This document shows, one piece after another, positions 1 to 64,000 of a DNA stretch of 64,000 nt. A program made the translations under genes and the position numbers. The stretch lies in assembly GCA_017537175.1 (NCBI GenBank), contig JAFYLH010000001.1, positions 15,387 to 79,386 of the forward strand, given 5' to 3'. The stretch is from Clostridia bacterium. Its GTDB lineage: Bacteria; Bacillota; Clostridia; Oscillospirales; CAG-272. The stretch's first letter is position 1. Every line of letters starts with the position of its first letter. Below the pieces are notes generated by a model. The model did not search any database. It was not told the DNA's origin and was given only the letters and a program-made list of their open reading frames with translations.

Positions 1-888
1 CCTGCCGAGATAGATAACCTCTTTAAGGTAAACTCTGCGGCGGCAATAAAGGTCATAAGAGCCTTCTATGACCGTATAAAGGCAAACGAGCCCTTCTACT
101 GCGGTGTTATGGGCTCTATAGCAGGACTTGTAAGCTCCCCTATGTTCTCGGTCTATGCCGCAACAAAGGCGGCTGTCTGCCGCTTTACAGAGAGTGTAAA
201 CACAGAGCTTGAAGCATATGGTACACCTAACCGTATCCTCAATGTATCTCCCGGCTCTATTAAGGGAACCCGCTTTAACGGCGGTGAAAACGATCTCAGT
301 CAGACCGAGGCTCTGGCGGGTGAAATAGTACAAAATCTGTTTAACCACAGCGAGCTGTTTATACCTCAGTTTGATGAGACCTTTAAGGGTGTAATTGAGC
401 GCTACAATGCCGACCCCCACGCCTTTGGACAGAGCAGCTATGAGTACAAAAAGTCCTCCGGCAGAGCCGCAAATGAGAATAAGGTGGTTATAGGATATCT
501 TTCGGGAACATTTGACCTCTTCCATGTAGGCCACCTCAACCTTATCCGCAATGCAAAACAGCTGTGTGACTATCTTATAGTAGGCGTTCATCCAGATGCA
601 TCCCACAAGGGCAAGGAGACCTTTATCCCCTTTGATGAGCGTATGGCGGTCGTAGGTGCGATACAGTATGTTGACAAGGTGGTACAGTCTGTACCCGAGG
701 ACAGCGAGGCCTGGGAAAAGTGGCACTTCAACAAGCTCTTTGTAGGCAGCGACTACAAGGGAACCGAGAGATTTTTACGCTACGAAAAGTATTTTGAGGA
801 CAAGGGCGTTGAGATAGTGTATTTCCCTTATACCAAGAGCACAAACAGCACGCAGATAAGAGATCTGATTGTTAAGAAGTCGAAATGA
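1..888 (+). CDS. Short-chain dehydrogenase/reductase C-terminal part fused to a TagD-like cytidylyltransferase (5' end lies outside the window)
   Basis: Frame 1 is open from base 1. It has the SDR catalytic YxxxK motif (SVYAATKAA), followed by the cytidylyltransferase HxGH motif (GTFDLFHVGHLNLI). The stop overlaps the next start (ATGA at 885-888). Confidence 0.7.
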   Translation, partial: PAEIDNLFKVNSAAAIKVIRAFYDRIKANEPFYCGVMGSIAGLVSSPMFSVYAATKAAVCRFTESVNTELEAYGTPNRILNVSPGSIKGTRFNGGENDLSQTEALAGEIVQNLFNHSELFIPQFDETFKGVIERYNADPHAFGQSSYEYKKSSGRAANENKVVIGYLSGTFDLFHVGHLNLIRNAKQLCDYLIVGVHPDASHKGKETFIPFDERMAVVGAIQYVDKVVQSVPEDSEAWEKWHFNKLFVGSDYKGTERFLRYEKYFEDKGVEIVYFPYTKSTNSTQIRDLIVKKSK

Positions 889-1412
889 ATTTTACAGAAA
901 TTGCATTAAACCGTCAATCCTGCCGTAGCTACGACCCGACAAGACCGGTAGAAGATGAAAAACTGAATGCCATACTTGAATCGGCAAGGCTCTCCCCTTC
1001 CGCCTGTAACTCTCAGCCCTATCATATAACCGTATGCAAGGGCGAGAAGGCAAAAGAAGTAGCAAAAGCCTGTCAGGGTATGGGAATGAATAAATTTGCC
1101 GACAAGGCACCTGTTATGCTTGTAATATCCGAAATGCCCTATAACAAGACAGCAGCCATCGGAGCAAAGCTTAAGGACAATGACTACCGTTCTATAGATA
1201 TCGGCATACTTACCGCCTATATCACCGCAGAGGCAACGGCACAGGGACTTTCTACCTGTATCCTCGGCTGGCTCGACGATAAAAAGCTCCGTACCATCTG
1301 CGGAATCGATAACAAGGTAAGGCTTGTTATTACCCTTGGGTATGCGTCAGCGGATGATAAGCTCAGAGCAAAGAAGCGCAAGGATATTGATGAATTGGTA
1401 AAGAGAATATAA
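885..1412 (+). CDS. Nitroreductase family protein
   Basis: 175 aa. The N-terminus (ALNRQSCRSYDP ... SPSACNSQP) is typical of the NfnB/NADH-oxidase-like nitroreductase fold. The start overlaps the upstream stop (ATGA). Confidence 0.8.
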   Translation: MNFTEIALNRQSCRSYDPTRPVEDEKLNAILESARLSPSACNSQPYHITVCKGEKAKEVAKACQGMGMNKFADKAPVMLVISEMPYNKTAAIGAKLKDNDYRSIDIGILTAYITAEATAQGLSTCILGWLDDKKLRTICGIDNKVRLVITLGYASADDKLRAKKRKDIDELVKRI

Positions 1413-1443
1413 GACAAAAAGGACTGCGATTGCAGTCCTTTTG

Positions 1444-4400
1444 TTATGCAGCTAAAGCATTGGCATTGATGCTGTCAATAATCTTTTTTATACCAAACCA
1501 TACCGTTACATCGGTAAACACCTCAACGATGCTTCCGTTATCGGTAAAGGGTGATTCAGTAAGAATAGACATATCCTTCAACAAGCCGTTATGTACAATA
1601 TACTCTACTATCTGATTAACAAAGTATATCTGTTTGCTGTTAAGATTAGTATCATTAAGATACTCGGCAAAAGCTGTTTTTGCGGCATTCATATCAAGCC
1701 CGACGATTTCACGAACAAACTCACCAAGAGGCTTGTTACCGTATTCTGCTTCATAATCAGCCTTTGTGCCGACCTCACTCCACAGGATCTTTTCCAGAGC
1801 CTCAACATCCTCGTGGGTCAAAGGCTCGTTTGATTTTAATTTGGCAATAACAGCCTCGTTCTGATGCTGACGGACATAGAACTCCGCTTTTGCCTTATAG
1901 TTGGCAAGATCGTCGTTTTCAAGCTCGGATTCGTTCCAGTCTATAGCCAGTATTTCATCATCAAAATTTGTATTAAAAGTGATATGATTTACCGGAATAT
2001 ACTTAATAAGATCACGAAGCTTTTCTCGGATATGCTCAAACTCATTTATACCCGCATTATCTAAATAATCGGTATGAAGCAATTTGTCTATAAGCTCGCT
2101 TTGTGCAGTGATCTCGGGGATATTTCCGCCTATCTTTGCAAGAGCCGAAACCTTTTTATATAGATCGGTACGGGCTCTGGAATACTTTTTACCCACAAGA
2201 TATGCAAGCTCGATGCCGTACATCAATGCATCAAAGCGGACAGCCTTTGCTTCATCGTCATAGGGGGTTATAAGCGGTGCAAGCTCGTCTGTCATTTTTA
2301 AGGTATCTTCGTAGGTTAAGGTAGTATAGTTGTCCGGATTGGAATAGAGCTCAACATACCGTAAATGCTGTTTGACAGCAAAGTTCTCTTTGTTAAGCTC
2401 CCTTACCTTTGTGACCATATCATCAACAAGAGCTTTTCTGAACTCAATAAGCTCGGGACTCTGGAAATCAATGTCCTGCAGTTTGTATGCGATCTGTGAT
2501 TTCAAGCTGAATATAGCACCCTGTACAGATAACTGATTTGCATTAGCTCTGCCGTTTACGTTCATACGGAAGAACTCAAAGTTACCGCAAAAATCAAAGA
2601 TATAGAAAATTTTCTTATCCTCGCCGTCGATAAGTCCGTCACACTTACGCGTACCTCTGCCTATCATCTGCCAGAACTTCGCTTTACTCATTACCTTTTT
2701 GAAGAATACAAGATTCAAGGCTTCGGGAACGTCTATACCCGTGTCAAGCATATCAACGGAAATAGCGATCTGTGGCAACTTTTTAGCATCGGAAAATTCA
2801 TCTATGGCACTCTGCGCATAGGTCATATAGTTATCAATGACCTTGGCATAACCGGGCAGATGGGGATATTCCTTGTTGAAGATATCGTATATCTTCTCTG
2901 CGTGTCTGTGATTCTTGGCAAAGATAATGGTCTTTCCTATCTTTGAGCCATAGTCGATCTTAAGACCGTGGGTCATAAGAACATTGAGAACTTCCTTGAT
3001 GGTATCCTCGTTAAAGAGCCATTGATTGAGAGCAGATGAATTTATCTTCTCTGGCAGTTCTCCGTTTTCATCGGTAAAGGTAGCTTCGTATGCTTCCTTG
3101 TCCTCGTCGGACAGCTCGTCGTAAACTATTCCCTGTTCGATGAATTTGAGCTTTGTTTCTATGGTCATAAAGTCTACAAGGTAGCCGTCTCTGACCGCCT
3201 GTGCAAGCTCATAGCCGTAGGTGGGAACACCGTTTTCAAGCTCAAATATCTCATAGGTATTCTTATCTATCTCGTCCTTGGGTGTTGCGGTAAGTCCTAC
3301 AAGGGGAGCATCAAAATAGTTGAATATATCACGGTATTTGTTATATATTGACCTGTGGGCTTCATCACATATCACAAGGTCAAAATGACCGCAGGTAAAG
3401 AGCTTTCCCTTATCATCCTTGACCGAATCTATACAATTCATCATAGTCTGATAGGTTGAGAAAACACAATGTGCGTTATAGTTCTCCTTATCCTCACAGA
3501 GATTGGTAACCGAAAGATCGGGCAGCATATTGACAAAGCTGCGTTTTGCCTGTGTTACAAGAGAGTTACGGTCGGCAAGGAAAAGTATGTTCTTGACCCA
3601 GCCGTGATTTAGGAGAACGTCACACAGAGAAATAACCGTTCTTGTCTTGCCCGAGCCTGTAGCCATAACAAGCAGAGCCTTGCGGCGGTTACGTTCACCA
3701 AAGCTGTCGCATACAGCCTTGACAGCTCCCTCTTGATAATATCTGCCTGCGATATTCTTATCCACAGTAATATGCTTTAAGCTTGTACGCATAGTCTGCA
3801 GATTAAACAGCTTTTCAAGGTCACGCTTGGAGTATATAGCGGCAACTCTGCGCTCGGGATAGAGGTTATCCGTGATACGTGTATCAAAACCGTTGGTAAG
3901 GAATATAACAGGACGTCTGCCGTATTTCTTTTCAAGGAGGTCTGCATACAGCTTTGCCTGCTGTCTGCCCTTGGAAACGTCAACGCAGGTACGCTTGGCT
4001 TCTATAACAGCCAAGGCTCTGCCGTCATCCCCGTAAAGGACGTAATCGGCATAGCCTACCTCGGCATTGTTGGGCATACCCTCAAGCTCAACCTCGTTTA
4101 TCCAGTCCTTACCCTCTGCCCATCCCGCATCTATAAGCATAGCGTCGATATATACCTTTCGGGTGGTATATTCGGATATATCAAGAGGTTTGGGTACGTA
4201 GGTCTGCTGCTGCTCGGTACGTCTTGCGGTAAGCTCGTCCTTTAACGCCTTGTTTTCGGCTATAAGAGCTTCAAAGTCAACGTCGGGTATCTCTGCCTTG
4301 ACAGGTTCTTGGGTAGGCTTAAGCAGCGAAGGATCAAACTCGCCGCTCTCATACTCCTCACCGTAGCAGTAAGCTATAAAGTCAAGGAAGATATAGAGGT

Positions 4401-4737
4401 TTTCAAGACAAAGTACCGCCTGTTCGTAGGTCAGCTTTTTACCTGTATGAGCGGCATTATTACCTAAAGTGCGGATAAGCTTAAGGCGTTCCCATATATC
4501 GTTACCTACGATATCTCTGAAATCCTCGTTATCTGTAAGGCTTCTTAAACTGTCATCCCAAGGCATAGTGAGAGAACTGTCAACCGAATACATCCATTTG
4601 ACAGCAAACTCCATAGCCCTGCGGCAGTTAACGACACAGGCAGACAGGTCAATATGTAATATCTTCTCTGCAGCTATAGCAACATCTGAAAATGTGTCAA
4701 ACTGCGGGGATTTTTTTAGGAATTTAAAGTTAGTCAT
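1444..4737 (-). CDS. hsdR: Type I restriction enzyme R subunit
   Basis: 1097 aa with SF2 helicase motif I (MATGSGKTRT) and a DEAH box (VICDEAHRS). The long N- and C-terminal extensions are typical of HsdR. It is in an operon with hsdM and hsdS. Confidence 0.93.
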   Translation of the reverse strand: MTNFKFLKKSPQFDTFSDVAIAAEKILHIDLSACVVNCRRAMEFAVKWMYSVDSSLTMPWDDSLRSLTDNEDFRDIVGNDIWERLKLIRTLGNNAAHTGKKLTYEQAVLCLENLYIFLDFIAYCYGEEYESGEFDPSLLKPTQEPVKAEIPDVDFEALIAENKALKDELTARRTEQQQTYVPKPLDISEYTTRKVYIDAMLIDAGWAEGKDWINEVELEGMPNNAEVGYADYVLYGDDGRALAVIEAKRTCVDVSKGRQQAKLYADLLEKKYGRRPVIFLTNGFDTRITDNLYPERRVAAIYSKRDLEKLFNLQTMRTSLKHITVDKNIAGRYYQEGAVKAVCDSFGERNRRKALLVMATGSGKTRTVISLCDVLLNHGWVKNILFLADRNSLVTQAKRSFVNMLPDLSVTNLCEDKENYNAHCVFSTYQTMMNCIDSVKDDKGKLFTCGHFDLVICDEAHRSIYNKYRDIFNYFDAPLVGLTATPKDEIDKNTYEIFELENGVPTYGYELAQAVRDGYLVDFMTIETKLKFIEQGIVYDELSDEDKEAYEATFTDENGELPEKINSSALNQWLFNEDTIKEVLNVLMTHGLKIDYGSKIGKTIIFAKNHRHAEKIYDIFNKEYPHLPGYAKVIDNYMTYAQSAIDEFSDAKKLPQIAISVDMLDTGIDVPEALNLVFFKKVMSKAKFWQMIGRGTRKCDGLIDGEDKKIFYIFDFCGNFEFFRMNVNGRANANQLSVQGAIFSLKSQIAYKLQDIDFQSPELIEFRKALVDDMVTKVRELNKENFAVKQHLRYVELYSNPDNYTTLTYEDTLKMTDELAPLITPYDDEAKAVRFDALMYGIELAYLVGKKYSRARTDLYKKVSALAKIGGNIPEITAQSELIDKLLHTDYLDNAGINEFEHIREKLRDLIKYIPVNHITFNTNFDDEILAIDWNESELENDDLANYKAKAEFYVRQHQNEAVIAKLKSNEPLTHEDVEALEKILWSEVGTKADYEAEYGNKPLGEFVREIVGLDMNAAKTAFAEYLNDTNLNSKQIYFVNQIVEYIVHNGLLKDMSILTESPFTDNGSIVEVFTDVTVWFGIKKIIDSINANALAA

Positions 4738-5573
4738 CGGGAGTTCTCTCCTATGTACCGAGATAAATTATATTCTTCTTTTGAAATAAGCATCTTAGCT
4801 GATTTAGAGTGAACTTGATACAAATTAAGAAAATCTACAAATTCATCTCCTATTAAAATTACCCTGTTGTTAAAGTCATTCGCAGAATCTATAAATGCAA
4901 AAAAATAGTCTGGAGATATAGGAAAACCTATCATATCAAATTTTACATTTTTATATTCACCGTCTAAATTTATAATTGGGCAATCGCTTGTTATAAATTT
5001 GTGGTTTTTCGCTTTTAATATAAACGCGTTATTTTCGCTTATTGTGGATTGCATAGCCGGTATATATAATGCATGGTCATCCATACTTAAAAAATATTTC
5101 AAGAAGGCAAATGTTGTTATATCTAAAATATGCTTAGAATCACCACAACTACTTAATGATTTAATGTTTTGCTTCACATATTGTTTCGACAAGTTCACAA
5201 AAATCGGATGGCGTAGTATGGTGAGTGCCATAAATTTTGACAATATGTTTCTATCTTCATCTGATATCATCTCATCATTAGATTTCAGATGCAAAGAATC
5301 GAGTTTATTTATAACTGATTTATATTTGCCTTCTATCCCTATAAAACTATTTTCTATGCTGTTTCTATTAATATATATTTCATTACCGGTATCATCTTTG
5401 TATTTTTGCTCATACAAATCATTACAAAGACAAATATCATCAATAGAAACAAATTTACAATGACTTTCACTATTTATAATAATATATACCATTCTTGCTT
5501 TTTTACATTTTGTAGCAAAGGAACTTAAATAAGATTTGGGCAAGTAGTGTTGTCTTTTTGTTTTAGTTGTCAT
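4734..5573 (-). CDS. DUF4238-like protein embedded in the Type I R-M operon
   Basis: 279 aa. The N-terminal KRQHYLPKSYLSSF matches my recollection of the DUF4238 signature (HYvPqfYLr.F). Its stop overlaps the hsdR start (ATGA at 4734-4737). Confidence 0.7.
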   Translation of the reverse strand: MTTKTKRQHYLPKSYLSSFATKCKKARMVYIIINSESHCKFVSIDDICLCNDLYEQKYKDDTGNEIYINRNSIENSFIGIEGKYKSVINKLDSLHLKSNDEMISDEDRNILSKFMALTILRHPIFVNLSKQYVKQNIKSLSSCGDSKHILDITTFAFLKYFLSMDDHALYIPAMQSTISENNAFILKAKNHKFITSDCPIINLDGEYKNVKFDMIGFPISPDYFFAFIDSANDFNNRVILIGDEFVDFLNLYQVHSKSAKMLISKEEYNLSRYIGENSR

Positions 5574-5592
5574 ATTGATTATTTTACAGACT

Positions 5593-5769
5593 CTACATCA
5601 TTTGGAATAAACTGTATATTCCTTTATATTGTGCAAACTCATATGCAAGTTTTCGTTGCTCTTCAAGGGTTAAGGCACTAATTGCTTTATCGGTTTCTAA
5701 CAATAGTTTCTTTGCATTTTCATAGTTATTCTTTGGTTCGCCATCTAATTTCCATTTAATATCTGTCAT
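5593..5769 (-). CDS. Small hypothetical protein (58 aa), not in the ORF track
   Basis: Hand translation gives MTDIKWKLDGEPKNNYENAKKLLLETDKAISALTLEEQRKLAYEFAQYKGIYSLFQMM*. A GAGGTG Shine-Dalgarno sits 6 nt upstream of the ATG. It lies between hsdS and the DUF4238 gene. Confidence 0.4.
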   Translation of the reverse strand: MTDIKWKLDGEPKNNYENAKKLLLETDKAISALTLEEQRKLAYEFAQYKGIYSLFQMM

Positions 5770-5790
5770 TATTTCACCTCTTTAGACTAA

Positions 5791-5819
5791 ATTATAACAT
5801 CAGTTTTGAAAAGACACAA
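5791..5819 (-). promoter_or_regulatory. Putative internal promoter for small ORF, DUF4238 and hsdR
   Basis: In minus-sense: TTGTGT, 17 nt, then the extended -10 TGTTATAAT, about 20 nt upstream of the small-ORF RBS. Confidence 0.35.
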
Positions 5820-5847
5820 TGTCATTTTCATGTCATTTAAGTGTCAT
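5820..5847 (-). promoter_or_regulatory. Three phased TGTCAT (ATGACA) direct repeats next to the internal promoter
   Basis: TGTCAT occurs at 5820, 5831 and 5842, spaced exactly 11 bp apart (one helical turn). The repeats sit immediately upstream of the putative -35. Confidence 0.3.
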
Positions 5848-5871
5848 ATTAATGCTATTTTCGTGTAATTC

Positions 5872-6930
5872 TCATCCAAAATATTTTTGCATTAATGCTT
5901 TTTTTAGTGTTTCAAGTTTTTCAAGGCTTTCTTGAACTGCCAATTTTGATTTGTCGGTCTGTTCCAAAAAATCAACATATCTCTTTTGTTCTAATACATT
6001 CACATTAGGAACCATAAGTCTATTAAAATCTTTAAGATTCAAATTATTCCTAACATCTCGCGAATATTTCTTAAGTTGTTCTTTACCCGAACCGTAATTT
6101 AGGAAACTTGAAACAAATCTTGGATAGTATCTACTTACATCATTTATTCTTGTTACAATCGTAGCAAATCCCAATGAGTTATTGAATTCTTCTCCAACCA
6201 CAGCAGATGTACCTATATCGCCAGTGTGTACTGTAACAATATCATTAGTCTTATGCATCCTGCTCTTATTCGCTTCTGCAAATTCCACATCTAAATATGT
6301 CCCATCCCATACGATTTTGTCGCTCTTTATACTTGAATTAAACAAAAGGGGTGTTCCATTATTGCAGTAGTGTTTTGTCATGGTCGTAACTAAACCTATA
6401 TATGTGTGTGCAATATCAGTAATATTCACAAAATCACTAACATTCCCAAACAGTTCGACAAATCGTGCTTTGACGAGTTCGTTAAGTTTTTGTAATTGAG
6501 TAACACTATCTAAAATTAGATTATCAACTGAAGTTAAAATAGTAATGACTTCATCCTGTTCCGCAAGTGATGGGAGAGGAATGTCAATGTTAAGCAAATT
6601 TGCTTTTGTCAAACTCGGAATAGTTACAGTAGTGTTAAGTGCTTCAAAATTGAAATTTTCACAAAAGTAGTACAGATATTTTGGATGCAGAATGTCCTTG
6701 TTTGCCTGTAACCCAAATGCAGTATCTACATTCCAAAAAGGTGTTTCGACATAAATAGGGTTGTTGATTGTGCCTTTTCTACCAATAATAACTGTGTGTG
6801 GTTCGCAAATATAATGATCAGCATATCCCATTATTCCCCCACTACCATATATAGGGTATTTACCGTTAGGATTTTCAACCTGTTTTTGATTTTTACCGTT
6901 CTTTATTTCTAAAACATCAGAAAATTTCAT
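5872..6930 (-). CDS. hsdS: Type I restriction-modification specificity subunit
   Basis: 352 aa with two target-recognition-like halves separated by a conserved helical spacer (LPSLAEQDEV...). The N-terminus is typical (KNGKNQK...YPIYGSGG). It lies between hsdM and hsdR. Confidence 0.9.
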   Translation of the reverse strand: MKFSDVLEIKNGKNQKQVENPNGKYPIYGSGGIMGYADHYICEPHTVIIGRKGTINNPIYVETPFWNVDTAFGLQANKDILHPKYLYYFCENFNFEALNTTVTIPSLTKANLLNIDIPLPSLAEQDEVITILTSVDNLILDSVTQLQKLNELVKARFVELFGNVSDFVNITDIAHTYIGLVTTMTKHYCNNGTPLLFNSSIKSDKIVWDGTYLDVEFAEANKSRMHKTNDIVTVHTGDIGTSAVVGEEFNNSLGFATIVTRINDVSRYYPRFVSSFLNYGSGKEQLKKYSRDVRNNLNLKDFNRLMVPNVNVLEQKRYVDFLEQTDKSKLAVQESLEKLETLKKALMQKYFG

Positions 6931-6941
6931 AGCATCCCCCC

Positions 6942-8444
6942 TTACAATCCAAGCAAAGAATTAAGCTCGTCCATTTTCTCGGAAATCTGCTTCTGTAATT
7001 CGTATAAATCTGCCATTAACTCCTCGGTAGACGGATATTCTACAGGCACGTACTCGGTCTTTTTATACTTATTGATAGAAAGATCATAGTCGTTTGAAAC
7101 GATCTCCTCTTTGGATACAAAGAAGGATTTTTCGGTTCTTTCGCTTTCCTTTTCGGCTTCGAGATTTCTGAAACGTGCGATAATATCGGGTATATCATTG
7201 TCGGCTATAGCTGTACGCTTATCATCAAGGCTGTAGCCGTCGGCGGTCATATCATAGAACCAAACATTATCTGTACCGCCGTGTCCGGTCTTGGTAAAGA
7301 TAAGTATACCGGTAGATACACCTGCATAGGGCTTGAATACTCCGGAAGGCATAGAGATAACGGCTTCAAGGCGGTTGTTCTCTATAATCTCTCGGCGGAT
7401 AGCCTTATGTGCGGTAGAAGAACCAAAGAGGACTCCGTCGGGAACGATACAAGCACATCTGCCGCCTATGCGGAGCATACGCAGAAAGAGGGCTAAGAAA
7501 AGAAGCTCGGTCTTTTTGGTCTTGCAGACCTTGAGAAGATCAGCCGATACGGTATCATAGTCAAGACTGCCCTTGAATGGGGGATTGGCAAGGATAAGGC
7601 TATACTTGTCCTTGTCGAGGTTCTGGTCGGACAGGCTGTCACGGTATTCTATATAGGGACGGTCTACACCGTGGGTCATCATATTCATAGCACCGATACG
7701 GAGCATGGTTCTGTCCATATCATAGCCGTGGAACATATGATTCATATAATGATCCTTTTTGACGTTGTTAAAAAAGATCTCTTCTCTGTGATTTTCCTTT
7801 AAGTATTCTCCAGCACTTACAAGGAATCCTGATGTACCGCAGGCAGGGTCACAAATAACATCATCGGCCTTTGGCTGCATAAGCTCAACCATCATATGTA
7901 TGATATGTCTAGGGGTACGGAACTGACCGTTAAGCCCTGACTGTGCTATCTTATTGAGAAGATACTCGTATACGTCTCCGCGGATATCCTTATCCTCGGA
8001 TTTTGACATAAGGTCGTATATCTCGTCAAGGGCGTCTATTACCTTTGAGAGAAGCAGGGGTGTAGGCAGCTTGAAGATAGCATCATCCATATACTTGGAA
8101 TATGCGCTGTCCTTGTTTGCATCAAGGGTCTTTAAAAAAGGAAATACAAAATCCTGCATTATGGAATATGTCTGTCCTGCGTTGAGATCACGGAAAACAG
8201 ACCATCTGAGCTGGTTTGCATCTATTTCTCTGCCGTTAATATTTACAATTCCGGCAAAACGGCTTTTGTACTCTAAACCTAACATCAGCGATTCTTTTGC
8301 ACGGAGATTGTCGGTATCGTCAAGATCGCGGATAAACATAAGGTATGTGATCTGTTCTATAACGTCAAGAGGATTTACAAGTCCCCCTGCCGCAAATATA
8401 TCCCATAAGCTGTCTATTTTATTTTTGAGTTCGCCTGTTATCAT
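6942..8444 (-). CDS. hsdM: Type I restriction-modification N6-adenine DNA methyltransferase subunit
   Basis: 500 aa with the SAM-binding motif DPACGTSGFL, the catalytic NPPF (LANPPFKGS) and an N-terminal HsdM_N-like region. Confidence 0.95.
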   Translation of the reverse strand: MITGELKNKIDSLWDIFAAGGLVNPLDVIEQITYLMFIRDLDDTDNLRAKESLMLGLEYKSRFAGIVNINGREIDANQLRWSVFRDLNAGQTYSIMQDFVFPFLKTLDANKDSAYSKYMDDAIFKLPTPLLLSKVIDALDEIYDLMSKSEDKDIRGDVYEYLLNKIAQSGLNGQFRTPRHIIHMMVELMQPKADDVICDPACGTSGFLVSAGEYLKENHREEIFFNNVKKDHYMNHMFHGYDMDRTMLRIGAMNMMTHGVDRPYIEYRDSLSDQNLDKDKYSLILANPPFKGSLDYDTVSADLLKVCKTKKTELLFLALFLRMLRIGGRCACIVPDGVLFGSSTAHKAIRREIIENNRLEAVISMPSGVFKPYAGVSTGILIFTKTGHGGTDNVWFYDMTADGYSLDDKRTAIADNDIPDIIARFRNLEAEKESERTEKSFFVSKEEIVSNDYDLSINKYKKTEYVPVEYPSTEELMADLYELQKQISEKMDELNSLLGL

Positions 8445-8497
8445 ATTTACCTCGTTTTGGGTGATATCCTAAAAAAATTTATAATTATACAAAATAT

Positions 8498-8526
8498 ATT
8501 ATAATACAATATTCTTTTTATTTCAA
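8498..8526 (-). promoter_or_regulatory. Putative hsdM promoter
   Basis: In minus-sense: TTGAAA, 17 nt, TATAAT. A GAGGT RBS precedes the hsdM ATG. Confidence 0.4.
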
Positions 8527-8533
8527 GGTATAT

Positions 8534-8562
8534 TTGACATTTGTACTTAATTATGATATAAT
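8534..8562 (+). promoter_or_regulatory. Putative promoter of the 8596 gene (divergent from hsdM)
   Basis: TTGACA, 17 nt, then TGATATAAT (extended -10 with a consensus hexamer). Confidence 0.45.
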
Positions 8563-8595
8563 TTATTCATATAATAAATACAAGGAGTTATATCA

Positions 8596-9366
8596 ATGGG
8601 TAGACTGTTAGGTGCGCACGATTCGGATGAGCTTGACCGCCCCGATCTTAATAAATGTCCTGACTGCGGATGCTTTTTCCCTCAGGACAACTGTCCCTTA
8701 TGCGGCAAGGAATGTCCCGAGGCCTTCCGCGCGGGTAACCGTAAAAAGGTAAAGCATAAAAAGCACAAGAATTCATCAGGCAGAGTCAGATTTGTAGAAT
8801 GGTATCACAGCTGGTGGTTTATTGCCATAATGATGGTGTTTATGCCTGTTATAGGCATCATACTGCTCTTGACAAGTCCTCACAAAAAGGGTATCAAGAT
8901 CACCCTTGTGGTTATTGCCGCGGTATATTTTTTGGTTACCACATTCGGTATAGGCAGTATAGTATCAAGGGTTACAAATATTTTCAGCGAGCCTGTAGAA
9001 AGACTTCCCTATGAGGAATATACTCAAAAATGCGATACCGTTACCCCCGAGGACTTCTATCGCTCACCTAACAGCTACAAGGGAGATTTTGTCTGCCTTG
9101 AGCTTAAGGTAAAGAGTAAGTTCGTAGACCTTGTGGGATACTATGACGGTCTTGAATACAACACATATTATGTATGTACCGACACAGAATACGGTGACAT
9201 TGAGATAATAGTCCGCGACTGTCAGAAGGAGCTCAAAAATTATAAGGAGGGCGACATTATCGCCGTGTACGGCGAGGGCGCGGGTATGGATAGCTTTGAT
9301 GATCTCAATTATGAGTATCACCAGGGTCCCTGCATATTTGCGGCTTATATTGAAATCAAGAATTAA
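8596..9366 (+). CDS. Zinc-ribbon membrane protein, function unknown
   Basis: 256 aa. It has an N-terminal CPDCG...CPLCG zinc-ribbon, a basic linker, two hydrophobic helices and a C-terminal soluble domain. An AAGGAG RBS is present. Confidence 0.6.
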   Translation: MGRLLGAHDSDELDRPDLNKCPDCGCFFPQDNCPLCGKECPEAFRAGNRKKVKHKKHKNSSGRVRFVEWYHSWWFIAIMMVFMPVIGIILLLTSPHKKGIKITLVVIAAVYFLVTTFGIGSIVSRVTNIFSEPVERLPYEEYTQKCDTVTPEDFYRSPNSYKGDFVCLELKVKSKFVDLVGYYDGLEYNTYYVCTDTEYGDIEIIVRDCQKELKNYKEGDIIAVYGEGAGMDSFDDLNYEYHQGPCIFAAYIEIKN

Positions 9367-9468
9367 ACGGGGGCGGCCGGGGTCCTCAAACCGAGCTTGC
9401 CGAGGTTTGGGGTTCGCTGCGGCAATATGCCGCCCTCTCATTTTGGCAAAGCCAAAATATATCAACTA

Positions 9469-9499
9469 AAAAAGGTTACCTCGTTTAGGTAACCTTTTT
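9469..9499. terminator. Bidirectional rho-independent terminator
   Basis: Perfect hairpin AAAAAGGTTACC-TCGTTT-AGGTAACCTTTTT between convergent genes. Confidence 0.6.
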
Positions 9500-9507
9500 A
9501 CATTACA

Positions 9508-10806
9508 TTATATAATTACTCTTATCTTATCTATACCGTAATAGCGGAAAAGCTCGATGGCACTTTGGTCTATGACCTCTCCGCAGACCGCAATAGGCAC
9601 CGCAGGGGGACAGCTTACCGAGGGTGCGCCTAACACCCGTCCGAGAGCCTTATCGATGCTGACAGGCTCATTTTTTGACATTATAGCCTGTCTTGGGTTC
9701 ATAGCTTTTTCAAGGCACTTCAAGGCAGGCGGTGTGTCCTCTATGGGTGCGCGCCTGTCGATATACAGTAATGCGGATATGACCGATATTACCGCTTCCT
9801 TGTCGGGGGGAAGCATCATCACAAGATAGTCGGGGTCGGCAAACTCGCAGACTATTCCCTGCTCTGTCATCAGCTCTGACAGCTCTACACCGCTATAGCC
9901 GTATTTTTTTGCATCAAGGGTGAGCTTCATTGGCTCGTCGCCTACTGTGAAAAGGCTTTGCTTAAGCTCCTCTACACAGGGGATAGTATCACAAAGCCGC
10001 TGTCTCAACACGCTGTCAAGATAGCTGTTACAGCGATCAAGGGAATAAAGTATAAGGTATGACGGGCTTGTGGATGCAAAGAGACTCATTGCATCGTCCG
10101 CCATATCACAGAGATACTCGGGTGCGTTCCTTGAAATGTGGAGATATCCCGCCCCTGTAAGGCAAGGCAGGGTCTTGTGTGCCGAGTCACAGCATATATC
10201 CGCTCCAAGGTCTATTGGGTGCTGTGATGCGGGCAGAAACTTAAGATATGCACCGTGAGCGTTGTCGACCAACAGCATTACACCGTGGCGGTGACAGACT
10301 TCGGCAAGTCCCTTTATATCCGCCATATTACCGAGGTAATCGGGGGATGTGATATATACCGCTACGGGGTCGTTGTGCCGTAGGTATTCTTCAAGGGCGT
10401 CAGGTGTAATATTGCATGACAGAAGGCTGTCTCCGTAGAGCCAGTCTATCTCTATATCAAGGAGCGCACAGCCGTACATAAGCACCTTGTGGGCATTGCG
10501 CCCTGCGGCTATAAGAGGTCTTTTGTCACCCCGTGTAAGCATCGCAAGATAGAGCATAGCCTTGATTGAAAGGGACGAGCCCTCGGTGGAATAGAGGGTC
10601 CTCTGTGTGCCGAAGAGCCCTGTTGCGTTGTCCATACTCTGTCTGATAATGCCCTTGGCATTGTAAAGCACATCCGCACCCTCAATTTCGGTTATATCAA
10701 GTCCCTCGACACCCATACCGCCTACGCCCTTATGCCCCGGCATATGGAGGCGTAATTGGCTTCGGTCACGGTAGTTATCTAAAAAATCACAGATGGGGTT
10801 GGTCAT
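9508..10806 (-). CDS. PLP-dependent Orn/Lys/Arg decarboxylase family protein
   Basis: 432 aa with N-terminal LHMPGHKG and the PLP-lysine motif DSAHKTLP. The start overlaps the scfB stop by 1 nt (TAATG). Confidence 0.8.
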   Translation of the reverse strand: MTNPICDFLDNYRDRSQLRLHMPGHKGVGGMGVEGLDITEIEGADVLYNAKGIIRQSMDNATGLFGTQRTLYSTEGSSLSIKAMLYLAMLTRGDKRPLIAAGRNAHKVLMYGCALLDIEIDWLYGDSLLSCNITPDALEEYLRHNDPVAVYITSPDYLGNMADIKGLAEVCHRHGVMLLVDNAHGAYLKFLPASQHPIDLGADICCDSAHKTLPCLTGAGYLHISRNAPEYLCDMADDAMSLFASTSPSYLILYSLDRCNSYLDSVLRQRLCDTIPCVEELKQSLFTVGDEPMKLTLDAKKYGYSGVELSELMTEQGIVCEFADPDYLVMMLPPDKEAVISVISALLYIDRRAPIEDTPPALKCLEKAMNPRQAIMSKNEPVSIDKALGRVLGAPSVSCPPAVPIAVCGEVIDQSAIELFRYYGIDKIRVII

Positions 10807-12188
10807 TATTCTTCGTCTAAGCTCTTTGCGGCTTCAAGCATAATGGCACATTCCATACGCTTGCGGAAAAGGTCACAGCCGTCCTTGTAGATGCCCTTTA
10901 CCGAGCCTGTTGCGTGGTATGCATTAGCCGCGCATCCGCCCGAGCAATAAAGCTTTGCCCAGCAGTCACGACATTCGGACCTTGCATAGACATTACAGCC
11001 CATAAACTCGTCCTGCATCTCCTTGTTGGTGACACCCTGCCATACATCACCCAGCTTGAATTTTTCGTCACCTACAAACTGGTGGCAGGGGTAGAGGTCA
11101 CCCCAGGGAGTAACCGCCATATACTCGGTTCCCGAGCCGCAGCCCGATACTCTCTTATATATACAGGGGCCGCCCTTAAGGTCTATCATATAGTGATAGA
11201 AGGTAAAGGGTCTTCCCTCTTTTCGTCTTTCGAGCATAAGAGCAGCAAGCTGCTCATACTGCTCCATAACAATAAGCTTGTCCTCTTCGGTCAGAGCCAC
11301 GGGATCCCCCGGAGCTGTAACCACAGGCTCCATAGAAAGCTCATTGAAGCCAAGGTCAAGCATTACCTTGATATCCTCAAGGAAGTCGGGATTGTGGTGA
11401 GTGAAGGTGCCGCGCATATAGTAGTTCTTGCCGCCTCTTGCTTCTACGAACCTTTGGAACTTGGGAACTATCTTCTCCCAGCTTCCGTTACCTGCAAAGT
11501 CAACACGGTAGCGGTCGTGGACCTCCTTTCGTCCGTCAAGGCTGAGGACCACATTACTCATTTCACGGTTACAGAAGTCTATAACATCATCGTCAACCAG
11601 AACTCCGTTTGTGGTAAGGGTAAAGCGGAAGTTCTTGCCCTTTTCCTTTTCGATACTGCGGGCATAAGCCACAAGCTGCTTTACCACATCAAAGTTCATA
11701 AGAGGCTCACCGCCAAAGAAGTCGACCTCAAGGTTACGGCGGTTGCCCGAGTTCTCTACAAGAAAATCAAAGGCCTGCTTGCCTACCTCGTAGCTCATCA
11801 TTGCCCGCTCACCGTGGTACTTACCCTGACTTGCAAAGCAGTATGAGCAGTTGAGATTGCATGTGTGGGCGATATGTATGCACAGCGCCTTGACAACACC
11901 GGAGGTGCGCGCCTTAAGCTCACCCGCCATAGGCTCAAAGCTGTCGGGGGTATAGAGCTTGCCCATGGCCTTTAATTCATCTATCTGGTCAAGACATTCG
12001 GATACCTCCTCGGGGGTAACATCCTCTCTGTCCTTATATTTTTCAAGTGTTTCGGCGATTACCGTTTCTCTGTCCTTACTTTCATAAGCCTCAATCATAT
12101 CATAGGCAACCTCGTCCACCACATGGACCGAGCCTGAATGAATGTCAAGGACGATGTTAAGTCCGCCTAATTTATAGCAATGTAACAT
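10806..12188 (-). CDS. scfB: Radical SAM/SPASM thioether-forming SCIFF peptide maturase
   Basis: 460 aa with the radical-SAM CxxxCxxC motif (CNLNCSYC) and a Cys-rich C-terminal SPASM region. It lies directly downstream of a SCIFF peptide gene. Confidence 0.9.
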   Translation of the reverse strand: MLHCYKLGGLNIVLDIHSGSVHVVDEVAYDMIEAYESKDRETVIAETLEKYKDREDVTPEEVSECLDQIDELKAMGKLYTPDSFEPMAGELKARTSGVVKALCIHIAHTCNLNCSYCFASQGKYHGERAMMSYEVGKQAFDFLVENSGNRRNLEVDFFGGEPLMNFDVVKQLVAYARSIEKEKGKNFRFTLTTNGVLVDDDVIDFCNREMSNVVLSLDGRKEVHDRYRVDFAGNGSWEKIVPKFQRFVEARGGKNYYMRGTFTHHNPDFLEDIKVMLDLGFNELSMEPVVTAPGDPVALTEEDKLIVMEQYEQLAALMLERRKEGRPFTFYHYMIDLKGGPCIYKRVSGCGSGTEYMAVTPWGDLYPCHQFVGDEKFKLGDVWQGVTNKEMQDEFMGCNVYARSECRDCWAKLYCSGGCAANAYHATGSVKGIYKDGCDLFRKRMECAIMLEAAKSLDEE

Positions 12189-12199
12189 AGATTCTCCTC

Positions 12200-12229
12200 A
12201 TAAAAGTAGCCGCCCAAAAGGCGGCTACT
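12200..12229 (-). terminator. Intrinsic terminator/attenuator hairpin between scfA and scfB
   Basis: In minus-sense: AGTAGCCGCC-TTTTG-GGCGGCTACT followed by TTTTA, just upstream of the scfB RBS (GAGGAG). This fits precursor-to-enzyme stoichiometry control. Confidence 0.5.
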
Positions 12230-12302
12230 CGCTTTATAGCATATTAGAAGCTCGTGTGATGTGTCAAATACACCTCACCCGATTATAAACAGGCTCACCT
12301 GC

Positions 12303-12446
12303 TTACTTATTCTCTTTGTTCTCGCACTCCTGGTTTGCGATACCGCAGCTGGTCTTGCAAGCGGACTGGCAGGATGTCTGGCACTCGCCGCAACCGCCCT
12401 TGTTGGTGCAAAGATTCTTAGTTTCTAAAGTCTTGATATGCTTCAT
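12303..12446 (-). CDS. scfA: SCIFF (six-cysteines-in-forty-five) ribosomal peptide precursor, not in the ORF track
   Basis: Hand translation gives MKHIKTLETKNLCTNKGGCGECQTSCQSACKTSCGIANQECENKENK*, containing the canonical GGCGECQTSCQSACKTSC core. A GGAGG RBS is present. Confidence 0.9.
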   Translation of the reverse strand: MKHIKTLETKNLCTNKGGCGECQTSCQSACKTSCGIANQECENKENK

Positions 12447-12483
12447 TTCAGTTAGCCTCCGAAATTAAAATATTTATGGATAT

Positions 12484-12512
12484 ATTTTAGCACAATTATG
12501 CGTCTGTGTCAA
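12484..12512 (-). promoter_or_regulatory. Putative scfA promoter
   Basis: In minus-sense: TTGACA, 17 nt, TAAAAT. Confidence 0.45.
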
Positions 12513-12535
12513 TCATAAATGAGAAAATACTGAAA

Positions 12536-12847
12536 TTATTTATTCAAATAATTCTCAATATAGCCTTCGTATTCCAAAGTAATGCCTATATCGTACTTTT
12601 CAAAGTAGTGTATAAAATCACATGGAAAAATAAAATCCCCATCTTCGATTATACCTGCCTGTTCTATCCGTTCCCCATCAAATATATCTTCAACAGACAT
12701 CATAGCGATAGCGGAAACGGAAAGAGACTTCATATATGTTAGTATATCTGTTTTTGAGTATTTGTTGTTGATAGATCTGTAGAACTCAAAATCTTCATCA
12801 CATTCCCCGTATTTCATACCTTTGAAAAAACCGAAATATTTTTTCAT
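12536..12847 (-). CDS. Small acidic hypothetical protein
   Basis: 103-aa ORF immediately after the aldo/keto reductase gene. The only SD-like GAGGT sits about 15 nt upstream, and I recognised no motif. Confidence 0.4.
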   Translation of the reverse strand: MKKYFGFFKGMKYGECDEDFEFYRSINNKYSKTDILTYMKSLSVSAIAMMSVEDIFDGERIEQAGIIEDGDFIFPCDFIHYFEKYDIGITLEYEGYIENYLNK

Positions 12848-12851
12848 TAAA

Positions 12852-13955
12852 TTATTTATTTACCTCAAAAGTATTTGCCACAGTTTCAAGAAGTTCTGTA
12901 ATCTTAAGATGCTGGGGACACATAGCTTCACAGGCTCCGCACTTGATGCAGTCGGATGCTTTGCCCTTGCCCGCGGTGTGTACGTTCTTATAATAATAGC
13001 CGGGATTCCAGTCATCTATGATCTGCTTGGTGTTATAGCAGGCAAAGAGATCGGGGATAGAAATATTCATAGGACAGCCCTCAACACAGTATCTACACTG
13101 TGTACAGGGGATTGTGTTTGCGTTCTTCATAACATCACGGATGATGAAAAGCCGCTTGATCTCCTCCTCGGTAAGGGGCTTAAAGTCCTTCATATAAGAG
13201 GTGTTGTCCTTGACCATATCCATAGTACCCATACCCGATAGCACGGCTGCAACACCCTCAAAGCCTGCCGCAAAGCGGATTGCATAGCTTGCGGGACTGC
13301 CCTCGGTCAGCAGACTCTGTGCCTTTTCGGGGAACTTGGCAAGACTGCCGCCACGTACAGGCTCCATTATGAATACAGCCTTATTGAACTTACGGCATAT
13401 CTCATAGCAGCGCTTGCTCTGTACGGCGGTGTCCTCGTAGTCAAGGTAGTTGAACTGTATCTGTACCACCTCTATCTCGGGATATGCGGTAAGTATCTCT
13501 TCAAGCAACTCGGGGGTGTCGTGGAATGAGATTCCGAAATGCTTGAACTTGCCCTCTGCCTTAAGCTTAAGTGCTTCCTCATAGGCATTGCAACGGCGGA
13601 ACTTGTCATATATACCCCTTGTCTGGGAGTGCATAAGGTACACGTCAAAATAGTCCACACCGCATAATTCAAGCTGCTTTTCAAACAGCGGGCGGATGTC
13701 CTCCCGGGTTTCAAAATAGTTCACCGACAGCTTGTCGCAAAGTACAAACTCATCTCTTGGATAGCGCTTTGCCACACATTCGCGGATAGCCACCTCGCTC
13801 AGTCCTCCGTGGTAGAGGTGAGCGGTATCGTAATAGTTAAAGCCCTCTGACTGAAAATAGTCCACCATTTCGCATATTTTTGCGTGATCGGGCTTATCGT
13901 CAGCTGTTGGCAGACGCATCATACCAAAGCCTAATAATTTTTTGATTCCAAACAT
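12852..13955 (-). CDS. Aldo/keto reductase with a C-terminal 4Fe-4S ferredoxin domain
   Basis: 367 aa. The AKR N-terminus (LGFGMMRLP ... NYYDTAHLYHGG) is followed by C-terminal CxxCxxCxxxCP motifs (CTQCRYCVEGCP, CIKCGACEAMCP). A GGAG RBS and an upstream TTGAAA-17-TGTTATAAT promoter (13986-14014) are present. Confidence 0.85.
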   Translation of the reverse strand: MFGIKKLLGFGMMRLPTADDKPDHAKICEMVDYFQSEGFNYYDTAHLYHGGLSEVAIRECVAKRYPRDEFVLCDKLSVNYFETREDIRPLFEKQLELCGVDYFDVYLMHSQTRGIYDKFRRCNAYEEALKLKAEGKFKHFGISFHDTPELLEEILTAYPEIEVVQIQFNYLDYEDTAVQSKRCYEICRKFNKAVFIMEPVRGGSLAKFPEKAQSLLTEGSPASYAIRFAAGFEGVAAVLSGMGTMDMVKDNTSYMKDFKPLTEEEIKRLFIIRDVMKNANTIPCTQCRYCVEGCPMNISIPDLFACYNTKQIIDDWNPGYYYKNVHTAGKGKASDCIKCGACEAMCPQHLKITELLETVANTFEVNK

Positions 13956-14029
13956 ATTCTTCTCCGTTAATTATATTATACCGTGATTATAACAGATAAC
14001 CCGATATATTTCAATATTTTGTTTATAGA

Positions 14030-16045
14030 CTAAATTAATTTTTGTGATATCAATATGCCAAGCGACAGCTTTTTAATGCTTCCGTTATCAAAGCGAACCG
14101 AGATAAGCTCGCCGTCACGGGAAAGTATACGGCCTCTGCCAAAGGCACGGTGGCTTATGACCGAAGCCACAGTAAAGTCGGTATATTTATCTGTTCCGAG
14201 CTGCTTTGAGGTCTCAAAAAACTCCTCGGTAAAGGTGGAGGGGGCTGTTGAATAGCTGAATATATGCAGTCTGTTCTTTGCCCTTGTGACCCCTACATAA
14301 AAGAGTCTGCGCTCCTCCTCGTAGGCTTTTATATCGGTTTCATCTGCGTTACGGTAGTTTGATATTACATTTTCGGGAAATATACCGTCACAGACATCTA
14401 TGAGATATACCGTATCATATTCAAGACCCTTTGCGGAGTGAATGGTTGAGAGGATAATTTTGCTGTCGATATTTTTCCGCTCGGAAAGTATATCCTCAAG
14501 CTCCTCAAGTCTTGTAATCAGTTCACGGGGTGAGGATAGCCTCTGTCCGATAGCCTCAAGGATAGACAGCTTATTATCTCTAATATTCATACGGTCAAGG
14601 TAATCACCGTAGCCCATATAATTCTTTATACGGTAGACCGCGCTTCCCGCCTTCTCTGCCCTCATATTCTGAAAATGAGTAGATAGTGCTTTTACCGATT
14701 TCCTTGTACCCTGGTGGATAGGCAGATATTCGGCGGCAGAAAGAATGTCAATGCGCTTCTGTGCGGCTATCTCGCAGGCGCGCTTGGCGTTGTCCTTGGT
14801 AAGATAGCTTGATATCTTATAGTATATCCGCATAAATATATCCGCATCGGTTTGATCGTAAGCAAAGGATATTATATCTCTGATATCTGCCGTCACCTTA
14901 TGGCTGAAAAATGTCAGATCTGCGGCTCTTGTACGGTATTCGATGCCGTTTTGCTCAAAGAGATCCACCAAGGGCAGCATTGATTCATTGTCGCGGTAAA
15001 GTATAGCGGTTTCTTTTTCGGGGTTCTGTGCAACCTTTAAAAGATAGCTGTACTGGCTCAGTCTTGAGGTGGAATTAAGCTGCTTTACGGGTGTTACGGC
15101 TCTGCGGGTCGGCTTCATTGTCTTTTGGTGACGGAGTTTATTCTTTTGTATAAAGCGATCTGCGTGAGCCACTATATTTGCATCCGAGCGGAAGTTTTCC
15201 TCCATAAGAAGAACCTTGGCATCATTATAATCGGATTCAAAGGACAGTAGTGCCTCGGGATAAGCGGCACGGAAGCCGTATATGCTCTGGTCCTCGTCCC
15301 CTACCATAAAGAGGTTACCCGAGGAAATCAGCTTGATTATCTCATGCTGGATCTTTGATGTGTCCTGTGCCTCGTCGACACAGATATATCTGTATTTTTG
15401 CTTTACTGCATTTAAAATGTCGGGGTATCTCTTCAGAATCCGGTGTGCATATACCATCTGATCGTCATAGTCCATAAGACCGCTTGCTCTCAGGGTGTCG
15501 TTGTACTGCTTATATATAGCATATAGATCTACGGTATCGTCGATATCCTTGATCTCGGCTTCGGTCAGCATCATATTCTTACAGTAGGTTATATATGACC
15601 TCACCGCTTTGATGTCGCTTTCGGTGGGGAAGGTATCCTCCACCACTTGGTATATCCTTGATATGATACGGCTTATCTCGCCCTCGTTTGTAATAACATC
15701 AAAGGCACGGGTGTCGTTATAATGCTCGTACATACCGATGATTCGCTGGCATACTCCGTTTATTGTACGGAATTCAAGTCTGTCGGCATATTCGTCCCCG
15801 AAAAATGCGGTAAAGCGGCTTCTCATATCATGAGTTGCCGATACTGTATAGGTCATTGTAAGAATGGATTCGGGTTCAATACCGCAATTATATATCATAT
15901 AACCAAGACGGCTGACAAGCACCGTTGTCTTTCCGCTTCCGGGTACGGCTAAAAGCAGGGTGTTACCATCAACACTCTGCACCGCCTTCTTTTGCTGATC
16001 ATTTAATTGTAATCCGAATTTTTCGACAAATCTGTTAATACTCAT
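14030..16045 (-). CDS. UvrD/Rep/PcrA-family ATP-dependent DNA helicase
   Basis: It has Walker A (AVPGSGKTT), a DEAQD box (VDEAQDTS) and the helicase C-terminal motif VGVTRAK. I trimmed the start to MSINRF (16045). The track ORF extends to 16135, and the start remains uncertain because there is no clear RBS. Confidence 0.8.
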   Translation of the reverse strand: MSINRFVEKFGLQLNDQQKKAVQSVDGNTLLLAVPGSGKTTVLVSRLGYMIYNCGIEPESILTMTYTVSATHDMRSRFTAFFGDEYADRLEFRTINGVCQRIIGMYEHYNDTRAFDVITNEGEISRIISRIYQVVEDTFPTESDIKAVRSYITYCKNMMLTEAEIKDIDDTVDLYAIYKQYNDTLRASGLMDYDDQMVYAHRILKRYPDILNAVKQKYRYICVDEAQDTSKIQHEIIKLISSGNLFMVGDEDQSIYGFRAAYPEALLSFESDYNDAKVLLMEENFRSDANIVAHADRFIQKNKLRHQKTMKPTRRAVTPVKQLNSTSRLSQYSYLLKVAQNPEKETAILYRDNESMLPLVDLFEQNGIEYRTRAADLTFFSHKVTADIRDIISFAYDQTDADIFMRIYYKISSYLTKDNAKRACEIAAQKRIDILSAAEYLPIHQGTRKSVKALSTHFQNMRAEKAGSAVYRIKNYMGYGDYLDRMNIRDNKLSILEAIGQRLSSPRELITRLEELEDILSERKNIDSKIILSTIHSAKGLEYDTVYLIDVCDGIFPENVISNYRNADETDIKAYEEERRLFYVGVTRAKNRLHIFSYSTAPSTFTEEFFETSKQLGTDKYTDFTVASVISHRAFGRGRILSRDGELISVRFDNGSIKKLSLGILISQKLI

Positions 16046-16190
16046 AAGTAAATTATACATAAATCCTGGCAAATATTCAAGGTTAATATGATAATTTATC
16101 AAAATCGAAAAAAAAATATAAAAAGCACTATACAACCGAAAAAAAATGTGATATAATATTTCCGTAAATTTTATGATTGAGGTGCTGAAA

Positions 16191-16874
16191 ATGAAGAAAC
16201 TCTATACAGGCAAAACAAAAGATGTTTATGCTCTCGACAATGGCAATGTAATGCTTAAGTTCAAGGATGACTGTACCGGTAAGGACGGCGTTTTTGATCC
16301 CGGTGAAAATGCAGTTGGTCTTACCATCGACGGTATCGGCAAGGCAAACCTTCAGTCTTCCATTCATTATTTTGAGCTTCTTAAGGAAGCTGGTATCAAG
16401 ACTCACTATGTAAGTGCTAACCTTGATGATGCTACTATGGAGGTTCTTCCCGCAACAGTATTCGGTCACGGTCTTGAGGTTATCTGCCGTCTTGTTGCAA
16501 CAGGCAGCTTTATCCGCAGATACGGAGAATATATGGAGGACGGCACACCCCTTCCCGGCGGTTATGTTGAGTGTACCTTTAAGAATGACGAGAAGGGCGA
16601 TCCCCTGGTAACAGGCGAGGGTCTTGTGGCTCTTGGTGTTATGTCTCCCGAGATGTTTGAGTCCCTTAAGTCCCAGACTTTGGCTATCACAAAGATAGTT
16701 GCAGATGATCTTAAGTCTATCGGTCTTGACCTCTGGGATATCAAGTTTGAGTTCGGCTACAACAATGACGAGGTTATCCTTATCGACGAGATCGCTTCCG
16801 GTAATATGAGAGTTTACAAGGACGGCGAAAAGGTTGATCCTGTAGAGCTCACCAAGATGATCAACAACAGATAA
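16191..16874 (+). CDS. purC: Phosphoribosylaminoimidazole-succinocarboxamide (SAICAR) synthase
   Basis: The N-terminus is [23 protein letters not shown] lies 7 nt upstream of the ATG at 16191, and an extended -10 (TGATATAAT) is at 16149-16157. Confidence 0.92.
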
Positions 16875-16888
16875 AATATATTCGTTTC

Positions 16889-16917
16889 AAAAGGGTCATA
16901 TTTCTATGACCCTTTTC
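16889..16917 (+). terminator. purC terminator
   Basis: Hairpin AAAAGGGTCATA-TTTC-TATGACCCTTTTC. Confidence 0.6.
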
Positions 16918-16929
16918 TTTATAATATTT

Positions 16930-16954
16930 AAAGGTCACCTTTTGGTGACCTTTT
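16930..16954 (-). terminator. Terminator of the large minus-strand fibre operon
   Basis: Hairpin AAAGGTCACC-TTTT-GGTGACCTTT located 6 nt after the stop of the last operon gene. Confidence 0.6.
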
Positions 16955-16959
16955 ATATT

Positions 16960-17685
16960 TTAATTGTTCGCAAACAACCATTCCGGATCAGCACCGAAAA
17001 ATTCCTTAAATCTGTCAGGCTGAACCGACTCGACAACAGCTACAAGCTTCATATTTATACCGCTGGTTGTATCACTGTCATATTTGGTCGAGGCAGATGT
17101 AACGAAAGGAACCTCTGTAGGATTTCTCTTTTTAACCGTTTTTCCGTTCTCGTCCTTTTCGTTAACCTCTGTGTATGTCACGACATTTTTGTAATAGTAA
17201 TAATCTCCAACCTTTATCCAATCATCACCCAAAGTATAGGTGACATCTGTCGCAGGATGCATAACCTCGGTATCACCGCTAAGGGTATAAAAGTTCTCAA
17301 AAAGCTGTACTCTGATGTAAGCAGAGCTGGGTCCGGTGAATTTGACCTTAAGCTGTAATTCATCCAAATCATAAATATTAAAGACAACATCATCTGTAAG
17401 ATCGGTAAAATCGGATTCAGACGAAGACAACTTATAGAGGGTCTGTGTTTCAAAATCGGTGGTTATAACCGTAAGATCCGCATCCTGCTCGGGTGCAAAC
17501 CAAGAAAATGCCATACCGATAGAAAACACAACTACCATCAGAATTACAACAATTGCTGCAATCAGTATGCTGTAACGGCGGCGAAATTCCCTGCTTGAGG
17601 AAATATCATTCCTTTGCTTAACTTCACTGCCTTTTTTTGATATAGTTTTATCAGGCAGATTAGGTAATTTTTTACTTTTACTCAT
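16960..17685 (-). CDS. Secreted TasA/camelysin-like (SipW-substrate-like) protein, minor subunit candidate
   Basis: 241 aa with a basic N-terminus and a hydrophobic helix ending in ...IGMAFSWFAPEQD. This resembles the SipW-cognate signal-peptide end (A-x-F-S/T-D). It is the last gene of the operon. Confidence 0.5.
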   Translation of the reverse strand: MSKSKKLPNLPDKTISKKGSEVKQRNDISSSREFRRRYSILIAAIVVILMVVVFSIGMAFSWFAPEQDADLTVITTDFETQTLYKLSSSESDFTDLTDDVVFNIYDLDELQLKVKFTGPSSAYIRVQLFENFYTLSGDTEVMHPATDVTYTLGDDWIKVGDYYYYKNVVTYTEVNEKDENGKTVKKRNPTEVPFVTSASTKYDSDTTSGINMKLVAVVESVQPDRFKEFFGADPEWLFANN

Positions 17686-17691
17686 ATATTA

Positions 17692-18348
17692 TCATTCACC
17701 CGTATTCAATACTATCTTAAAGCTCATCATCGCATTGAGATTGAGTGCGCCTTCCTCGTCAATTATCTGTCCATAGGTTTTACCGGTTTTTTCGTCAACA
17801 TAGTGGTAATCAGCCCAGAATATGATAGCTACCATATGCTTATACACGCTGCCTTTGAAGTCGTCAGAGGTATATATCAATACGGCATCCTTGTCATTAC
17901 CCGAGCCTGCGGTATGGTTATTGTTTATCGTCTGTGAATAAGCTAAATTTGTATCTGTTCCCGCAACATAATCGGTATCAATGTAATAATGAAGACCCTT
18001 AGGAACAGTAATAGATATGCTTACATTGTTAGGCAAGGGGGACTCTACCTCAAGAGGCATTACACGAATAGCTTTTGAAAAGTCGTTAACGGAAATCTCA
18101 TCGTCACCCAGCTTGGTGGCTGAGGGTAATATGACCGATTTATCTGTAACGATATCCTGACCCAGTTCTGTTCCGTCCTGCTCGGATTTAACAGAAATAT
18201 AGAACGGATCGACCGAAACTGCTGTGTCGTCACCAAACCAGGCAAAAACCGCTGTTATAAGCAGAACGATTGCAAGGAGAAGTATGGCACCTGATTTTAT
18301 AAACTCGTTGCGCAGGTGACGCTTTCTTTCAAGCTCAACAGGTCTCAT
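17692..18348 (-). CDS. Secreted TasA/camelysin-like (SipW-substrate-like) protein, minor subunit candidate
   Basis: 218 aa. The signal-like N-terminus ends in ...ITAVFAWFGDDTAV. An AGGAGA RBS is present. Confidence 0.5.
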   Translation of the reverse strand: MRPVELERKRHLRNEFIKSGAILLLAIVLLITAVFAWFGDDTAVSVDPFYISVKSEQDGTELGQDIVTDKSVILPSATKLGDDEISVNDFSKAIRVMPLEVESPLPNNVSISITVPKGLHYYIDTDYVAGTDTNLAYSQTINNNHTAGSGNDKDAVLIYTSDDFKGSVYKHMVAIIFWADYHYVDEKTGKTYGQIIDEEGALNLNAMMSFKIVLNTGE

Positions 18349-18376
18349 ATCTTTCTCCTTTCATCAAATTTTTACT

Positions 18377-21300
18377 TTAGTTTGAGAATATTCTGTATAT
18401 ACCCCAAGGTAATGTGGGTTCTGATATATTGAAAATTATATAAACATCATCCAAATCAGCTATAGAGACATTCGCACCCGAATCGCTTGTAGTAACCGAA
18501 ACAGGCTGAGTACAAGCCGCATCCTTAAATGCGGTAATTGTATAAGTGTACTTTACGGGTAAAGTCATCTTAAAGTTCATTGTCTCGCCCACATAGAGGA
18601 ATCTGAGAGACTCAAATTCATCAGTCATCTGAGAATTGAGGAAAAGGTTATATTCATTAGCCAACGAATTAGTAACCTTAGTCAAGCCCTTGTTATGCAT
18701 ATCGGCATTATATTCGGTTTTGAGATCTGCATCTTCATACACAAACTTGTAGTGGACATTTATGCTCTTAACATTGAACATTACATACCTGGTATCGGCA
18801 TTAAATAACGCATTAAAGGGCTTTATTGTGTATAACTGCTTTCCACCGGTCTTCAGTTCAAACATACCGTTCTTATACATTCCGATATCAGTAGCACCGA
18901 TTAGATCTCCGCGAACAAAGGCATACCCTGTAGAAGCAGAGTCGGCCGGATATGCTACAGGCTTACCGATAACCATATTAGAGGTTACACTGTATTTATC
19001 GTAAGCCATTTTCATTTCAACCGTTTCAAAGCTTACAGAGGAAGCAGGTCCAAGTTCATTTACATAATTAAACGAAACAGAAGCAACAAATGATGTTCTG
19101 GATTTATATGTAGAATACACACCGTTGTAATTATCACCAGCAAAATATTTCAGCTGAGGATAGTGAACAGCACTTCCGCCAAGCTGAGATGTGACGGGAT
19201 AAACCTCCCATTTGTCACTTAACTCGATCTTATCTGAGTTACCTGTAAGATCGGCTGTTGTTACTGCATAGCTGTCTTCGGAATAGAGTATACCTGCAGC
19301 CTGCCAATCATAATAGGAATTAGTAACGGTACCGCTGTCAACAAGACCGTATCTTGTTCCGTTTTTTACAGTACCGATGTTTCCGGTAAATAATGAATCC
19401 TCGACATCACCGCCGCCGACTGCAAAGAATCCGCTTACTGTTTCGGCATCAACGACAACAGCAGTGGAATATGTGCTTATAGCTTTTGTAGTGTCATCAG
19501 TAACAGCTACAATGCCTGCTGCTGCCTCGGTGCCTGATACAATACCGTATGTAATACAGGTATCGATAAGAGTATCAGTGTTAGCCTCACCGGCAATCAT
19601 ACCCGAATTCTTAGAATTCTCTACTGTACCGGTGGCAATAACATTGATCACATTGCAATCCCTCATGCTACCTGCAAGTATACCCGCATTTTCAGCATAG
19701 ACAGGAGTACCGTCCGCTGTAGTTTTGTTACTCTTAATCACCGCATTGGAAATATGAAGATTTGAGATAGTACATTTATTGCTTACAGTTGCAAAAAGAC
19801 CTATATTTCCTTCATTTGCATTTGTAATACTAAGATTTGCAATTAAAGTTTTATTACCATCAAGAACGCCCTTCATACCTATTATAGGTAAATGACTTAC
19901 TGTTGCAAGGTCAAACAGCGCAGTTGTTGAAAAATTGTCCTGATATTTTACGGGAGTAAACTCCAATTTATAATTATACTTACCTGTTTCATCGTCAAGG
20001 CAGTATACTCTGATCATATCAAACTCATTATAATCATTGATTATAAAGGGAGACTGGGCTGTACCGTTACCGCCTACGATATAGGGGTTTTTGTCGGCTG
20101 TGGTTACATGAACATAGATATCGCGTTCGAAGCTGCCTGAATATGCGGTGAACTTGATGTCACCTGTATTTGTGAACAGGTACTTGCCTGTATTTGCATC
20201 ATATGTGTTTCCGGAAAGACCGTCTATAGTTGCGCCTTCATTAGTGGGAAAATTGCTGAGATCGGTGGGATCAAAGTAGTATTCATCTACACCGCCGCTT
20301 ATGCGCCAGTCAATTCTGTTTGAAGCAGTGCCTACATTTTTAGTAATTGTAGCATAAGAATATTTATCAGCAGATGAAACAACAGTAAATTCTCTGCCTG
20401 TAGTTAATCCGTCCTCGCGGCTAACATCCACAATAGCAGTAGATATCGCAGACATTCTTTTTATATTTTCCCTGTTACCGTCATCAAAGCTGATCTGAGG
20501 ATAATAACCCTCATAGTTGACCCAGCCTGTACCCTTAAGCTTTGACTTGATCTCCGCAGGCGTACAGCGGTGAGGATCCATGTCACCCTGTCGCTGCAAG
20601 GAAACATTCTCGTCGTAATATACATGATGTGATTCCTCAAGACCCTTGATAACACCGATAGACTTTACGGTATCGGCATAGGGATTAAGAATACACATAG
20701 ATGTGTATGATTCGGTAATACTGGGGGTAAAGGAATATCCGATAAGACCGCCGATATAATTGCGCCCGTCATTATCGATACTGCCTGTAGAATAACACTT
20801 TGTAACAAGATTGGTTGTAGCAGTCGATGATTCGGTATACGAGCCTATAAGACCACCGACATAACTGCCGTTAGTATTAATATCAACCATAGCAAAGCTA
20901 TTATGCATATCTCCGCCGAAGCTGCCAACAAGACCTCCTATATAAGAGGGATTGTCACCGTAAACAGATATGGTACCGTCAACTATACAGTCAACGACCC
21001 TGCCGGAGGTCATAACACCTGCAAGGAAACCGAAGCCTACTTTATTACCGGCATTTAAATCTGTAATTGTACAGTTGTACATTACGGTGTAGTAGAAATA
21101 ACTGCCCTTAGCAACATTAGTGAACAGTCCTCCACCGGACATATTCAAATTACTGATAGTATGATAATTACCGTTGAAATATATGACCTTATTAGTCGCA
21201 TCTATAGGGGTATAGGTGATTCCCGATGCATCTATATCAGCAGTAATTTTAATTGTAACAGGACTTGTTGCACTGTTAACGGAAGTAGCCAGTCCTGCAA

Positions 21301-21424
21301 GATCGGCAGCGGAGCCGACATTGATAGTGGTAGCAGCACTTGAGGTAAACATCATACCAAGATTACATGATGTGACCAATATCGCCAATGTAAGTATCAT
21401 AGATATAATCTTGATCTTTTTCAT
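18377..21424 (-). CDS. Large secreted GLUG-motif repeat protein (adhesin-like)
   Basis: I moved the start to MKKIKIISMILTLAILVTS, which has an AGGAGG RBS. The protein has a signal peptide and repeated GLUG-type motifs (IGGLVGS, VGGLIGS, IGGLIGY, AGILAGS). Confidence 0.7.
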   Translation of the reverse strand: MKKIKIISMILTLAILVTSCNLGMMFTSSAATTINVGSAADLAGLATSVNSATSPVTIKITADIDASGITYTPIDATNKVIYFNGNYHTISNLNMSGGGLFTNVAKGSYFYYTVMYNCTITDLNAGNKVGFGFLAGVMTSGRVVDCIVDGTISVYGDNPSYIGGLVGSFGGDMHNSFAMVDINTNGSYVGGLIGSYTESSTATTNLVTKCYSTGSIDNDGRNYIGGLIGYSFTPSITESYTSMCILNPYADTVKSIGVIKGLEESHHVYYDENVSLQRQGDMDPHRCTPAEIKSKLKGTGWVNYEGYYPQISFDDGNRENIKRMSAISTAIVDVSREDGLTTGREFTVVSSADKYSYATITKNVGTASNRIDWRISGGVDEYYFDPTDLSNFPTNEGATIDGLSGNTYDANTGKYLFTNTGDIKFTAYSGSFERDIYVHVTTADKNPYIVGGNGTAQSPFIINDYNEFDMIRVYCLDDETGKYNYKLEFTPVKYQDNFSTTALFDLATVSHLPIIGMKGVLDGNKTLIANLSITNANEGNIGLFATVSNKCTISNLHISNAVIKSNKTTADGTPVYAENAGILAGSMRDCNVINVIATGTVENSKNSGMIAGEANTDTLIDTCITYGIVSGTEAAAGIVAVTDDTTKAISTYSTAVVVDAETVSGFFAVGGGDVEDSLFTGNIGTVKNGTRYGLVDSGTVTNSYYDWQAAGILYSEDSYAVTTADLTGNSDKIELSDKWEVYPVTSQLGGSAVHYPQLKYFAGDNYNGVYSTYKSRTSFVASVSFNYVNELGPASSVSFETVEMKMAYDKYSVTSNMVIGKPVAYPADSASTGYAFVRGDLIGATDIGMYKNGMFELKTGGKQLYTIKPFNALFNADTRYVMFNVKSINVHYKFVYEDADLKTEYNADMHNKGLTKVTNSLANEYNLFLNSQMTDEFESLRFLYVGETMNFKMTLPVKYTYTITAFKDAACTQPVSVTTSDSGANVSIADLDDVYIIFNISEPTLPWGIYRIFSN

Positions 21425-21443
21425 ATTTACCTCCTTGTAGATT

Positions 21444-22064
21444 TTAATCTTTAGTATTTGTTTTATCATCGAAAGCATCTGCTTCCGATTTACCTGCTGT
21501 ATTATTACCAACCTTTTCGGGAGTATTGATTATAACAAACAGGTCTATCAGGTTTATAAGAACGATTATTGCAATGGGAAGAACTGTTATACAGAATGAT
21601 ATTGTTCTGTTGGAGAGTATCTCAAACACCTTACCTATGTGATAGGAGGTGAACACTACCCTTCCCATAATATCCTCTTCATAAACCTTATATTCGTCGG
21701 GCTCGGGGTTTGCCGCACCCTTGGTCGTAATTTCGGTGACACCGTCACCGTTGATATCAATTGCATATATATTGTGGGTATTGATGCTACCCTCAATATC
21801 CGGATCATGGGATACAAAGGATATTGTATCGCCCACCTCCAGCTTCTCAAAGGGAACTTCCTTTGCAATAATGAAGCTTCCTTTTCTTATGTCGGGTTCC
21901 ATGCTTCCTGTAAGAACATAATAGAACCTGCTGCCGAAAAACGACATTTCGGGATTAGCTCTGGAAAGTGTGGCAAAAACGAGAAGCGAAAACGAGAACA
22001 CAAGGAAAACTGCGGCAATCACGCTTGTGATCTTAATTGCTCGCTTGGTCTTAGGCTTGGTCAT
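21444..22064 (-). CDS. SipW-like (archaeal/ER-type, S26 family) signal peptidase I, copy 2
   Basis: 206 aa with an N-terminal TM helix, the catalytic-Ser box VLTGSMEP, a TKGAANPEPDE box and a C-terminal TM helix. Its start overlaps the stop of the upstream gene (ATGA at 22062-22066). Confidence 0.75.
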   Translation of the reverse strand: MTKPKTKRAIKITSVIAAVFLVFSFSLLVFATLSRANPEMSFFGSRFYYVLTGSMEPDIRKGSFIIAKEVPFEKLEVGDTISFVSHDPDIEGSINTHNIYAIDINGDGVTEITTKGAANPEPDEYKVYEEDIMGRVVFTSYHIGKVFEILSNRTISFCITVLPIAIIVLINLIDLFVIINTPEKVGNNTAGKSEADAFDDKTNTKD

Positions 22065-24142
22065 CAGTTTTCACCGTTGTCGTTAACAAAATTGATAGAT
22101 ACGGCATCCGCTATGCTCATAACCGACTCGTCGGATGCTTGTGTTATATCAGACTTTACCTGCTTTGGCTTTGAAACAGCCTTAGCCTTTTCCTTTGCGG
22201 CCTTTTCCTTAGCCTTAGCCTTAGCCTTTGCTGCTTTTTCCTTTTCAAGGGCTATAGCCTTTTCCTTTGCGGCTTTTTCCTTAGCCTTTGCTTTTGCTTT
22301 AGCAGCCTTTTCCTTCTCTATGGCAGCGGCTTTTTCCTTGGCTGCCCTTTCCTTTTCTTTTGCTTTTTGCTTTGCCTGTCTCTCTTTTTCGAGAGCCTCG
22401 GCCTTTTCCTTGTCTGCCTTGGCTTTAGCCTTTGCCTTTTCACGGGCTACGCGCTCTTTTTCAAGCGCATCAGCCTTTTCCTTGTCTGCCTTGGCTTTAG
22501 CCTTTGCCTTTTCACGGGCTACGCGCTCTTTTTCAAAAGCCTCGGCCTTTTCTTTATCTGCCTTGGCTTTAGCCTTAGCCTTTTCACGGGCTACGCGCTC
22601 TTTTTCAAGAGCCTCGGCCTTTTCTTTATCTGCTTTGGCTTTAGCCTTTGCCTTTTCACGGGCTACGCGCTCTTTTTCAAGAGCCTCGGCCTTTTCTTTA
22701 TCTGCCTTGGCTTTAGCCTTTGCCTTTTCACGGTCAAGGCGTTCCTTTTCAAGAGCTGCTGCCTTTTCCTTAGCAGCCTTTTCCTTTGCCTTCTGCTTAG
22801 CTATGCGCTCTTTTTCAAGGGCTTTTTCTTTTTCAAGCTTAGCCTTTTCACGGGCAATACGGTCAGCCTCGCGCTTCTTCTCTCTGGCAATACGCTCTTC
22901 CTCGCGCTTGCGAGCGGCTTCTTCTCTCGCCTTCTGACGAGCAATACGAGCCTTTTCTTCTGCCTTTTCGCGGGCAATACGCTCTTTTTCTGCCTTAATG
23001 GCATCTTGCTTAGCCTGCTTTTCGGCTTTAAGAGCATTGCTGATAGCCTCGGCAATAAGAGCATCCTGCTTTTCGCGCTTCTTTGCCGCCTTGACGATCT
23101 CATCAAGGTATACTCGCCTGATCTCGGTATTATAGATATCGTAGTCGTCTACGATCTCCTCGATCATATTCTTAACGAACTTAGGCTTGATCTGTCTGCG
23201 CTTCTTCTTGTGTTCAAGATCAACCTCATCTGAGGAATCTGCCGCCTTCTTAAGGCAGATATAGTTAAGAGCAAGAGCGTTATAAAATGCAAATACCTGC
23301 TGTTGCTCAAGCTCACGGTATTCGTTGATAACATCAATGGTATAGCCTACCTCGTGGTAGGTCTCGATAAACTGCCAGAGAACAAGAGCCTTTTTAAAGT
23401 TAGGGTCCTTAAGAATAACATTTGTTCTCATAATAGGAGGACGCACGGGAGCAGAGCCTCTCATAGAACGGGCAAATGCTGAGCCGCGGAACTCACGGAT
23501 AATATGGGAAAGACGGTCGATACGGGCAAAAATACTCATACGGCTGGTGTCCATATCGATCATAGATGTCTTATTTGTAGCAGAAATTTCGAGCTTGTAG
23601 GTAACATCCTCGGATCCATTGTTAAATGTTCCCTCCATGCCAAGCTCTGCGACCTCTTCATCGTCGGTAATACCGTAGAGCACCTTACGGCGGCTCTCAA
23701 CAAACTCCTCAACCTTGCCGAGAAGTGTATAGATAAAACGGTTTTCGTAGATGTCAAAGCTCTCTTCACGGTATACATTGAGTATCTCGTTGGGAGTTAC
23801 TCTGTCACCGTCTACTCTTGCTATGAGGTTGGTATGCTGTGCAAGATGGCGAACAGACTCATTGGTAATACGGCGTGCCTTTTCAATCGGCACTATCTCC
23901 TCCTCCTGTACGATGAAACGACGGGGGTTACGGATGATGGTATCAAGCTCAACAATGCAGTTCTCTATCTGCTCGATCCAGCGGACATCGATCTTCTTAT
24001 CCTTTTTCTTCTGATAAAAAGAGATCTTGTTACTGCCCGCACCGATATTCTCCATAACATAGCTATAGAACTCATCGCTCTCTATCATCGAGACAAAATT
24101 TTCATAGTATGAATCATATAATGAATCTATCTGTTTAGACAC
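22064..24142 (-). CDS. McrC/DUF2357-like N-terminal domain protein with a long K/E/A-rich coiled-coil repeat C-terminus
   Basis: 692 aa with a GTG start and an AAGGAG RBS 8 nt upstream. The first ~330 aa are globular and contain FDIYENRFIYTLL, which I associate with DUF2357/McrC-like partners. I saw no PD-(D/E)xK motif. Residues ~355-665 are repeats of the type (KEKAEALEKERVAREKAKAKAKAD)n. Confidence 0.55.
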   Translation of the reverse strand: MSKQIDSLYDSYYENFVSMIESDEFYSYVMENIGAGSNKISFYQKKKDKKIDVRWIEQIENCIVELDTIIRNPRRFIVQEEEIVPIEKARRITNESVRHLAQHTNLIARVDGDRVTPNEILNVYREESFDIYENRFIYTLLGKVEEFVESRRKVLYGITDDEEVAELGMEGTFNNGSEDVTYKLEISATNKTSMIDMDTSRMSIFARIDRLSHIIREFRGSAFARSMRGSAPVRPPIMRTNVILKDPNFKKALVLWQFIETYHEVGYTIDVINEYRELEQQQVFAFYNALALNYICLKKAADSSDEVDLEHKKKRRQIKPKFVKNMIEEIVDDYDIYNTEIRRVYLDEIVKAAKKREKQDALIAEAISNALKAEKQAKQDAIKAEKERIAREKAEEKARIARQKAREEAARKREEERIAREKKREADRIAREKAKLEKEKALEKERIAKQKAKEKAAKEKAAALEKERLDREKAKAKAKADKEKAEALEKERVAREKAKAKAKADKEKAEALEKERVAREKAKAKAKADKEKAEAFEKERVAREKAKAKAKADKEKADALEKERVAREKAKAKAKADKEKAEALEKERQAKQKAKEKERAAKEKAAAIEKEKAAKAKAKAKEKAAKEKAIALEKEKAAKAKAKAKEKAAKEKAKAVSKPKQVKSDITQASDESVMSIADAVSINFVNDNGEN
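22382..22741. repeat. Five tandem 72-bp (24-codon) in-frame repeats inside the 692-aa gene
   Basis: The unit CTCTTTTTC(A/G)AG... recurs at 22382, 22454, 22526, 22598 and 22670, an exact 72-bp period. More degenerate K/E/A-coding repeats flank it across about 22147-23077. Confidence 0.8.
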
Positions 24143-24186
24143 TTTCTGATCTCCTTATCTTGGGTGTGCCAATAACGGCTGATATT

Positions 24187-25731
24187 TTAGTAAAGCTTCT
24201 TGAGTCTGAGGAGGTATTCCTTGGACTCCTGCATATTCTGCTTGCCGAACATCTTATCCATATAGCTGATAAGACCGTCGATCTCATCACGGATAAAGGA
24301 AAGGTTGAGGGACTCAAACTTTCTGAATACCTTCTGCTTAAGTACATAGTCAAGACCGTCGATTTCTGTACCGCCGCAGCCTACATATGCAGGAACAAAG
24401 TCCTTAAGCTGCTTAACGATACGGTTACCGAATGCCAGTCTGAAGTGCTCGATTACATAGTCATCAAGCTCTGCAATCTTATCAAGGCTTTCCTGAGATA
24501 CCCTGTATTTATCCTTAGCCTCATCAAACATAGACTCGAGGTGAGTAAAGGAGAGGCTGAGATTCTCTGTATAGGGAGCATCGAAATACTTACCCTTGGT
24601 ATTGATATCGATAGGCATTGCACGGTCATAAACCTTGTCTGTAATAGCAAAGGTAGAGTCGTCGTTGTTTGCAGTACCGATATACCACATATTCTGAGGA
24701 AGGGTCATACGGCCTTCTACAACCATCTTGGGGTCGGTGGGCCATGCGGAGGGAACGAGGTCAACTACCCACTCGTCACGGGTAGGCATTTCAAGGATGG
24801 ACAGAAGCTCTGCAAAGTAGTACTCAACACGGGCAATGTTCATCTCGTCGAGGATGGTGAGGTATACATCGTCAGTATATTTTGCCTCGTACATCTTCTT
24901 TAATACCTCGGTCTCGTTAAAGCGCTTGGTAAATTCGTTGAAGTAGCCGAAGATCTCGGTACGGTCACGCCAGGAGGGCTGTACCGATGCTATTGTTGTA
25001 TCGTTCTGTGTAAACTTACCAAAGGCATAAGGCAAGGAGGTCTTACCTGTACCGGATATACCCTGGAGTATGAGAAGTCTGGTTGAAGCAAAGGAAGCAA
25101 GGAAAAGACGGATAGTCTTGATCTCATAGAACAGACCCATACGGGAGCATGCGAAGTTACGGAACATATCACATATCTCGGGAAGTGTGATATCCTTGTT
25201 ATATACAGGAGCTACATAGTTCTCGTACTGGCGGTCAACCATCTTGAGCTTGTAGAAACGGCCGATATCCTCGTCGGTAAGAGGCTTTTCTTCCTCGGTT
25301 GCTTCGGTATTCTCTTCCTCAGCGGGCTTAACCACGGGAAACTCGGGAGAAGGATCCAAAGGATTGACCTTCATAGCCAGGATGCGCTCCTTTTCACGGG
25401 TAAGCTTAACGATCTCACGGTTAAGGTTGCCCATCTCCTCCATCATCTCTGCACGGGAAACAAGATTTACACGGTTGTGTATGTACTTTCTGATAAGAAG
25501 GAACAGAAATACCAATATTACTATAAGAAGCGCAAATACGACAATTGCAACAAGGATAGCAAGTACCCACTCCAGTATGCCGAAATTCTCCTTATATTCT
25601 CCAAATACCTTTATGTATTTAGGTATATTGAATACATCAACAATACCAAAGAATATACCGGTAATGATCTTCCAGAGACCACCGACAAATACACCGGTAA
25701 AATCCTTAATAAATAATGCTAAGCTTTCCAT
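24187..25731 (-). CDS. Membrane-anchored McrB-like AAA+ (AAA_5) NTPase
   Basis: 514 aa with two N-terminal TM helices and a coiled-coil/acidic linker. It has Walker A (LQGISGTGKTS), Walker B (LTILDEMNIARVEYYFAELLS) and YIGTANNDDST, which resembles the McrB IGTMNtaDRS box. An AAGGAAGG RBS is present. Confidence 0.7.
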   Translation of the reverse strand: MESLALFIKDFTGVFVGGLWKIITGIFFGIVDVFNIPKYIKVFGEYKENFGILEWVLAILVAIVVFALLIVILVFLFLLIRKYIHNRVNLVSRAEMMEEMGNLNREIVKLTREKERILAMKVNPLDPSPEFPVVKPAEEENTEATEEEKPLTDEDIGRFYKLKMVDRQYENYVAPVYNKDITLPEICDMFRNFACSRMGLFYEIKTIRLFLASFASTRLLILQGISGTGKTSLPYAFGKFTQNDTTIASVQPSWRDRTEIFGYFNEFTKRFNETEVLKKMYEAKYTDDVYLTILDEMNIARVEYYFAELLSILEMPTRDEWVVDLVPSAWPTDPKMVVEGRMTLPQNMWYIGTANNDDSTFAITDKVYDRAMPIDINTKGKYFDAPYTENLSLSFTHLESMFDEAKDKYRVSQESLDKIAELDDYVIEHFRLAFGNRIVKQLKDFVPAYVGCGGTEIDGLDYVLKQKVFRKFESLNLSFIRDEIDGLISYMDKMFGKQNMQESKEYLLRLKKLY

Positions 25732-25804
25732 ATGCTGTACCTTCCTTTGATGAAGTAATTTTTAGCTTGGGAGAGATAGTGCCGTAAGGCTTATTCTAAG
25801 CTCT

Positions 25805-25956
25805 CAACTCTGAACTCATAGCATAGTTATGAGTTTACAGTTTAGAGTTCAGAACAATTACCGCCCTCCCCAATCAACTCTAAACTCATAGTTCTAAACT
25901 CTAAACTTGTAGCAAAAGAGTTTATAGTTTAGAGTGAAGAGCTTTAAAGGGGAGGC
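25805..25956. repeat. Two tandem hairpin-forming modules in the sipW-1/AAA+ intergenic spacer
   Basis: A 17-nt direct repeat, CAACTCTGAACTCATAG (25805) and CAACTCTAAACTCATAG (25875). Stems seen: TCTGAACTC/GAGTTCAGA (25809/25845), CTAAACTCTAAACT/AGTTTATAGTTTAG (25894/25919), and an outer GCCCTCCCC/GGGGAGGC (25863/25949). Confidence 0.5.
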
Positions 25957-25969
25957 AGTTAATATTCTA

Positions 25970-26728
25970 TCATTCGGACTTACTGTCCGTATTGTTTTCG
26001 TCTTTATTTGCTTCTGCTTCGTTAGCCTGCTTTGCGAGATATTCGGCAATAGCAGCCTGCTTCTGCTCATCAGAGAGTTCTGTACCCAAGCTGGGATCCT
26101 TTGACATTTTATACTCAATCATTGCTTTAACAAACTTATAAAGAGCATAAATGAAGAACGCAGCCATAGGCAGAACCATACAAATCATAATACCTGTAGG
26201 AGATTTAACAAAATCAAACACAAATCCTACGTAAGGTACACGTGTACCGGTATATACACCTACAATTCGGTAAGGGTTAACGGATACAGGGTCAACCTCG
26301 AGACCGTCCTTATCACCCTTTGTCATATAGAGGTCGCCGTCATATCCTACGATTCTATGGAGCTTAACAACTTCAAAAGGCTCGCCGATAGGCTCTTTAG
26401 TAATAGGGTCCTGCTTCTGCTGCATTTCGCGATAAGCAATGACCTCACCTATCTCAAGATCCTTAAAATCATTTTTGTCCTGCTTACAAATTACAAAATC
26501 ACCTACGTTGATAGAATCAGGTTTGTCTGTCTGCATTGAGTCAGTTTCTACATAAAGGAAGGTATATCCCAAAACGGCAGCCTGACCTGTACCTGTCAGT
26601 CTGGATGAAAATACAGATACAGCTACAAATAAAACGATAATAGTATACAGTATTACAAGGATAGTTGAAATAACATCCCAAACTTTTTTTGCAGTTGACT
26701 TATTCTTCTTTACTTTGTTATTATCCAT
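25970..26728 (-). CDS. SipW-like (archaeal/ER-type, S26 family) signal peptidase I, copy 1, with a C-terminal extension
   Basis: 252 aa with an N-terminal TM helix, the Ser box VETDSMQ, the His box KLHRIVG, a TKGDKDGLEVD box and a C-terminal TM helix. A ~50-aa acidic tail follows. Confidence 0.7.
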   Translation of the reverse strand: MDNNKVKKNKSTAKKVWDVISTILVILYTIIVLFVAVSVFSSRLTGTGQAAVLGYTFLYVETDSMQTDKPDSINVGDFVICKQDKNDFKDLEIGEVIAYREMQQKQDPITKEPIGEPFEVVKLHRIVGYDGDLYMTKGDKDGLEVDPVSVNPYRIVGVYTGTRVPYVGFVFDFVKSPTGIMICMVLPMAAFFIYALYKFVKAMIEYKMSKDPSLGTELSDEQKQAAIAEYLAKQANEAEANKDENNTDSKSE

Positions 26729-26764
26729 AAAACCTTATATCCTCAAAATATATACCGATATACT

Positions 26765-26784
26765 GGGCGGCGGCAGCACCGCCC
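26765..26784 (-). terminator. GC-rich hairpin after the major subunit gene (possible partial terminator)
   Basis: Stem GGGCGG/CCGCCC with an 8-nt loop, 48 nt downstream of the 266-aa gene stop. There is no clean U-tract. Confidence 0.3.
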
Positions 26785-26831
26785 ATAATATCAATATTCT
26801 CTAAATTAGAATTAACTTTTGTTAATTTAAA

Positions 26832-27632
26832 TTATGCCCAAGCGATGGAAAGAGCGAATTGCTGATCCTGCATAGACCAAGAACCGGAACAATCCTTATC
26901 CATACCCTCAAGCCAGATAGCAACAGTTACGAGCTTGTCGCCTGCCTCGTCAAACTTGATTGAGTAGCCGTCGTTACCGAGAGCAGCCTGAGTTCTTGCT
27001 GCTGCAAAGCCGGTAGCTGCGTCATCAGCGGGAACGAAAAGCTGAGTACCGTCATCCTTAACGCTTACAGCACCTGCTGCGTTGCAAGGTCTGTAGGAGT
27101 CAGCGGAATCAACATCGATATCATAGATGGTCATTTCGCCCTGCTCTGCAGTATCACTTACGCCGAGAGCGTACTTGATGCCAGCCTGGAAGGTAGCGTT
27201 AGCAGATGTGTTAACATTGATAGTAGCTGTACCAGCCTTAGGAGCTCTTACCCAGAAGCTGAAGAGCATGTAGCCTGCAGCGTCAGCATCAGCGGTTGTC
27301 CAGTTGTTAGCTGTATCGCTGTATGTAGCAGGATAGAAGCTCTTTGCATCAGCTGTAGAGTGAGCAACGAATGCCTCGTCAATGATAGCCCAATCAGCTG
27401 CGGTATCCCAGTCTACAACATTAAGTGTAGGCTTGAATGCACCTGCGGAGTAGTTGCTGGATGCGTCAGCAGCAGCAAGAAGAAGAGCTCCGTCGGATGC
27501 GGTTACATCGATCTTGAAAGCCTCAATAGAGTTGGTGTTAGCGGATGTGAACCATGCATAAGATGCTGTTGCTAAGCACATAAGAGCTACGAGCAGAACA
27601 GCTGTAGAAGTAATTAAAGCTTTTCTTTTCAT
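26832..27632 (-). CDS. Secreted TasA/camelysin-like protein, candidate major fibre subunit
   Basis: 266 aa. The N-terminus MKRKALITSTAVLLVALMCLATASYAWFTSAN fits the SipW-cognate signal class. The body is Ala/Asp/Thr-rich, the C-terminus carries IWLEGMDKDC, and the AGGAGG RBS is strong. Confidence 0.6.
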   Translation of the reverse strand: MKRKALITSTAVLLVALMCLATASYAWFTSANTNSIEAFKIDVTASDGALLLAAADASSNYSAGAFKPTLNVVDWDTAADWAIIDEAFVAHSTADAKSFYPATYSDTANNWTTADADAAGYMLFSFWVRAPKAGTATINVNTSANATFQAGIKYALGVSDTAEQGEMTIYDIDVDSADSYRPCNAAGAVSVKDDGTQLFVPADDAATGFAAARTQAALGNDGYSIKFDEAGDKLVTVAIWLEGMDKDCSGSWSMQDQQFALSIAWA

Positions 27633-27789
27633 TTTAGATTTCCTCCTAAAATAAGATAAATTGATATTATATATTTACGCCTATCCCGATTATCCTTGCG
27701 TGTACAATCTGCCATACACTTGGGGTTTAACCCCGGGACTCAGGAAAAAATCGGCTAAAATATAACTAAGTTAGATTACATTACAGGAA

Positions 27790-28620
27790 TCATTCGGATG
27801 TTTCTTTTGCTGATTCCTTATATTTGTTTTGAACATTGAAGTTCATTTCAAATTTAAGTGAGTTGCCGAATATGTCATTGTTACATTCCGGATCTTCGCC
27901 CTCGAGCCACATTACTACTGTGTATCTGTCTGTTACACCGGGATCGATCTCGTTATTAGCAACCTCTAATAGATCAGGTTCTCCTAAAAACTCAACGGTG
28001 TCGGCTTCAAGTGGAGTTCCTTCGATAGGTGCTTTTGCCCATACAACACTTTCACCGTTTCGTATGATCATAATTCTTATGGCATCAAGTGCATCAACCT
28101 GTTTGTTGATAAGCTTATCAACAAGAATCATATCATAAGTATAACGGATAGGCTCATCTGTAACATTCTTTAAATGGAATGTATAAGCAAGATAACTGGG
28201 ATCCTTTTCGGTAGGCGTGGGCTTATTAAGCGAAGTTTTGCTATGAGCACCTCCGTCAACCTCAGTATGTATATTTTCAGGAATCCAGGATCGCCCATTG
28301 TGCCAAAGATCATGAACACTTGTACCCTTGAGCAGAATCGTAGGATCATCGAAATTACTTGTTTCACAAAGTGATATAAGATTTCGCTGACCTTTGTCGA
28401 TCTTTACGGTGAAATCGCCAAATTCATCACCTGATCCGGCACCACCCTGCCAGAAGAACAAGAATAACAGGTATAAAATTATTACTAACAACAACAGCGA
28501 TACTACAATCCATTTTGTTACCTTTATGCGTTGCTGCAGCTTTGCCGTCCTTTGACCGGATCGCTTGACTGCTATCGCGTTAGCAACAGGATCATTACTG
28601 TTGAAATTTTTTCCAGCCAA
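27790..28620 (-). CDS. Membrane-anchored paralogue of the fibre subunits (TapA-like anchor candidate)
   Basis: 276 aa with a TTG start. A ~35-aa cytoplasmic basic tail precedes one TM helix (WIVVSLLLLVIILYLLFLFFW). The extracellular domain ends in MWLEGEDPEC, the same motif as the 266-aa protein. Confidence 0.5.
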   Translation of the reverse strand: MAGKNFNSNDPVANAIAVKRSGQRTAKLQQRIKVTKWIVVSLLLLVIILYLLFLFFWQGGAGSGDEFGDFTVKIDKGQRNLISLCETSNFDDPTILLKGTSVHDLWHNGRSWIPENIHTEVDGGAHSKTSLNKPTPTEKDPSYLAYTFHLKNVTDEPIRYTYDMILVDKLINKQVDALDAIRIMIIRNGESVVWAKAPIEGTPLEADTVEFLGEPDLLEVANNEIDPGVTDRYTVVMWLEGEDPECNNDIFGNSLKFEMNFNVQNKYKESAKETSE

Positions 28621-28695
28621 GTTTTCACCGCCCTTCCATTAGATTCATCTTCGGGCGGATAATATCCGCCCCTACAGGGTCAGATAACCAACCCG

Positions 28696-29493
28696 TCAAA
28701 ATGCAGAGATTTCCCTTTCGGGAGTCGAGAAATAGTTGCCCTCTATAAGGAAGCAACGCATTCTCTTCATTTCGTTAAGCTGTTCCTTGGTGTCAATACC
28801 GTCGGCAATTACAAGGACATTAAGCTTTTCGCATAGCTCTACTATACCCTCGGTAATACCGGCTGCTCGCTCACTTACCGCAACATCACGGGTGAAGTCA
28901 CGGTTGAGCTTGACATAATCGACCTCGAAGGTCGCCAGCTTACGAAGCGAGGTGGACTCAGAGCCAAAGTCTGTGATGCACACCTTGGCACCGCCCTCAC
29001 GGAGCAATCTGATATTTTCAAAAAGCTGATCTGTTCCTGCCATAAGCTCGGCTTCGTTTATCTGAATACCAAAGCGCTTATGGGGTATCTCGTATTTAGC
29101 CAGTATCTTGGTAAATTCGGTATAGAAATCAGCTCTGGTAAGATATCTTGCCGTAAGTGTTATAAAGATACGGTGGATATGCTTACCGTAGGAGTTCTGA
29201 CGCTTAATAAGCTCACAGACCTCCTCAATCTGCCACTTGCCTACACGGGATGCAAGCTGATTTCTGCCCGCAACCGCGGCAACGCGGTCATATGTAAGTG
29301 TGCCGAGTTTCTTGTCATTGATTACAAGTGCGGCATCGTAACCTAAGATGATATTGGAGTTGGTATCGTATATCTGCATAAACAGATATTCCATAGGACG
29401 AAGCTCTGTTGCGCGCTTGCGTCTGGGACGCTTTGCCGCAGGCTTCTTTCCCTTCTCCTTTATCTCGGTTTTTACTTTTGTTTCTTCTGCCAT
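28696..29493 (-). CDS. Degenerate EAL-domain protein with a Lys/Arg-rich N-terminal tail
   Basis: 265 aa. The layout is EAL-like, but the signature positions are substituted: EAL becomes DAA (GYDAALV), EITE becomes QINEAE, DDFGTGYSS becomes TDFGSESTS, KID becomes KLN, and the AEGVE...QG positions read ADGID...EGNYF. Confidence 0.65.
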   Translation of the reverse strand: MAEETKVKTEIKEKGKKPAAKRPRRKRATELRPMEYLFMQIYDTNSNIILGYDAALVINDKKLGTLTYDRVAAVAGRNQLASRVGKWQIEEVCELIKRQNSYGKHIHRIFITLTARYLTRADFYTEFTKILAKYEIPHKRFGIQINEAELMAGTDQLFENIRLLREGGAKVCITDFGSESTSLRKLATFEVDYVKLNRDFTRDVAVSERAAGITEGIVELCEKLNVLVIADGIDTKEQLNEMKRMRCFLIEGNYFSTPEREISAF

Positions 29494-29518
29494 AGTAAGT
29501 TTTCCTTTTCTGCAGAAA

Positions 29519-32500
29519 TTAGATTGTCAGCCAATCGGTGGTTGCAGTTACAAGATTGCCGCTTGCATCCTTGTAAATTGCATAACCGTAGCCGTAGTAT
29601 GCACCTGCCTTAAGTCGGAGCTTAAAGGTGCCGTTGATGCTAAAGTCTGTGGTCGTCAGTCTGTAAGTAGCTGAAGTATCACACAGCTGATCAAATGTAA
29701 CCTGTGTGCTTGCGGTAGTCAAAAGGAAACCGCTTTCCACCAAGGTGTATCCGTCAGGCGCATTTCGCTGAATAATAACCGTGTCATTACTGTTACTTAA
29801 CAAAACCACACCTGCTGCAGCTGTGCCCGAGTATACTGCCGTAATGTTTGCATCACAGGATACCCTGTGCTTGTATACAGGCTCGTAGCTTACAAATCTA
29901 CCACCTATCTGCCATCCTACAAAGTTTTTGGCATCGGTCATAAGAGTCAACACTTCGTCATAAAGCGCACTGTGTGTCTTGTTCATTGCTGTGTAGGTTG
30001 AACCGGATACAGTTATACTGTATGAGGTGTCACTCTTATATTCATAGTACAATGCACTGTCTATAACAGTATCACCGGCTACACCTGTCTTTGTACGGGA
30101 GGATGAAGCAGGATATAGCTGCCACGGATCATCCGAGCTTCTAAGCAGCTTATTATTGCGATCAATATAGAAGCCGTTCTTACTGCCCTCACTTACAAAC
30201 TGCGCCGTCATAGCACAATGTGACACGATGGTAAAGGTATATGTTGACCTGTTGGTCAATATACGGTCGGATTTTAACCTGAGATTAACATCACTCGTAC
30301 CACTCTTATGGTTATTATTCCAGGTGAAATATGCGAACTCATAGCCCGATGCTGCAGCTACATTGGATATCGAAACCTGTGTACCGTAGATACATTTGAA
30401 GGTTTTGGTTTCGGTAATATTGCTGTCGGTAACCGGCTCGCTCACACCCGGCGCGGTATAGGTTACGGTTGCAAAGGAGCTTGCGCCCTTACCGCCCTCA
30501 ACCAAGGTAAAGTTAACTACCTTTGTCCACTGAGCATAAAGGGTAATGCCGGGCTCCATAAACAGACATGCCGCGGTTGTGGGCGACATTGTAAAGTTTA
30601 CGGAATAGGAGGTACCCGTACCGTCAGCCTTGGTGTTCCAGGATGTGATAACATAGTTATCGGTTGTAAACAGATTACTGTTGTAGGTAACATATTCCCC
30701 ATAGGGAGAAACAAGACTGTAAACAGTATCTCCTCCGGTATAGCCCTCATTATCGGGGGTCTGGCCTACAGGATAATTAGCCTTGTATGCAACGGTATAA
30801 TCCCATTGCTGATAGTATGCATACTGCTCGGTAAATGCGGGATTAAGTGTTCCGAATCCATTAGGATATGTCAGCTTTAATCCCGAGCCGTATACCTGAT
30901 AACCCGTGGTATAGGAATTACTGTTATAGTCGGTATAAGCCTTGTATCTTTGCTGACCTACCTCGGAATACGGAGCATGAAAGTATACACCCTTACCGCC
31001 GTACGGAAGAATATCATGATAGTTATGCAGCGTTGCTGCAGTTCCTCCGTCATACTGGTAGGGGATCAAACCCATCTTGAATGCTTCCCAAGAGGGATAA
31101 TGAACAGAATCCAAAAGATTATAAGAGCCGAGGGTAGTTATCTCGGTATATATGAACATAATCGGATATACTACTTCCTTAAACTCGGTTTTGGTGCTTA
31201 CAAACCGTTTATCACCTGCAGAGGTATAAAAGGTATTGCCGTTAACCGTCTGCTTATTCGCGGTTATAAGCTCATCAGAGCTTGTGTTACCCTCGGGGTC
31301 ACATACCACCGTGGGGAATGTGAAGTGTGCGCCTTCGCCGATATATATGGTATATCGCTTTGGTTCCTTGGCGATAACCACACCTTTTTCAACAAACTCT
31401 TCCTTATATACATTGATATTAAAATCACATATATACTGCTCATGAGAAGAGGGTGTGAATTTATACGCGTCGATATAATCCTCATCGGGATCATATGCAA
31501 ACAGAGGTTCGCATACAACAGGATATTTGGTACCGTTATATTCTACATAATCCATACCCGCGCTGTACGGTTTATATACACCGTTTTCGGTAGGCCTGTA
31601 ATAGATATAGTACATTGTACCGCCGGACTTTTCATTCGGATCAAAGTAGGCGTTGTTATAAGCACCGCCGTTCATATGTGCGTACTTATTGTTGGCATAA
31701 TAGGTACTGAGATAACCTACCGAATACTCGTATCTATCGTTATCTTCATCATAATACTCATAGTGTGCATAAATGATACTGTCGGATGCATGCTGGTAAA
31801 GCTGACCTTCGTTCCAGGTTGCGCAATCGATAAGATGATCATTATTTTCTATATGAGCCTTACCGCTGTGCTTCCATCCTACACTTACATGCAGCACACC
31901 GTTTACAGTATGCTTTGCCGTAGGAATGTAGTAGAGACAGTCCTTGTAGGTCTGCCCTGCCATGATAGCCATTACACCGTATCTGCGGTTAGAGTCAACT
32001 ATGACACCGTCACCGTGAGGTGCTTCGCCATTGTTGTCTCTGTTAACACCGCCGTCAAATACTACTTCGTAGTATCCTTCGGTGTAAATAGCATACAGTT
32101 CCAGATGGGTATTTCTTAAGGGACCTGAACCCTCAACACCCTCACCGGGGTCTTCGTAATCGTCATCAAAAATATACTGCCAACCGTATTTATTATCATG
32201 AGTTACATACTGTTGTTTACCGCGGGAATCATAGTATGTCCAACCTACCCAGGCAGCTTCGGTATTCTTGGCTGCAACAAGACAAGGATTGAAATCGATA
32301 CAGATCCTGGGATCGTTGTCATCGTCGATATAGTCGATCACTCGACTTGTAGCCTTATCGAATATAAGGTTATCAGAGGTTTCGCTAAGCTTGAACAGAT
32401 CCTCCATAGGAAGATTTTCAGAAAGACAGATGTCTCCGCTCTTGTTCCAAAGCTTAACTCTATATCCGTATGCACCTATCCTGTTACACTCGGGACAGGT

Positions 32501-34564
32501 TCCGTAATCACGCTGTTCACCGTCTTCCCAGGATAAGGTGTGATAATTGCCGTTATCGTCCTTGTGGTCACACCACCAGCGCCACATAGCAACTATCTGT
32601 ACGTCACCTTCATACTCGTGTACAGCATCGCCCCAGCCTTCTTCGGGAGTAAAGAGCTTGTTGACAAAATTGCCGCTTTCATCCTTGACCATCATGCCCC
32701 AACCCTTAAAGGTATAGTTGGTTCTGGTGGGCTCGGGAAAACCGCCGACTATAGTAGCAATAGAATTGTTTAATGCTATGCCGTATTCCAAGGAATATCC
32801 GCTCTCCATAGTTGCGGGATTCACAGCGTCATCGTTAAGATTGAAGATGATCTTATATGGAGTATCGATCCATACAGCATCCAATGTTATATTCTGCCCG
32901 AAATAATAGGTCTGGTTCTCACCCCAGCCCTCGGTCCAGTGATGGTCGGTACGGTTATTCCACTGCCATCCGCCAAAGGCATAGCCCTCACGGGTGGGTG
33001 CCGGGAATCCGCCGATAACATCGTTGAAGTACTGTCCGTCAAGGAAGGTATAGGTCGTATTGTATCCGGACGGCATTGTACCGCCTTTCAAATTAAATGT
33101 TAAAGTACGCTGTGTTTTCGGTGTATATTCTGCCTTGAACACAGTACTGCCTACAGGATCGGGTCTGTATCTGCTGGATGCCCAGGTAGAGGAGGTATAT
33201 ATGCCTCCCTTGACACCGTTATTGTAAACCCTCCATCCTGTGAAGGTATAACCCGGTAATGTAGGCACGGGAATGGTAGGACTGACCGCATCTGAAAGAA
33301 GATCGTCATAGTGAATCTCTACCACGGTATCAACACCCTCAGGCATTGTAGCTGCCCTCGGAGGATCAACAGTATCATCCTGTCCGGGCTCAAATGTAAT
33401 TGTGTATGTCTCCTTACCGTATATGGCATGGAGTGTATAGTTAACTGCTGACGAAAATGTTGTGTCAGCCTCTTCTGCGTAAGGGTCAATCGACCAGCCG
33501 AGGAATTTAGCTCCCGGCTTAGTCGCACTGAAGTTCGGTTCAACGGGAACCGAGGCGTTTTCATTTGTGGTCTTCAGCTCGTAGGTGTCGACTTTTGTAG
33601 GCTGATCTATTGCTGTACCGTTAACAACAAGCTTACCGCCGTTTGCGTTAAATGTAACGTTTATACGCTTTTTATTAAAGCTGCGGCAGACAGTACATCT
33701 GTACAGATCATATCTGTTCTCACCATCAGAAGTAACCCACTGTCTGGTGTGGTCGATCTTGGGTATAGCGGTCGTGAATGTTTCGCCGCAATTATTACAC
33801 TTTTGGGTCTTGGAGCCTTCCTGTGTACAGGTAGCGGCAACCGTGCTTGTTACAGTTGTGGAAGTGTGCAGACACTTCCAAACAGCTGTCATTGTAGCAT
33901 CGCCGGTTAATGTATAATAATTGTTTTCCCAGCTGCCTGTGTGAAGACCGAAAATTTTGTTGTAATCATAATACTGAAATTCGTATCCGTCTCTCACAGG
34001 AGTGGGAAATGAGTTGTTAAATGCTTCCTTGTAAGACTGATTATACTTGATAGAATATGCTTTGGTGTTAGAACCATTTATCTTGCCGCCATTGGCATCA
34101 AGGGTTAGTGTATAGGTTTTTGGGATCCAGCAAGGATTGAGATACCAAACTCGGTTTGCGGTAGTTTCTATTGCAACCTCTGATCCAAACGGTCCTATCC
34201 AACCGTCAACTCCGTTGTTGGAGTAGTAGTACGAACCGGAAAAATCATATCCGGTACGGCTAAAGGCGGGATTTGAAAACAGATTACTATATGCGGTGGG
34301 AGCAAAAAGATTTCCCGGGGTCGTCGGATTAGTGCTTGTTCCGCATACGATACCGTACCAGTTAGGAAGACCGTTTCCTGTCTGCTCGGAAAAATAAACT
34401 GTATTAAGATTAACCGTAGTAGCGTCACCCATGTATATATACATAAAAACATTATGAGCCGCATTACCGGATAAATCGAAATATACGAATGAGCTTAAAA
34501 TCGTAAGAAGAGCCATAATAAATGTTATAACACGCTTGACGGAATGAAGCTGTGTATTTGTCAT
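29519..34564 (-). CDS. Giant (about 1681 aa) secreted/anchored protein with Listeria-Bacteroides (Flg_new) repeats
   Basis: I trimmed the start to MTNTQLHS, which has a GGAG RBS 9 nt upstream. The N-terminal signal-anchor is followed by at least 5 modules of the type YT(L/I)TF.ANGG ... GY.F.GW ... AVW. There are two Cys4 zinc-ribbon-like inserts (CNNCG...CTVC and CDH...CPEC) and a long Tyr/Asn-rich C-terminal region. Confidence 0.8.
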   Translation of the reverse strand: MTNTQLHSVKRVITFIMALLTILSSFVYFDLSGNAAHNVFMYIYMGDATTVNLNTVYFSEQTGNGLPNWYGIVCGTSTNPTTPGNLFAPTAYSNLFSNPAFSRTGYDFSGSYYYSNNGVDGWIGPFGSEVAIETTANRVWYLNPCWIPKTYTLTLDANGGKINGSNTKAYSIKYNQSYKEAFNNSFPTPVRDGYEFQYYDYNKIFGLHTGSWENNYYTLTGDATMTAVWKCLHTSTTVTSTVAATCTQEGSKTQKCNNCGETFTTAIPKIDHTRQWVTSDGENRYDLYRCTVCRSFNKKRINVTFNANGGKLVVNGTAIDQPTKVDTYELKTTNENASVPVEPNFSATKPGAKFLGWSIDPYAEEADTTFSSAVNYTLHAIYGKETYTITFEPGQDDTVDPPRAATMPEGVDTVVEIHYDDLLSDAVSPTIPVPTLPGYTFTGWRVYNNGVKGGIYTSSTWASSRYRPDPVGSTVFKAEYTPKTQRTLTFNLKGGTMPSGYNTTYTFLDGQYFNDVIGGFPAPTREGYAFGGWQWNNRTDHHWTEGWGENQTYYFGQNITLDAVWIDTPYKIIFNLNDDAVNPATMESGYSLEYGIALNNSIATIVGGFPEPTRTNYTFKGWGMMVKDESGNFVNKLFTPEEGWGDAVHEYEGDVQIVAMWRWWCDHKDDNGNYHTLSWEDGEQRDYGTCPECNRIGAYGYRVKLWNKSGDICLSENLPMEDLFKLSETSDNLIFDKATSRVIDYIDDDNDPRICIDFNPCLVAAKNTEAAWVGWTYYDSRGKQQYVTHDNKYGWQYIFDDDYEDPGEGVEGSGPLRNTHLELYAIYTEGYYEVVFDGGVNRDNNGEAPHGDGVIVDSNRRYGVMAIMAGQTYKDCLYYIPTAKHTVNGVLHVSVGWKHSGKAHIENNDHLIDCATWNEGQLYQHASDSIIYAHYEYYDEDNDRYEYSVGYLSTYYANNKYAHMNGGAYNNAYFDPNEKSGGTMYYIYYRPTENGVYKPYSAGMDYVEYNGTKYPVVCEPLFAYDPDEDYIDAYKFTPSSHEQYICDFNINVYKEEFVEKGVVIAKEPKRYTIYIGEGAHFTFPTVVCDPEGNTSSDELITANKQTVNGNTFYTSAGDKRFVSTKTEFKEVVYPIMFIYTEITTLGSYNLLDSVHYPSWEAFKMGLIPYQYDGGTAATLHNYHDILPYGGKGVYFHAPYSEVGQQRYKAYTDYNSNSYTTGYQVYGSGLKLTYPNGFGTLNPAFTEQYAYYQQWDYTVAYKANYPVGQTPDNEGYTGGDTVYSLVSPYGEYVTYNSNLFTTDNYVITSWNTKADGTGTSYSVNFTMSPTTAACLFMEPGITLYAQWTKVVNFTLVEGGKGASSFATVTYTAPGVSEPVTDSNITETKTFKCIYGTQVSISNVAAASGYEFAYFTWNNNHKSGTSDVNLRLKSDRILTNRSTYTFTIVSHCAMTAQFVSEGSKNGFYIDRNNKLLRSSDDPWQLYPASSSRTKTGVAGDTVIDSALYYEYKSDTSYSITVSGSTYTAMNKTHSALYDEVLTLMTDAKNFVGWQIGGRFVSYEPVYKHRVSCDANITAVYSGTAAAGVVLLSNSNDTVIIQRNAPDGYTLVESGFLLTTASTQVTFDQLCDTSATYRLTTTDFSINGTFKLRLKAGAYYGYGYAIYKDASGNLVTATTDWLTI

Positions 34565-34662
34565 TATTATCAACTCCTCTCTCAAAAATTGTATGCCTGA
34601 ACTATAAATTTTATGTTCACAGACAAATGGGCATAACTATACCTATAGTTACTCGTTATTAT

Positions 34663-34691
34663 ATAATAGCACTTTTTCCTTTAGTTGTCAA
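34663..34691 (-). promoter_or_regulatory. Putative promoter of the fibre operon
   Basis: In minus-sense: TTGACA (34691-34686), a 17-nt spacer, then TATTAT (34668-34663). This implies a ~90-nt 5' UTR. Confidence 0.4.
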
Positions 34692-34785
34692 GTACTACCG
34701 GTGCTTTTGTTAATATTCGCTTAACATATTGATTGTTCAATATTTTTGTATGTTTGTAAACATATAGTTTTCCCTATATATAATA

Positions 34786-34826
34786 AAAGGAAGGTTTTCG
34801 TTCAAAAAAACGAAAATCTTCCTGAA
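34786..34826 (-). terminator. purF terminator
   Basis: Hairpin AGGAAGATTTTCGTT-TTTTTG-AACGAAAACCTTCCT followed by TTTTATTAT (minus-sense), immediately after the purF stop. Confidence 0.6.
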
Positions 34827-34830
34827 TTTA

Positions 34831-36243
34831 TTACTTTTTTCCGTCCCAGCAGTAGGTACAGAGTCTTTCCTTGGGCAAGCCTGTTGCTTCAACAAGATCG
34901 TCAACGGTGGGATAACGAAGAGTTGTAAAATGCATCTGCTCGCAGATACGGTCTACCATCTTCTGATATTTCTCTGTAGTGGGATCTGCGTACTCTGCTA
35001 TTGTCTCCTCGTCGGGAGTACCTCCCTCAAGCTCGGCTATGACACGACGGGTAATGAGATCCATATTTGAATTGGAGCGGGAGAAGGACAGATATCTGCA
35101 AACATACATAAGGGGAGGACAGCCAAGACGGACGTGGACCTCTTTTGCTCCGCTTTCGTATAAGAAGTCTGTGGTCTCGCGAAGCTGTGTTCCGCGCACA
35201 ATTGAGTCGTCTATCAAGAGCAGCTTCTGCCCCTCGATAAGGTCGTGTATGGCAAGGAGCTTCATCTTGGCGATAAGCTCGCGCTTGGTCTGGTTGGGGG
35301 GCATAAAGGATCTGGGCCAGGTAGGTGTATACTTAACAAAGGGTCTTGCATAGGGTATCTTTGATTCGTTTGCATAGCCTACCGCGTGGGCAATACCAGA
35401 GTCGGGTACACCTGCAACGATATCAGGCTCTACGACTCCCTTATCCTTGCGGGCAAGTATCCTGCCGCAGTTGTATCTCATTTTTTCTACGTTTATTCCC
35501 TCATAGGATGATGAAGGATATCCGTAATATACCCAAAGGAATGCGCAGATCTTCATATCATCGCCGGGTGCAACGAGAGTTTTAACAGAGTCGGCGGTCA
35601 TAATCACTATCTCGCCGGGTCCGAGCTCTTTATAATTCTTATAACCGAGATTGAGATGTGTAAAGCTCTCGATACTTGCGCAGTAGCCGTCCTCCTTCTG
35701 TCCGATGACGATGGGAGTTCTGCCCAGTTTGTCACGGGCGGCGTATACTCCTAAGGGAGTAAGGATAAGCATACTCAGCGAGCCGTCGATGATCTCCTGC
35801 GCGTAGCGGATACCCTCGATGAAATTTTCCTTTTGGTTGATAAGAGCGCATACCAGTTCGGTGGGGTTCACCTCACCGTTGGTCATTTCAAAGAAATGAG
35901 TGGCGGGTGAAATATATTTTTTGAGAATCTCGTTAACGTTGTTGATCTTGCCTACCGTAGTAAGCGCAAAGGAACCGTGATGAGAACGGATATATATAGG
36001 CTGTGCCTCATAGTCCGATATACATCCGATACCCATAGTACCGTGCATAGAGGTAGACTCGGAGGTAAATTTGGTTCTGAAGGGAGAGTTTGATATATTA
36101 TGTATGGCACGGTCAAAGCCGTCCTTTTCGTCGTATACCGCCATACCCGCACGGCGCGTGCCGAGATGGGAATGATAGTCAGTACCGTAAAACAGGTCAA
36201 ATACGCAATCTTCTTTTGAAACTACACCAAAAAATCCGCTCAT
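34831..36243 (-). CDS. purF: Amidophosphoribosyltransferase (class II glutamine amidotransferase plus PRTase)
   Basis: 470 aa. There is an Ntn-type region (GIGCISD...) and the PRPP-binding motif LLLIDDSIVRGTQ. Confidence 0.88.
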   Translation of the reverse strand: MSGFFGVVSKEDCVFDLFYGTDYHSHLGTRRAGMAVYDEKDGFDRAIHNISNSPFRTKFTSESTSMHGTMGIGCISDYEAQPIYIRSHHGSFALTTVGKINNVNEILKKYISPATHFFEMTNGEVNPTELVCALINQKENFIEGIRYAQEIIDGSLSMLILTPLGVYAARDKLGRTPIVIGQKEDGYCASIESFTHLNLGYKNYKELGPGEIVIMTADSVKTLVAPGDDMKICAFLWVYYGYPSSSYEGINVEKMRYNCGRILARKDKGVVEPDIVAGVPDSGIAHAVGYANESKIPYARPFVKYTPTWPRSFMPPNQTKRELIAKMKLLAIHDLIEGQKLLLIDDSIVRGTQLRETTDFLYESGAKEVHVRLGCPPLMYVCRYLSFSRSNSNMDLITRRVIAELEGGTPDEETIAEYADPTTEKYQKMVDRICEQMHFTTLRYPTVDDLVEATGLPKERLCTYCWDGKK

Positions 36244-36330
36244 AGCTGTACCTCTGTTGAAAAATATATATTATTATAGCATATAATATTAAGGTTGAAA
36301 AGTATTTTTAAACAAAAAAATTCAACAATT

Positions 36331-36984
36331 TTATTCTTTTATTTCAAGGGTATCCTCGGTAATATTGCACCCGAGCATAACTACCTCTACTCCTGCCACC
36401 TTTGCTTTTTCCAATGCTGTGCCAAATTCGGGGTGGGTGTCGATATTTGCCCTGACCTCACTTACACACGGCATCTGTATTACAAAGCAGACAAGACATT
36501 TGTAGCCCTCATTTACCGCAGCGGTCAGCTCATTTAAGTGCTTGACGCCTCTCTCGGTGGGAGCATCCGGAAAATAGCCGATACCGTCTATCTCAAGGGT
36601 ACAGCCCTTGACCTCCATAAGATAACGGTCGCTTCCCTTCTCCATATAGAAGTCAAAGCGGGAATTGCCGTAGGTATGCTCCGGCTTTACAAGGTCGTAG
36701 CCCTTTGTCATAAGCCATTCGTATACGACCTTATTCGGTGCCTGGCTGTCTATGTTTACAAGTCCTAAGCCCTCCTTGTATACTGCAATAAGATCGTATT
36801 TTGTCTTGCGGGCAGCGCTTGTTCCCTCTTCCAGGATCACCGTTGCCCCCGGTACAAGCAGCTCCTTGCATCTGCCTGTGTTTTTGACATGGACGGTCTC
36901 GGTATTGCCGTCTATATTCACTTTTGCTATAAATCTGTTGGGGCGCTCGATAAATATGCCCTTTTTAATAATGTTATACTTCAT
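36331..36984 (-). CDS. sfsA: Sugar fermentation stimulation protein A homologue
   Basis: 217 aa. The N-terminus (FIERPNRFIAKVNIDGNTETVHVKNTGRCKELL) is typical of SfsA. Confidence 0.88.
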   Translation of the reverse strand: MKYNIIKKGIFIERPNRFIAKVNIDGNTETVHVKNTGRCKELLVPGATVILEEGTSAARKTKYDLIAVYKEGLGLVNIDSQAPNKVVYEWLMTKGYDLVKPEHTYGNSRFDFYMEKGSDRYLMEVKGCTLEIDGIGYFPDAPTERGVKHLNELTAAVNEGYKCLVCFVIQMPCVSEVRANIDTHPEFGTALEKAKVAGVEVVMLGCNITEDTLEIKE

Positions 36985-37057
36985 ACATCAAGTATATCAT
37001 AATCTCCTTATAAAAGCAATACGGCAGGTCTATTACACCCGCCGTATCACTTTGCCG

Positions 37058-37336
37058 CTAAAGAATGTCATCCAAAATATCATAAGCCGTGCATGGAGTA
37101 ACTGTATTTTGGCACATCAGCCTCGCTATCTCCACCGCTCTCTGTGCTGTACGGGATATATCATACACTAATAATGAATCATTGCCCCATGTCTCTGAGA
37201 TTGCTATTATCAACAGAGAGTACACCTTGTTCAGATCCCGATCGATATTGCCTGCATCCACCGAGCTGATAATACTGTAGCGCAGTTCAATATCAGCGTC
37301 GGTGTCTTTAGCAACTTCGGTAAATATCTCTTCCAT
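37058..37336 (-). CDS. Small hypothetical protein (92 aa)
   Basis: I moved the start to MEEIFTEV, which has an AAGGAGAAGG RBS. The longer track ORF (to 37420) lacks an RBS. I recognised no catalytic motif. Confidence 0.4.
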   Translation of the reverse strand: MEEIFTEVAKDTDADIELRYSIISSVDAGNIDRDLNKVYSLLIIAISETWGNDSLLVYDISRTAQRAVEIARLMCQNTVTPCTAYDILDDIL

Positions 37337-37716
37337 AGTCCTTCTCCTTACAACTGCTGTGATAATTATAACACCTGAACCGATCAAGGTCAAACATATA
37401 CTACCTTTGTTATTCGACAAATTATCTCTTAATTCAGCGACTTTGCTTCTATGGCAGGCACCTGTAATTCAATATAGATCAAATTATGAGGTTGTGGTGC
37501 TGTATTTTGTCGAAAATGGTATAATTATACCGTTTTTGTATAATATTTACTCGTACAATCTTCTTAAGTACATATTGTTATTATTTTTATTATCTTTGTT
37601 AATTATGACAGTTGTGAATTAAGTTTTTTGTAGATATGGATAATGGCTATTGAAAAATACGGAGATATTGATTATAATATACAATATACAATATAATTAT
37701 ATGCGAGGTTATATTT

Positions 37717-38589
37717 ATGAAGCTGACACAGAATGATATTACCAGAGTAAAGGGTCTTGGTTGTCTGAGAGACAAAAGAACCGAGGACTGCTTCAATGTC
37801 CGTGTTATAACCGTTAACGGTAAGCTGACAGCCGATAAAATGCAGGCTGTAGCCGAGGCATCAAGGCTTTTTGGCTCGGGAGAGGTTACAATGACATCCC
37901 GTATGACCCTTGAGATACAGGGGGTAAAATACGAAAGCTTAGAGGATCTGTTTGAATTTCTCAACAAGCACGGTCTGGAGTCGGGAGGTACAGGTCCTAA
38001 GGTAAGACCTGTGGTATCCTGTAAGGGTACTACCTGTCAGTACGGTCTGATAGATACATTTTCTCTCTCCGAAAAGATACACGAGCGCTTTTATAAGGGT
38101 ATGCACGATGTTACACTGCCCCATAAATTCAAGATAGCTGTAGGCGGCTGTCCCAACAGCTGTGTAAAGCCCGAGACCAACGATATAGGTATAGTGGGTC
38201 AGAGAGTTCCTGTATTCAATGAGGATAAGTGTAAAAGCTGCAAGGTATGCTCCGCTGCCGAAATTTGCGCTGTTAAGGCCGCGTCCTTTGACGGTGGATT
38301 TAAGATAAAGGAAACCTGTAACGGCTGCGGCAGATGTATTGCAAAATGTCCCTTTGGAGCTGTTGAAGAAAAGGTAAACGGCTACAAAATGTATATCGGC
38401 GGCAGATGGGGCAAGAAAAAGGCTATGGCTATGCCTCTGTCAAAGGTATTTGCAAGTGAAGAGGAGCTGCTGGATGCTGTTGAAAGAGCTATACTCTTCT
38501 TTAAGGACGAGGGTATTGCAGGGGAGAGATTCTCTGATACTATCGCCCGTCTTGGCTTTGAATACGCAGAAAGCAAGATAATCAAGTGA
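37717..38589 (+). CDS. Nitrite/sulfite-reductase-like 4Fe-4S/siroheme-domain protein with a 2x[4Fe-4S] ferredoxin insert
   Basis: 290 aa. It has a NIR_SIR ferredoxin-like N-terminus, the Cys motif CKGTTCQYG...GGCPNSC, and two CxxCxxCxxxC(P) clusters. Its stop overlaps the next start (GTGA). Confidence 0.65.
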   Translation: MKLTQNDITRVKGLGCLRDKRTEDCFNVRVITVNGKLTADKMQAVAEASRLFGSGEVTMTSRMTLEIQGVKYESLEDLFEFLNKHGLESGGTGPKVRPVVSCKGTTCQYGLIDTFSLSEKIHERFYKGMHDVTLPHKFKIAVGGCPNSCVKPETNDIGIVGQRVPVFNEDKCKSCKVCSAAEICAVKAASFDGGFKIKETCNGCGRCIAKCPFGAVEEKVNGYKMYIGGRWGKKKAMAMPLSKVFASEEELLDAVERAILFFKDEGIAGERFSDTIARLGFEYAESKIIK

Positions 38590-39506
38590 AAAGACTTTTA
38601 ACTATAGTACTTTTATCAGTTATCCTTACAGGATGTACACCCAAGGTTGTATCGGTGGATGGATGCTTTTATAGCTTTACCGATTCGTCGGGCTATGAGG
38701 TGATCCTTGCAGACAAGCCCCAACGGGTGGCAGTTCTTTTCTCCTCCTATGCCGAGATATGGAATATCTCGGGAGGGACTGTGGATATCAGCGTAGCGGA
38801 AAGTGTGGAAAGAGGCTTTTGCGGCAAGGATACTGTTCTTGTGGATGACAAAAGCGGTCATACAGCAATAAATACAGAGCTTCTTTTGGCAAGCAAGCCT
38901 GATCTGGTAATAGGAACCCTTGACCACGAGATCCAACGGGAATGTGCGGAGCTTTGCCGTAATGCGGGTATTCCGGCGGCACTTTTCAAAGTCGAGGGCT
39001 TTGAGGATTATCTCAAGATGCTCAGGATATGCTGTGATATCAATGAAAACGAGGAAAGCTACAGGATATACGGCTCCGATATAGAAAAGGAGATAAACGG
39101 ACTTTTAGATACCGTACCCGATAAAAAAACAGAAATTCTCTTTGTCCGTTGCGGCTCGGCTGAGCGATCCACCAAGGCAAAGACGGCAGAAAACAACTTT
39201 GTTTGCAAAATGCTTTGTGAGCTTGGCACATATAATATTGCACAAAATGCGCCAATACTCCTTGACGGACTGAGTATAGAGGAAATAATCAAGGAGGATC
39301 CCGAGCATATCTTTGTCACCACAATGGGGGATGAGAAGGCTGCGCAGGACTATTTTTCTTCCCTGCTTAAAACAGAGGGGTGGAGCTCGCTTACCGCGGT
39401 AAAGACAGGGAATGTGCATTTTCTGCCCAAAAACGACTTTCATTATAAGCCCAACCACCGTTGGGCAGAGGCATACAGGTATCTGTATGAGCTGATATAT
39501 GCTTAA
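38586..39506 (+). CDS. ABC transporter substrate-binding lipoprotein (iron-siderophore/heme/cobalamin class, PBP type 8)
   Basis: It has a GTG start and a lipobox (VILTGC). The length and layout are FecB/BtuF-like, and it is followed by a FecCD permease and an ATPase. Confidence 0.75.
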   Translation: MKRLLTIVLLSVILTGCTPKVVSVDGCFYSFTDSSGYEVILADKPQRVAVLFSSYAEIWNISGGTVDISVAESVERGFCGKDTVLVDDKSGHTAINTELLLASKPDLVIGTLDHEIQRECAELCRNAGIPAALFKVEGFEDYLKMLRICCDINENEESYRIYGSDIEKEINGLLDTVPDKKTEILFVRCGSAERSTKAKTAENNFVCKMLCELGTYNIAQNAPILLDGLSIEEIIKEDPEHIFVTTMGDEKAAQDYFSSLLKTEGWSSLTAVKTGNVHFLPKNDFHYKPNHRWAEAYRYLYELIYA

Positions 39507-40458
39507 AAAATTCATTTTGCTCCTTATCTTGCTTATATTAAGCATTGCACTTGCCCTTTGTGTAGGTGCGGTCAATATATTTGCCTGTGATAAGGACACC
39601 CTTTATACAATACTTACCACAATACGCCTGCCCCGTGTGCTTGGTGCCGCCCTGTGCGGTGCCGCACTTGCTACAGGCGGAACAATACTGCAATGTGTTA
39701 CCCAAAACCACCTCAGCGCGCCCTCTGTTATAGGTATTAACTCGGGGGCGGGGTTTGCAGTCATACTGACCCTTTGCTTTATTCCCTCTCTTTGGATGCT
39801 TTTGCCTGTGGCTGCCTTTTTGGGTGCCATACTCAGCTGTGCTCTTATAATGGGTATAGCCTTCGGTACAGGTAAAAAAACAGGCGGAAGTATTATCATT
39901 CTCTGCGGTGTGGCCGTTTCTTCAATGCTTTCGGCAGGGATATCCTTTTTGTCGCTTCGGTATCCCGATGTGTTAAGCTCCTATACCGCTTTTTCGGTAG
40001 GAGGCTTCTCGGGTACAGGCTGGAGAGAGCTTTTGATACCCTGTATAATTATTCATATTGCTCTTATCGTTTTACAGGCTATCTCTCCCAAGCTGAACCT
40101 GCTTTGCTTAGGTGATGAGATGGCTTCTACCCTTGGTGTAAATGTCAGATCAATACGCATAACCGCCCTTATCTGCACCTCTGCACTGTGCGCCTGTGCG
40201 GTATCCTTTGCAGGTCTTTTGGGATTTGTGGGACTTATAGTACCTCATATTGTCCGCCGTATGGCCGGAAATGATATACGGTACAATATCCCCCTTTCTT
40301 ACACGGCGGGTGCGGTGCTGTGTGTACTCTCGGATCTTTTGGGAAGAACCCTTTTTACCCCTACAGAGCTTCCCTGCGGTATAATTATGGCATTTATAGG
40401 TGCTCCCTTCTTCCTTTATTTGCTTATAGCAAGGAGGTACAAAGGTGATAGAATGTAA
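39499..40458 (+). CDS. FecCD/BtuC-family ABC permease
   Basis: 319 aa and polytopic. The conserved LPRVLGAALCGAALATGG and MAFIGAPFFLYLL regions are present. Confidence 0.88.
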   Translation: MLKKFILLLILLILSIALALCVGAVNIFACDKDTLYTILTTIRLPRVLGAALCGAALATGGTILQCVTQNHLSAPSVIGINSGAGFAVILTLCFIPSLWMLLPVAAFLGAILSCALIMGIAFGTGKKTGGSIIILCGVAVSSMLSAGISFLSLRYPDVLSSYTAFSVGGFSGTGWRELLIPCIIIHIALIVLQAISPKLNLLCLGDEMASTLGVNVRSIRITALICTSALCACAVSFAGLLGFVGLIVPHIVRRMAGNDIRYNIPLSYTAGAVLCVLSDLLGRTLFTPTELPCGIIMAFIGAPFFLYLLIARRYKGDRM

Positions 40459-41161
40459 AAATCTGTCTGTTAAAGGCATCCTCCGTGATATATCATTCAA
40501 GGCAAATGCCGCAGAGATAACCGTTATTATCGGCAAAAACGGTAGCGGTAAGACCACACTTTTAAGGTGTCTGTCAAATGCTGTCGGATATAAGGGTGAG
40601 GTCTTTATAAATAATAAGGAAGTAAAATGCTACGGCAAAAACGAGCTTTCAAGGTTGATAGCTCTTATGCCACAGTCTCTCCCACTTCCCGATGTCAGCC
40701 TCAGAAGGCTTGTTGGATTTGGCAGAGCGCCCTATACAGGCTTTAGCGGAAGGTTATCACTTGAGGACAATAAGATCATCGATTCTGCCATCCAGGCGGT
40801 GGGTCTGGGTAATATTGCCGACAGGAGCATCACTCTGCTGTCAGGCGGCGAGAGGCGTCTTGCGTATTTTGCAATGCTTCTTTGTCAGTCAACACCGGTT
40901 ATTATCTGTGATGAGCCTACGGCTAATCTTGACACAGAGCATCAAAAGGCTATTCTTTCGCTTCTCTGTAAACAAAGAGAGCTTGGCAAGACGGTTATTT
41001 GTGTACTCCACGATATAAATCAGACCGTAGAGATCGCTGACCGTATACTTTTGATCGATTCGGGTACTCTGAGCTTTTACGGAACCGAGCTTTATGATCT
41101 GCCTGTAAGCCATTTTGGCCTGACCGAATATGACTGCAACGGCAAAAAGCTGTACTTGTGA
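40445..41161 (+). CDS. ABC transporter ATP-binding protein (FepC/BtuD-like)
   Basis: It has Walker A (GKNGSGKTT), the signature LSGGERRL and Walker B (VIICDEP). Confidence 0.9.
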   Translation: MIECKNLSVKGILRDISFKANAAEITVIIGKNGSGKTTLLRCLSNAVGYKGEVFINNKEVKCYGKNELSRLIALMPQSLPLPDVSLRRLVGFGRAPYTGFSGRLSLEDNKIIDSAIQAVGLGNIADRSITLLSGGERRLAYFAMLLCQSTPVIICDEPTANLDTEHQKAILSLLCKQRELGKTVICVLHDINQTVEIADRILLIDSGTLSFYGTELYDLPVSHFGLTEYDCNGKKLYL

Positions 41162-41180
41162 ATAAAGTTTGAAAAAACTA

Positions 41181-41209
41181 TTGACAAACGGTATTCATAG
41201 TGCTACAAT
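41181..41209 (+). promoter_or_regulatory. Putative aro operon promoter
   Basis: TTGACA (41181-41186), a 17-nt spacer, then TACAAT (41204-41209). Confidence 0.5.
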
Positions 41210-41237
41210 GTAATTAATTCTTTAACGGAGTAAACCA

Positions 41238-41306
41238 ATGAAGCAGAATTTCTACTTTAGCAACAACTATTTTTACTTTACTGAGTATTTTGGTAAGGTC
41301 ATTTAG
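41238..41306 (+). CDS. Candidate Phe/Tyr-rich leader peptide (22 aa)
   Basis: Hand translation gives MKQNFYFSNNYFYFTEYFGKVI*, with 5 Phe and 4 Tyr in 22 residues. A GGAG lies 7 nt upstream of the ATG. It sits between the promoter and a terminator hairpin, upstream of the aromatic biosynthesis genes. Confidence 0.55.
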   Translation: MKQNFYFSNNYFYFTEYFGKVI

Positions 41307-41345
41307 TGTTGCCGTGATTTATTGGTCTTAAATAAGATTATTTAA

Positions 41346-41380
41346 CCCCGGTAACTAAAAGGTTATCGGGGCTTTATTAT
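41346..41380 (+). terminator. Attenuator terminator in the aro leader
   Basis: Hairpin CCCCGGTAAC-TAAAAG-GTTATCGGGG (10 bp including one G-U) followed by CTTTATTATT. The left arm (CGGTAAC) can alternatively pair with GTTGCCG at 41308-41314, just after the leader stop codon. Confidence 0.55.
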
Positions 41381-41406
41381 TAAATATAATTTTAAGGAGA
41401 TATATT

Positions 41407-42414
41407 ATGATCATCGTTTTAAAGGAGCAGCCCGAGGCACAACAGCTGCAAAATCTTGAGGAGTGGCTTATAGGCTTAGGACTTGAAATACATCATTCTG
41501 AGGGTATTCACTCTACCGTTTTGGGTCTTGTTGGTGACACAAGCCGTGTTGACACGGATCTTATTGAAGCCCTTGATATAGTTGCAAGTGTTAAACGGAT
41601 CCAGGAGCCCTATAAGAACGCAAACCGTAAGTTCCATCCATTAAACAGCGTTATAAACATAGGCGACACCTCTATAGGCGGTGACATATTTGCCAAGATA
41701 GCAGGTCCCTGCTCGGTTGAGAGCGAGGAGCAGATAATCTCCATAGCTAAGGATGTCAAGGCTGCCGGTGCTACGATGCTCCGCGGCGGTGCATTCAAGC
41801 CAAGAACCTCTCCCTATGCCTTCCAGGGTATGGGCGGTGACGGTATAGAGCTGCTTCTCAAAGCCAAGAAGGAAACAGGTCTTCCCATAGTTACCGAGGT
41901 TATGGACTTAAGTCAGCTTGATCTGTTCGCAGATGTGGATGTTATCCAGGTTGGCGCAAGAAATATGCAGAACTTCCAGCTCTTAAAGGAGCTTGGACAC
42001 TCAAACAAGCCTATTCTCTTAAAGAGAGGTCTTGCGGCTACCATAAGCGAGCTTCTTATGTCGGCTGAATATATAATGGCAGGCGGTAACGAAAATGTCA
42101 TCCTCTGCGAACGTGGTATCCGTACCTTTGAGACTGCAACCCGAAATACCCTTGATATATCAGCTGTTCCTGTACTCAAGGAGCTTTCTCATCTGCCTGT
42201 GGTAATCGACCCCAGCCACTCGGCGGGTATTGCAAGATATGTGCATACCCTGACTATGTCGGCGGTAGCGGCTGGTGTTGACGGTATTATGATAGAGGTA
42301 CACAACGATCCTGCAAAGGCCCTCTGCGACGGGCCTCAGTCGATAAAGCCTGATGCCTTTGCAAAGATATCAAAGGATATAGATACACTTCTTGACACGG
42401 TAAAAGGATTTTAA
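41407..42414 (+). CDS. aroF: 3-deoxy-7-phosphoheptulonate (DAHP) synthase, type I-beta, with an N-terminal ferredoxin-like regulatory domain
   Basis: 335 aa. A KDO8P/DAHPS I-beta core (GPCSVES...KPRTSPY...DPSH) is preceded by a ~70-aa extra domain. Confidence 0.9.
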   Translation: MIIVLKEQPEAQQLQNLEEWLIGLGLEIHHSEGIHSTVLGLVGDTSRVDTDLIEALDIVASVKRIQEPYKNANRKFHPLNSVINIGDTSIGGDIFAKIAGPCSVESEEQIISIAKDVKAAGATMLRGGAFKPRTSPYAFQGMGGDGIELLLKAKKETGLPIVTEVMDLSQLDLFADVDVIQVGARNMQNFQLLKELGHSNKPILLKRGLAATISELLMSAEYIMAGGNENVILCERGIRTFETATRNTLDISAVPVLKELSHLPVVIDPSHSAGIARYVHTLTMSAVAAGVDGIMIEVHNDPAKALCDGPQSIKPDAFAKISKDIDTLLDTVKGF

Positions 42415-42416
42415 TT

Positions 42417-43253
42417 ATGAAAAAAACAGTAGGTATTATAGGTCTCGGTCTTATCGGCGGTTCACTTGCTAAGGCCTTTAAAAAGCATACAAATCATACT
42501 ATTTTAGGCTATAACCGTACCCTCACCGTCTGTAAAAAGGCGCTGGAGGATGAGTCTATTGATGAGATAATGACTATAGAGGATCTGGGTAGATGCGATA
42601 TGGTCATAGTAGCGCTCTATCCCGAGGCTACCATCAATTTTGTAAAGGATAACATTTCTCTTTTCAAAAAAAGTGCGGTAATAATGGACTGCTCGGGTAC
42701 AAAGCAGATGGTCTGCACAGAGCTGTCCCCCCTTTGCCGTGAGAACGGTCTCTACTTTATAGGCGGACATCCTATGGCAGGCATAGAGCGCTCGGGCTAC
42801 AAATATTCATATGCCGAGATGTATGAGGGTGCTACAATGATCCTCTGCCGTGATGAAAACACTAATCTTATTGCCTTAAAGGCTGCGGAGCTTCTGTTCC
42901 TTGAAATAGGCTTTGGACGTGTAACCGTAACCGATGCAAAGACCCACGACTCAAATATTGCATTTACCTCACAGCTTGCCCACGTGGTATCAAATGCCTT
43001 TATCAAAAGTCCTACAGCCAAGCGTCAGGACGGCTTCTCTGCCGGCAGCTACAAGGATCTTACCCGTGTTGCAAGGCTTAACGAGGATATGTGGACAGAG
43101 CTTTTCTTTGATAACAAGGCTCCGCTGAGTTATGAAATTGAAACCATAATCGAGAGCTTACAGCAGTATCTTGATGCTTTAAATTGTGATGACAGAGAAA
43201 AAATGAGAACACTTCTGCGTGAAGGCAGAGAGGCTAAAGAGTCTATCGGCTAA
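42417..43253 (+). CDS. tyrA: Prephenate dehydrogenase
   Basis: 278 aa with a Rossmann motif (VGIIGLGLIGGSLA) and GGHPMAG. Confidence 0.87.
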   Translation: MKKTVGIIGLGLIGGSLAKAFKKHTNHTILGYNRTLTVCKKALEDESIDEIMTIEDLGRCDMVIVALYPEATINFVKDNISLFKKSAVIMDCSGTKQMVCTELSPLCRENGLYFIGGHPMAGIERSGYKYSYAEMYEGATMILCRDENTNLIALKAAELLFLEIGFGRVTVTDAKTHDSNIAFTSQLAHVVSNAFIKSPTAKRQDGFSAGSYKDLTRVARLNEDMWTELFFDNKAPLSYEIETIIESLQQYLDALNCDDREKMRTLLREGREAKESIG

Positions 43254-43327
43254 GCGGCAAGTTGCCGCTGCCAAAATCGGGTGAAGCAAGAAGAACAAAT
43301 CACACGAGGATGAAGGAAGATAAAATC

Positions 43328-44362
43328 ATGAAGAATATCAATGTTAAGACATCTAAACCATATGAAGTCAGGGTCGGAAAAGGACTTTTAGAAAATATTG
43401 CCCGGGAAATATCCGACCTTAAAAAGCCGGAAAAATGTATGATAATATCGGATGATATCGTATTTTCCCTCTACGGTGAGAGAGTAAAGAAATCCCTTAC
43501 CGAGGCGGGATATACCGTATACGAGGCGGTGTTCCCTCACGGAGAGGAATCAAAGAATATGGAAACCGCACTTTCGCTCTTAACAGCTTGCTTTGAGGCA
43601 GGACTTACCCGCTCCGACTTTATTATAGCCCTTGGCGGCGGTATAGTCGGGGATGTATGCGGCTTTGTCTCCTCTATATATCTACGCGGCATTGATTTTA
43701 TACAGATTCCCACCACCCTGCTTGCGGCAATAGATTCATCGGTAGGCGGCAAAACAGGAGTTAATACAGACTACGGTAAGAACCTTATCGGTGCCTTCCA
43801 TCAGCCTGTAAGAGTGCTCTGCGATACCGATACCTTTAACACTCTGCCCTATGACATATATACCGCAGGTATATGCGAGGCTTTGAAATACGGAGTTATC
43901 CGTGACGGGGACCTCTTTTATGCCATAGGTAACGGAGATATAGAGGACATCGTGTGCAGATGTGTACAGATAAAGGCAGATATTGTAGAAAATGACGAGT
44001 TTGACCACGGTGAGCGACAGCTTCTTAACTTCGGTCATACACTTGGTCATTCTATCGAGGCTTTAAGCAATTTTGAGATATCCCACGGTCACGCCGTAGG
44101 TCTGGGAATGCTTATAATGACCCGTGCCTGTGAAAACCGCGGACTTTGCGAAAAAGGTATATCAAACGAAATAGAAAAGGCTTTGAAGAGCTTTGAAATT
44201 GATACAGATATCAGCTACACGGCAAAGGAATTGGCATCCTTTGCTATGTCTGACAAAAAGCGCAAGGGTAACAAAATAACCCTTGTTATTCCCGAAAAGA
44301 TGGGAAAATGCGTATTACACACCATATCTACAGATAATTTAGAGGAATTTATCAGCTTATGA
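43328..44362 (+). CDS. aroB: 3-dehydroquinate synthase
   Basis: I trimmed the start to MKNINVKT. It has GGGIVGD and the metal-binding motif HTLGHSIE. Confidence 0.9.
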   Translation: MKNINVKTSKPYEVRVGKGLLENIAREISDLKKPEKCMIISDDIVFSLYGERVKKSLTEAGYTVYEAVFPHGEESKNMETALSLLTACFEAGLTRSDFIIALGGGIVGDVCGFVSSIYLRGIDFIQIPTTLLAAIDSSVGGKTGVNTDYGKNLIGAFHQPVRVLCDTDTFNTLPYDIYTAGICEALKYGVIRDGDLFYAIGNGDIEDIVCRCVQIKADIVENDEFDHGERQLLNFGHTLGHSIEALSNFEISHGHAVGLGMLIMTRACENRGLCEKGISNEIEKALKSFEIDTDISYTAKELASFAMSDKKRKGNKITLVIPEKMGKCVLHTISTDNLEEFISL

Positions 44363-45522
44363 TAGCAACCATCACTCCTGCCGAACTCCGCGGCAGTATA
44401 GAAGCAATCGCTTCAAAATCCTATGCTCACAGAATTATAATCGCCGCAGCTCTTTCGGACAAGCCTACCGAAATATATATCAACGGCATTTCAAACGATG
44501 TTATTGATACCGTAAATGCGGTAAATTGCCTTGGTGCAAAGGCAGAAATAAAGGGCAATATCATCTCCGTTGAGCCTGTAAAAAAGATCTCGGGTGAGGT
44601 CAATATAGAGATAAGCGAAAGCGGCACCACCGCAAGACTTATACTGCCCATAGCCTGTGCCTTATATCAAAAGGGTACTCTTACGGGCAAGGGGTCTCTT
44701 GTAAAAAGACCCTTTAAGCCGTTATGTGATGCCATATCCGAGCACGGGATAGCTTTTTCGGGCAATTATCTGCCCATATCCTTTGAGGGTAAAATGACAG
44801 CAGGTGAGTATAAGATAGCAGGCTCGGAGAGCTCACAGTATATCTCGGCTCTGCTCTATACCCTACCTCTGCTGAACGATGAAAGCAAGGTAACGCTTAC
44901 ATCTCCTCTTGCATCCGAAGGGTATGTGGATATAACCCTTGATGTATTAAAACAGTTTGGTATAACAGGTGGCTATGAGTATAAGGGCGAAGAAAAATAC
45001 ACCACACCCGGCAGAATAAGCGTTGAGGGGGATTGGTCAAACTCAACCTTCTGGCTTTGTGCGGGAGTTGAGGTGAAGGGGCTGAAAGCAGATTCCTGTC
45101 AGCGTGACCGACTATTTGACCTTGTAAAGGACCAGGACGAAATTGATGCAGAGCATATACCCGACCTTGTTCCGATATTAAGTGTATATGCGGCATCCAA
45201 AAACAAAAATACAAGAATATACAACATAAGCCGCCTTCGTATAAAGGAAAGCGACCGCATAAGGAGTGTATGCGATATGATCACATCCCTTGGCGGCAGG
45301 ATAGAAGCAGATGACAACGAGATGGTCATTTACGGTACAGGCTCTCTTACAGGCGGTACTGTTGACAGCTACAATGACCACCGCATCGTTATGAGTGCGG
45401 CTATTGCATCAACAATATGCAAAAACAAGGTCATAATCCGCGGTGCCGAAGCGGTAAACAAGTCATATCCTGACTTTTTCAATGATTTTAACTCTCTCGG
45501 AGGTAAGGCAGATGTCAAATAG
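44359..45522 (+). CDS. aroA: 3-phosphoshikimate 1-carboxyvinyltransferase (EPSP synthase)
   Basis: 387 aa with SKSYAHR near the N-terminus and C-terminal DHRIVMSAAIA. The start overlaps the aroB stop (ATGA). Confidence 0.9.
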   Translation: MIATITPAELRGSIEAIASKSYAHRIIIAAALSDKPTEIYINGISNDVIDTVNAVNCLGAKAEIKGNIISVEPVKKISGEVNIEISESGTTARLILPIACALYQKGTLTGKGSLVKRPFKPLCDAISEHGIAFSGNYLPISFEGKMTAGEYKIAGSESSQYISALLYTLPLLNDESKVTLTSPLASEGYVDITLDVLKQFGITGGYEYKGEEKYTTPGRISVEGDWSNSTFWLCAGVEVKGLKADSCQRDRLFDLVKDQDEIDAEHIPDLVPILSVYAASKNKNTRIYNISRLRIKESDRIRSVCDMITSLGGRIEADDNEMVIYGTGSLTGGTVDSYNDHRIVMSAAIASTICKNKVIIRGAEAVNKSYPDFFNDFNSLGGKADVK

Positions 45523-46573
45523 AATAGGAAACAGCATATCGGTACAGATATTCGGACAGTCACATTCAAAGGTCATAGGCTGTATAATAGAGGGTCTGCC
45601 TGCAGGCTTTACCCCCGATATAGAACGCATACAAAAGGACCTTGACAGGCGCAGAGGCGGTAAGAACCGTTATTCTACAGCCAGAGCAGAGGCAGACGAG
45701 CCTTATATCCTCTCGGGACTTGTAGACGGTGTTACCTGCGGTGCGCCCCTGTGTGTGTCCTTTAAAAATAAGGATACCAAAAGTAACGATTATGACGAAT
45801 TAAGAGATAAGCCCAGACCCGGACACGCAGATTACACCGCATATGTACGCACAGGCGGTCATAATGACATCCGCGGCGGCGGTGAGTTTTCGGGCAGACT
45901 GACCCTTCCCTTATGCTTTGCAGGCTCTCTCTGTAAGCAGCTGCTTGAAACAAAGGGTGTATATATCGGTGCTCATATAGCCTCGGTAGGTATAGTAAAC
46001 GACAGTCTGTACGATCCCGTAAGCCTCACAAGACAGGATCTTGAGGCTGACGGCTTCCCTGTTCTTGATCGCGATATGGTCGAGGTTATGGAAAAATATA
46101 TGACCGAGATCGCAGAAGAGGGTGACTCGGTAGGCGGAGTTATAGAATGTGCCGCTATCGGTATGCCCGCAGGCTACGGCTCGCCTATGTTTGAGGGTGT
46201 GGAGAGTGAGATAGCCAAGATCATATTCGGCATCCCCGCCATCAAGGGTATTGAGTTCGGTGCAGGCTTTAGTGTTGCACAGATGAAGGGCTCTGAGAAC
46301 AACGACCCCTTTGAATATGACGGCAGAAAGGTAGTTACCGGGACAAACAATGCAGGCGGAATCCTTGGCGGTATTACCAACGGCATGCCCATAATCTTCC
46401 GCTGTGCTGTCAAGCCTACTCCTTCTATTGCAAAGGAGCAGAACACCGTAAACCTTAAAAGAGGTGCAAATGACACCCTTGTAATCAAGGGCAGACACGA
46501 TCCCTGTATAGTACCCCGCGCCGTTCCTGTAGTAGAGGCGGCCTGTGCCATAGCACTTATCAATCTTCTGTGA
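45512..46573 (+). CDS. aroC: Chorismate synthase
   Basis: The start is at MSNRIGNS with a GGAGG RBS 8 nt upstream. GQSHS and the RPGHAD motif are present. Confidence 0.92.
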   Translation: MSNRIGNSISVQIFGQSHSKVIGCIIEGLPAGFTPDIERIQKDLDRRRGGKNRYSTARAEADEPYILSGLVDGVTCGAPLCVSFKNKDTKSNDYDELRDKPRPGHADYTAYVRTGGHNDIRGGGEFSGRLTLPLCFAGSLCKQLLETKGVYIGAHIASVGIVNDSLYDPVSLTRQDLEADGFPVLDRDMVEVMEKYMTEIAEEGDSVGGVIECAAIGMPAGYGSPMFEGVESEIAKIIFGIPAIKGIEFGAGFSVAQMKGSENNDPFEYDGRKVVTGTNNAGGILGGITNGMPIIFRCAVKPTPSIAKEQNTVNLKRGANDTLVIKGRHDPCIVPRAVPVVEAACAIALINLL

Positions 46574-46583
46574 GGAAAAAAGA

Positions 46584-47720
46584 ATGGATCTCAAGGATAT
46601 AAGAAACAAAATAGACTCTATAGACGATGAGCTGTTAGAGCTCTTTAAAAAGCGTATGGATATAGTATCCGAGGTTGCCGCCTACAAGCGTGAGCACGGA
46701 CTTCCCATACTCAATTCGCAAAGAGAACGGGACATAGTTGCCCGTGTGAGCGAGGGTATGGATGATTCTATGGCATCCTATACCAAGACCTGGTTCAATA
46801 CCATGTTTGAATGCAGCCGCTCTTATCAGAGTATGCAAAACAAGCCTAAAACAGATACAGAAGCAAAGATCGAGGCTGCTCTGCTCCCTGCTGAAACTCT
46901 GTTCCCCAAGAGTGCGGTGGTTGCCTGTCAGGGTGTGGAGGGTGCAAACTCTCAGCTTGCCTGCGACAGGCTCTTTGACAGACCCAAGATCATGTATATG
47001 AGCTCCTTTGACTCGGTGTTTACCGCCGTTGACAAGGGATTATGCAAGTACGGCATCCTTCCTATAGAAAACTCGCTCCACGGCTCTGTTATATCTGTAT
47101 ATGACCTTATGAAGAAGTACCGCTTCCACATTGTTCGCTCTGTTCGTATAAAAATAGACCATATGCTTATGACAAAGCCGGGGGTTGCCCTCTCTGATAT
47201 AAAGGAAATATACTCCCACGAGCAGGCACTTGCTCAATGCAGTGATTATCTTTCCTCCCTTGGTATACGGCTTATCCCCTGTGAGAACACCGCAACCGCG
47301 GCAAAGATAGTCTCCGAGAGTAACCGCCGTGATATTGCGGCAATATCCTCCCGCAACTGTGCGGAGCTGTATGATCTTTGTATAATTGCCGATAATATCC
47401 AGAACAGCGACAACAATTATACACGCTTTATCTGTATATCAAAGGATCTTGCCATCTATCCCGGTGCCAACAAGATATCTATTATGTTTACCATTCCCCA
47501 CCGTCCCGGTGCACTTTATTCAATAATATCCACCTTCTCGGTGCTGGGTGTCAACCTTACAAAGCTTGAAAGCCGTCCCATACCGGGCAAGGACTTTGAG
47601 TTCATGTTCTACCTTGATTTTGATGCTTCGGTGTATTCCAAGGATATACGTCATCTGATCTCGGTGTTGGAAGAAGATCCTGAATATTTTGCCTTCTTAG
47701 GTAACTATCTTGAGGTTTGA
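46584..47720 (+). CDS. pheA: Bifunctional chorismate mutase / prephenate dehydratase (P-protein)
   Basis: 378 aa. It has an N-terminal CM type 2 domain (IDSIDDELLELFKKRM), a PDT domain and a C-terminal ACT domain (ESRP). Confidence 0.9.
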   Translation: MDLKDIRNKIDSIDDELLELFKKRMDIVSEVAAYKREHGLPILNSQRERDIVARVSEGMDDSMASYTKTWFNTMFECSRSYQSMQNKPKTDTEAKIEAALLPAETLFPKSAVVACQGVEGANSQLACDRLFDRPKIMYMSSFDSVFTAVDKGLCKYGILPIENSLHGSVISVYDLMKKYRFHIVRSVRIKIDHMLMTKPGVALSDIKEIYSHEQALAQCSDYLSSLGIRLIPCENTATAAKIVSESNRRDIAAISSRNCAELYDLCIIADNIQNSDNNYTRFICISKDLAIYPGANKISIMFTIPHRPGALYSIISTFSVLGVNLTKLESRPIPGKDFEFMFYLDFDASVYSKDIRHLISVLEEDPEYFAFLGNYLEV

Positions 47721-47721
47721 T

Positions 47722-48945
47722 ATGTACGGACTTATAGGAAAAAAATTAGGTCACAGCTATTCTGTACCCATACACAGAGCCTTGGGTAACAAGGATTATA
47801 CCCTGAAGGAAATCCCCCCTGAGGGGGTCGAGTCCTTTATGCGTGAGCATAGCTTTAAGGGTATAAATGTTACAATTCCATACAAAGAGGCTGTTATGCC
47901 CTATCTTGACGAAATATCGGACAGGGCAAAGAGAATTGGCTCGGTCAACACTGTTGTCAACCGTTGTGGCAGGCTGTACGGTGACAATACCGATTATTAC
48001 GGCTTTAGCTATATGGCAAAAAGCGCGGGAATAAGCTTTAAGGATAAAAAGGTAGTTATATTGGGTGGCGGCGGTACTTCCCTTACCGCACAGGCTGTTA
48101 CGCGTGATGAGGGTGCAAGGGAGATAATTGTTGTCAGCCGTAAGGGCGAAAACAATTATGACAATCTGCATCTACATTACGATGCCGAGATTATTATAAA
48201 CTGCACTCCTGTGGGTATGTACCCAAATGTAGAGGACACACTTATTGATTTAGAACCCTTTACAAAGCTTTGCGGTGTCATAGACGTAATATACAACCCC
48301 TCAAAGACAAACATCCTTATAGATGCAAAAAAACGCGGTATTCCCTGCACCAACGGTCTTTCCATGCTGGTAGCGCAGGCCAAGCTTGCCCACGAGCTCT
48401 TCTTTGATACTACAGTTGATGACACTGAAATAGAACGCATCAAACAGGATCTTGAGCTTGATAAAGCTAATATTGTTTTTGTAGGTATGCCGGGCAGCGG
48501 AAAGTCTACCCTATCCCACAGCATTGCAAGTATACTTGGAAGAAAGGTGATCGACACCGATGATATGATCTGCCAAAGGGATTGCAGAAGTATACCCGAC
48601 ATTTTTGCTGATAAGGGAGAAGAATACTTCCGTGACCTTGAGTCTGACTGCATCAAGGAGGCCTGCCAAAGCGAAAAATCGGTTATAGCAACCGGCGGAG
48701 GTGCTGTGCTGCGTGAAGAAAATCGCAGATGGATTATGCGTAACTCTGTTGTTATTTGGCTCAAACGTCCTGTACAGGAGCTTGCCCGTGACGGCAGACC
48801 GCTGTCAAGTGAGGATGACGCAAAGATGCAGAAAATGTATGAATTCCGTGAGCCCTTCTACAATGTGGTAGCGGATATCATAATCGACGTTGACCCCGAT
48901 CCCGCCGTAACAGCAGATAAAATAATGCAAAAATTAAGGAGCTGA
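47722..48945 (+). CDS. aroE: Shikimate dehydrogenase / shikimate kinase fusion
   Basis: The start is at MYGLIGKKLGHSYS with GAGG 6 nt upstream. The AroE N-terminal and Rossmann domains are followed by the AroK Walker A (GMPGSGKST). Confidence 0.88.
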   Translation: MYGLIGKKLGHSYSVPIHRALGNKDYTLKEIPPEGVESFMREHSFKGINVTIPYKEAVMPYLDEISDRAKRIGSVNTVVNRCGRLYGDNTDYYGFSYMAKSAGISFKDKKVVILGGGGTSLTAQAVTRDEGAREIIVVSRKGENNYDNLHLHYDAEIIINCTPVGMYPNVEDTLIDLEPFTKLCGVIDVIYNPSKTNILIDAKKRGIPCTNGLSMLVAQAKLAHELFFDTTVDDTEIERIKQDLELDKANIVFVGMPGSGKSTLSHSIASILGRKVIDTDDMICQRDCRSIPDIFADKGEEYFRDLESDCIKEACQSEKSVIATGGGAVLREENRRWIMRNSVVIWLKRPVQELARDGRPLSSEDDAKMQKMYEFREPFYNVVADIIIDVDPDPAVTADKIMQKLRS

Positions 48946-48958
48946 ATTTCAGCTCCTT
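48936..48958. terminator. Bidirectional terminator between the aro operon and aroQ
   Basis: Palindrome AAGGAGCTGAA-T-TTCAGCTCCTT spanning both convergent stop codons. Confidence 0.5.
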
Positions 48959-49385
48959 AAAATTTTACTAATTTGTATAAAGCGAGTATGTATCCGTCAG
49001 TACCCAGACCGCAGATCTGACCCATACAGTTGGGTGCAGTAAGGGACTTGTGTCTGAACTCTTCCCTTTTGTGGATGTTTGATATATGCACCTCTATTGC
49101 AGGGGTGTTGACAGATGCAAGGGCATCACGGATGGCAACAGATGTATGGGTATAAGCTGCGGGATTGATGATAATGCCGTCATACACACCCAAGGTCTGC
49201 TGTATTTTTGTTACTATCTCGCCTTCAATATTGGACTGGAAAAAATCTATCTCACAGCCAAGCACTGCGGCTTCACTTCTGAGTCTGTCATTGATGCTCT
49301 CCATAGTTTCGTTACCGTATATTCCCGGTTCGCGTTTGCCTAACATATTGATGTTGGGTCCGTTTATTACAAGTATCTTTTTCAT
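48957..49385 (-). CDS. aroQ: Type II 3-dehydroquinate dehydratase
   Basis: I trimmed the start to [16 protein letters not shown], which has an AGGAGA RBS. HISN and the other conserved type II motifs are present. Confidence 0.9.
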
Positions 49386-49441
49386 ATTGATCTCTCCTGC
49401 AGATATTCCTTTAAAAGCATACATAAATTCTACCACAGATA

Positions 49442-50327
49442 ACTAAAAAATTCAATAGTTATTTGAGTATTATACCGAACGCTGAGTATGATTTGACCTA
49501 TGCCCTGGAGGCCGACGAGAGTCTGCTGACCAACCGGGATGTTAGTACAATACCGGTACCTGGACGCCCATTGCACCTTATCATGAAGATTATCAGTTGA
49601 GAACACAGGGGTTCTTATTCAATGAATCTTCCGACGGCGTAATTAAGGTAACAACATCAGACTACCAAACCCTTAAGGGAGGATATGGCTGCAGTGCTGT
49701 ATCAAACAAAGCTACTACCCCTCTTGACGGACTATCGGTTGCCATCACCCCCGATGAGTTCGACTCCATAAATGACGCTTATGCAGGCAACAGCATCAGC
49801 ATTATATGGAGCGAAGATACCACCAGCGGAAACAAGACACCTGTTTCCAGAGTACACGAGGTCATCGACCTGTCTGATGGACTCTATGTCAATGTAAGAG
49901 CTGACGACAGGCTGGGCTACATCGTTAATGTTAACGGTTATGATTACTACAGGGGCGATGAGATGGCTTATTTCCCGGACTGCAATACCGATATGTATGC
50001 TGGGTGGTAGAAAAGGACATTACAAGCGGTATCTCTGAGACAAAATTCGGCCCCAACAACAATGTGACAAGAGCTCAGCTTGCAAGATTCTTCTATGCGT
50101 ACACCGAGCTTATCGGCGGCGATATTGAAGGTGCAGCAGATATCACAGCATATCCCGATGCAGCTAAGGTGCCCGCCTGGGCAAAGACCTCCATAGAATG
50201 GGCGGTTAATAAAGAAATCATTGCCGGTGTAAGCAAAGGCGGTGAGACCCTTCTTGACCCCAACGGCAACGCAACAAGAGCACAGGCAGCTCGTATGATC
50301 ATGATCTACACAAACCTTACCGAATAA
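49442..50327 (+). pseudogene. Decayed, 5'-truncated SLH-domain surface protein gene
   Basis: The coding signal jumps frames. Frame 2 is open 49442-49597 (...EYDLTYALEADESLL...), frame 1 covers about 49544-50010, and a -1 shift leads to 50004-50327. The junction reads ...MYAGW|VVEKDITSG, a normal SLH start. The last segment carries two SLH repeats (TRAQLARFFY, TRAQAARMIM). There is no start codon, signal peptide or promoter. Confidence 0.55.
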
Positions 50328-50344
50328 TCAAAATAATAAAATAT

Positions 50345-50375
50345 AAAGGAGAACTACGGCTCTCCTTTATTGTTT
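50345..50375 (+). terminator. Terminator after the SLH pseudogene
   Basis: Hairpin AAAGGAGA-ACTACGGC-TCTCCTTT followed by ATTGTTT. Confidence 0.45.
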
Positions 50376-50474
50376 ACAAAATATGCTATATTTTTGAATT
50401 ATTTTGTGTATAATAATATATAGTTAAGTATTTTTTACCACTCTATCTCGTTTTTAATACTATGTGGAGGTCCT

Positions 50475-51104
50475 ATGAAAAAGAGATATTCCTTAGGAGA
50501 AGAAATATTCAATGCCGTGACCCACGGTGTGGGCGGCGGATTATCTATTGCAGGCTGTACTCTTATGATAATTTTGGCTGCCTTTACAGGTGATGCCATG
50601 AAGATAGTATGCGCATCCATATTCGGTGCGACACTTATAATACTGTACACAATGTCTACCCTGTACCACGCGCTTTCCAATCCCACGGCCAAAAAGGTTA
50701 TGAGAATATTTGACCATTGTACCATATTTATGCTTATTGCAGGTACATATACCCCCTTTACCCTTGTAGTCATAGGCGGAGCGTTGGGCTGGACACTCTT
50801 TGGTATACTCTGGGGCGCTACTGTTATTGGTATAGTCCTTAATTCCCTTAGCCTTAACAAGTTTAAAAAGCTGTCTATGGTCCTCTATGTGGTTATGGGC
50901 TGGTGCGTTGTTTTTTGCGTTAAGCCTGTTATCGATTATCTCGGCATCTGGGGCTCGCTTATGCTCCTTGCAGGCGGTATCTTCTATACGGGAGGTATTC
51001 CCTTCTTCTCGATCAAAAAGAAGTACTTTCACTCGGTATGGCATATATTTGTTGTGTTAGGCAGCGTGTGTCATATATTCTGTGTGATGTTCTGGATAAT
51101 ATAA
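50475..51104 (+). CDS. Hemolysin III / PAQR family membrane protein
   Basis: 209 aa with 7 predicted TM segments. The N-terminal EEIFNAVTHGVG and the HxxxH-type C-terminal histidines (HSVWHIF) are present. Confidence 0.87.
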   Translation: MKKRYSLGEEIFNAVTHGVGGGLSIAGCTLMIILAAFTGDAMKIVCASIFGATLIILYTMSTLYHALSNPTAKKVMRIFDHCTIFMLIAGTYTPFTLVVIGGALGWTLFGILWGATVIGIVLNSLSLNKFKKLSMVLYVVMGWCVVFCVKPVIDYLGIWGSLMLLAGGIFYTGGIPFFSIKKKYFHSVWHIFVVLGSVCHIFCVMFWII

Positions 51105-51130
51105 AAGGTGTCCTCACGGACACCTTTTCT
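51103..51130. terminator. Bidirectional terminator
   Basis: Hairpin AAAAGGTGTCC-TCAC-GGACACCTTTTC. Confidence 0.55.
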
Positions 51131-51132
51131 TT

Positions 51133-51249
51133 TTAGAATGATAGCAAATAATATAACAGTGTTGCTATACTGCCTATAACCATTAGTGCACACAGAAAGA
51201 TACACATTATACGGGCTGCAAGCTTGGATTTGTCAATTCGTTTTTTCAT
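51133..51249 (-). CDS. Possible 38-aa small membrane protein (not in the ORF track)
   Basis: Hand translation gives MKKRIDKSKLAARIMCIFLCALMVIGSIATLLYYLLSF*. A GGAGAA RBS is present, and the ORF lies directly downstream of the topoisomerase gene. Confidence 0.3.
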   Translation of the reverse strand: MKKRIDKSKLAARIMCIFLCALMVIGSIATLLYYLLSF

Positions 51250-51292
51250 TATTATTCTCCGTTCTATGTAGGGGTGGATATTATCCACCCGC

Positions 51293-53530
51293 TCATATTA
51301 ATGATATCTGCTGAGCCTCAACATCCAGCTCCTCAAGGGCTGTGCCTGTTGCGGGTATCTTGGTCTTTTTATATTTCTTGAGATTTGCGTATCTCGATGC
51401 CTGATCGGTTATGGCTTCGATGATGCGCTGATTTTTACGCAGAGTATAGAGAGTTATACCCTGTGCGTTACGGGTGGTCTTTAAGGAAATAAGCTCGGAA
51501 TTAACGATTATAGCCTTGTTTATGTTGGATATAAGCATAATATCCACAGGCTCGGTCTCTCTTATTGCCGCAACAATGGGAGAAGCGTCAGAGAATACAC
51601 CAACAAGCTTACGGCGGTTATTCTTGGTCTGATATGAGGTCAGAGGAACACGGGCGCCCTTGCCGTTTTCAAAGATGAATATCATATTATGGTTGGGATC
51701 ATATTCCTGAACCACCACCATGGAGAATACCCTTTCTCCATCCTCAAAGCCTAATTCAACAGGAATAAACTTACCGAACTCTGATGCCTTGCAGTTATCA
51801 AAATCACAGACCTTGGCTTTATATGCATTTGCCTTATCGGTAAAGAATATAAGCTCGTTCTGGCTGTTGGCATCGGCATTGTATACTATCTCGTCTCCGT
51901 CCTTAAGCTTTTGAACATCACTTCCCTTAAGGGATGCCATTGTTATCTTCTTAAAATATCCCTCGCGGGTAAGGACAATACGATAGTTGATATCCTCTGC
52001 CTCTTCCTTTATCTCAAACTCCTCGATCTCATCATCCCAGATAAGCTGGGTACGGCGGTCCTGATGATATTTCTTTTTGATCTCACGAAGCTGGGAGGCT
52101 ATATAGTTCTTTGTTGCCTTTTCACTTGCAATAAGAGCCTCAAGCTCTGCAATTTCCTTCTGCAGCTCCTCTATTTCCTTAATGCGGTTCATAATATACT
52201 CGCGGTTAAGGTGACGGAGCTTGATCTCAGCGATATATTCGGCCTGTATACGGTCTACCCCAAAGCCCTCCATAAGGTTGGGGACAACATCCTTTTCCAG
52301 CTTTGTTTCGCGGACTATTTTTATTGCCTTGTCGATATCAAGAAGAATCTTGCCAAGACCCATAAGAAGGTGAAGCTTTTCCTGCTTTTTATTAAGCTCA
52401 AAGCTCAACTCCCGTCTTACACAGCCTACTCTGAATTTGATCCACTCCTCAAGTATTTCCTTTACACCCATAACGCGGGGGGAGGAGTTGACAAGCACAT
52501 TAAAGTTACAGCTGAACTGACTCTCAAGCGGTGTAAGCTTATATAGCTTATTCATAACAAGCTCGGGGTCACTTCCCTTTTTAAGATCGATTGCCAGTCT
52601 GAAGCCGTGTAGACCTATCTCATCACGCATATCAGAGATCTCTCTGAGCTTACCGTTCTTATCGTTGACAATATCGGCAACTGCCTTTATTATCTGCTCA
52701 ATGGTGGTACAATAAGGTATCTCTAATATCTCGATACAGTTATTCTTTTTGTCATACTGCCACTTTGCGCGCATACGGAAGCCGCCGTGACCTGTTTCGT
52801 AGATCTCACGCATCTTATCACGGTTATAGATGATAGATGCTCCGCCCGGGAAATCCGGTGCCTTGATGATATCAAGAAGCTGATCTACCGTTGTGGAGGG
52901 GTTGCGCAAAAGCTGGATAGCACCGTCGCAGACCTCGGAAAGATTGAAGGAGCATATCTTTGAAGCCATACCTACCGCAATACCCTCGTTGGGACAAACA
53001 AGCACATTGGGGAATGTGGTGGGAAGGAGCACAGGCTCCTTTTTGGTGCTGTCATAGTTATCCACCATATCAACGGCATCCTTGTCTATACCCGAAAACA
53101 GCTCCTGACATATATCAGCCAGCTTTACCTCGGTATATCTGGATGCGGCAAACGCCATATCCGAGCTGTACTGCTTACCAAAGGAGCCCTTTGAATCAAC
53201 AAAGGGATGAAGCAGAGCCTCATTATCCTTGGTCAGTCTTACCATAGTCTCATAGATAGACATATCACCGTGGGGGTTGTACTGCATTGTTGCACCCACA
53301 ACATTTGCGGACTTGGTACGGTTGCCCTTTAAAAGTCCCATCTTATACATGGTATAGAGGAGCTTACGGTGAGCGGGCTTGAAGCCGTCTATCTCGGGAA
53401 TGGCACGGGAGATGATAACGCTCATTGCATAGGGCATATAATTCTTCTCTATTGTTTCGGTTATGGGCTGGGGAGTGGCAGGAGCCGGTGGAAGGGACTC
53501 TGTGAGCTCTTCTTTTTTCTTTCTTGCCAT
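51293..53530 (-). CDS. parC: Type IIA topoisomerase subunit A (topoisomerase IV ParC-like / GyrA paralogue)
   Basis: 745 aa with RAIPEIDGFKPAHRKLLY and the active-site Tyr region (AASRYTEVKL). It is shorter than a typical GyrA. Confidence 0.85.
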   Translation of the reverse strand: MARKKKEELTESLPPAPATPQPITETIEKNYMPYAMSVIISRAIPEIDGFKPAHRKLLYTMYKMGLLKGNRTKSANVVGATMQYNPHGDMSIYETMVRLTKDNEALLHPFVDSKGSFGKQYSSDMAFAASRYTEVKLADICQELFSGIDKDAVDMVDNYDSTKKEPVLLPTTFPNVLVCPNEGIAVGMASKICSFNLSEVCDGAIQLLRNPSTTVDQLLDIIKAPDFPGGASIIYNRDKMREIYETGHGGFRMRAKWQYDKKNNCIEILEIPYCTTIEQIIKAVADIVNDKNGKLREISDMRDEIGLHGFRLAIDLKKGSDPELVMNKLYKLTPLESQFSCNFNVLVNSSPRVMGVKEILEEWIKFRVGCVRRELSFELNKKQEKLHLLMGLGKILLDIDKAIKIVRETKLEKDVVPNLMEGFGVDRIQAEYIAEIKLRHLNREYIMNRIKEIEELQKEIAELEALIASEKATKNYIASQLREIKKKYHQDRRTQLIWDDEIEEFEIKEEAEDINYRIVLTREGYFKKITMASLKGSDVQKLKDGDEIVYNADANSQNELIFFTDKANAYKAKVCDFDNCKASEFGKFIPVELGFEDGERVFSMVVVQEYDPNHNMIFIFENGKGARVPLTSYQTKNNRRKLVGVFSDASPIVAAIRETEPVDIMLISNINKAIIVNSELISLKTTRNAQGITLYTLRKNQRIIEAITDQASRYANLKKYKKTKIPATGTALEELDVEAQQISLI

Positions 53531-53547
53531 ATGTTCAACTCCTTTTT

Positions 53548-54558
53548 TTAATCTAAATCAAGTATCTCAAAGCCTGCGGCACGGATAAGTCGGTTAAGCA
53601 CCGCAAGTCCTATACCGTCAGAGGCTGTCATAGGTGCGTAAATGGTTTTGATATCCTCTATATCGTCAAATTCTCTGAGCTTGGCAAAGAGGTTTCTTGC
53701 CTGCTCCTTGGGTGAGTCCTTGGAGCCTACTGCCAGAGCGTATCTGTTTTTTAAAAGCTCGGTATCCTCGTCATAGCAAAGCATTCCACATTCGCTTTTA
53801 TCCGCCAAAAACGCCTGTCTTGCCTCATCTGCTCCACGGAGCAGAACCACATTGGCTCTGGGAGAATAATGCTTGTACATCATACCGGGAGACTCGGGCC
53901 TTCCCTGGTGCTGATTAAGTACTGCGTCGGATATTTCAATATCGGGACATATCTCTCTCAGTTCCTCTACGGTTACAAGACCGGGGCGAAGAAGCTTTGG
54001 CACAGGCGAGAGGGTGATAATAGTTGACTCTACCCCTATATCACAGTCATCCCCTGCTATTATCATATCTATACTTCCCGATAGATCTCTTATAACATGA
54101 CCTGCCATTGTAGGGCTGGGCTTGGTAGAAAGATTGGCTGAGGGAGCGGCCACAGGCACGCCTGCAAGCTCGATAAACCGATGCGCTACCCTATCCGAAG
54201 GAACTCTTACAGCGACAGTATCAAGACCGCCTGTTACCTCATAGGGGACAATATCCCTTTTGGGGAGTATAACGGTCAGAGGTCCCGGCATAAAGCGCTC
54301 TGCCAGCTTATAGTATGTCTCATTTGTATGGCAGTAGCTTTCTGCATCCTCGGGCCTTGCAAGGTGGATAATAAGAGGATTGTTGCTTGGTCTGCCCTTT
54401 GCCTTGTATATTTTATTTGCCGCTGTGGGATCAAGAGCATTGCCCCCAAGGCCGTACACCGTCTCGGTGGGAAAAGCCACAAGACCGCCCGATCTTATCG
54501 TTTGTGCGGCTTCTGTTAATGTTGTGTCGTTTATATCGTAGATTATTTTAGTATCCAT
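53548..54558 (-). CDS. tsaC: L-threonylcarbamoyladenylate synthase (Sua5/YwlC/TsaC type with a C-terminal Sua5 domain)
   Basis: 336 aa with a YrdC domain (FPTETVYGLG ... KGRPSNNPLI). Confidence 0.9.
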   Translation of the reverse strand: MDTKIIYDINDTTLTEAAQTIRSGGLVAFPTETVYGLGGNALDPTAANKIYKAKGRPSNNPLIIHLARPEDAESYCHTNETYYKLAERFMPGPLTVILPKRDIVPYEVTGGLDTVAVRVPSDRVAHRFIELAGVPVAAPSANLSTKPSPTMAGHVIRDLSGSIDMIIAGDDCDIGVESTIITLSPVPKLLRPGLVTVEELREICPDIEISDAVLNQHQGRPESPGMMYKHYSPRANVVLLRGADEARQAFLADKSECGMLCYDEDTELLKNRYALAVGSKDSPKEQARNLFAKLREFDDIEDIKTIYAPMTASDGIGLAVLNRLIRAAGFEILDLD

Positions 54559-54569
54559 AGAATCCTAAT

Positions 54570-54788
54570 AATGCAGAGTGCAGAATTATTGTTGATTTTC
54601 GACTGCTGTCGAAAATCTTCATATTATTTTTCCGCATTCTGTAATTGCTTGATTATCTGCAATTTATACTTTTATGTACTTATACTTTGATCACAAGTAG
54701 ACTCGTATATGATCTGAATGGAATTTTTGTCACCAACGGTGACAAAAATCTCCTCAATTCTGCACTCTGCACTCTGCATTTTGCACTC
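54570..54788. repeat. MITE-like unit: TGCAGAG-type terminal inverted repeats enclosing two internal hairpins
   Basis: AATGCAGAGTGCAGAATT (54570-54587) is inverted relative to AATTCTGCACTCTGCACTCTGCATTTTGCACTC (54756-54788). Internal hairpins are GATTTTCGAC-TGCT-GTCGAAAATC and ATTTTTGTCACC-AAC-GGTGACAAAAAT. Confidence 0.45.
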
Positions 54789-54806
54789 ACAGAGTATCTT
54801 CTGATA

Positions 54807-55877
54807 TCAGTTTTCTTGTGATTTTAGTCTCTCCGCTGCATCTGCCGTTGCAAGCGCGGTAAGCATATCCTCGATATGGCCGTTTAAGAAGTTTTCGAGT
54901 GAATAGAGGGTCAGACCTATACGGTGGTCTGTAACACGGCCCTGAGGGTAGTTATAGGTGCGGATACGCTCGCTTCGGTCGCCTGTTCCTACCTGAGCCT
55001 TGCGCTGTCCCGCGATCTTGTCGTGCTGCTCCTGTGCCTTCATATCATAGAGCTTGGAGCGAAGAATCTTCATAGCCTTGTCCTTGTTCTTGTGCTGGCT
55101 TCTTTCATCCTGGCACTCTACCACAATTCCTGTGGGAAGGTGGTATATGCGGATAGCGGACTCGGTCTTGTTGATATGCTGACCGCCTGCACCGCTGCTC
55201 TTACAGGTCTCTATCTTTAAGTCTGCCTGATTGATCTCTACCTCAACATCCTCCATTTCGGGAAGAACGGCTACGGTAACCGTGGAGGTATGGATCCTGC
55301 CCTGGCTCTCGGTCTCGGGAACTCGCTGAACACGGTGAACACCGCTTTCAAACTTAAGCTTGGAATAAGCTCCGTCACCCTCGATCATAAAGGATATCTC
55401 CTTATAACCGCCAAGCCCTGTTTCGTTGGCGTTGAGGATCTCTGTCTTGAAGCCTACTGTATCCGAATACATAGAGTACATACGGTATAATACTGCAGCA
55501 AAGAGCGCCGCCTCGTCACCGCCTGCACCGCCGCGGATCTCCACGATAACATTCTTGTCGTCATTTTCGTCACGGGGTAAAAGAAGGACCTTAAGCTCCT
55601 CCTCTATCAGAGGGAGCTTTTCTTTGTTTTCTTTATATTCTGCCTCAACCAGCTCTCTCAGATCATCATCAAGCTTTTCTGCCATCATTTCCTGTGCTTC
55701 ATCGATAGCATCCCTTGTGGCAACATATTCGCGGTATTTTTCTATAATGGGAGTAAGCTTTTTCTGCTCACGCATAAGCTCCTTATACTTGTTCTGGTCT
55801 GATACCACCTCGGGCATACTCAGCTCCTCAAGTATCTGCTCGTATCTTTTTTCTGCGGCTTCTAACTTTTGTAACAT
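54807..55877 (-). CDS. prfA: Peptide chain release factor 1
   Basis: 356 aa with the GGQ motif (SGAGGQHINKTESA) and the PxT-type RF1 region. Confidence 0.95.
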   Translation of the reverse strand: MLQKLEAAEKRYEQILEELSMPEVVSDQNKYKELMREQKKLTPIIEKYREYVATRDAIDEAQEMMAEKLDDDLRELVEAEYKENKEKLPLIEEELKVLLLPRDENDDKNVIVEIRGGAGGDEAALFAAVLYRMYSMYSDTVGFKTEILNANETGLGGYKEISFMIEGDGAYSKLKFESGVHRVQRVPETESQGRIHTSTVTVAVLPEMEDVEVEINQADLKIETCKSSGAGGQHINKTESAIRIYHLPTGIVVECQDERSQHKNKDKAMKILRSKLYDMKAQEQHDKIAGQRKAQVGTGDRSERIRTYNYPQGRVTDHRIGLTLYSLENFLNGHIEDMLTALATADAAERLKSQEN

Positions 55878-55949
55878 GTTATTTCTCCATATATTTAATC
55901 ATTATATTATATCATAAATATTTATATTTGTAAAGACGAAAGCTTCCTT

Positions 55950-55982
55950 AATTCTGCATTCTGCACTCTGCATTTTGCATTA
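55950..55982. repeat. Third copy of the TGCAGAG-type repeat, upstream of prfA
   Basis: AATTCTGCATTCTGCACTCTGCATTTTGCATTA is in direct orientation relative to, and nearly identical with, 54756-54788. Confidence 0.45.
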
Positions 55983-55983
55983 G

Positions 55984-56021
55984 ATATAAAATAAGTCCTC
56001 AAAAGAGGACTTATTTTATAT
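55984..56021 (-). terminator. Terminator of the acyltransferase-like gene
   Basis: Hairpin ATATAAAATAAGTCCTC-AAAA-GAGGACTTATTTTATAT overlapping the stop codon. Confidence 0.5.
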
Positions 56022-56958
56022 CCATAACTACCGTTTCGGGGGGATTGTCAAGCTGAAGGGGATTTTTGAGTATAGAGCGCAAAAGCTTCATACCCGATGC
56101 AAAATAGAAGCCGTCGCAGATTCGTTCGTCGGTTACAAAGGTATAGTCCACAAAGGACTGCTTTTCTACCCTGCCGTCATCAAGAACCACATTTTTACGG
56201 TACTTGGCTCCAAAGGACATAAACACGGGCAGATTGCCGAAATCATAAAGATGGTGGTATATGGGCGGAATACCAAGTGAACCCATAGAGGTTATAAAGA
56301 ATGAGCCGTGGAAGGGGCTGAGCTTAGTAAGAAATCTGGGGAGCATACCGAAATAATCAAGAAAACGCAGACCTCCAACCGCAGCCTTAAGCGCAAGACC
56401 GGGTACATAGGCAAGCAGCTTGACCGTTTCCTCAAAGTTACCGCCCGGAGCATTGCGGAAACCCTCTACCGCATCATTTATCTGATTGTAAACATCGTAT
56501 ATGGTGGCATCCGGATAAAAATACATTTTGAGTGCCGTATCCTGAGAATCAAGAGACATAGTCTTTTTGATAACAAGGGATATCTCCACATTCTTTCTGG
56601 CATAAATACGCTGTCCCTGTATAAATCGGTTAATGGCGGGACGCTGTGAAACAACACGGATATATGCCGCAATAAGAACATGCATAAGGGTAAGATTAGT
56701 AAGACCCTCTACCCTCTTCTGGCGGATATAGTCCTCCAGCCTTTCGATCCTTATGGTATCCCTGATATAGTTTGAGGAATCCTGCCTTGTACGCATAATA
56801 TAGGGAGAAACCACCGACATATAGGGTAAGCCTCTGACCTTTCGGCCATACCGTCTGATCTTATCGGGAGGGATAACATTGCCGCGACGGTCTTTCTGCT
56901 TGAAGTCGTCGGACAAGCCCTTTACTGTGTTATTCTTCTCGATAGTCTTTTTATTCAT
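56011..56958 (-). CDS. 2-oxoacid dehydrogenase acyltransferase catalytic-domain-like protein
   Basis: 315 aa. The C-terminal DERICDGFYFA resembles the DHRxxDG active-site motif of E2/CAT-fold acyltransferases. No lipoyl domain is present. Confidence 0.5.
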   Translation of the reverse strand: MNKKTIEKNNTVKGLSDDFKQKDRRGNVIPPDKIRRYGRKVRGLPYMSVVSPYIMRTRQDSSNYIRDTIRIERLEDYIRQKRVEGLTNLTLMHVLIAAYIRVVSQRPAINRFIQGQRIYARKNVEISLVIKKTMSLDSQDTALKMYFYPDATIYDVYNQINDAVEGFRNAPGGNFEETVKLLAYVPGLALKAAVGGLRFLDYFGMLPRFLTKLSPFHGSFFITSMGSLGIPPIYHHLYDFGNLPVFMSFGAKYRKNVVLDDGRVEKQSFVDYTFVTDERICDGFYFASGMKLLRSILKNPLQLDNPPETVVMDIK

Positions 56959-57070
56959 AGTATACCGTCCGTTTTTGATATATTTAGGACATTATAACAT
57001 AAATATTGGAAGAATGCAAGGGATATAATAAATTAGACTGTTTTGGTTATGTCAATATTTCGTACAATCA

Positions 57071-57145
57071 ATTATTCATTATTCATTTAAAACCGTTCTG
57101 TGAAGTTAATGAATAATGAAAAATGAATGATGAATAATGAATAAT
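57071..57145. repeat. AT-rich ATTCATT-type long hairpin
   Basis: TTATTCATTATTCATT ... AATGAATAATGAAAAATGAATGATGAATAATGAATAA forms an imperfect inverted repeat built of heptamer-like units. Confidence 0.35.
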
Positions 57146-57146
57146 A

Positions 57147-57349
57147 CAAACAAAAAACCGCTCTCTTACGAGAACGGTTTTTGTTTGGTGACCCGTGGGG
57201 GAAGAAGCTTTGCTTCGCAAATCTTCACTGCTTGCTTTGCTACTCGCAAAGCTGTGCACCGCTTGGCTATGAAACCTGCCACCGGCAGCTTTCATTTAAC
57301 GCCAATCGCCCTCTCAAGGTTCGATTCCCGCGGGTCGGACCCGCTGCCA
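57147..57349. repeat. tRNA-Glu-associated structured module, copy A
   Basis: It has its own hairpin (57147-57187). Next come 19 nt, of which the first 18 are identical to the tRNA-Glu 3' end (TGGTGACCCGTGGGGGAAG, 57186-57204). A ~135-nt segment with three hairpins follows, ending in GCCCTCTCAAGGTTCGATTCCC, a tRNA-Glu-like anticodon-loop plus T-arm in the opposite orientation. Confidence 0.55.
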
Positions 57350-57402
57350 TAATCGCATTTTGCTTTGTGCTATCAACGTTGTACGAATTGTCAGTTCAGC
57401 GA

Positions 57403-57590
57403 AAAACAAAAGAACACACCGAAGTGTGTTCTTTGTTTTGGTGACCCGTGGGGGAAGAAACTTTGCTTCGCAAATCTTCACTGCTTGCTTTGCTACTCGC
57501 AAAGCTGCGCACCGCTTGGCTATGAAACCTGCCACCGGCAGCTTTCATTTAACGCCAATCGCCCTCTCAGGGTTCGATTCCCCCAACAAA
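57403..57590. repeat. tRNA-Glu-associated structured module, copy B
   Basis: The architecture matches copy A, and I saw only a handful of differences over ~135 nt. Its hairpin (57403-57440) is identical to the true tRNA terminator. It can be closed by GGGGGAA/TTCCCCC. Confidence 0.55.
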
Positions 57591-57597
57591 GTTATGT

Positions 57598-57637
57598 ATA
57601 CAAAACAAAAGAACACACCGAAGTGTGTTCTTTGTTT
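57598..57637 (-). terminator. tRNA-Glu terminator
   Basis: In minus-sense: AAAACAAAGAACACAC-TTCG-GTGTGTTCTTTTGTTTT, immediately after the encoded CCA. Confidence 0.6.
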
Positions 57638-57712
57638 TGGTGACCCGTGGGGGAATCGAACCCCCGATTCAGCCGTGAGAGGGCTGCGTCTTAGCCGCTT
57701 GACCAACAGGCC
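57638..57712 (-). tRNA. tRNA-Glu: tRNA-Glu (anticodon CUC)
   Basis: The 75-nt hand fold is GGCCTGT/TG/GTC-AAGCGGCTAA-GAC/G/CAGCC-CTCTCAC-GGCTG/AATC/GGGGG-TTCGATT-CCCCC/ACGGGTC/A/CCA. It closely resembles Bacillus tRNA-Glu. An upstream promoter TTGACA-17-TGTTATACT is at 57732-57760. Confidence 0.9.
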
Positions 57713-57842
57713 TTGTGTCGATTGCTTGGATAGTATAACACAATGATATACAATTGTCAATAGCTTTTTTGAAAAAAATCAAATATTTTTCGGCTTTTGT
57801 TTTTTTCTTTATTTATATGACAAATATACCTTTCATGCCCTG

Positions 57843-58577
57843 TCAGTTCACAGGGCATACGGTAATCATAGCTTCACAGTTAACGGTGTCACCTACATAG
57901 CTTCTGAAATAATAAGTAAGGCTGCCATCTTCATTTGCCGCCGCATCGCTGCGGTGAACGGTAAGCTCAGCTCCCAAGGGTGCCTCTGCCCTGTAAGTAA
58001 ATGACATATCCTTGACATAGTACTTCTCTACCCCCGGGATAAAGCTGTAGAACATATCCGGATAATTAGTGTTGTTCATATGCATATTGCAGTCTACAAG
58101 GTTATATGTAACCCTGTGCTGCCCTGCCTCGCTCATACCCTCCCTTGGCATACGGAAGCGAAGTCCCTCTACCGAATGCACCGGACCTGCCTCAAGATTA
58201 GAAAGATCTGCTTCCTCTACACGGAGCAGCTTTTTTGTTTCTATATCCACCAACGCCCAGACACCCACACCTCTTGCGACCTCTTCACCGTCTATGTATA
58301 TTGCATAAGAACGGTTAAAGGCTACACCCTTGTCTGAGTCACAAGGCCAGGTGGCGACCTCTATATCCTCATACTGCTTTATGGGGCGATAGATATTCAC
58401 CGCCATACGGCTGAGAATAAACGCTTTGCCGCTCTGCCACAGCTCCTCGTATGAGGGGCCAAAGTCACGGAGCTGACGATTTGCTGTCTCCTGCATATAT
58501 CGCTGTATAGCTGTGGGACGGAGTATTCCGTTTATATCCGCATCGTGGTTAAGTGTGTTATATTTTTGTGTATACAT
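57843..58577 (-). CDS. Acyl-ACP thioesterase
   Basis: 244 aa with a double hotdog layout. The N-terminus (DADINGILRPTAIQRYMQETA) is typical of the FatA/B-like bacterial thioesterases. Confidence 0.82.
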   Translation of the reverse strand: MYTQKYNTLNHDADINGILRPTAIQRYMQETANRQLRDFGPSYEELWQSGKAFILSRMAVNIYRPIKQYEDIEVATWPCDSDKGVAFNRSYAIYIDGEEVARGVGVWALVDIETKKLLRVEEADLSNLEAGPVHSVEGLRFRMPREGMSEAGQHRVTYNLVDCNMHMNNTNYPDMFYSFIPGVEKYYVKDMSFTYRAEAPLGAELTVHRSDAAANEDGSLTYYFRSYVGDTVNCEAMITVCPVN

Positions 58578-58654
58578 AGTTTTTTCCTTTTGTTTTTTGA
58601 TATTATAACATTTAATGACAAAAAAATCAAGGAAGGCTTGATGCCTTCCTTTGA

Positions 58655-60124
58655 TTATTTTGTTATAAAAAGCGCCTCCGTCTCAACACTGAGAGATTTG
58701 AGAACCTTATCCATAAACAGGATCAGAGCTTCTCTTGTGTTCTTTTCAAGCTCTTTTGCGGCATCTTCGCTGTCTACCAGAAAATCATTGCCGTTATATT
58801 CAAATAAGGTTTCTGTATAACTGCCGTTACCCACGATACCCTCTGCAAGGATGCAGTTGTCATAGCTATAGTAATAGTCATAATTATCATCAAGACAGTA
58901 TATCTCTATAGATGCATATTCAAAATCACCGACAGTAATTGAATTGCGGTATTCGCCGTATTCAAATCTGATGATCCCGGTCTCGGACTCGTACACAACA
59001 CAATATGCATAATCCGAAGAATCGGGATAGTATCTGTAATCACCGAAGCTGTCTTCCTGACCGCCGGTAAGTACTGCGTTCTTTATTACCTCATAGGCAC
59101 CCTTGCGGTCCATAGGCTCGGTATTCTTCAAGTACTCCGAAAACTGCATAAGCAAGCGGGAGGCCTGCGCTCTGTTTGCTGTTGCGCGGGGAGCAACAGA
59201 GCTTTCGCTTACACCCGATATAAGTCCCTTGGCTACCGCCCACTGAGTTTCGGTATATGCCCAGGGAGCAATATCGCCCCTGTCCTCATACCTCGAGAGA
59301 TCGTCAAGCTCTCTCATATCGTATCCCAGATATTCTGCATATACATAGAACATCCTGATCATTTCCTGACGAGAAATGTCTCGGTTAGGTTGGAACTCGG
59401 TCTCGGTAACACCTGCTGTTATGCCTGTCTTTTTTGCCCAGATGATAGCAGGCGCACACCAACTGTTTACACCTACATCATCAAAACCGCTCTCACCCTT
59501 ATATTCGTCTGCATCCTCGCCCGAGATATTAAATAATATCTGTACCATCTGTGCACGGGTAAAGCTGCCCGCGGGAACAAACCTGCCGTTGCCTACACCC
59601 GACATAATTCCCTCCTCTACACAGTATCTTACAGAATCACCGTACCAAGCACCAAAGTTTACATCGGTAAGCTTATCTGCCGCAGAGTTGACAGGATCTG
59701 CACCTGCCGCCTTTGCAAGCTCCGCCATCTCTTCTTTTGTCAGTAAAGTAGAAATATCTGTTTCGGAGTGGAATATAAATTCGCCATCCTTATATGCAAA
59801 GAGATTGGCTATATAAGCCTCATATGCAAAAACAAAGTTATAACCCCCTATAACCTTCTCACCGATGACTGTTGAAACAAGGATGTCATCCGCAAAAAAT
59901 ACACCTATATGATATCCACCGAACTCACCGTAATAATCTACCAGACTGAGGCGGTCGGCTTCAAGGGTACGGCTGCCGAATTTATAAAGAACCATGTCGT
60001 CCATATTCTGACGCATTTCTTCAACAAGCTCCACAGGAGCATCAGGCAGTTTTGCAAAAGCACCCACGGATAAAAGCATCACCGTACATAAAACAAGCGA
60101 AATGACTCTCATGATCTTTTTCAT
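58655..60124 (-). CDS. SLH-domain cell-surface protein (paralogue 1)
   Basis: I trimmed the start to MKKIMRVISLVL, which has an AGGAGG RBS. The signal peptide is followed by three central SLH repeats (TRAQMVQILF, SRQEMIRMFY, NRAQASRLLM). The C-terminal domain ends in ALFITK. Confidence 0.8.
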   Translation of the reverse strand: MKKIMRVISLVLCTVMLLSVGAFAKLPDAPVELVEEMRQNMDDMVLYKFGSRTLEADRLSLVDYYGEFGGYHIGVFFADDILVSTVIGEKVIGGYNFVFAYEAYIANLFAYKDGEFIFHSETDISTLLTKEEMAELAKAAGADPVNSAADKLTDVNFGAWYGDSVRYCVEEGIMSGVGNGRFVPAGSFTRAQMVQILFNISGEDADEYKGESGFDDVGVNSWCAPAIIWAKKTGITAGVTETEFQPNRDISRQEMIRMFYVYAEYLGYDMRELDDLSRYEDRGDIAPWAYTETQWAVAKGLISGVSESSVAPRATANRAQASRLLMQFSEYLKNTEPMDRKGAYEVIKNAVLTGGQEDSFGDYRYYPDSSDYAYCVVYESETGIIRFEYGEYRNSITVGDFEYASIEIYCLDDNYDYYYSYDNCILAEGIVGNGSYTETLFEYNGNDFLVDSEDAAKELEKNTREALILFMDKVLKSLSVETEALFITK

Positions 60125-60230
60125 AATATAATACCTCCTTTTGATATCATTTAATCCTTTGATAATAAGTACACATTTGGGCATAGCTTTACTACAAAAT
60201 AATCAAGGAAGGCTTGATGCCTTCCTTAGA

Positions 60231-61988
60231 TTATTTTGTTATAAACAGATCGGCTCTTTCAAGACCGCATTCTGTGAGAAGGTGATCGATGAAGGTGTAC
60301 ATTGCCGATACCGCTGTGTCACGCTTTTGGGTTGCGAACTCTGTGTATTCCTCGTTATTGAGGAAGTAATGTTCATAATCATCTGTAATAACGTAATCAC
60401 CAAACTCAAATTTACTTTCATTATATCCTTCCGCTGTGAACACACCGCTTGACATTACGATCGGATCATCGTTTTCGCCCATGGGGTAATAATGGTAATT
60501 GTATTCATAGTCCGAATTGAGTCCGTATAAGGTCATATAGGAATTCTCCATACACATTGAATGAGATCCGGTGATAAAATGCTCTTTGTACTGCTCACCG
60601 CATACGTAAAGCACAATTTTATCACTTGAAGGAAAATATTCCGCCGAGCCGCGAAGATCACCTATACCGAAGGAATAAATATACGTATCAGGCCAATATC
60701 CACCTTGATATCCGTTTTCTACTATGTAATCCGCAAGCTCTCTGAAGGCACCTGTGGTTATACGCTTGTTTTCTTTGATATACTCATCGAACTTCTTAAG
60801 CATCTGAGCAGCCTGAGCGCGGGTAGCCGTGGTGCGGGGGGATATGGTTTCAACGCTCATACCTGATATAAGTCCTACCGCTATGGCCCAGGACATAGGT
60901 GTTTGTGCCCAATCGGCGATCTCTGAGGTATCGGCAAAAGCATTCCATCTGTCAGGGTTGTCTATCTCTGCACGGGGGTAGGTATAATAGCCGTCAAGAT
61001 AGCCTGCATACACGTAGAAGAAACGTGCAAGCTCCTGCCTTGTAATATTTCTGTTAGGTGCAAACTCGGTCTTTGACACACCGCTTGTGATACCGTTCTC
61101 AACAGCCCAGTTAACCGCAGGAGCATACCATGCAAGGGCATCTACGTCATCAAAGCTGCTCTTACCCATATAGTCGGACTTGCTTTCACCCGACATATTG
61201 AATAACATCTGCACCATCTGTGCACGGGTAAGATTCATATTTGGAGAAAACTTATTCTCGGCAGTTCCTGTCATAAGACCTTTAAGATAAACATATTCTA
61301 CCGAATTATAATACCAATAATTCTCTTTAACATCCTCAAAGGGTAGTTCCTTATCCGTAACACCTGTAAAACCGTTGTCTGAGACAATAAAATCGTCGTT
61401 CCAGATAACTCCGTCACCGAAGGCGGCTTTTGCTTCCTCTGTCCAGGTAAGGTCGTCCTCCATATAGAATATACGGGTAAGATACGCGGCATTATTGTTA
61501 TCCTCTCTGTAAAAGCCGCTCCAATCAACAAGGGTGGGAACATTACCCTTGAACACCATTATACCCACAGGCTCGCTCATTAAGAAAATGTCAGACAGAG
61601 TTTTCAGGCTCTTGGGAAATTCTATTCTTTCAAGAGAAAGTGTGTTTTCAAAGGCACCGAAGCCGATGCTTTCAAGAGTTTCAGGCATTTTGATACCTGC
61701 AAGCCTCTTATAATTCTGAAATGCGTAAGCTCCTATTGAGGTAACACCCTCTTCGATAATAACTGTGGTTATTTCATCTCTGTAACTAAAGAAGGGATTA
61801 GGCTTTTTGCCTTCGAGATAATTCTCCATCTCTCCCTCGCCGGAGATCGTGAGAGTCATTGTTTCTTTGTCAAGTGTCCAGGTAAGCACTCCCGACACCT
61901 TACTTTCGGTAGTTTCGGCAAATATACCAAGAGGTAAAACACCTATCAGCATTACCGTCGTAAGTATCAATGCAAATATTTTTTTCAT
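60231..61988 (-). CDS. SLH-domain cell-surface protein with BspA-type leucine-rich repeats (paralogue 2)
   Basis: It has a signal peptide, LRR_5-like repeats (VTSIGAYAFQN..., LESIGFGAFEN...) and three SLH repeats. The C-terminal domain is homologous to paralogue 1 and ends in DLFITK. Confidence 0.8.
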   Translation of the reverse strand: MKKIFALILTTVMLIGVLPLGIFAETTESKVSGVLTWTLDKETMTLTISGEGEMENYLEGKKPNPFFSYRDEITTVIIEEGVTSIGAYAFQNYKRLAGIKMPETLESIGFGAFENTLSLERIEFPKSLKTLSDIFLMSEPVGIMVFKGNVPTLVDWSGFYREDNNNAAYLTRIFYMEDDLTWTEEAKAAFGDGVIWNDDFIVSDNGFTGVTDKELPFEDVKENYWYYNSVEYVYLKGLMTGTAENKFSPNMNLTRAQMVQMLFNMSGESKSDYMGKSSFDDVDALAWYAPAVNWAVENGITSGVSKTEFAPNRNITRQELARFFYVYAGYLDGYYTYPRAEIDNPDRWNAFADTSEIADWAQTPMSWAIAVGLISGMSVETISPRTTATRAQAAQMLKKFDEYIKENKRITTGAFRELADYIVENGYQGGYWPDTYIYSFGIGDLRGSAEYFPSSDKIVLYVCGEQYKEHFITGSHSMCMENSYMTLYGLNSDYEYNYHYYPMGENDDPIVMSSGVFTAEGYNESKFEFGDYVITDDYEHYFLNNEEYTEFATQKRDTAVSAMYTFIDHLLTECGLERADLFITK

Positions 61989-62000
61989 TTTAGTTACTCC

Positions 62001-63593
62001 TCATTTCTGTTCTTCGAGCATCAATCCCATCTGCCAGAGCATAGTGGCACACTGCGCTCGCTTAAGCTCTGTATAGGGGGATATCATCAAAATGTCGTCC
62101 TTGATGCTGATTATTATATTACTTCCCACAGCCCAGGATATCTGGTCGTACGCCCAACCCGGGATGCGGTCGTAGTCAACATATTTAGTAAGATCTGCTC
62201 GTACCGTCATATCGGCACCCAGCCCCTGTGCCGCAAAATATATCAGTCTGGCAAAGGCAGCACGCTGTATCTTCTGTCCGGTGCCGAAAGTGTTTTCATT
62301 CATACCTTTAACGTATCCCGCCTTTGCTGCCCAGGTCACAGCTCCGCTGTACCAATGATTTACAGGCACGTCATCAAAGCCACTGGGAATACCGTAATAC
62401 TGTGAAAAATCCACATTCAATATATTAGCAAGGATCACTACACACTGTTCACGGGTAAGAGCAGTGTTGGGAGAAAAACGGTTGTTTCCCATACCCGACA
62501 GATATCCATGCTTGACACAGTATTCGACACCCTCTGCATACCAGGATGCTTCCCTGACGTCGGTAAAGGCGTTGACGTATTCGATCACAGGTATCGCCTT
62601 GTATCTATAGTCACCGCAAAGACGGCATACCGAGATCTGTTGTCCCTCTTTGATATAGGTCGGACGATACCGTACTACCCAATCAGACCACTTATGTCCC
62701 CTGCCCTTACATATATCGGATATGATCAGCCTGATGCCGAGATTATCGGGATTTGATACTCCGTTATTCCAGGAGGTGCTGATATTATAACCATCGTCAG
62801 TATAATATCGGTTATACAGTTTTCCTTGCATATTTTCACTACAGATCCACATATCGGTATAGCATGCTCCCGCTCTGATAAGAGTACCGTCGGATACGAT
62901 TTCCTCGGGAATATTGATCTCAGTTCCTGCACAGTACTGCATATCCTCACGGATGAGACTCCAGGGCAACCATGCTTCAAATCGCCATCCGTCATCGGTA
63001 GCCGCTCCCTTGAGCTTCACCTTATCAGTAATATCATAATCACCTTGACTACTGTAAAGACTGAACATTCTCAAGCTACCGTCACGATATATATAGATAT
63101 TATATTGGGGACATCTGCGATAAGAGGAATGAGGCATACCGTATTCCCGTAATACATCCATAACGTCTATTCCCAGTGAAAAGCAATCTCCGTCCTCAAG
63201 GTAACCGTCCACTTCGTGATAGGTTGAATATACCAGGCCTGCCGCCATCTTTTTATCCGTCCATTCGGGTATTACGGTTCCGGGAGAGTAAGCTCTGATG
63301 TTTTCGGTAATATCCGCGGCAAAGTAGAAGCCCTCGCGGTCTACAGCAAAATACACCTCAGCGAAGATATCCAGAGGAAGCTTCTTGTTTTCGTATAATA
63401 AGGTATCCTCATTCATATATGCAGGCTCGGACCAACCCTCGGTCTTGGTTATATTACCGTCTACCGTAGGGCTGTCCACCGAAAGTATGATACGGTCATT
63501 GGGCTGAACGTAATCCTGTGCGGCATTTATGCAAAAAGACAGCATACATATCGTAAAAAGCACTGACAGAATCACAAATATGCATTTTTTCAT
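62001..63593 (-). CDS. SLH-domain cell-surface protein (paralogue 3)
   Basis: I trimmed the start to MKKCIFVILSVL, which has an AGGAGG RBS. The signal peptide is followed by an N-terminal domain of unknown fold, a CRLCG Cys pair and C-terminal SLH repeats (TREQCVVILA, QRAAFARLIY, KRAQCATMLW). Confidence 0.75.
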   Translation of the reverse strand: MKKCIFVILSVLFTICMLSFCINAAQDYVQPNDRIILSVDSPTVDGNITKTEGWSEPAYMNEDTLLYENKKLPLDIFAEVYFAVDREGFYFAADITENIRAYSPGTVIPEWTDKKMAAGLVYSTYHEVDGYLEDGDCFSLGIDVMDVLREYGMPHSSYRRCPQYNIYIYRDGSLRMFSLYSSQGDYDITDKVKLKGAATDDGWRFEAWLPWSLIREDMQYCAGTEINIPEEIVSDGTLIRAGACYTDMWICSENMQGKLYNRYYTDDGYNISTSWNNGVSNPDNLGIRLIISDICKGRGHKWSDWVVRYRPTYIKEGQQISVCRLCGDYRYKAIPVIEYVNAFTDVREASWYAEGVEYCVKHGYLSGMGNNRFSPNTALTREQCVVILANILNVDFSQYYGIPSGFDDVPVNHWYSGAVTWAAKAGYVKGMNENTFGTGQKIQRAAFARLIYFAAQGLGADMTVRADLTKYVDYDRIPGWAYDQISWAVGSNIIISIKDDILMISPYTELKRAQCATMLWQMGLMLEEQK

Positions 63594-63606
63594 CACAAAT
63601 ACCTCC

Positions 63607-64000
63607 TTATACATATTTATCTATAGTATATGTGTTTCCAATTATAACTGCCGCTTCGGCACGGGTACAGTTTCCCTTAGGGTTTATATATCCGTTATGT
63701 CCCTTAATAATGGGTTCTACGTTAATATGGCTTGTGGGATCGTGGGTTACTACCATACATATACCGGCAGAAAGTCTCATAGCGGGAATAGCATATGCAG
63801 AGATCTGCCTATAGTCCTTGAAGCCGTCTATAATATTGTTTCTGACGTAGATGCCGCTGTCACCGCTCGAAAGTCCCCATTTGACATCGTACAAACGGTA
63901 TATAAATGTTATAAAATCCTGTCTGGTGATATATTCGTTGACACCGAAGCGATCTTTGGTCACACCGCTGGTTATTCCCTTCTTGTACATCCATTCCACC
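63607..64000 (-). CDS. SLH-domain protein, C-terminal part (5' end outside the window)
   Basis: The frame is open to the window edge. SLH repeats are present (WMYKKGITSGVTKDRFG...TRQDFITFIY and TRAEAAVIIG). Confidence 0.7.
   Translation of the reverse strand, partial: VEWMYKKGITSGVTKDRFGVNEYITRQDFITFIYRLYDVKWGLSSGDSGIYVRNNIIDGFKDYRQISAYAIPAMRLSAGICMVVTHDPTSHINVEPIIKGHNGYINPKGNCTRAEAAVIIGNTYTIDKYV

Follow-up and report, generated by a model that had tools for sequence, protein, structure and literature searches.

The region directly upstream of aroF in the 64,000-nucleotide stretch of DNA analysed here (the window) is very probably a ribosome-mediated, leader-peptide transcription attenuator that controls the aroF-tyrA-aroB-aroA-aroC-pheA-aroE/aroK operon. 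Judged from its sequence and that of its relatives, the element has the design of a full four-segment attenuator with a conserved inner hairpin (Table 1). In particular, the region contains a leader open reading frame (ORF), codons for the amino acids of the pathway, a terminator, an antiterminator that excludes the terminator, and an anti-antiterminator in whose neighbourhood the leader stop codon is placed.

Table 1. Coordinates of the features of the putative attenuator and of the operon downstream, numbered from the first nucleotide of the window
Feature	Position	Strand	Description
Sigma-70-type promoter	41181-41209	+	-35 TTGACA 41181-41186, 17-nt spacer, -10 TACAAT 41204-41209
Leader Shine-Dalgarno	41227-41230	+	GGAG, 7 nt ahead of ATG 41238
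Leader ORF	41238-41306	+	22 codons, product MKQNFYFSNNYFYFTEYFGKVI, TAG stop 41304-41306
Segment 1	41260-41269	+	GCAACAACTA; 5' strand of the anti-antiterminator helix P1 (minimum free energy (MFE) folds)
Inner hairpin P2	41275-41299	+	ACTTTACTGA pairing with TTGGTAAGGT, 10 bp, loop GTATT; codons 13-21
Segment 2 (switch strand)	41302-41314	+	TTTAGTGTTGCCG; partner segment 1 (P1) or terminator 5' arm
Intrinsic terminator hairpin	41346-41371	+	Segment 3 41346-41356, loop AAAA 41357-41360, segment 4 41361-41371
Antiterminator 3' strand	41349-41359	+	CGGTAACTAAA; within terminator 5' arm and loop
Terminator tail	41372-41381	+	CTTTATTATT; T-rich but interrupted
aroF ribosome-binding site and start	41394-41409	+	AAGGAG; ATG at 41407
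Regulated operon	41407-48945	+	aroF-tyrA-aroB-aroA-aroC-pheA-aroE/aroK (fused); NCBIfam

The leader ORF is the sole short ORF rich in Phe, Tyr or Trp (F/Y/W) and preceded by a ribosome-binding site (RBS) on either strand of the 64-kb window. Nine of its 22 residues are Phe or Tyr (five Phe and four Tyr), and the regulatory codons fall into the groups F5 Y6 F7, Y11 F12 Y13 F14, and Y17 F18. The promoter ahead of it is near consensus, agreeing at 11 of 12 positions, and carries an extended -10 element (TGcTACAAT, 41201-41209, with the TG at 41201-41202). Promoter-like matches by themselves are not above chance in the region (2 found against 2.1 expected from shuffles); both boxes are kept in eight relatives of the window's clade and in a related locus, L119. 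The aroF AAGGAG motif is likewise kept in the clade alignment. Among the products of the operon, NCBIfam identifies DAHP synthase, prephenate dehydrogenase, AroB, AroA, AroC, chorismate mutase/prephenate dehydratase, and a fused AroE/AroK. The first-pass annotation, which had been made from the letters, had proposed the promoter with its GGAG site, the Phe/Tyr-rich ORF, the antiterminator pairing of GTTGCCG with CGGTAAC and the aro operon downstream, and all four were borne out. The same annotation had described a 10-bp terminator; its position and T-rich tail stood, whereas the stem proved to comprise 11 pairs including a closing U.G pair. Six of these pairs are G-C, the energy of the hairpin is -16.6 kcal/mol, and it lies 36 nt ahead of aroF. 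In most relatives, the hairpin is followed by a clean run of six to eight T. An attenuated transcript would stop in the tail and would be approx. 160-165 nt long.

The elements that would compete with the terminator lie within and just beyond the leader ORF. Segment 1 is located inside the ORF between its two F/Y runs, and in the MFE folds it pairs with 41304-41312 to form P1. GTTGCCG (41308-41314) begins one base (T41307) past the TAG stop and can pair throughout with CGGTAAC (41349-41355), one of the pairs being G.U. Although this core had been recognised before, the antiterminator extends further than had been supposed: 41302-41314 can pair with 41349-41359 through 7 bp, a 2-nt bulge and then 4 bp more, and P1 and P2 are to be added to the structure. 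The apex of P2 covaries within the window's clade, and this hairpin may act as a pause signal for RNA polymerase or nucleate folding. On its own, the 7-bp antiterminator of the window is only weakly above chance against shuffles (z = -1.86); support for it comes from conservation and covariation in the relatives, and in one of them (L083) segment 2 shows a compensatory change from A-U to G-C. Two further pairings that appear in the MFE folds were rejected, namely TTATTGG (41319-41325) with CCGGTAA as a second antiterminator and the start-codon region (41234-41243) with 41315-41326, neither of which covaries convincingly within the clade.

Taken as a whole, the leader RNA folds more stably than all of 200 shuffled sequences (z = -4.25). 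When folding was constrained by a ribosome, the antiterminator formed only with the ribosome stalled at Y11 or F14 and was absent both without a ribosome and with one on the stop codon. These constrained folds, together with the comparative data described below, support the geometry of ribosome-mediated attenuation for which the first-pass annotation had argued. The terminator state is always favoured thermodynamically (-44.7 kcal/mol overall), and the switch must therefore be kinetic. The interrupted T-tract of the terminator and the shortness of the antiterminator in the window weigh against attenuation.

In the proposed mechanism, RNA polymerase would start from the promoter, presumably near 41216, and a ribosome would load at the GGAG and ATG and read the 22 codons of the leader. 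When Phe-tRNA or Tyr-tRNA is scarce, the ribosome would presumably stall on the F/Y codons, especially Y11 to F14; since these lie directly 3' of segment 1, the stalled ribosome would cover that segment. As the 5' arm and loop of the terminator (41349-41359) leave RNA polymerase, the unoccupied segment 2 would then be available to pair with them; this pairing would block the terminator and allow RNA polymerase to enter aroF. With ample Phe and Tyr, the ribosome would reach the TAG codon and, as segment 2 overlaps this stop, the terminating ribosome would mask it. Upon release of the ribosome, segment 2 would pair again with segment 1, the hairpin at 41346-41371 would form and transcription would end near 41375-41381. 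Termination would be conditional, and both Phe and Tyr, beyond Phe alone, may be sensed. Ribosome-mediated attenuation requires translation to keep up with transcription. Johnson et al. are said to have reported in 2020 that the two processes are functionally uncoupled in Bacillus subtilis, another Firmicute. Such uncoupling in B. subtilis counts against reading the region as an attenuator of this type.

Leaders of this kind are found upstream of aroF in most related genomes. Of 76 loci belonging to other species, 55 have a short ORF that starts with ATG and contains at least five F/Y/W within eight residues. Among the controls, such an ORF was seen in two of the 76 reverse complements, in none of 68 and none of 73 for other regions, and in 43 of 1520 shuffled sequences (2.8%); at a stricter threshold of six F/Y/W, 46 of the 76 loci and 3 of the 1520 shuffles passed. 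A first ORF filter, which took the first ATG and allowed at most 50 codons, left approx. 21 loci without a leader, but inspection of three frames revealed that most of these do have an F/Y tract, which the filter had overlooked where an in-frame ATG lies further upstream or the start codon is not ATG. A relaxed scan yielded approx. 65 leaders, nearly all with an ATG and an RBS-like motif at the right distance from it, and these leaders keep the in-frame ATG together with a stop codon. The first-pass annotation had held that absence of the ORF or of its enrichment from related genomes would speak against attenuation, and it had suggested an alignment of orthologous leaders; the ORF proved to be present, the F/Y run is conserved and the stems show compensatory changes. 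Its expectation that such a leader would be uncommon in this lineage was overturned, as Oscillospiraceae-like genomes generally carry the element upstream of aroF.

The leaders range from 14 to 47 residues in length and are highly variable in sequence apart from their richness in F/Y and those residues that are encoded within RNA helices. Within the tract, Phe and Tyr interchange and their order varies among relatives (YYYYYY, FYFYF, FFFNYFYFF), with codon position 2 alternating between T and A. Such free swapping points to selection at decoding. In the consensus, the nucleotide sequence of the tract (UUUUACUUUUACUUU) and of segments 1-4 is well conserved too, and the peptide conservation (SFT...GKA, AAE...LAE) is partly explained by helices P2 and P1.

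Both alternative folds are supported by covariation across the family. On a structure-blind MAFFT alignment (A2), the terminator state is 87.7% paired with a covariation score of 0.382, compared with 34-49% and at most 0.13 for slid controls, and the antiterminator is 89.5% paired with a score of 0.408, compared with 29-48% and at most 0.13. On a 72-row model alignment (A4), for which the underlying model was built without the antiterminator, both states again stand out from their controls; the antiterminator is still 80.9% paired, and its slid controls over both alignments reach 29-50%. Double changes occur at 7 of 10 pairs of the antiterminator helix. Pairing in the terminator helix reaches 98.7-98.8%, and double changes affect six of its nine pairs on A2 and all nine on A4. 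P2 is 89-93% paired across the family and shows compensatory changes, while P1, at 75-77%, is the weakest-supported helix. RNAalifold on the MAFFT alignment recovered P2 and the terminator and did not recover P1; P1 and the antiterminator were specified by hand and then tested by pair counts.

The spacing of the elements is retained as well. A strong terminator follows nearly all leaders, and an upstream segment can pair with its 5' arm in 47 of 47 leaders tested, more strongly than in shuffles in 46 of them (mean z = -2.1). In most of 65 leaders, the first F/Y codon lies 1 nt past segment 1, and the stretch from segment 1 to segment 2 holds 5 to 11 F/Y codons. Segment 2 would be within reach of a ribosome on the stop codon in 58 of the 65; in the other seven, the stop codon precedes segment 2 by 12-19 nt, and masking by the terminating ribosome therefore cannot be universal.

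A covariance model (R1) built from 28 members, from which the window's clade was excluded, matches the window at 41245-41379 over its full length (44.2 bits, E = 5.8e-9) and aligns segment 1 of the window to segment 1 of the family. The model separates true sites cleanly: relatives score 44-131 bits (73.1 bits for L119 and L120), whereas the next-best match in the window reaches 16.3 bits and is spurious, as its position (4587-4718) falls within a 1097-aa ORF of the opposite strand. In 87 related loci, R1 has 68 matches on the plus strand (69 with the window), and those checked adjoin aroF upstream. Altogether, the element was found in approx. 70 of roughly 90 aroF loci examined and in many metagenome contigs, and the relatives of the window are labelled Oscillospiraceae or Clostridia. 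The order aroF-tyrA-aroB is retained in the relatives while the upstream neighbours all differ, and the element evidently travels with aroF. Moreover, in a metagenome scan with a 21-nt consensus, all 15 short-leader matches with a first downstream ORF long enough for comparison precede aroF, and target genes other than aroF were not seen; 13 of the 31 matches lie inside long ORFs and are due to chance. Cultured carriers include Oscillibacter valericigenes Sjm18-20 (locus L048), Angelakisella massiliensis (L025) and Pseudoflavonifractor sp. AF19-9AC (L070). In the assembly index, 1319 blocks list the AroF of one carrier species.

The element belongs to none of the RNA families to which it was compared. 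Rfam includes the Phe_leader of Gammaproteobacteria, the Lactococcus leu/phe leader, and Trp, His, Thr and Leu leaders. At the gathering threshold, only a tRNA reached the required score in the whole window; no T-box, leader or riboswitch family matched 41100-41500 at E values up to 10, and neither the T-box (RF00230) nor any other family was found in 20 related loci. Membership in the T-box or in an Rfam leader or riboswitch family was thus rejected, in agreement with the first-pass annotation, which had seen no T-box. The T-box is likewise a 5'-leader transcription attenuator of Firmicute amino-acid operons that reads tRNA charging; however, it binds uncharged tRNA directly, whereas sensing in the element described here would be indirect, via the translating ribosome.

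In classical attenuators, the position of the ribosome decides which fold is adopted (PMC9413887, PMC8632103). As in the window, trpL, pheL-pheA, pheM-pheST and hisL of E. coli contain a short ORF with a run of codons for the end product, and Proteobacterial attenuators terminate by 1:2 and 3:4 pairing, antiterminate by 2:3 pairing and place the terminator before the first structural gene. In contrast, no homology in sequence or structure to these leaders was found, as judged by the lack of an Rfam leader match at E up to 10, the host is a Gram-positive member of the Clostridia, and the codon run mixes Phe and Tyr instead of specifying a single amino acid. While pheL controls pheA alone, the whole common pathway and both the tyrA and pheA branches would be controlled here. 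The regulatory codons are also placed differently, as most of them fall in the loop that joins segments 1 and 2, with the first directly 3' of segment 1, and there is a conserved inner hairpin that is built partly of regulatory codons. The element is thus pheL-like in mechanism only.

Two described leaders are the closest analogues of the element. Corynebacterium glutamicum aroR (Mentz 2013, PMC4046766) encodes a leader with F-Y-F upstream of the DAHP synthase gene aroF, as here. Stalling raises transcription there, as shown experimentally under Phe limitation (Neshat 2014, in PMC11802643), and Tyr availability has no effect (PMC11802643); dual sensing of Phe and Tyr is therefore not assured for the window either. 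C. glutamicum belongs to the Actinobacteria, its leader has 3 aromatic codons compared with 5-11 here, and other genes lie downstream; the two were compared by description. The uORFC-13-1 motif (Brewer et al. 2021, PMC8632094) is an upstream ORF detected bioinformatically and exclusively 5' of aroF, with promoter boxes, an RBS, a start codon and a Phe-coding U-run, for which Phe-sensing attenuation has been proposed (PMC8632094). It is represented by 24 sequences, all from Acholeplasma or from environmental sequences without assignment (PMC8632094). The window fits the published description of an ORF with Phe codons directly upstream of a terminator and 5' of aroF, a comparison made with that description; uORFC-13-1 is, however, described as having at least one Phe and not an alternating F/Y run.

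Within the Firmicutes, leader-peptide attenuators are known for his and ilv-leu (PMC9413887, PMC2965389, PMC5794164): those of his occur in the B. cereus group, Peptostreptococcaceae and Erysipelotrichales, those of hisS/hisZ in bacilli, and that of ilv-leu in S. aureus. They share mechanism and phylum with the element and replace T-boxes in some lineages, but they concern other amino acids and operons, and none of them involves aromatic biosynthesis or Oscillospiraceae-like hosts. In the full-text literature searched, whose coverage does not extend to subscription journals, the element has not been described for Oscillospiraceae or Clostridia.

Several other explanations of the region have to be weighed against ribosome-mediated attenuation. 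The leader could act through its RNA alone, with a protein (TRAP- or PyrR-like), a tRNA or a small ligand binding the UUUUACUUUUACUUU tract and the helices, in which case the ORF would be incidental. The conservation of the nucleotides of the tract and of segments 1-4 themselves is compatible with such binding, as is the part of the peptide conservation attributable to P2 and P1, and T-boxes and RNA-binding proteins are common in the control of Firmicute amino-acid operons (PMC2965389). We nevertheless consider this unlikely: apart from the lack of a match to the T-box and other Rfam families even at E up to 10, the in-frame ATG and stop codon are retained in approx. 65 leaders, nearly all with a well-spaced RBS, and the stop codon shifts along with segment 2. 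Moreover, a fixed binding motif would not be expected to tolerate the varying order of Phe and Tyr, whereas selection for the class of amino acid would. It is very unlikely that the main effect of the leader is on translation or mRNA stability and that the hairpin is a constitutive leaky terminator or a stabiliser. The imperfect T-tract in the window and the weak pairing around the aroF RBS in the MFE fold would agree with such a role, and leader ORFs have been proposed to boost downstream translation by re-initiation (PMC4833913). However, the distance from the leader stop to the aroF start, approx. 100 nt in the window and 130-330 nt in some of its relatives, is too great for coupling; with its G+C-rich stem and subsequent T-run, the hairpin is typical of intrinsic terminators; and a conserved, covarying competitor of the terminator 5' arm would be purposeless if termination were unregulated.

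The conserved ORF, with its good RBS and its hydrophobic and aromatic product, might instead encode a functional micropeptide, such as a membrane peptide, that merely happens to neighbour the aro operon, with an ordinary terminator between the two. That possibility is most improbable in view of the wide variation in length (14-47 residues) and sequence of the peptide, the covariation of the alternative RNA structures, and the location of the element, which is always directly upstream of aroF whatever the upstream neighbour. As for a chance co-occurrence of ORF, hairpin and complementarity in AT-rich intergenic DNA, the promoter-like matches are indeed no commoner than in shuffles and the 7-bp complementarity is weak by itself, yet the frequency of the F/Y ORF in aroF loci compared with shuffles (55/76 versus 2.8%), the covariance-model match (E = 5.8e-9), the fold z-score of -4.25 and the covariation of both folds effectively refute it.

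If the region is a leader-peptide attenuator, as the evidence suggests, it is likely the control point of aromatic amino-acid synthesis in a large group of Clostridia from gut and rumen, most of them uncultured. Neither current annotation nor Rfam shows anything at the element, and the leader ORF and attenuator could enter annotation pipelines. As a compact part responsive to Phe and Tyr, the element may also be usable for engineering gut anaerobes. The mechanism is textbook, of the trpL/pheL type, and the conceptual surprise is therefore modest. Work on B. subtilis suggests that many Firmicutes avoid such coupling-dependent mechanisms. A conserved attenuator in Clostridia would be a natural test case for transcription-translation coupling, or for pause synchronisation, outside Proteobacteria. 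It is possible, although less likely than not, that the element represents an undescribed and very widespread RNA family that acts as the main regulator of shikimate, Phe and Tyr synthesis in Oscillospiraceae-like gut and rumen Clostridia, with a single ribosome sensor responding to Phe or Tyr. If so, its carriers would include at least one extremely abundant species, and the in-ORF hairpin P2 would be a candidate RNA polymerase pause site. Its near-universal retention would then imply a pause-synchronised coupling of transcription and translation in this class of Firmicutes, in contrast to the uncoupled, 'runaway' transcription reported for Bacillus subtilis.

The seven ORFs 3' of the leader were assigned by NCBIfam to DAHP synthase (AroF), prephenate dehydrogenase, AroB, AroA, AroC, chorismate mutase/prephenate dehydratase and a fused AroE/AroK; the aro operon named in the first-pass annotation thus lies directly downstream. 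The mechanically called ORFs of aroA (44359-45522) and aroC (45482-46573) overlap by 41 nt, and since the AroC family match begins only at ORF residue 20-21, aroC translation probably starts further 3' than called. On the other side of the leader, genes for an iron-siderophore/B12-type ABC transporter (binding protein, permease and ATPase; 38586-41161) end 20 nt before the -35 box of the aro promoter. No intrinsic terminator turned up in a scan of the stretch from 41161 to this promoter; therefore, transcriptional read-through from the transporter genes into the leader is possible.

Inspection of 40900-41700 recovered all of the elements previously described, namely the promoter, GGAG, the F/Y-rich ORF, the GTTGCCG:CGGTAAC complementarity and the hairpin with its T-rich tail; the terminator stem, given earlier as 10 bp, has 11 pairs in the scan. 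Folding of the leader RNA (41210-41406), proposed earlier as a check, gave -48.1 kcal/mol, with z = -4.25 relative to 200 shuffled sequences, and no second F/Y/W-rich short ORF with a ribosome-binding site was found on either strand of the 64-kb window. Taken singly, neither the promoter match (window scan) nor the 7-bp antiterminator complementarity (z = -1.86, duplex search against shuffles) rises above chance, which leaves the comparison with relatives to carry the case.

Features of the aroF leader region in the window (paired segments are separated by a colon)
Feature	Position	Strand	Description
Promoter	41181-41209	+	TTGACA 41181-41186, 17-nt spacer, TACAAT 41204-41209, upstream TG; 11/12 consensus positions
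Ribosome-binding site of leader ORF	41227-41230	+	GGAG
Leader ORF	41238-41306	+	ATG start; product MKQNFYFSNNYFYFTEYFGKVI, then stop; 5 Phe and 4 Tyr
P1 (segment 1:2 helix, anti-antiterminator)	41260-41269 : 41304-41312		
P2 (inner hairpin inside the ORF)	41275-41284 : 41290-41299		
Antiterminator	41302-41314 : 41349-41359		7 + 4 bp, 2-nt bulge
GTTGCCG	41308-41314	+	complement of CGGTAAC 41349-41355, one G.U pair
Terminator-like hairpin	41346-41371	+	11 pairs (41346-41356 : 41361-41371), 6 G-C; loop AAAA; tail CTTTATTATT
aroF ribosome-binding site		+	AAGGAG, then ATG at 41407

The window AroF has close homologues down to approx. 62% identity in MAGs labelled Oscillospiraceae, Ruminococcaceae, Acutalibacteraceae or Clostridia, and in isolates including Oscillibacter valericigenes, Angelakisella massiliensis, Pseudoflavonifractor and Hominicoprocola. 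Eighty loci were fetched, one per GTDB species, and 450 nt 5' of aroF were scanned for a leader, defined as an ATG ORF, 8-50 codons long, in which some stretch of 8 residues holds five or more F/Y/W. Such an ORF precedes aroF in 55/76 loci, compared with 2/76 on the reverse complement, 0/68 and 0/73 in two control regions elsewhere in these loci, and 43/1520 dinucleotide shuffles; at a threshold of six F/Y/W, the counts are 46/76 loci and 3/1520 shuffles. Upon re-inspection, most loci scored negative also carry the F/Y tract, which the scan had overlooked where an in-frame ATG lies further upstream or the ORF starts with GTG/TTG; no T-box was found in the loci scored as lacking the ORF. Hence the element, which had been called uncommon in this lineage, is the norm 5' of aroF there.

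A ribosome-binding-site-like motif lies 4-13 nt before the ATG in nearly all leaders. The peptides, exemplified by MSTFTFAAEYRYFSFTYYFGKAYFGLAENECV of O. valericigenes and by MTKNVFTAAYFYFYFIK, MTIRSFTAAYYYYYYFTGKSNSDFCCENEVVSLR and MKNLFAAFFFNYFYFFGFSADKVKVLFAANNGATTFA of other relatives, differ in length and sequence; the F/Y run stays, with F and Y interchanging. Such interchange would be expected of selection on the tRNAs read, not of a fixed RNA or protein motif. In a metagenome-wide exact scan with GCAGCTGAATAYTTTTAYTTT, which matched 31 contigs, 18 matches are short leaders, and the first downstream ORF, long enough to compare in 15 of them, is AroF in all 15; no second target gene was found among the 31 contigs. 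The remaining 13 matches lie inside long ORFs and are due to chance. In four loci (L006, L009, L060 and L073), an extra spacer separates the attenuator from aroF, with leader and terminator 130-330 nt before the aroF start instead of the usual 25-60 nt. Four others (L008, L050, L058 and L072) carry an Oscillospiraceae-like aroF on contigs labelled as Spirochaetales, Alloprevotella or Victivallales MAGs; an F/Y leader ORF is present in L058, and L050 matches the covariance model R1 (see below). These odd labels are likely due to binning contamination, with horizontal transfer being possible.

Folds of representative leaders, together with the family alignments A1 and A2, gave the consensus GCAGCTGAATAC-TTTTACTTTTACTTTACC...GGTAAGGCTT...GTTTnGCTGCAAA...GCCCCGCAGnnAAAC...CTGCGGGGC-TTTTTTT. 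The architecture is that of a four-segment attenuator: segment 1 (GCAGCUG) lies directly 5' of the F/Y run, segment 2 (UUUGGCUG/UUUUGCUGC) lies 3' of it, segment 3 (CGCAGYNAAAC) comprises the terminator 5' arm plus loop, and segment 4 is the terminator 3' arm. The inner hairpin P2 is built partly from the last F/Y codons and the 'GK' codons. The two-hairpin terminator/antiterminator sketch of the first-pass annotation thus holds but is incomplete. The oddly conserved peptide residues SFT...GKA and AAE...LAE are explained by the helices P2 and P1. In the window, the linker from segment 2 to the terminator is filled by an A/U-only 7-bp hairpin (UUAAAUA-AGAU-UAUUUAA, 41328-41345); linker length and sequence vary widely among relatives.

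Both alternative states are supported by covariation. In the structure-blind MAFFT alignment A2 (28 sequences), 87.7% of cells are paired in the terminator state (P1, P2 and terminator) vs. 34-49% in slid controls (score 0.382 vs. at most 0.13), and 89.5% in the antiterminator vs. 29-48% (0.408 vs. at most 0.13). In the 72-row model alignment A4, the terminator state reaches 88.6% vs. 37-49% (0.458 vs. at most 0.131), and the antiterminator, a helix absent from the structure to which A4 was fitted, reaches 80.9% vs. 31-50% (0.237 vs. at most 0.098). The terminator state on A2 contains 82 double-change cells (12-24 in slid controls), and its observed value was reached by 0/500 shuffles; in the same alignment, 7/10 antiterminator pairs show double changes. 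RNAalifold independently recovered P2 and the terminator, with compensatory changes; the weakest helix is P1 (75-77% paired). In a separate duplex search, an upstream segment able to pair with the terminator 5' arm was found in 47/47 leaders, and this pairing beats shuffles in 46/47 (mean z = -2.1). The alignment of orthologous leaders bears out both the retained F/Y run and the compensatory stem changes.

Seven closer relatives (AroF 71-90% identical), fetched through exact-protein look-up, retain the intergenic leader and the aroF-tyrA-aroB order, and their genes 5' of the leader all differ (competence protein, Dus, histidine kinase, ACT-domain protein, LPG synthase and URO-D). The promoter -35 and -10 boxes are conserved in the clade alignment A3, and the leaders MKRNYFSNNYFYFTEFFGKVI, MKFVNYFSNYYYFTEFFGKVI, MKYTNYFSNFYYFTEFFGKVI, MTNSNLYFGNTYYYFTVYSGKVI, MMHTNNYFYGYFYFTAFTVKSIGVAEK and MRQLFLSTFAYFFSFTGFYFCKAHLCAYAS show F/Y swaps at several positions. 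The inner hairpin apex passes through the compensatory series U.G/G.U, C-G/G-C, U-A/G-C and A-U/G-C. One A-U to G-C double change, in L083, affects the distal antiterminator; here G replaces the A of the window's UAG stop, and C replaces the U with which that A pairs.

Across 65 model-aligned leaders, the first F/Y codon mostly starts 1 nt 3' of segment 1, the stretch between segments 1 and 2 holds 5-11 F/Y codons (median 7), and in 58/65 the stop codon is inside segment 2, past it or no more than 11 nt ahead of it. With this geometry, a ribosome awaiting Phe- or Tyr-tRNA would sit on segment 1 and hold P1 open, and one at the stop codon would cover segment 2. Constrained folds of the window, with a 30-nt ribosome footprint centred on the A-site, form GUUGCCG:CGGUAAC in nascent RNA up to the terminator loop when the A-site is at Y11 or F14; the pairing is absent with no ribosome or with one on the stop codon. 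Thermodynamically, the terminator state is the most stable one in the window folds (terminator -16.6, antiterminator domain -13.6 and P1/P2 domain -16.9 kcal/mol), so antitermination would have to be a ribosome-dependent kinetic outcome, as in trp. The feature is real, and its earlier reading as ribosome-mediated attenuation is supported by the comparative data and these folds, with the steps from stalling to read-through being inferred.

Two further pairings were seen. In the full-length terminated-leader MFE fold, the start region ACCAAUGAAG (41234-41243) pairs with UGAUUUAUUGGU (41315-41326), 3' of segment 2, and would thereby occlude the start codon of the leader in terminated RNA; this pairing shows no clear covariation in A3. 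In nascent-RNA folds without a ribosome, UUAUUGG (41319-41325) forms a second, weaker complement of the terminator 5' arm (CCGGUAA, 41348-41354), which could be a decoy or chance.

The element belongs to no curated RNA family. At the gathering threshold, Rfam 15 matched only a tRNA gene (57641-57712, minus strand) in the whole window, and at E up to 10 it gave only noise in 41100-41500, with no match to the T-box or the Phe, Trp, His and Leu leader families, in agreement with the initial remark that no T-box is present. R1, built from the 28 A2 sequences, none of them from the window's clade, matches 41245-41379 over the full model length (44.2 bits, E = 5.8e-9) and aligns P1, P2 and the terminator with those of the family. 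The next-best match in the window (4587-4718, plus strand, 16.3 bits, E 0.06) is spurious and lies inside a 1097-aa minus-strand ORF. Among 87 related loci, R1 has 68 plus-strand matches (69 with the window); those checked lie directly 5' of aroF. One very abundant species, whose AroF occurs on 845 contigs and in 1319 index blocks, has a 73-bit match 5' of aroF, the leader MTQINLFYAYFYFYFITLRNKVCKLCCN and the promoter TTGACA-17-TACAAT. Two genes upstream of its aro leader (36-1037 of L119/L120) lies another aromatic amino-acid function, a Trp/Tyr-RS-like class-Ib aminoacyl-tRNA synthetase (333 aa, PF00579).

The mechanism is shared with the classical trpL/pheL/hisL type; the element matches none of Rfam's curated families. 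In Firmicutes, leader-peptide attenuators are described for his operons (PMC9413887), hisS/hisZ (PMC2965389) and ilv-leu of S. aureus (PMC5794164). The F-Y-F leader aroR precedes aroF in C. glutamicum (PMC4046766); its attenuator is experimentally Phe-responsive, and only Phe limitation had an effect (PMC11802643). A contribution of the Tyr codons in the window element is putative. The uORFC-13-1 motif at aroF, predicted bioinformatically from Acholeplasma and environmental sequences (24 representatives; PMC8632094), is conceivably a distant relative. No description of the element in Oscillospiraceae/Clostridia was found in the literature searched, mostly from outside the subscription journals; this is weak evidence of novelty.

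The biology is that of textbooks; the leader family, which has many members and no annotation, occurs in abundant gut anaerobes. In B. subtilis, transcription and translation are reportedly uncoupled (Johnson et al. 2020). The element can be used to ask whether ribosome and RNA polymerase run in synchrony in Clostridia.
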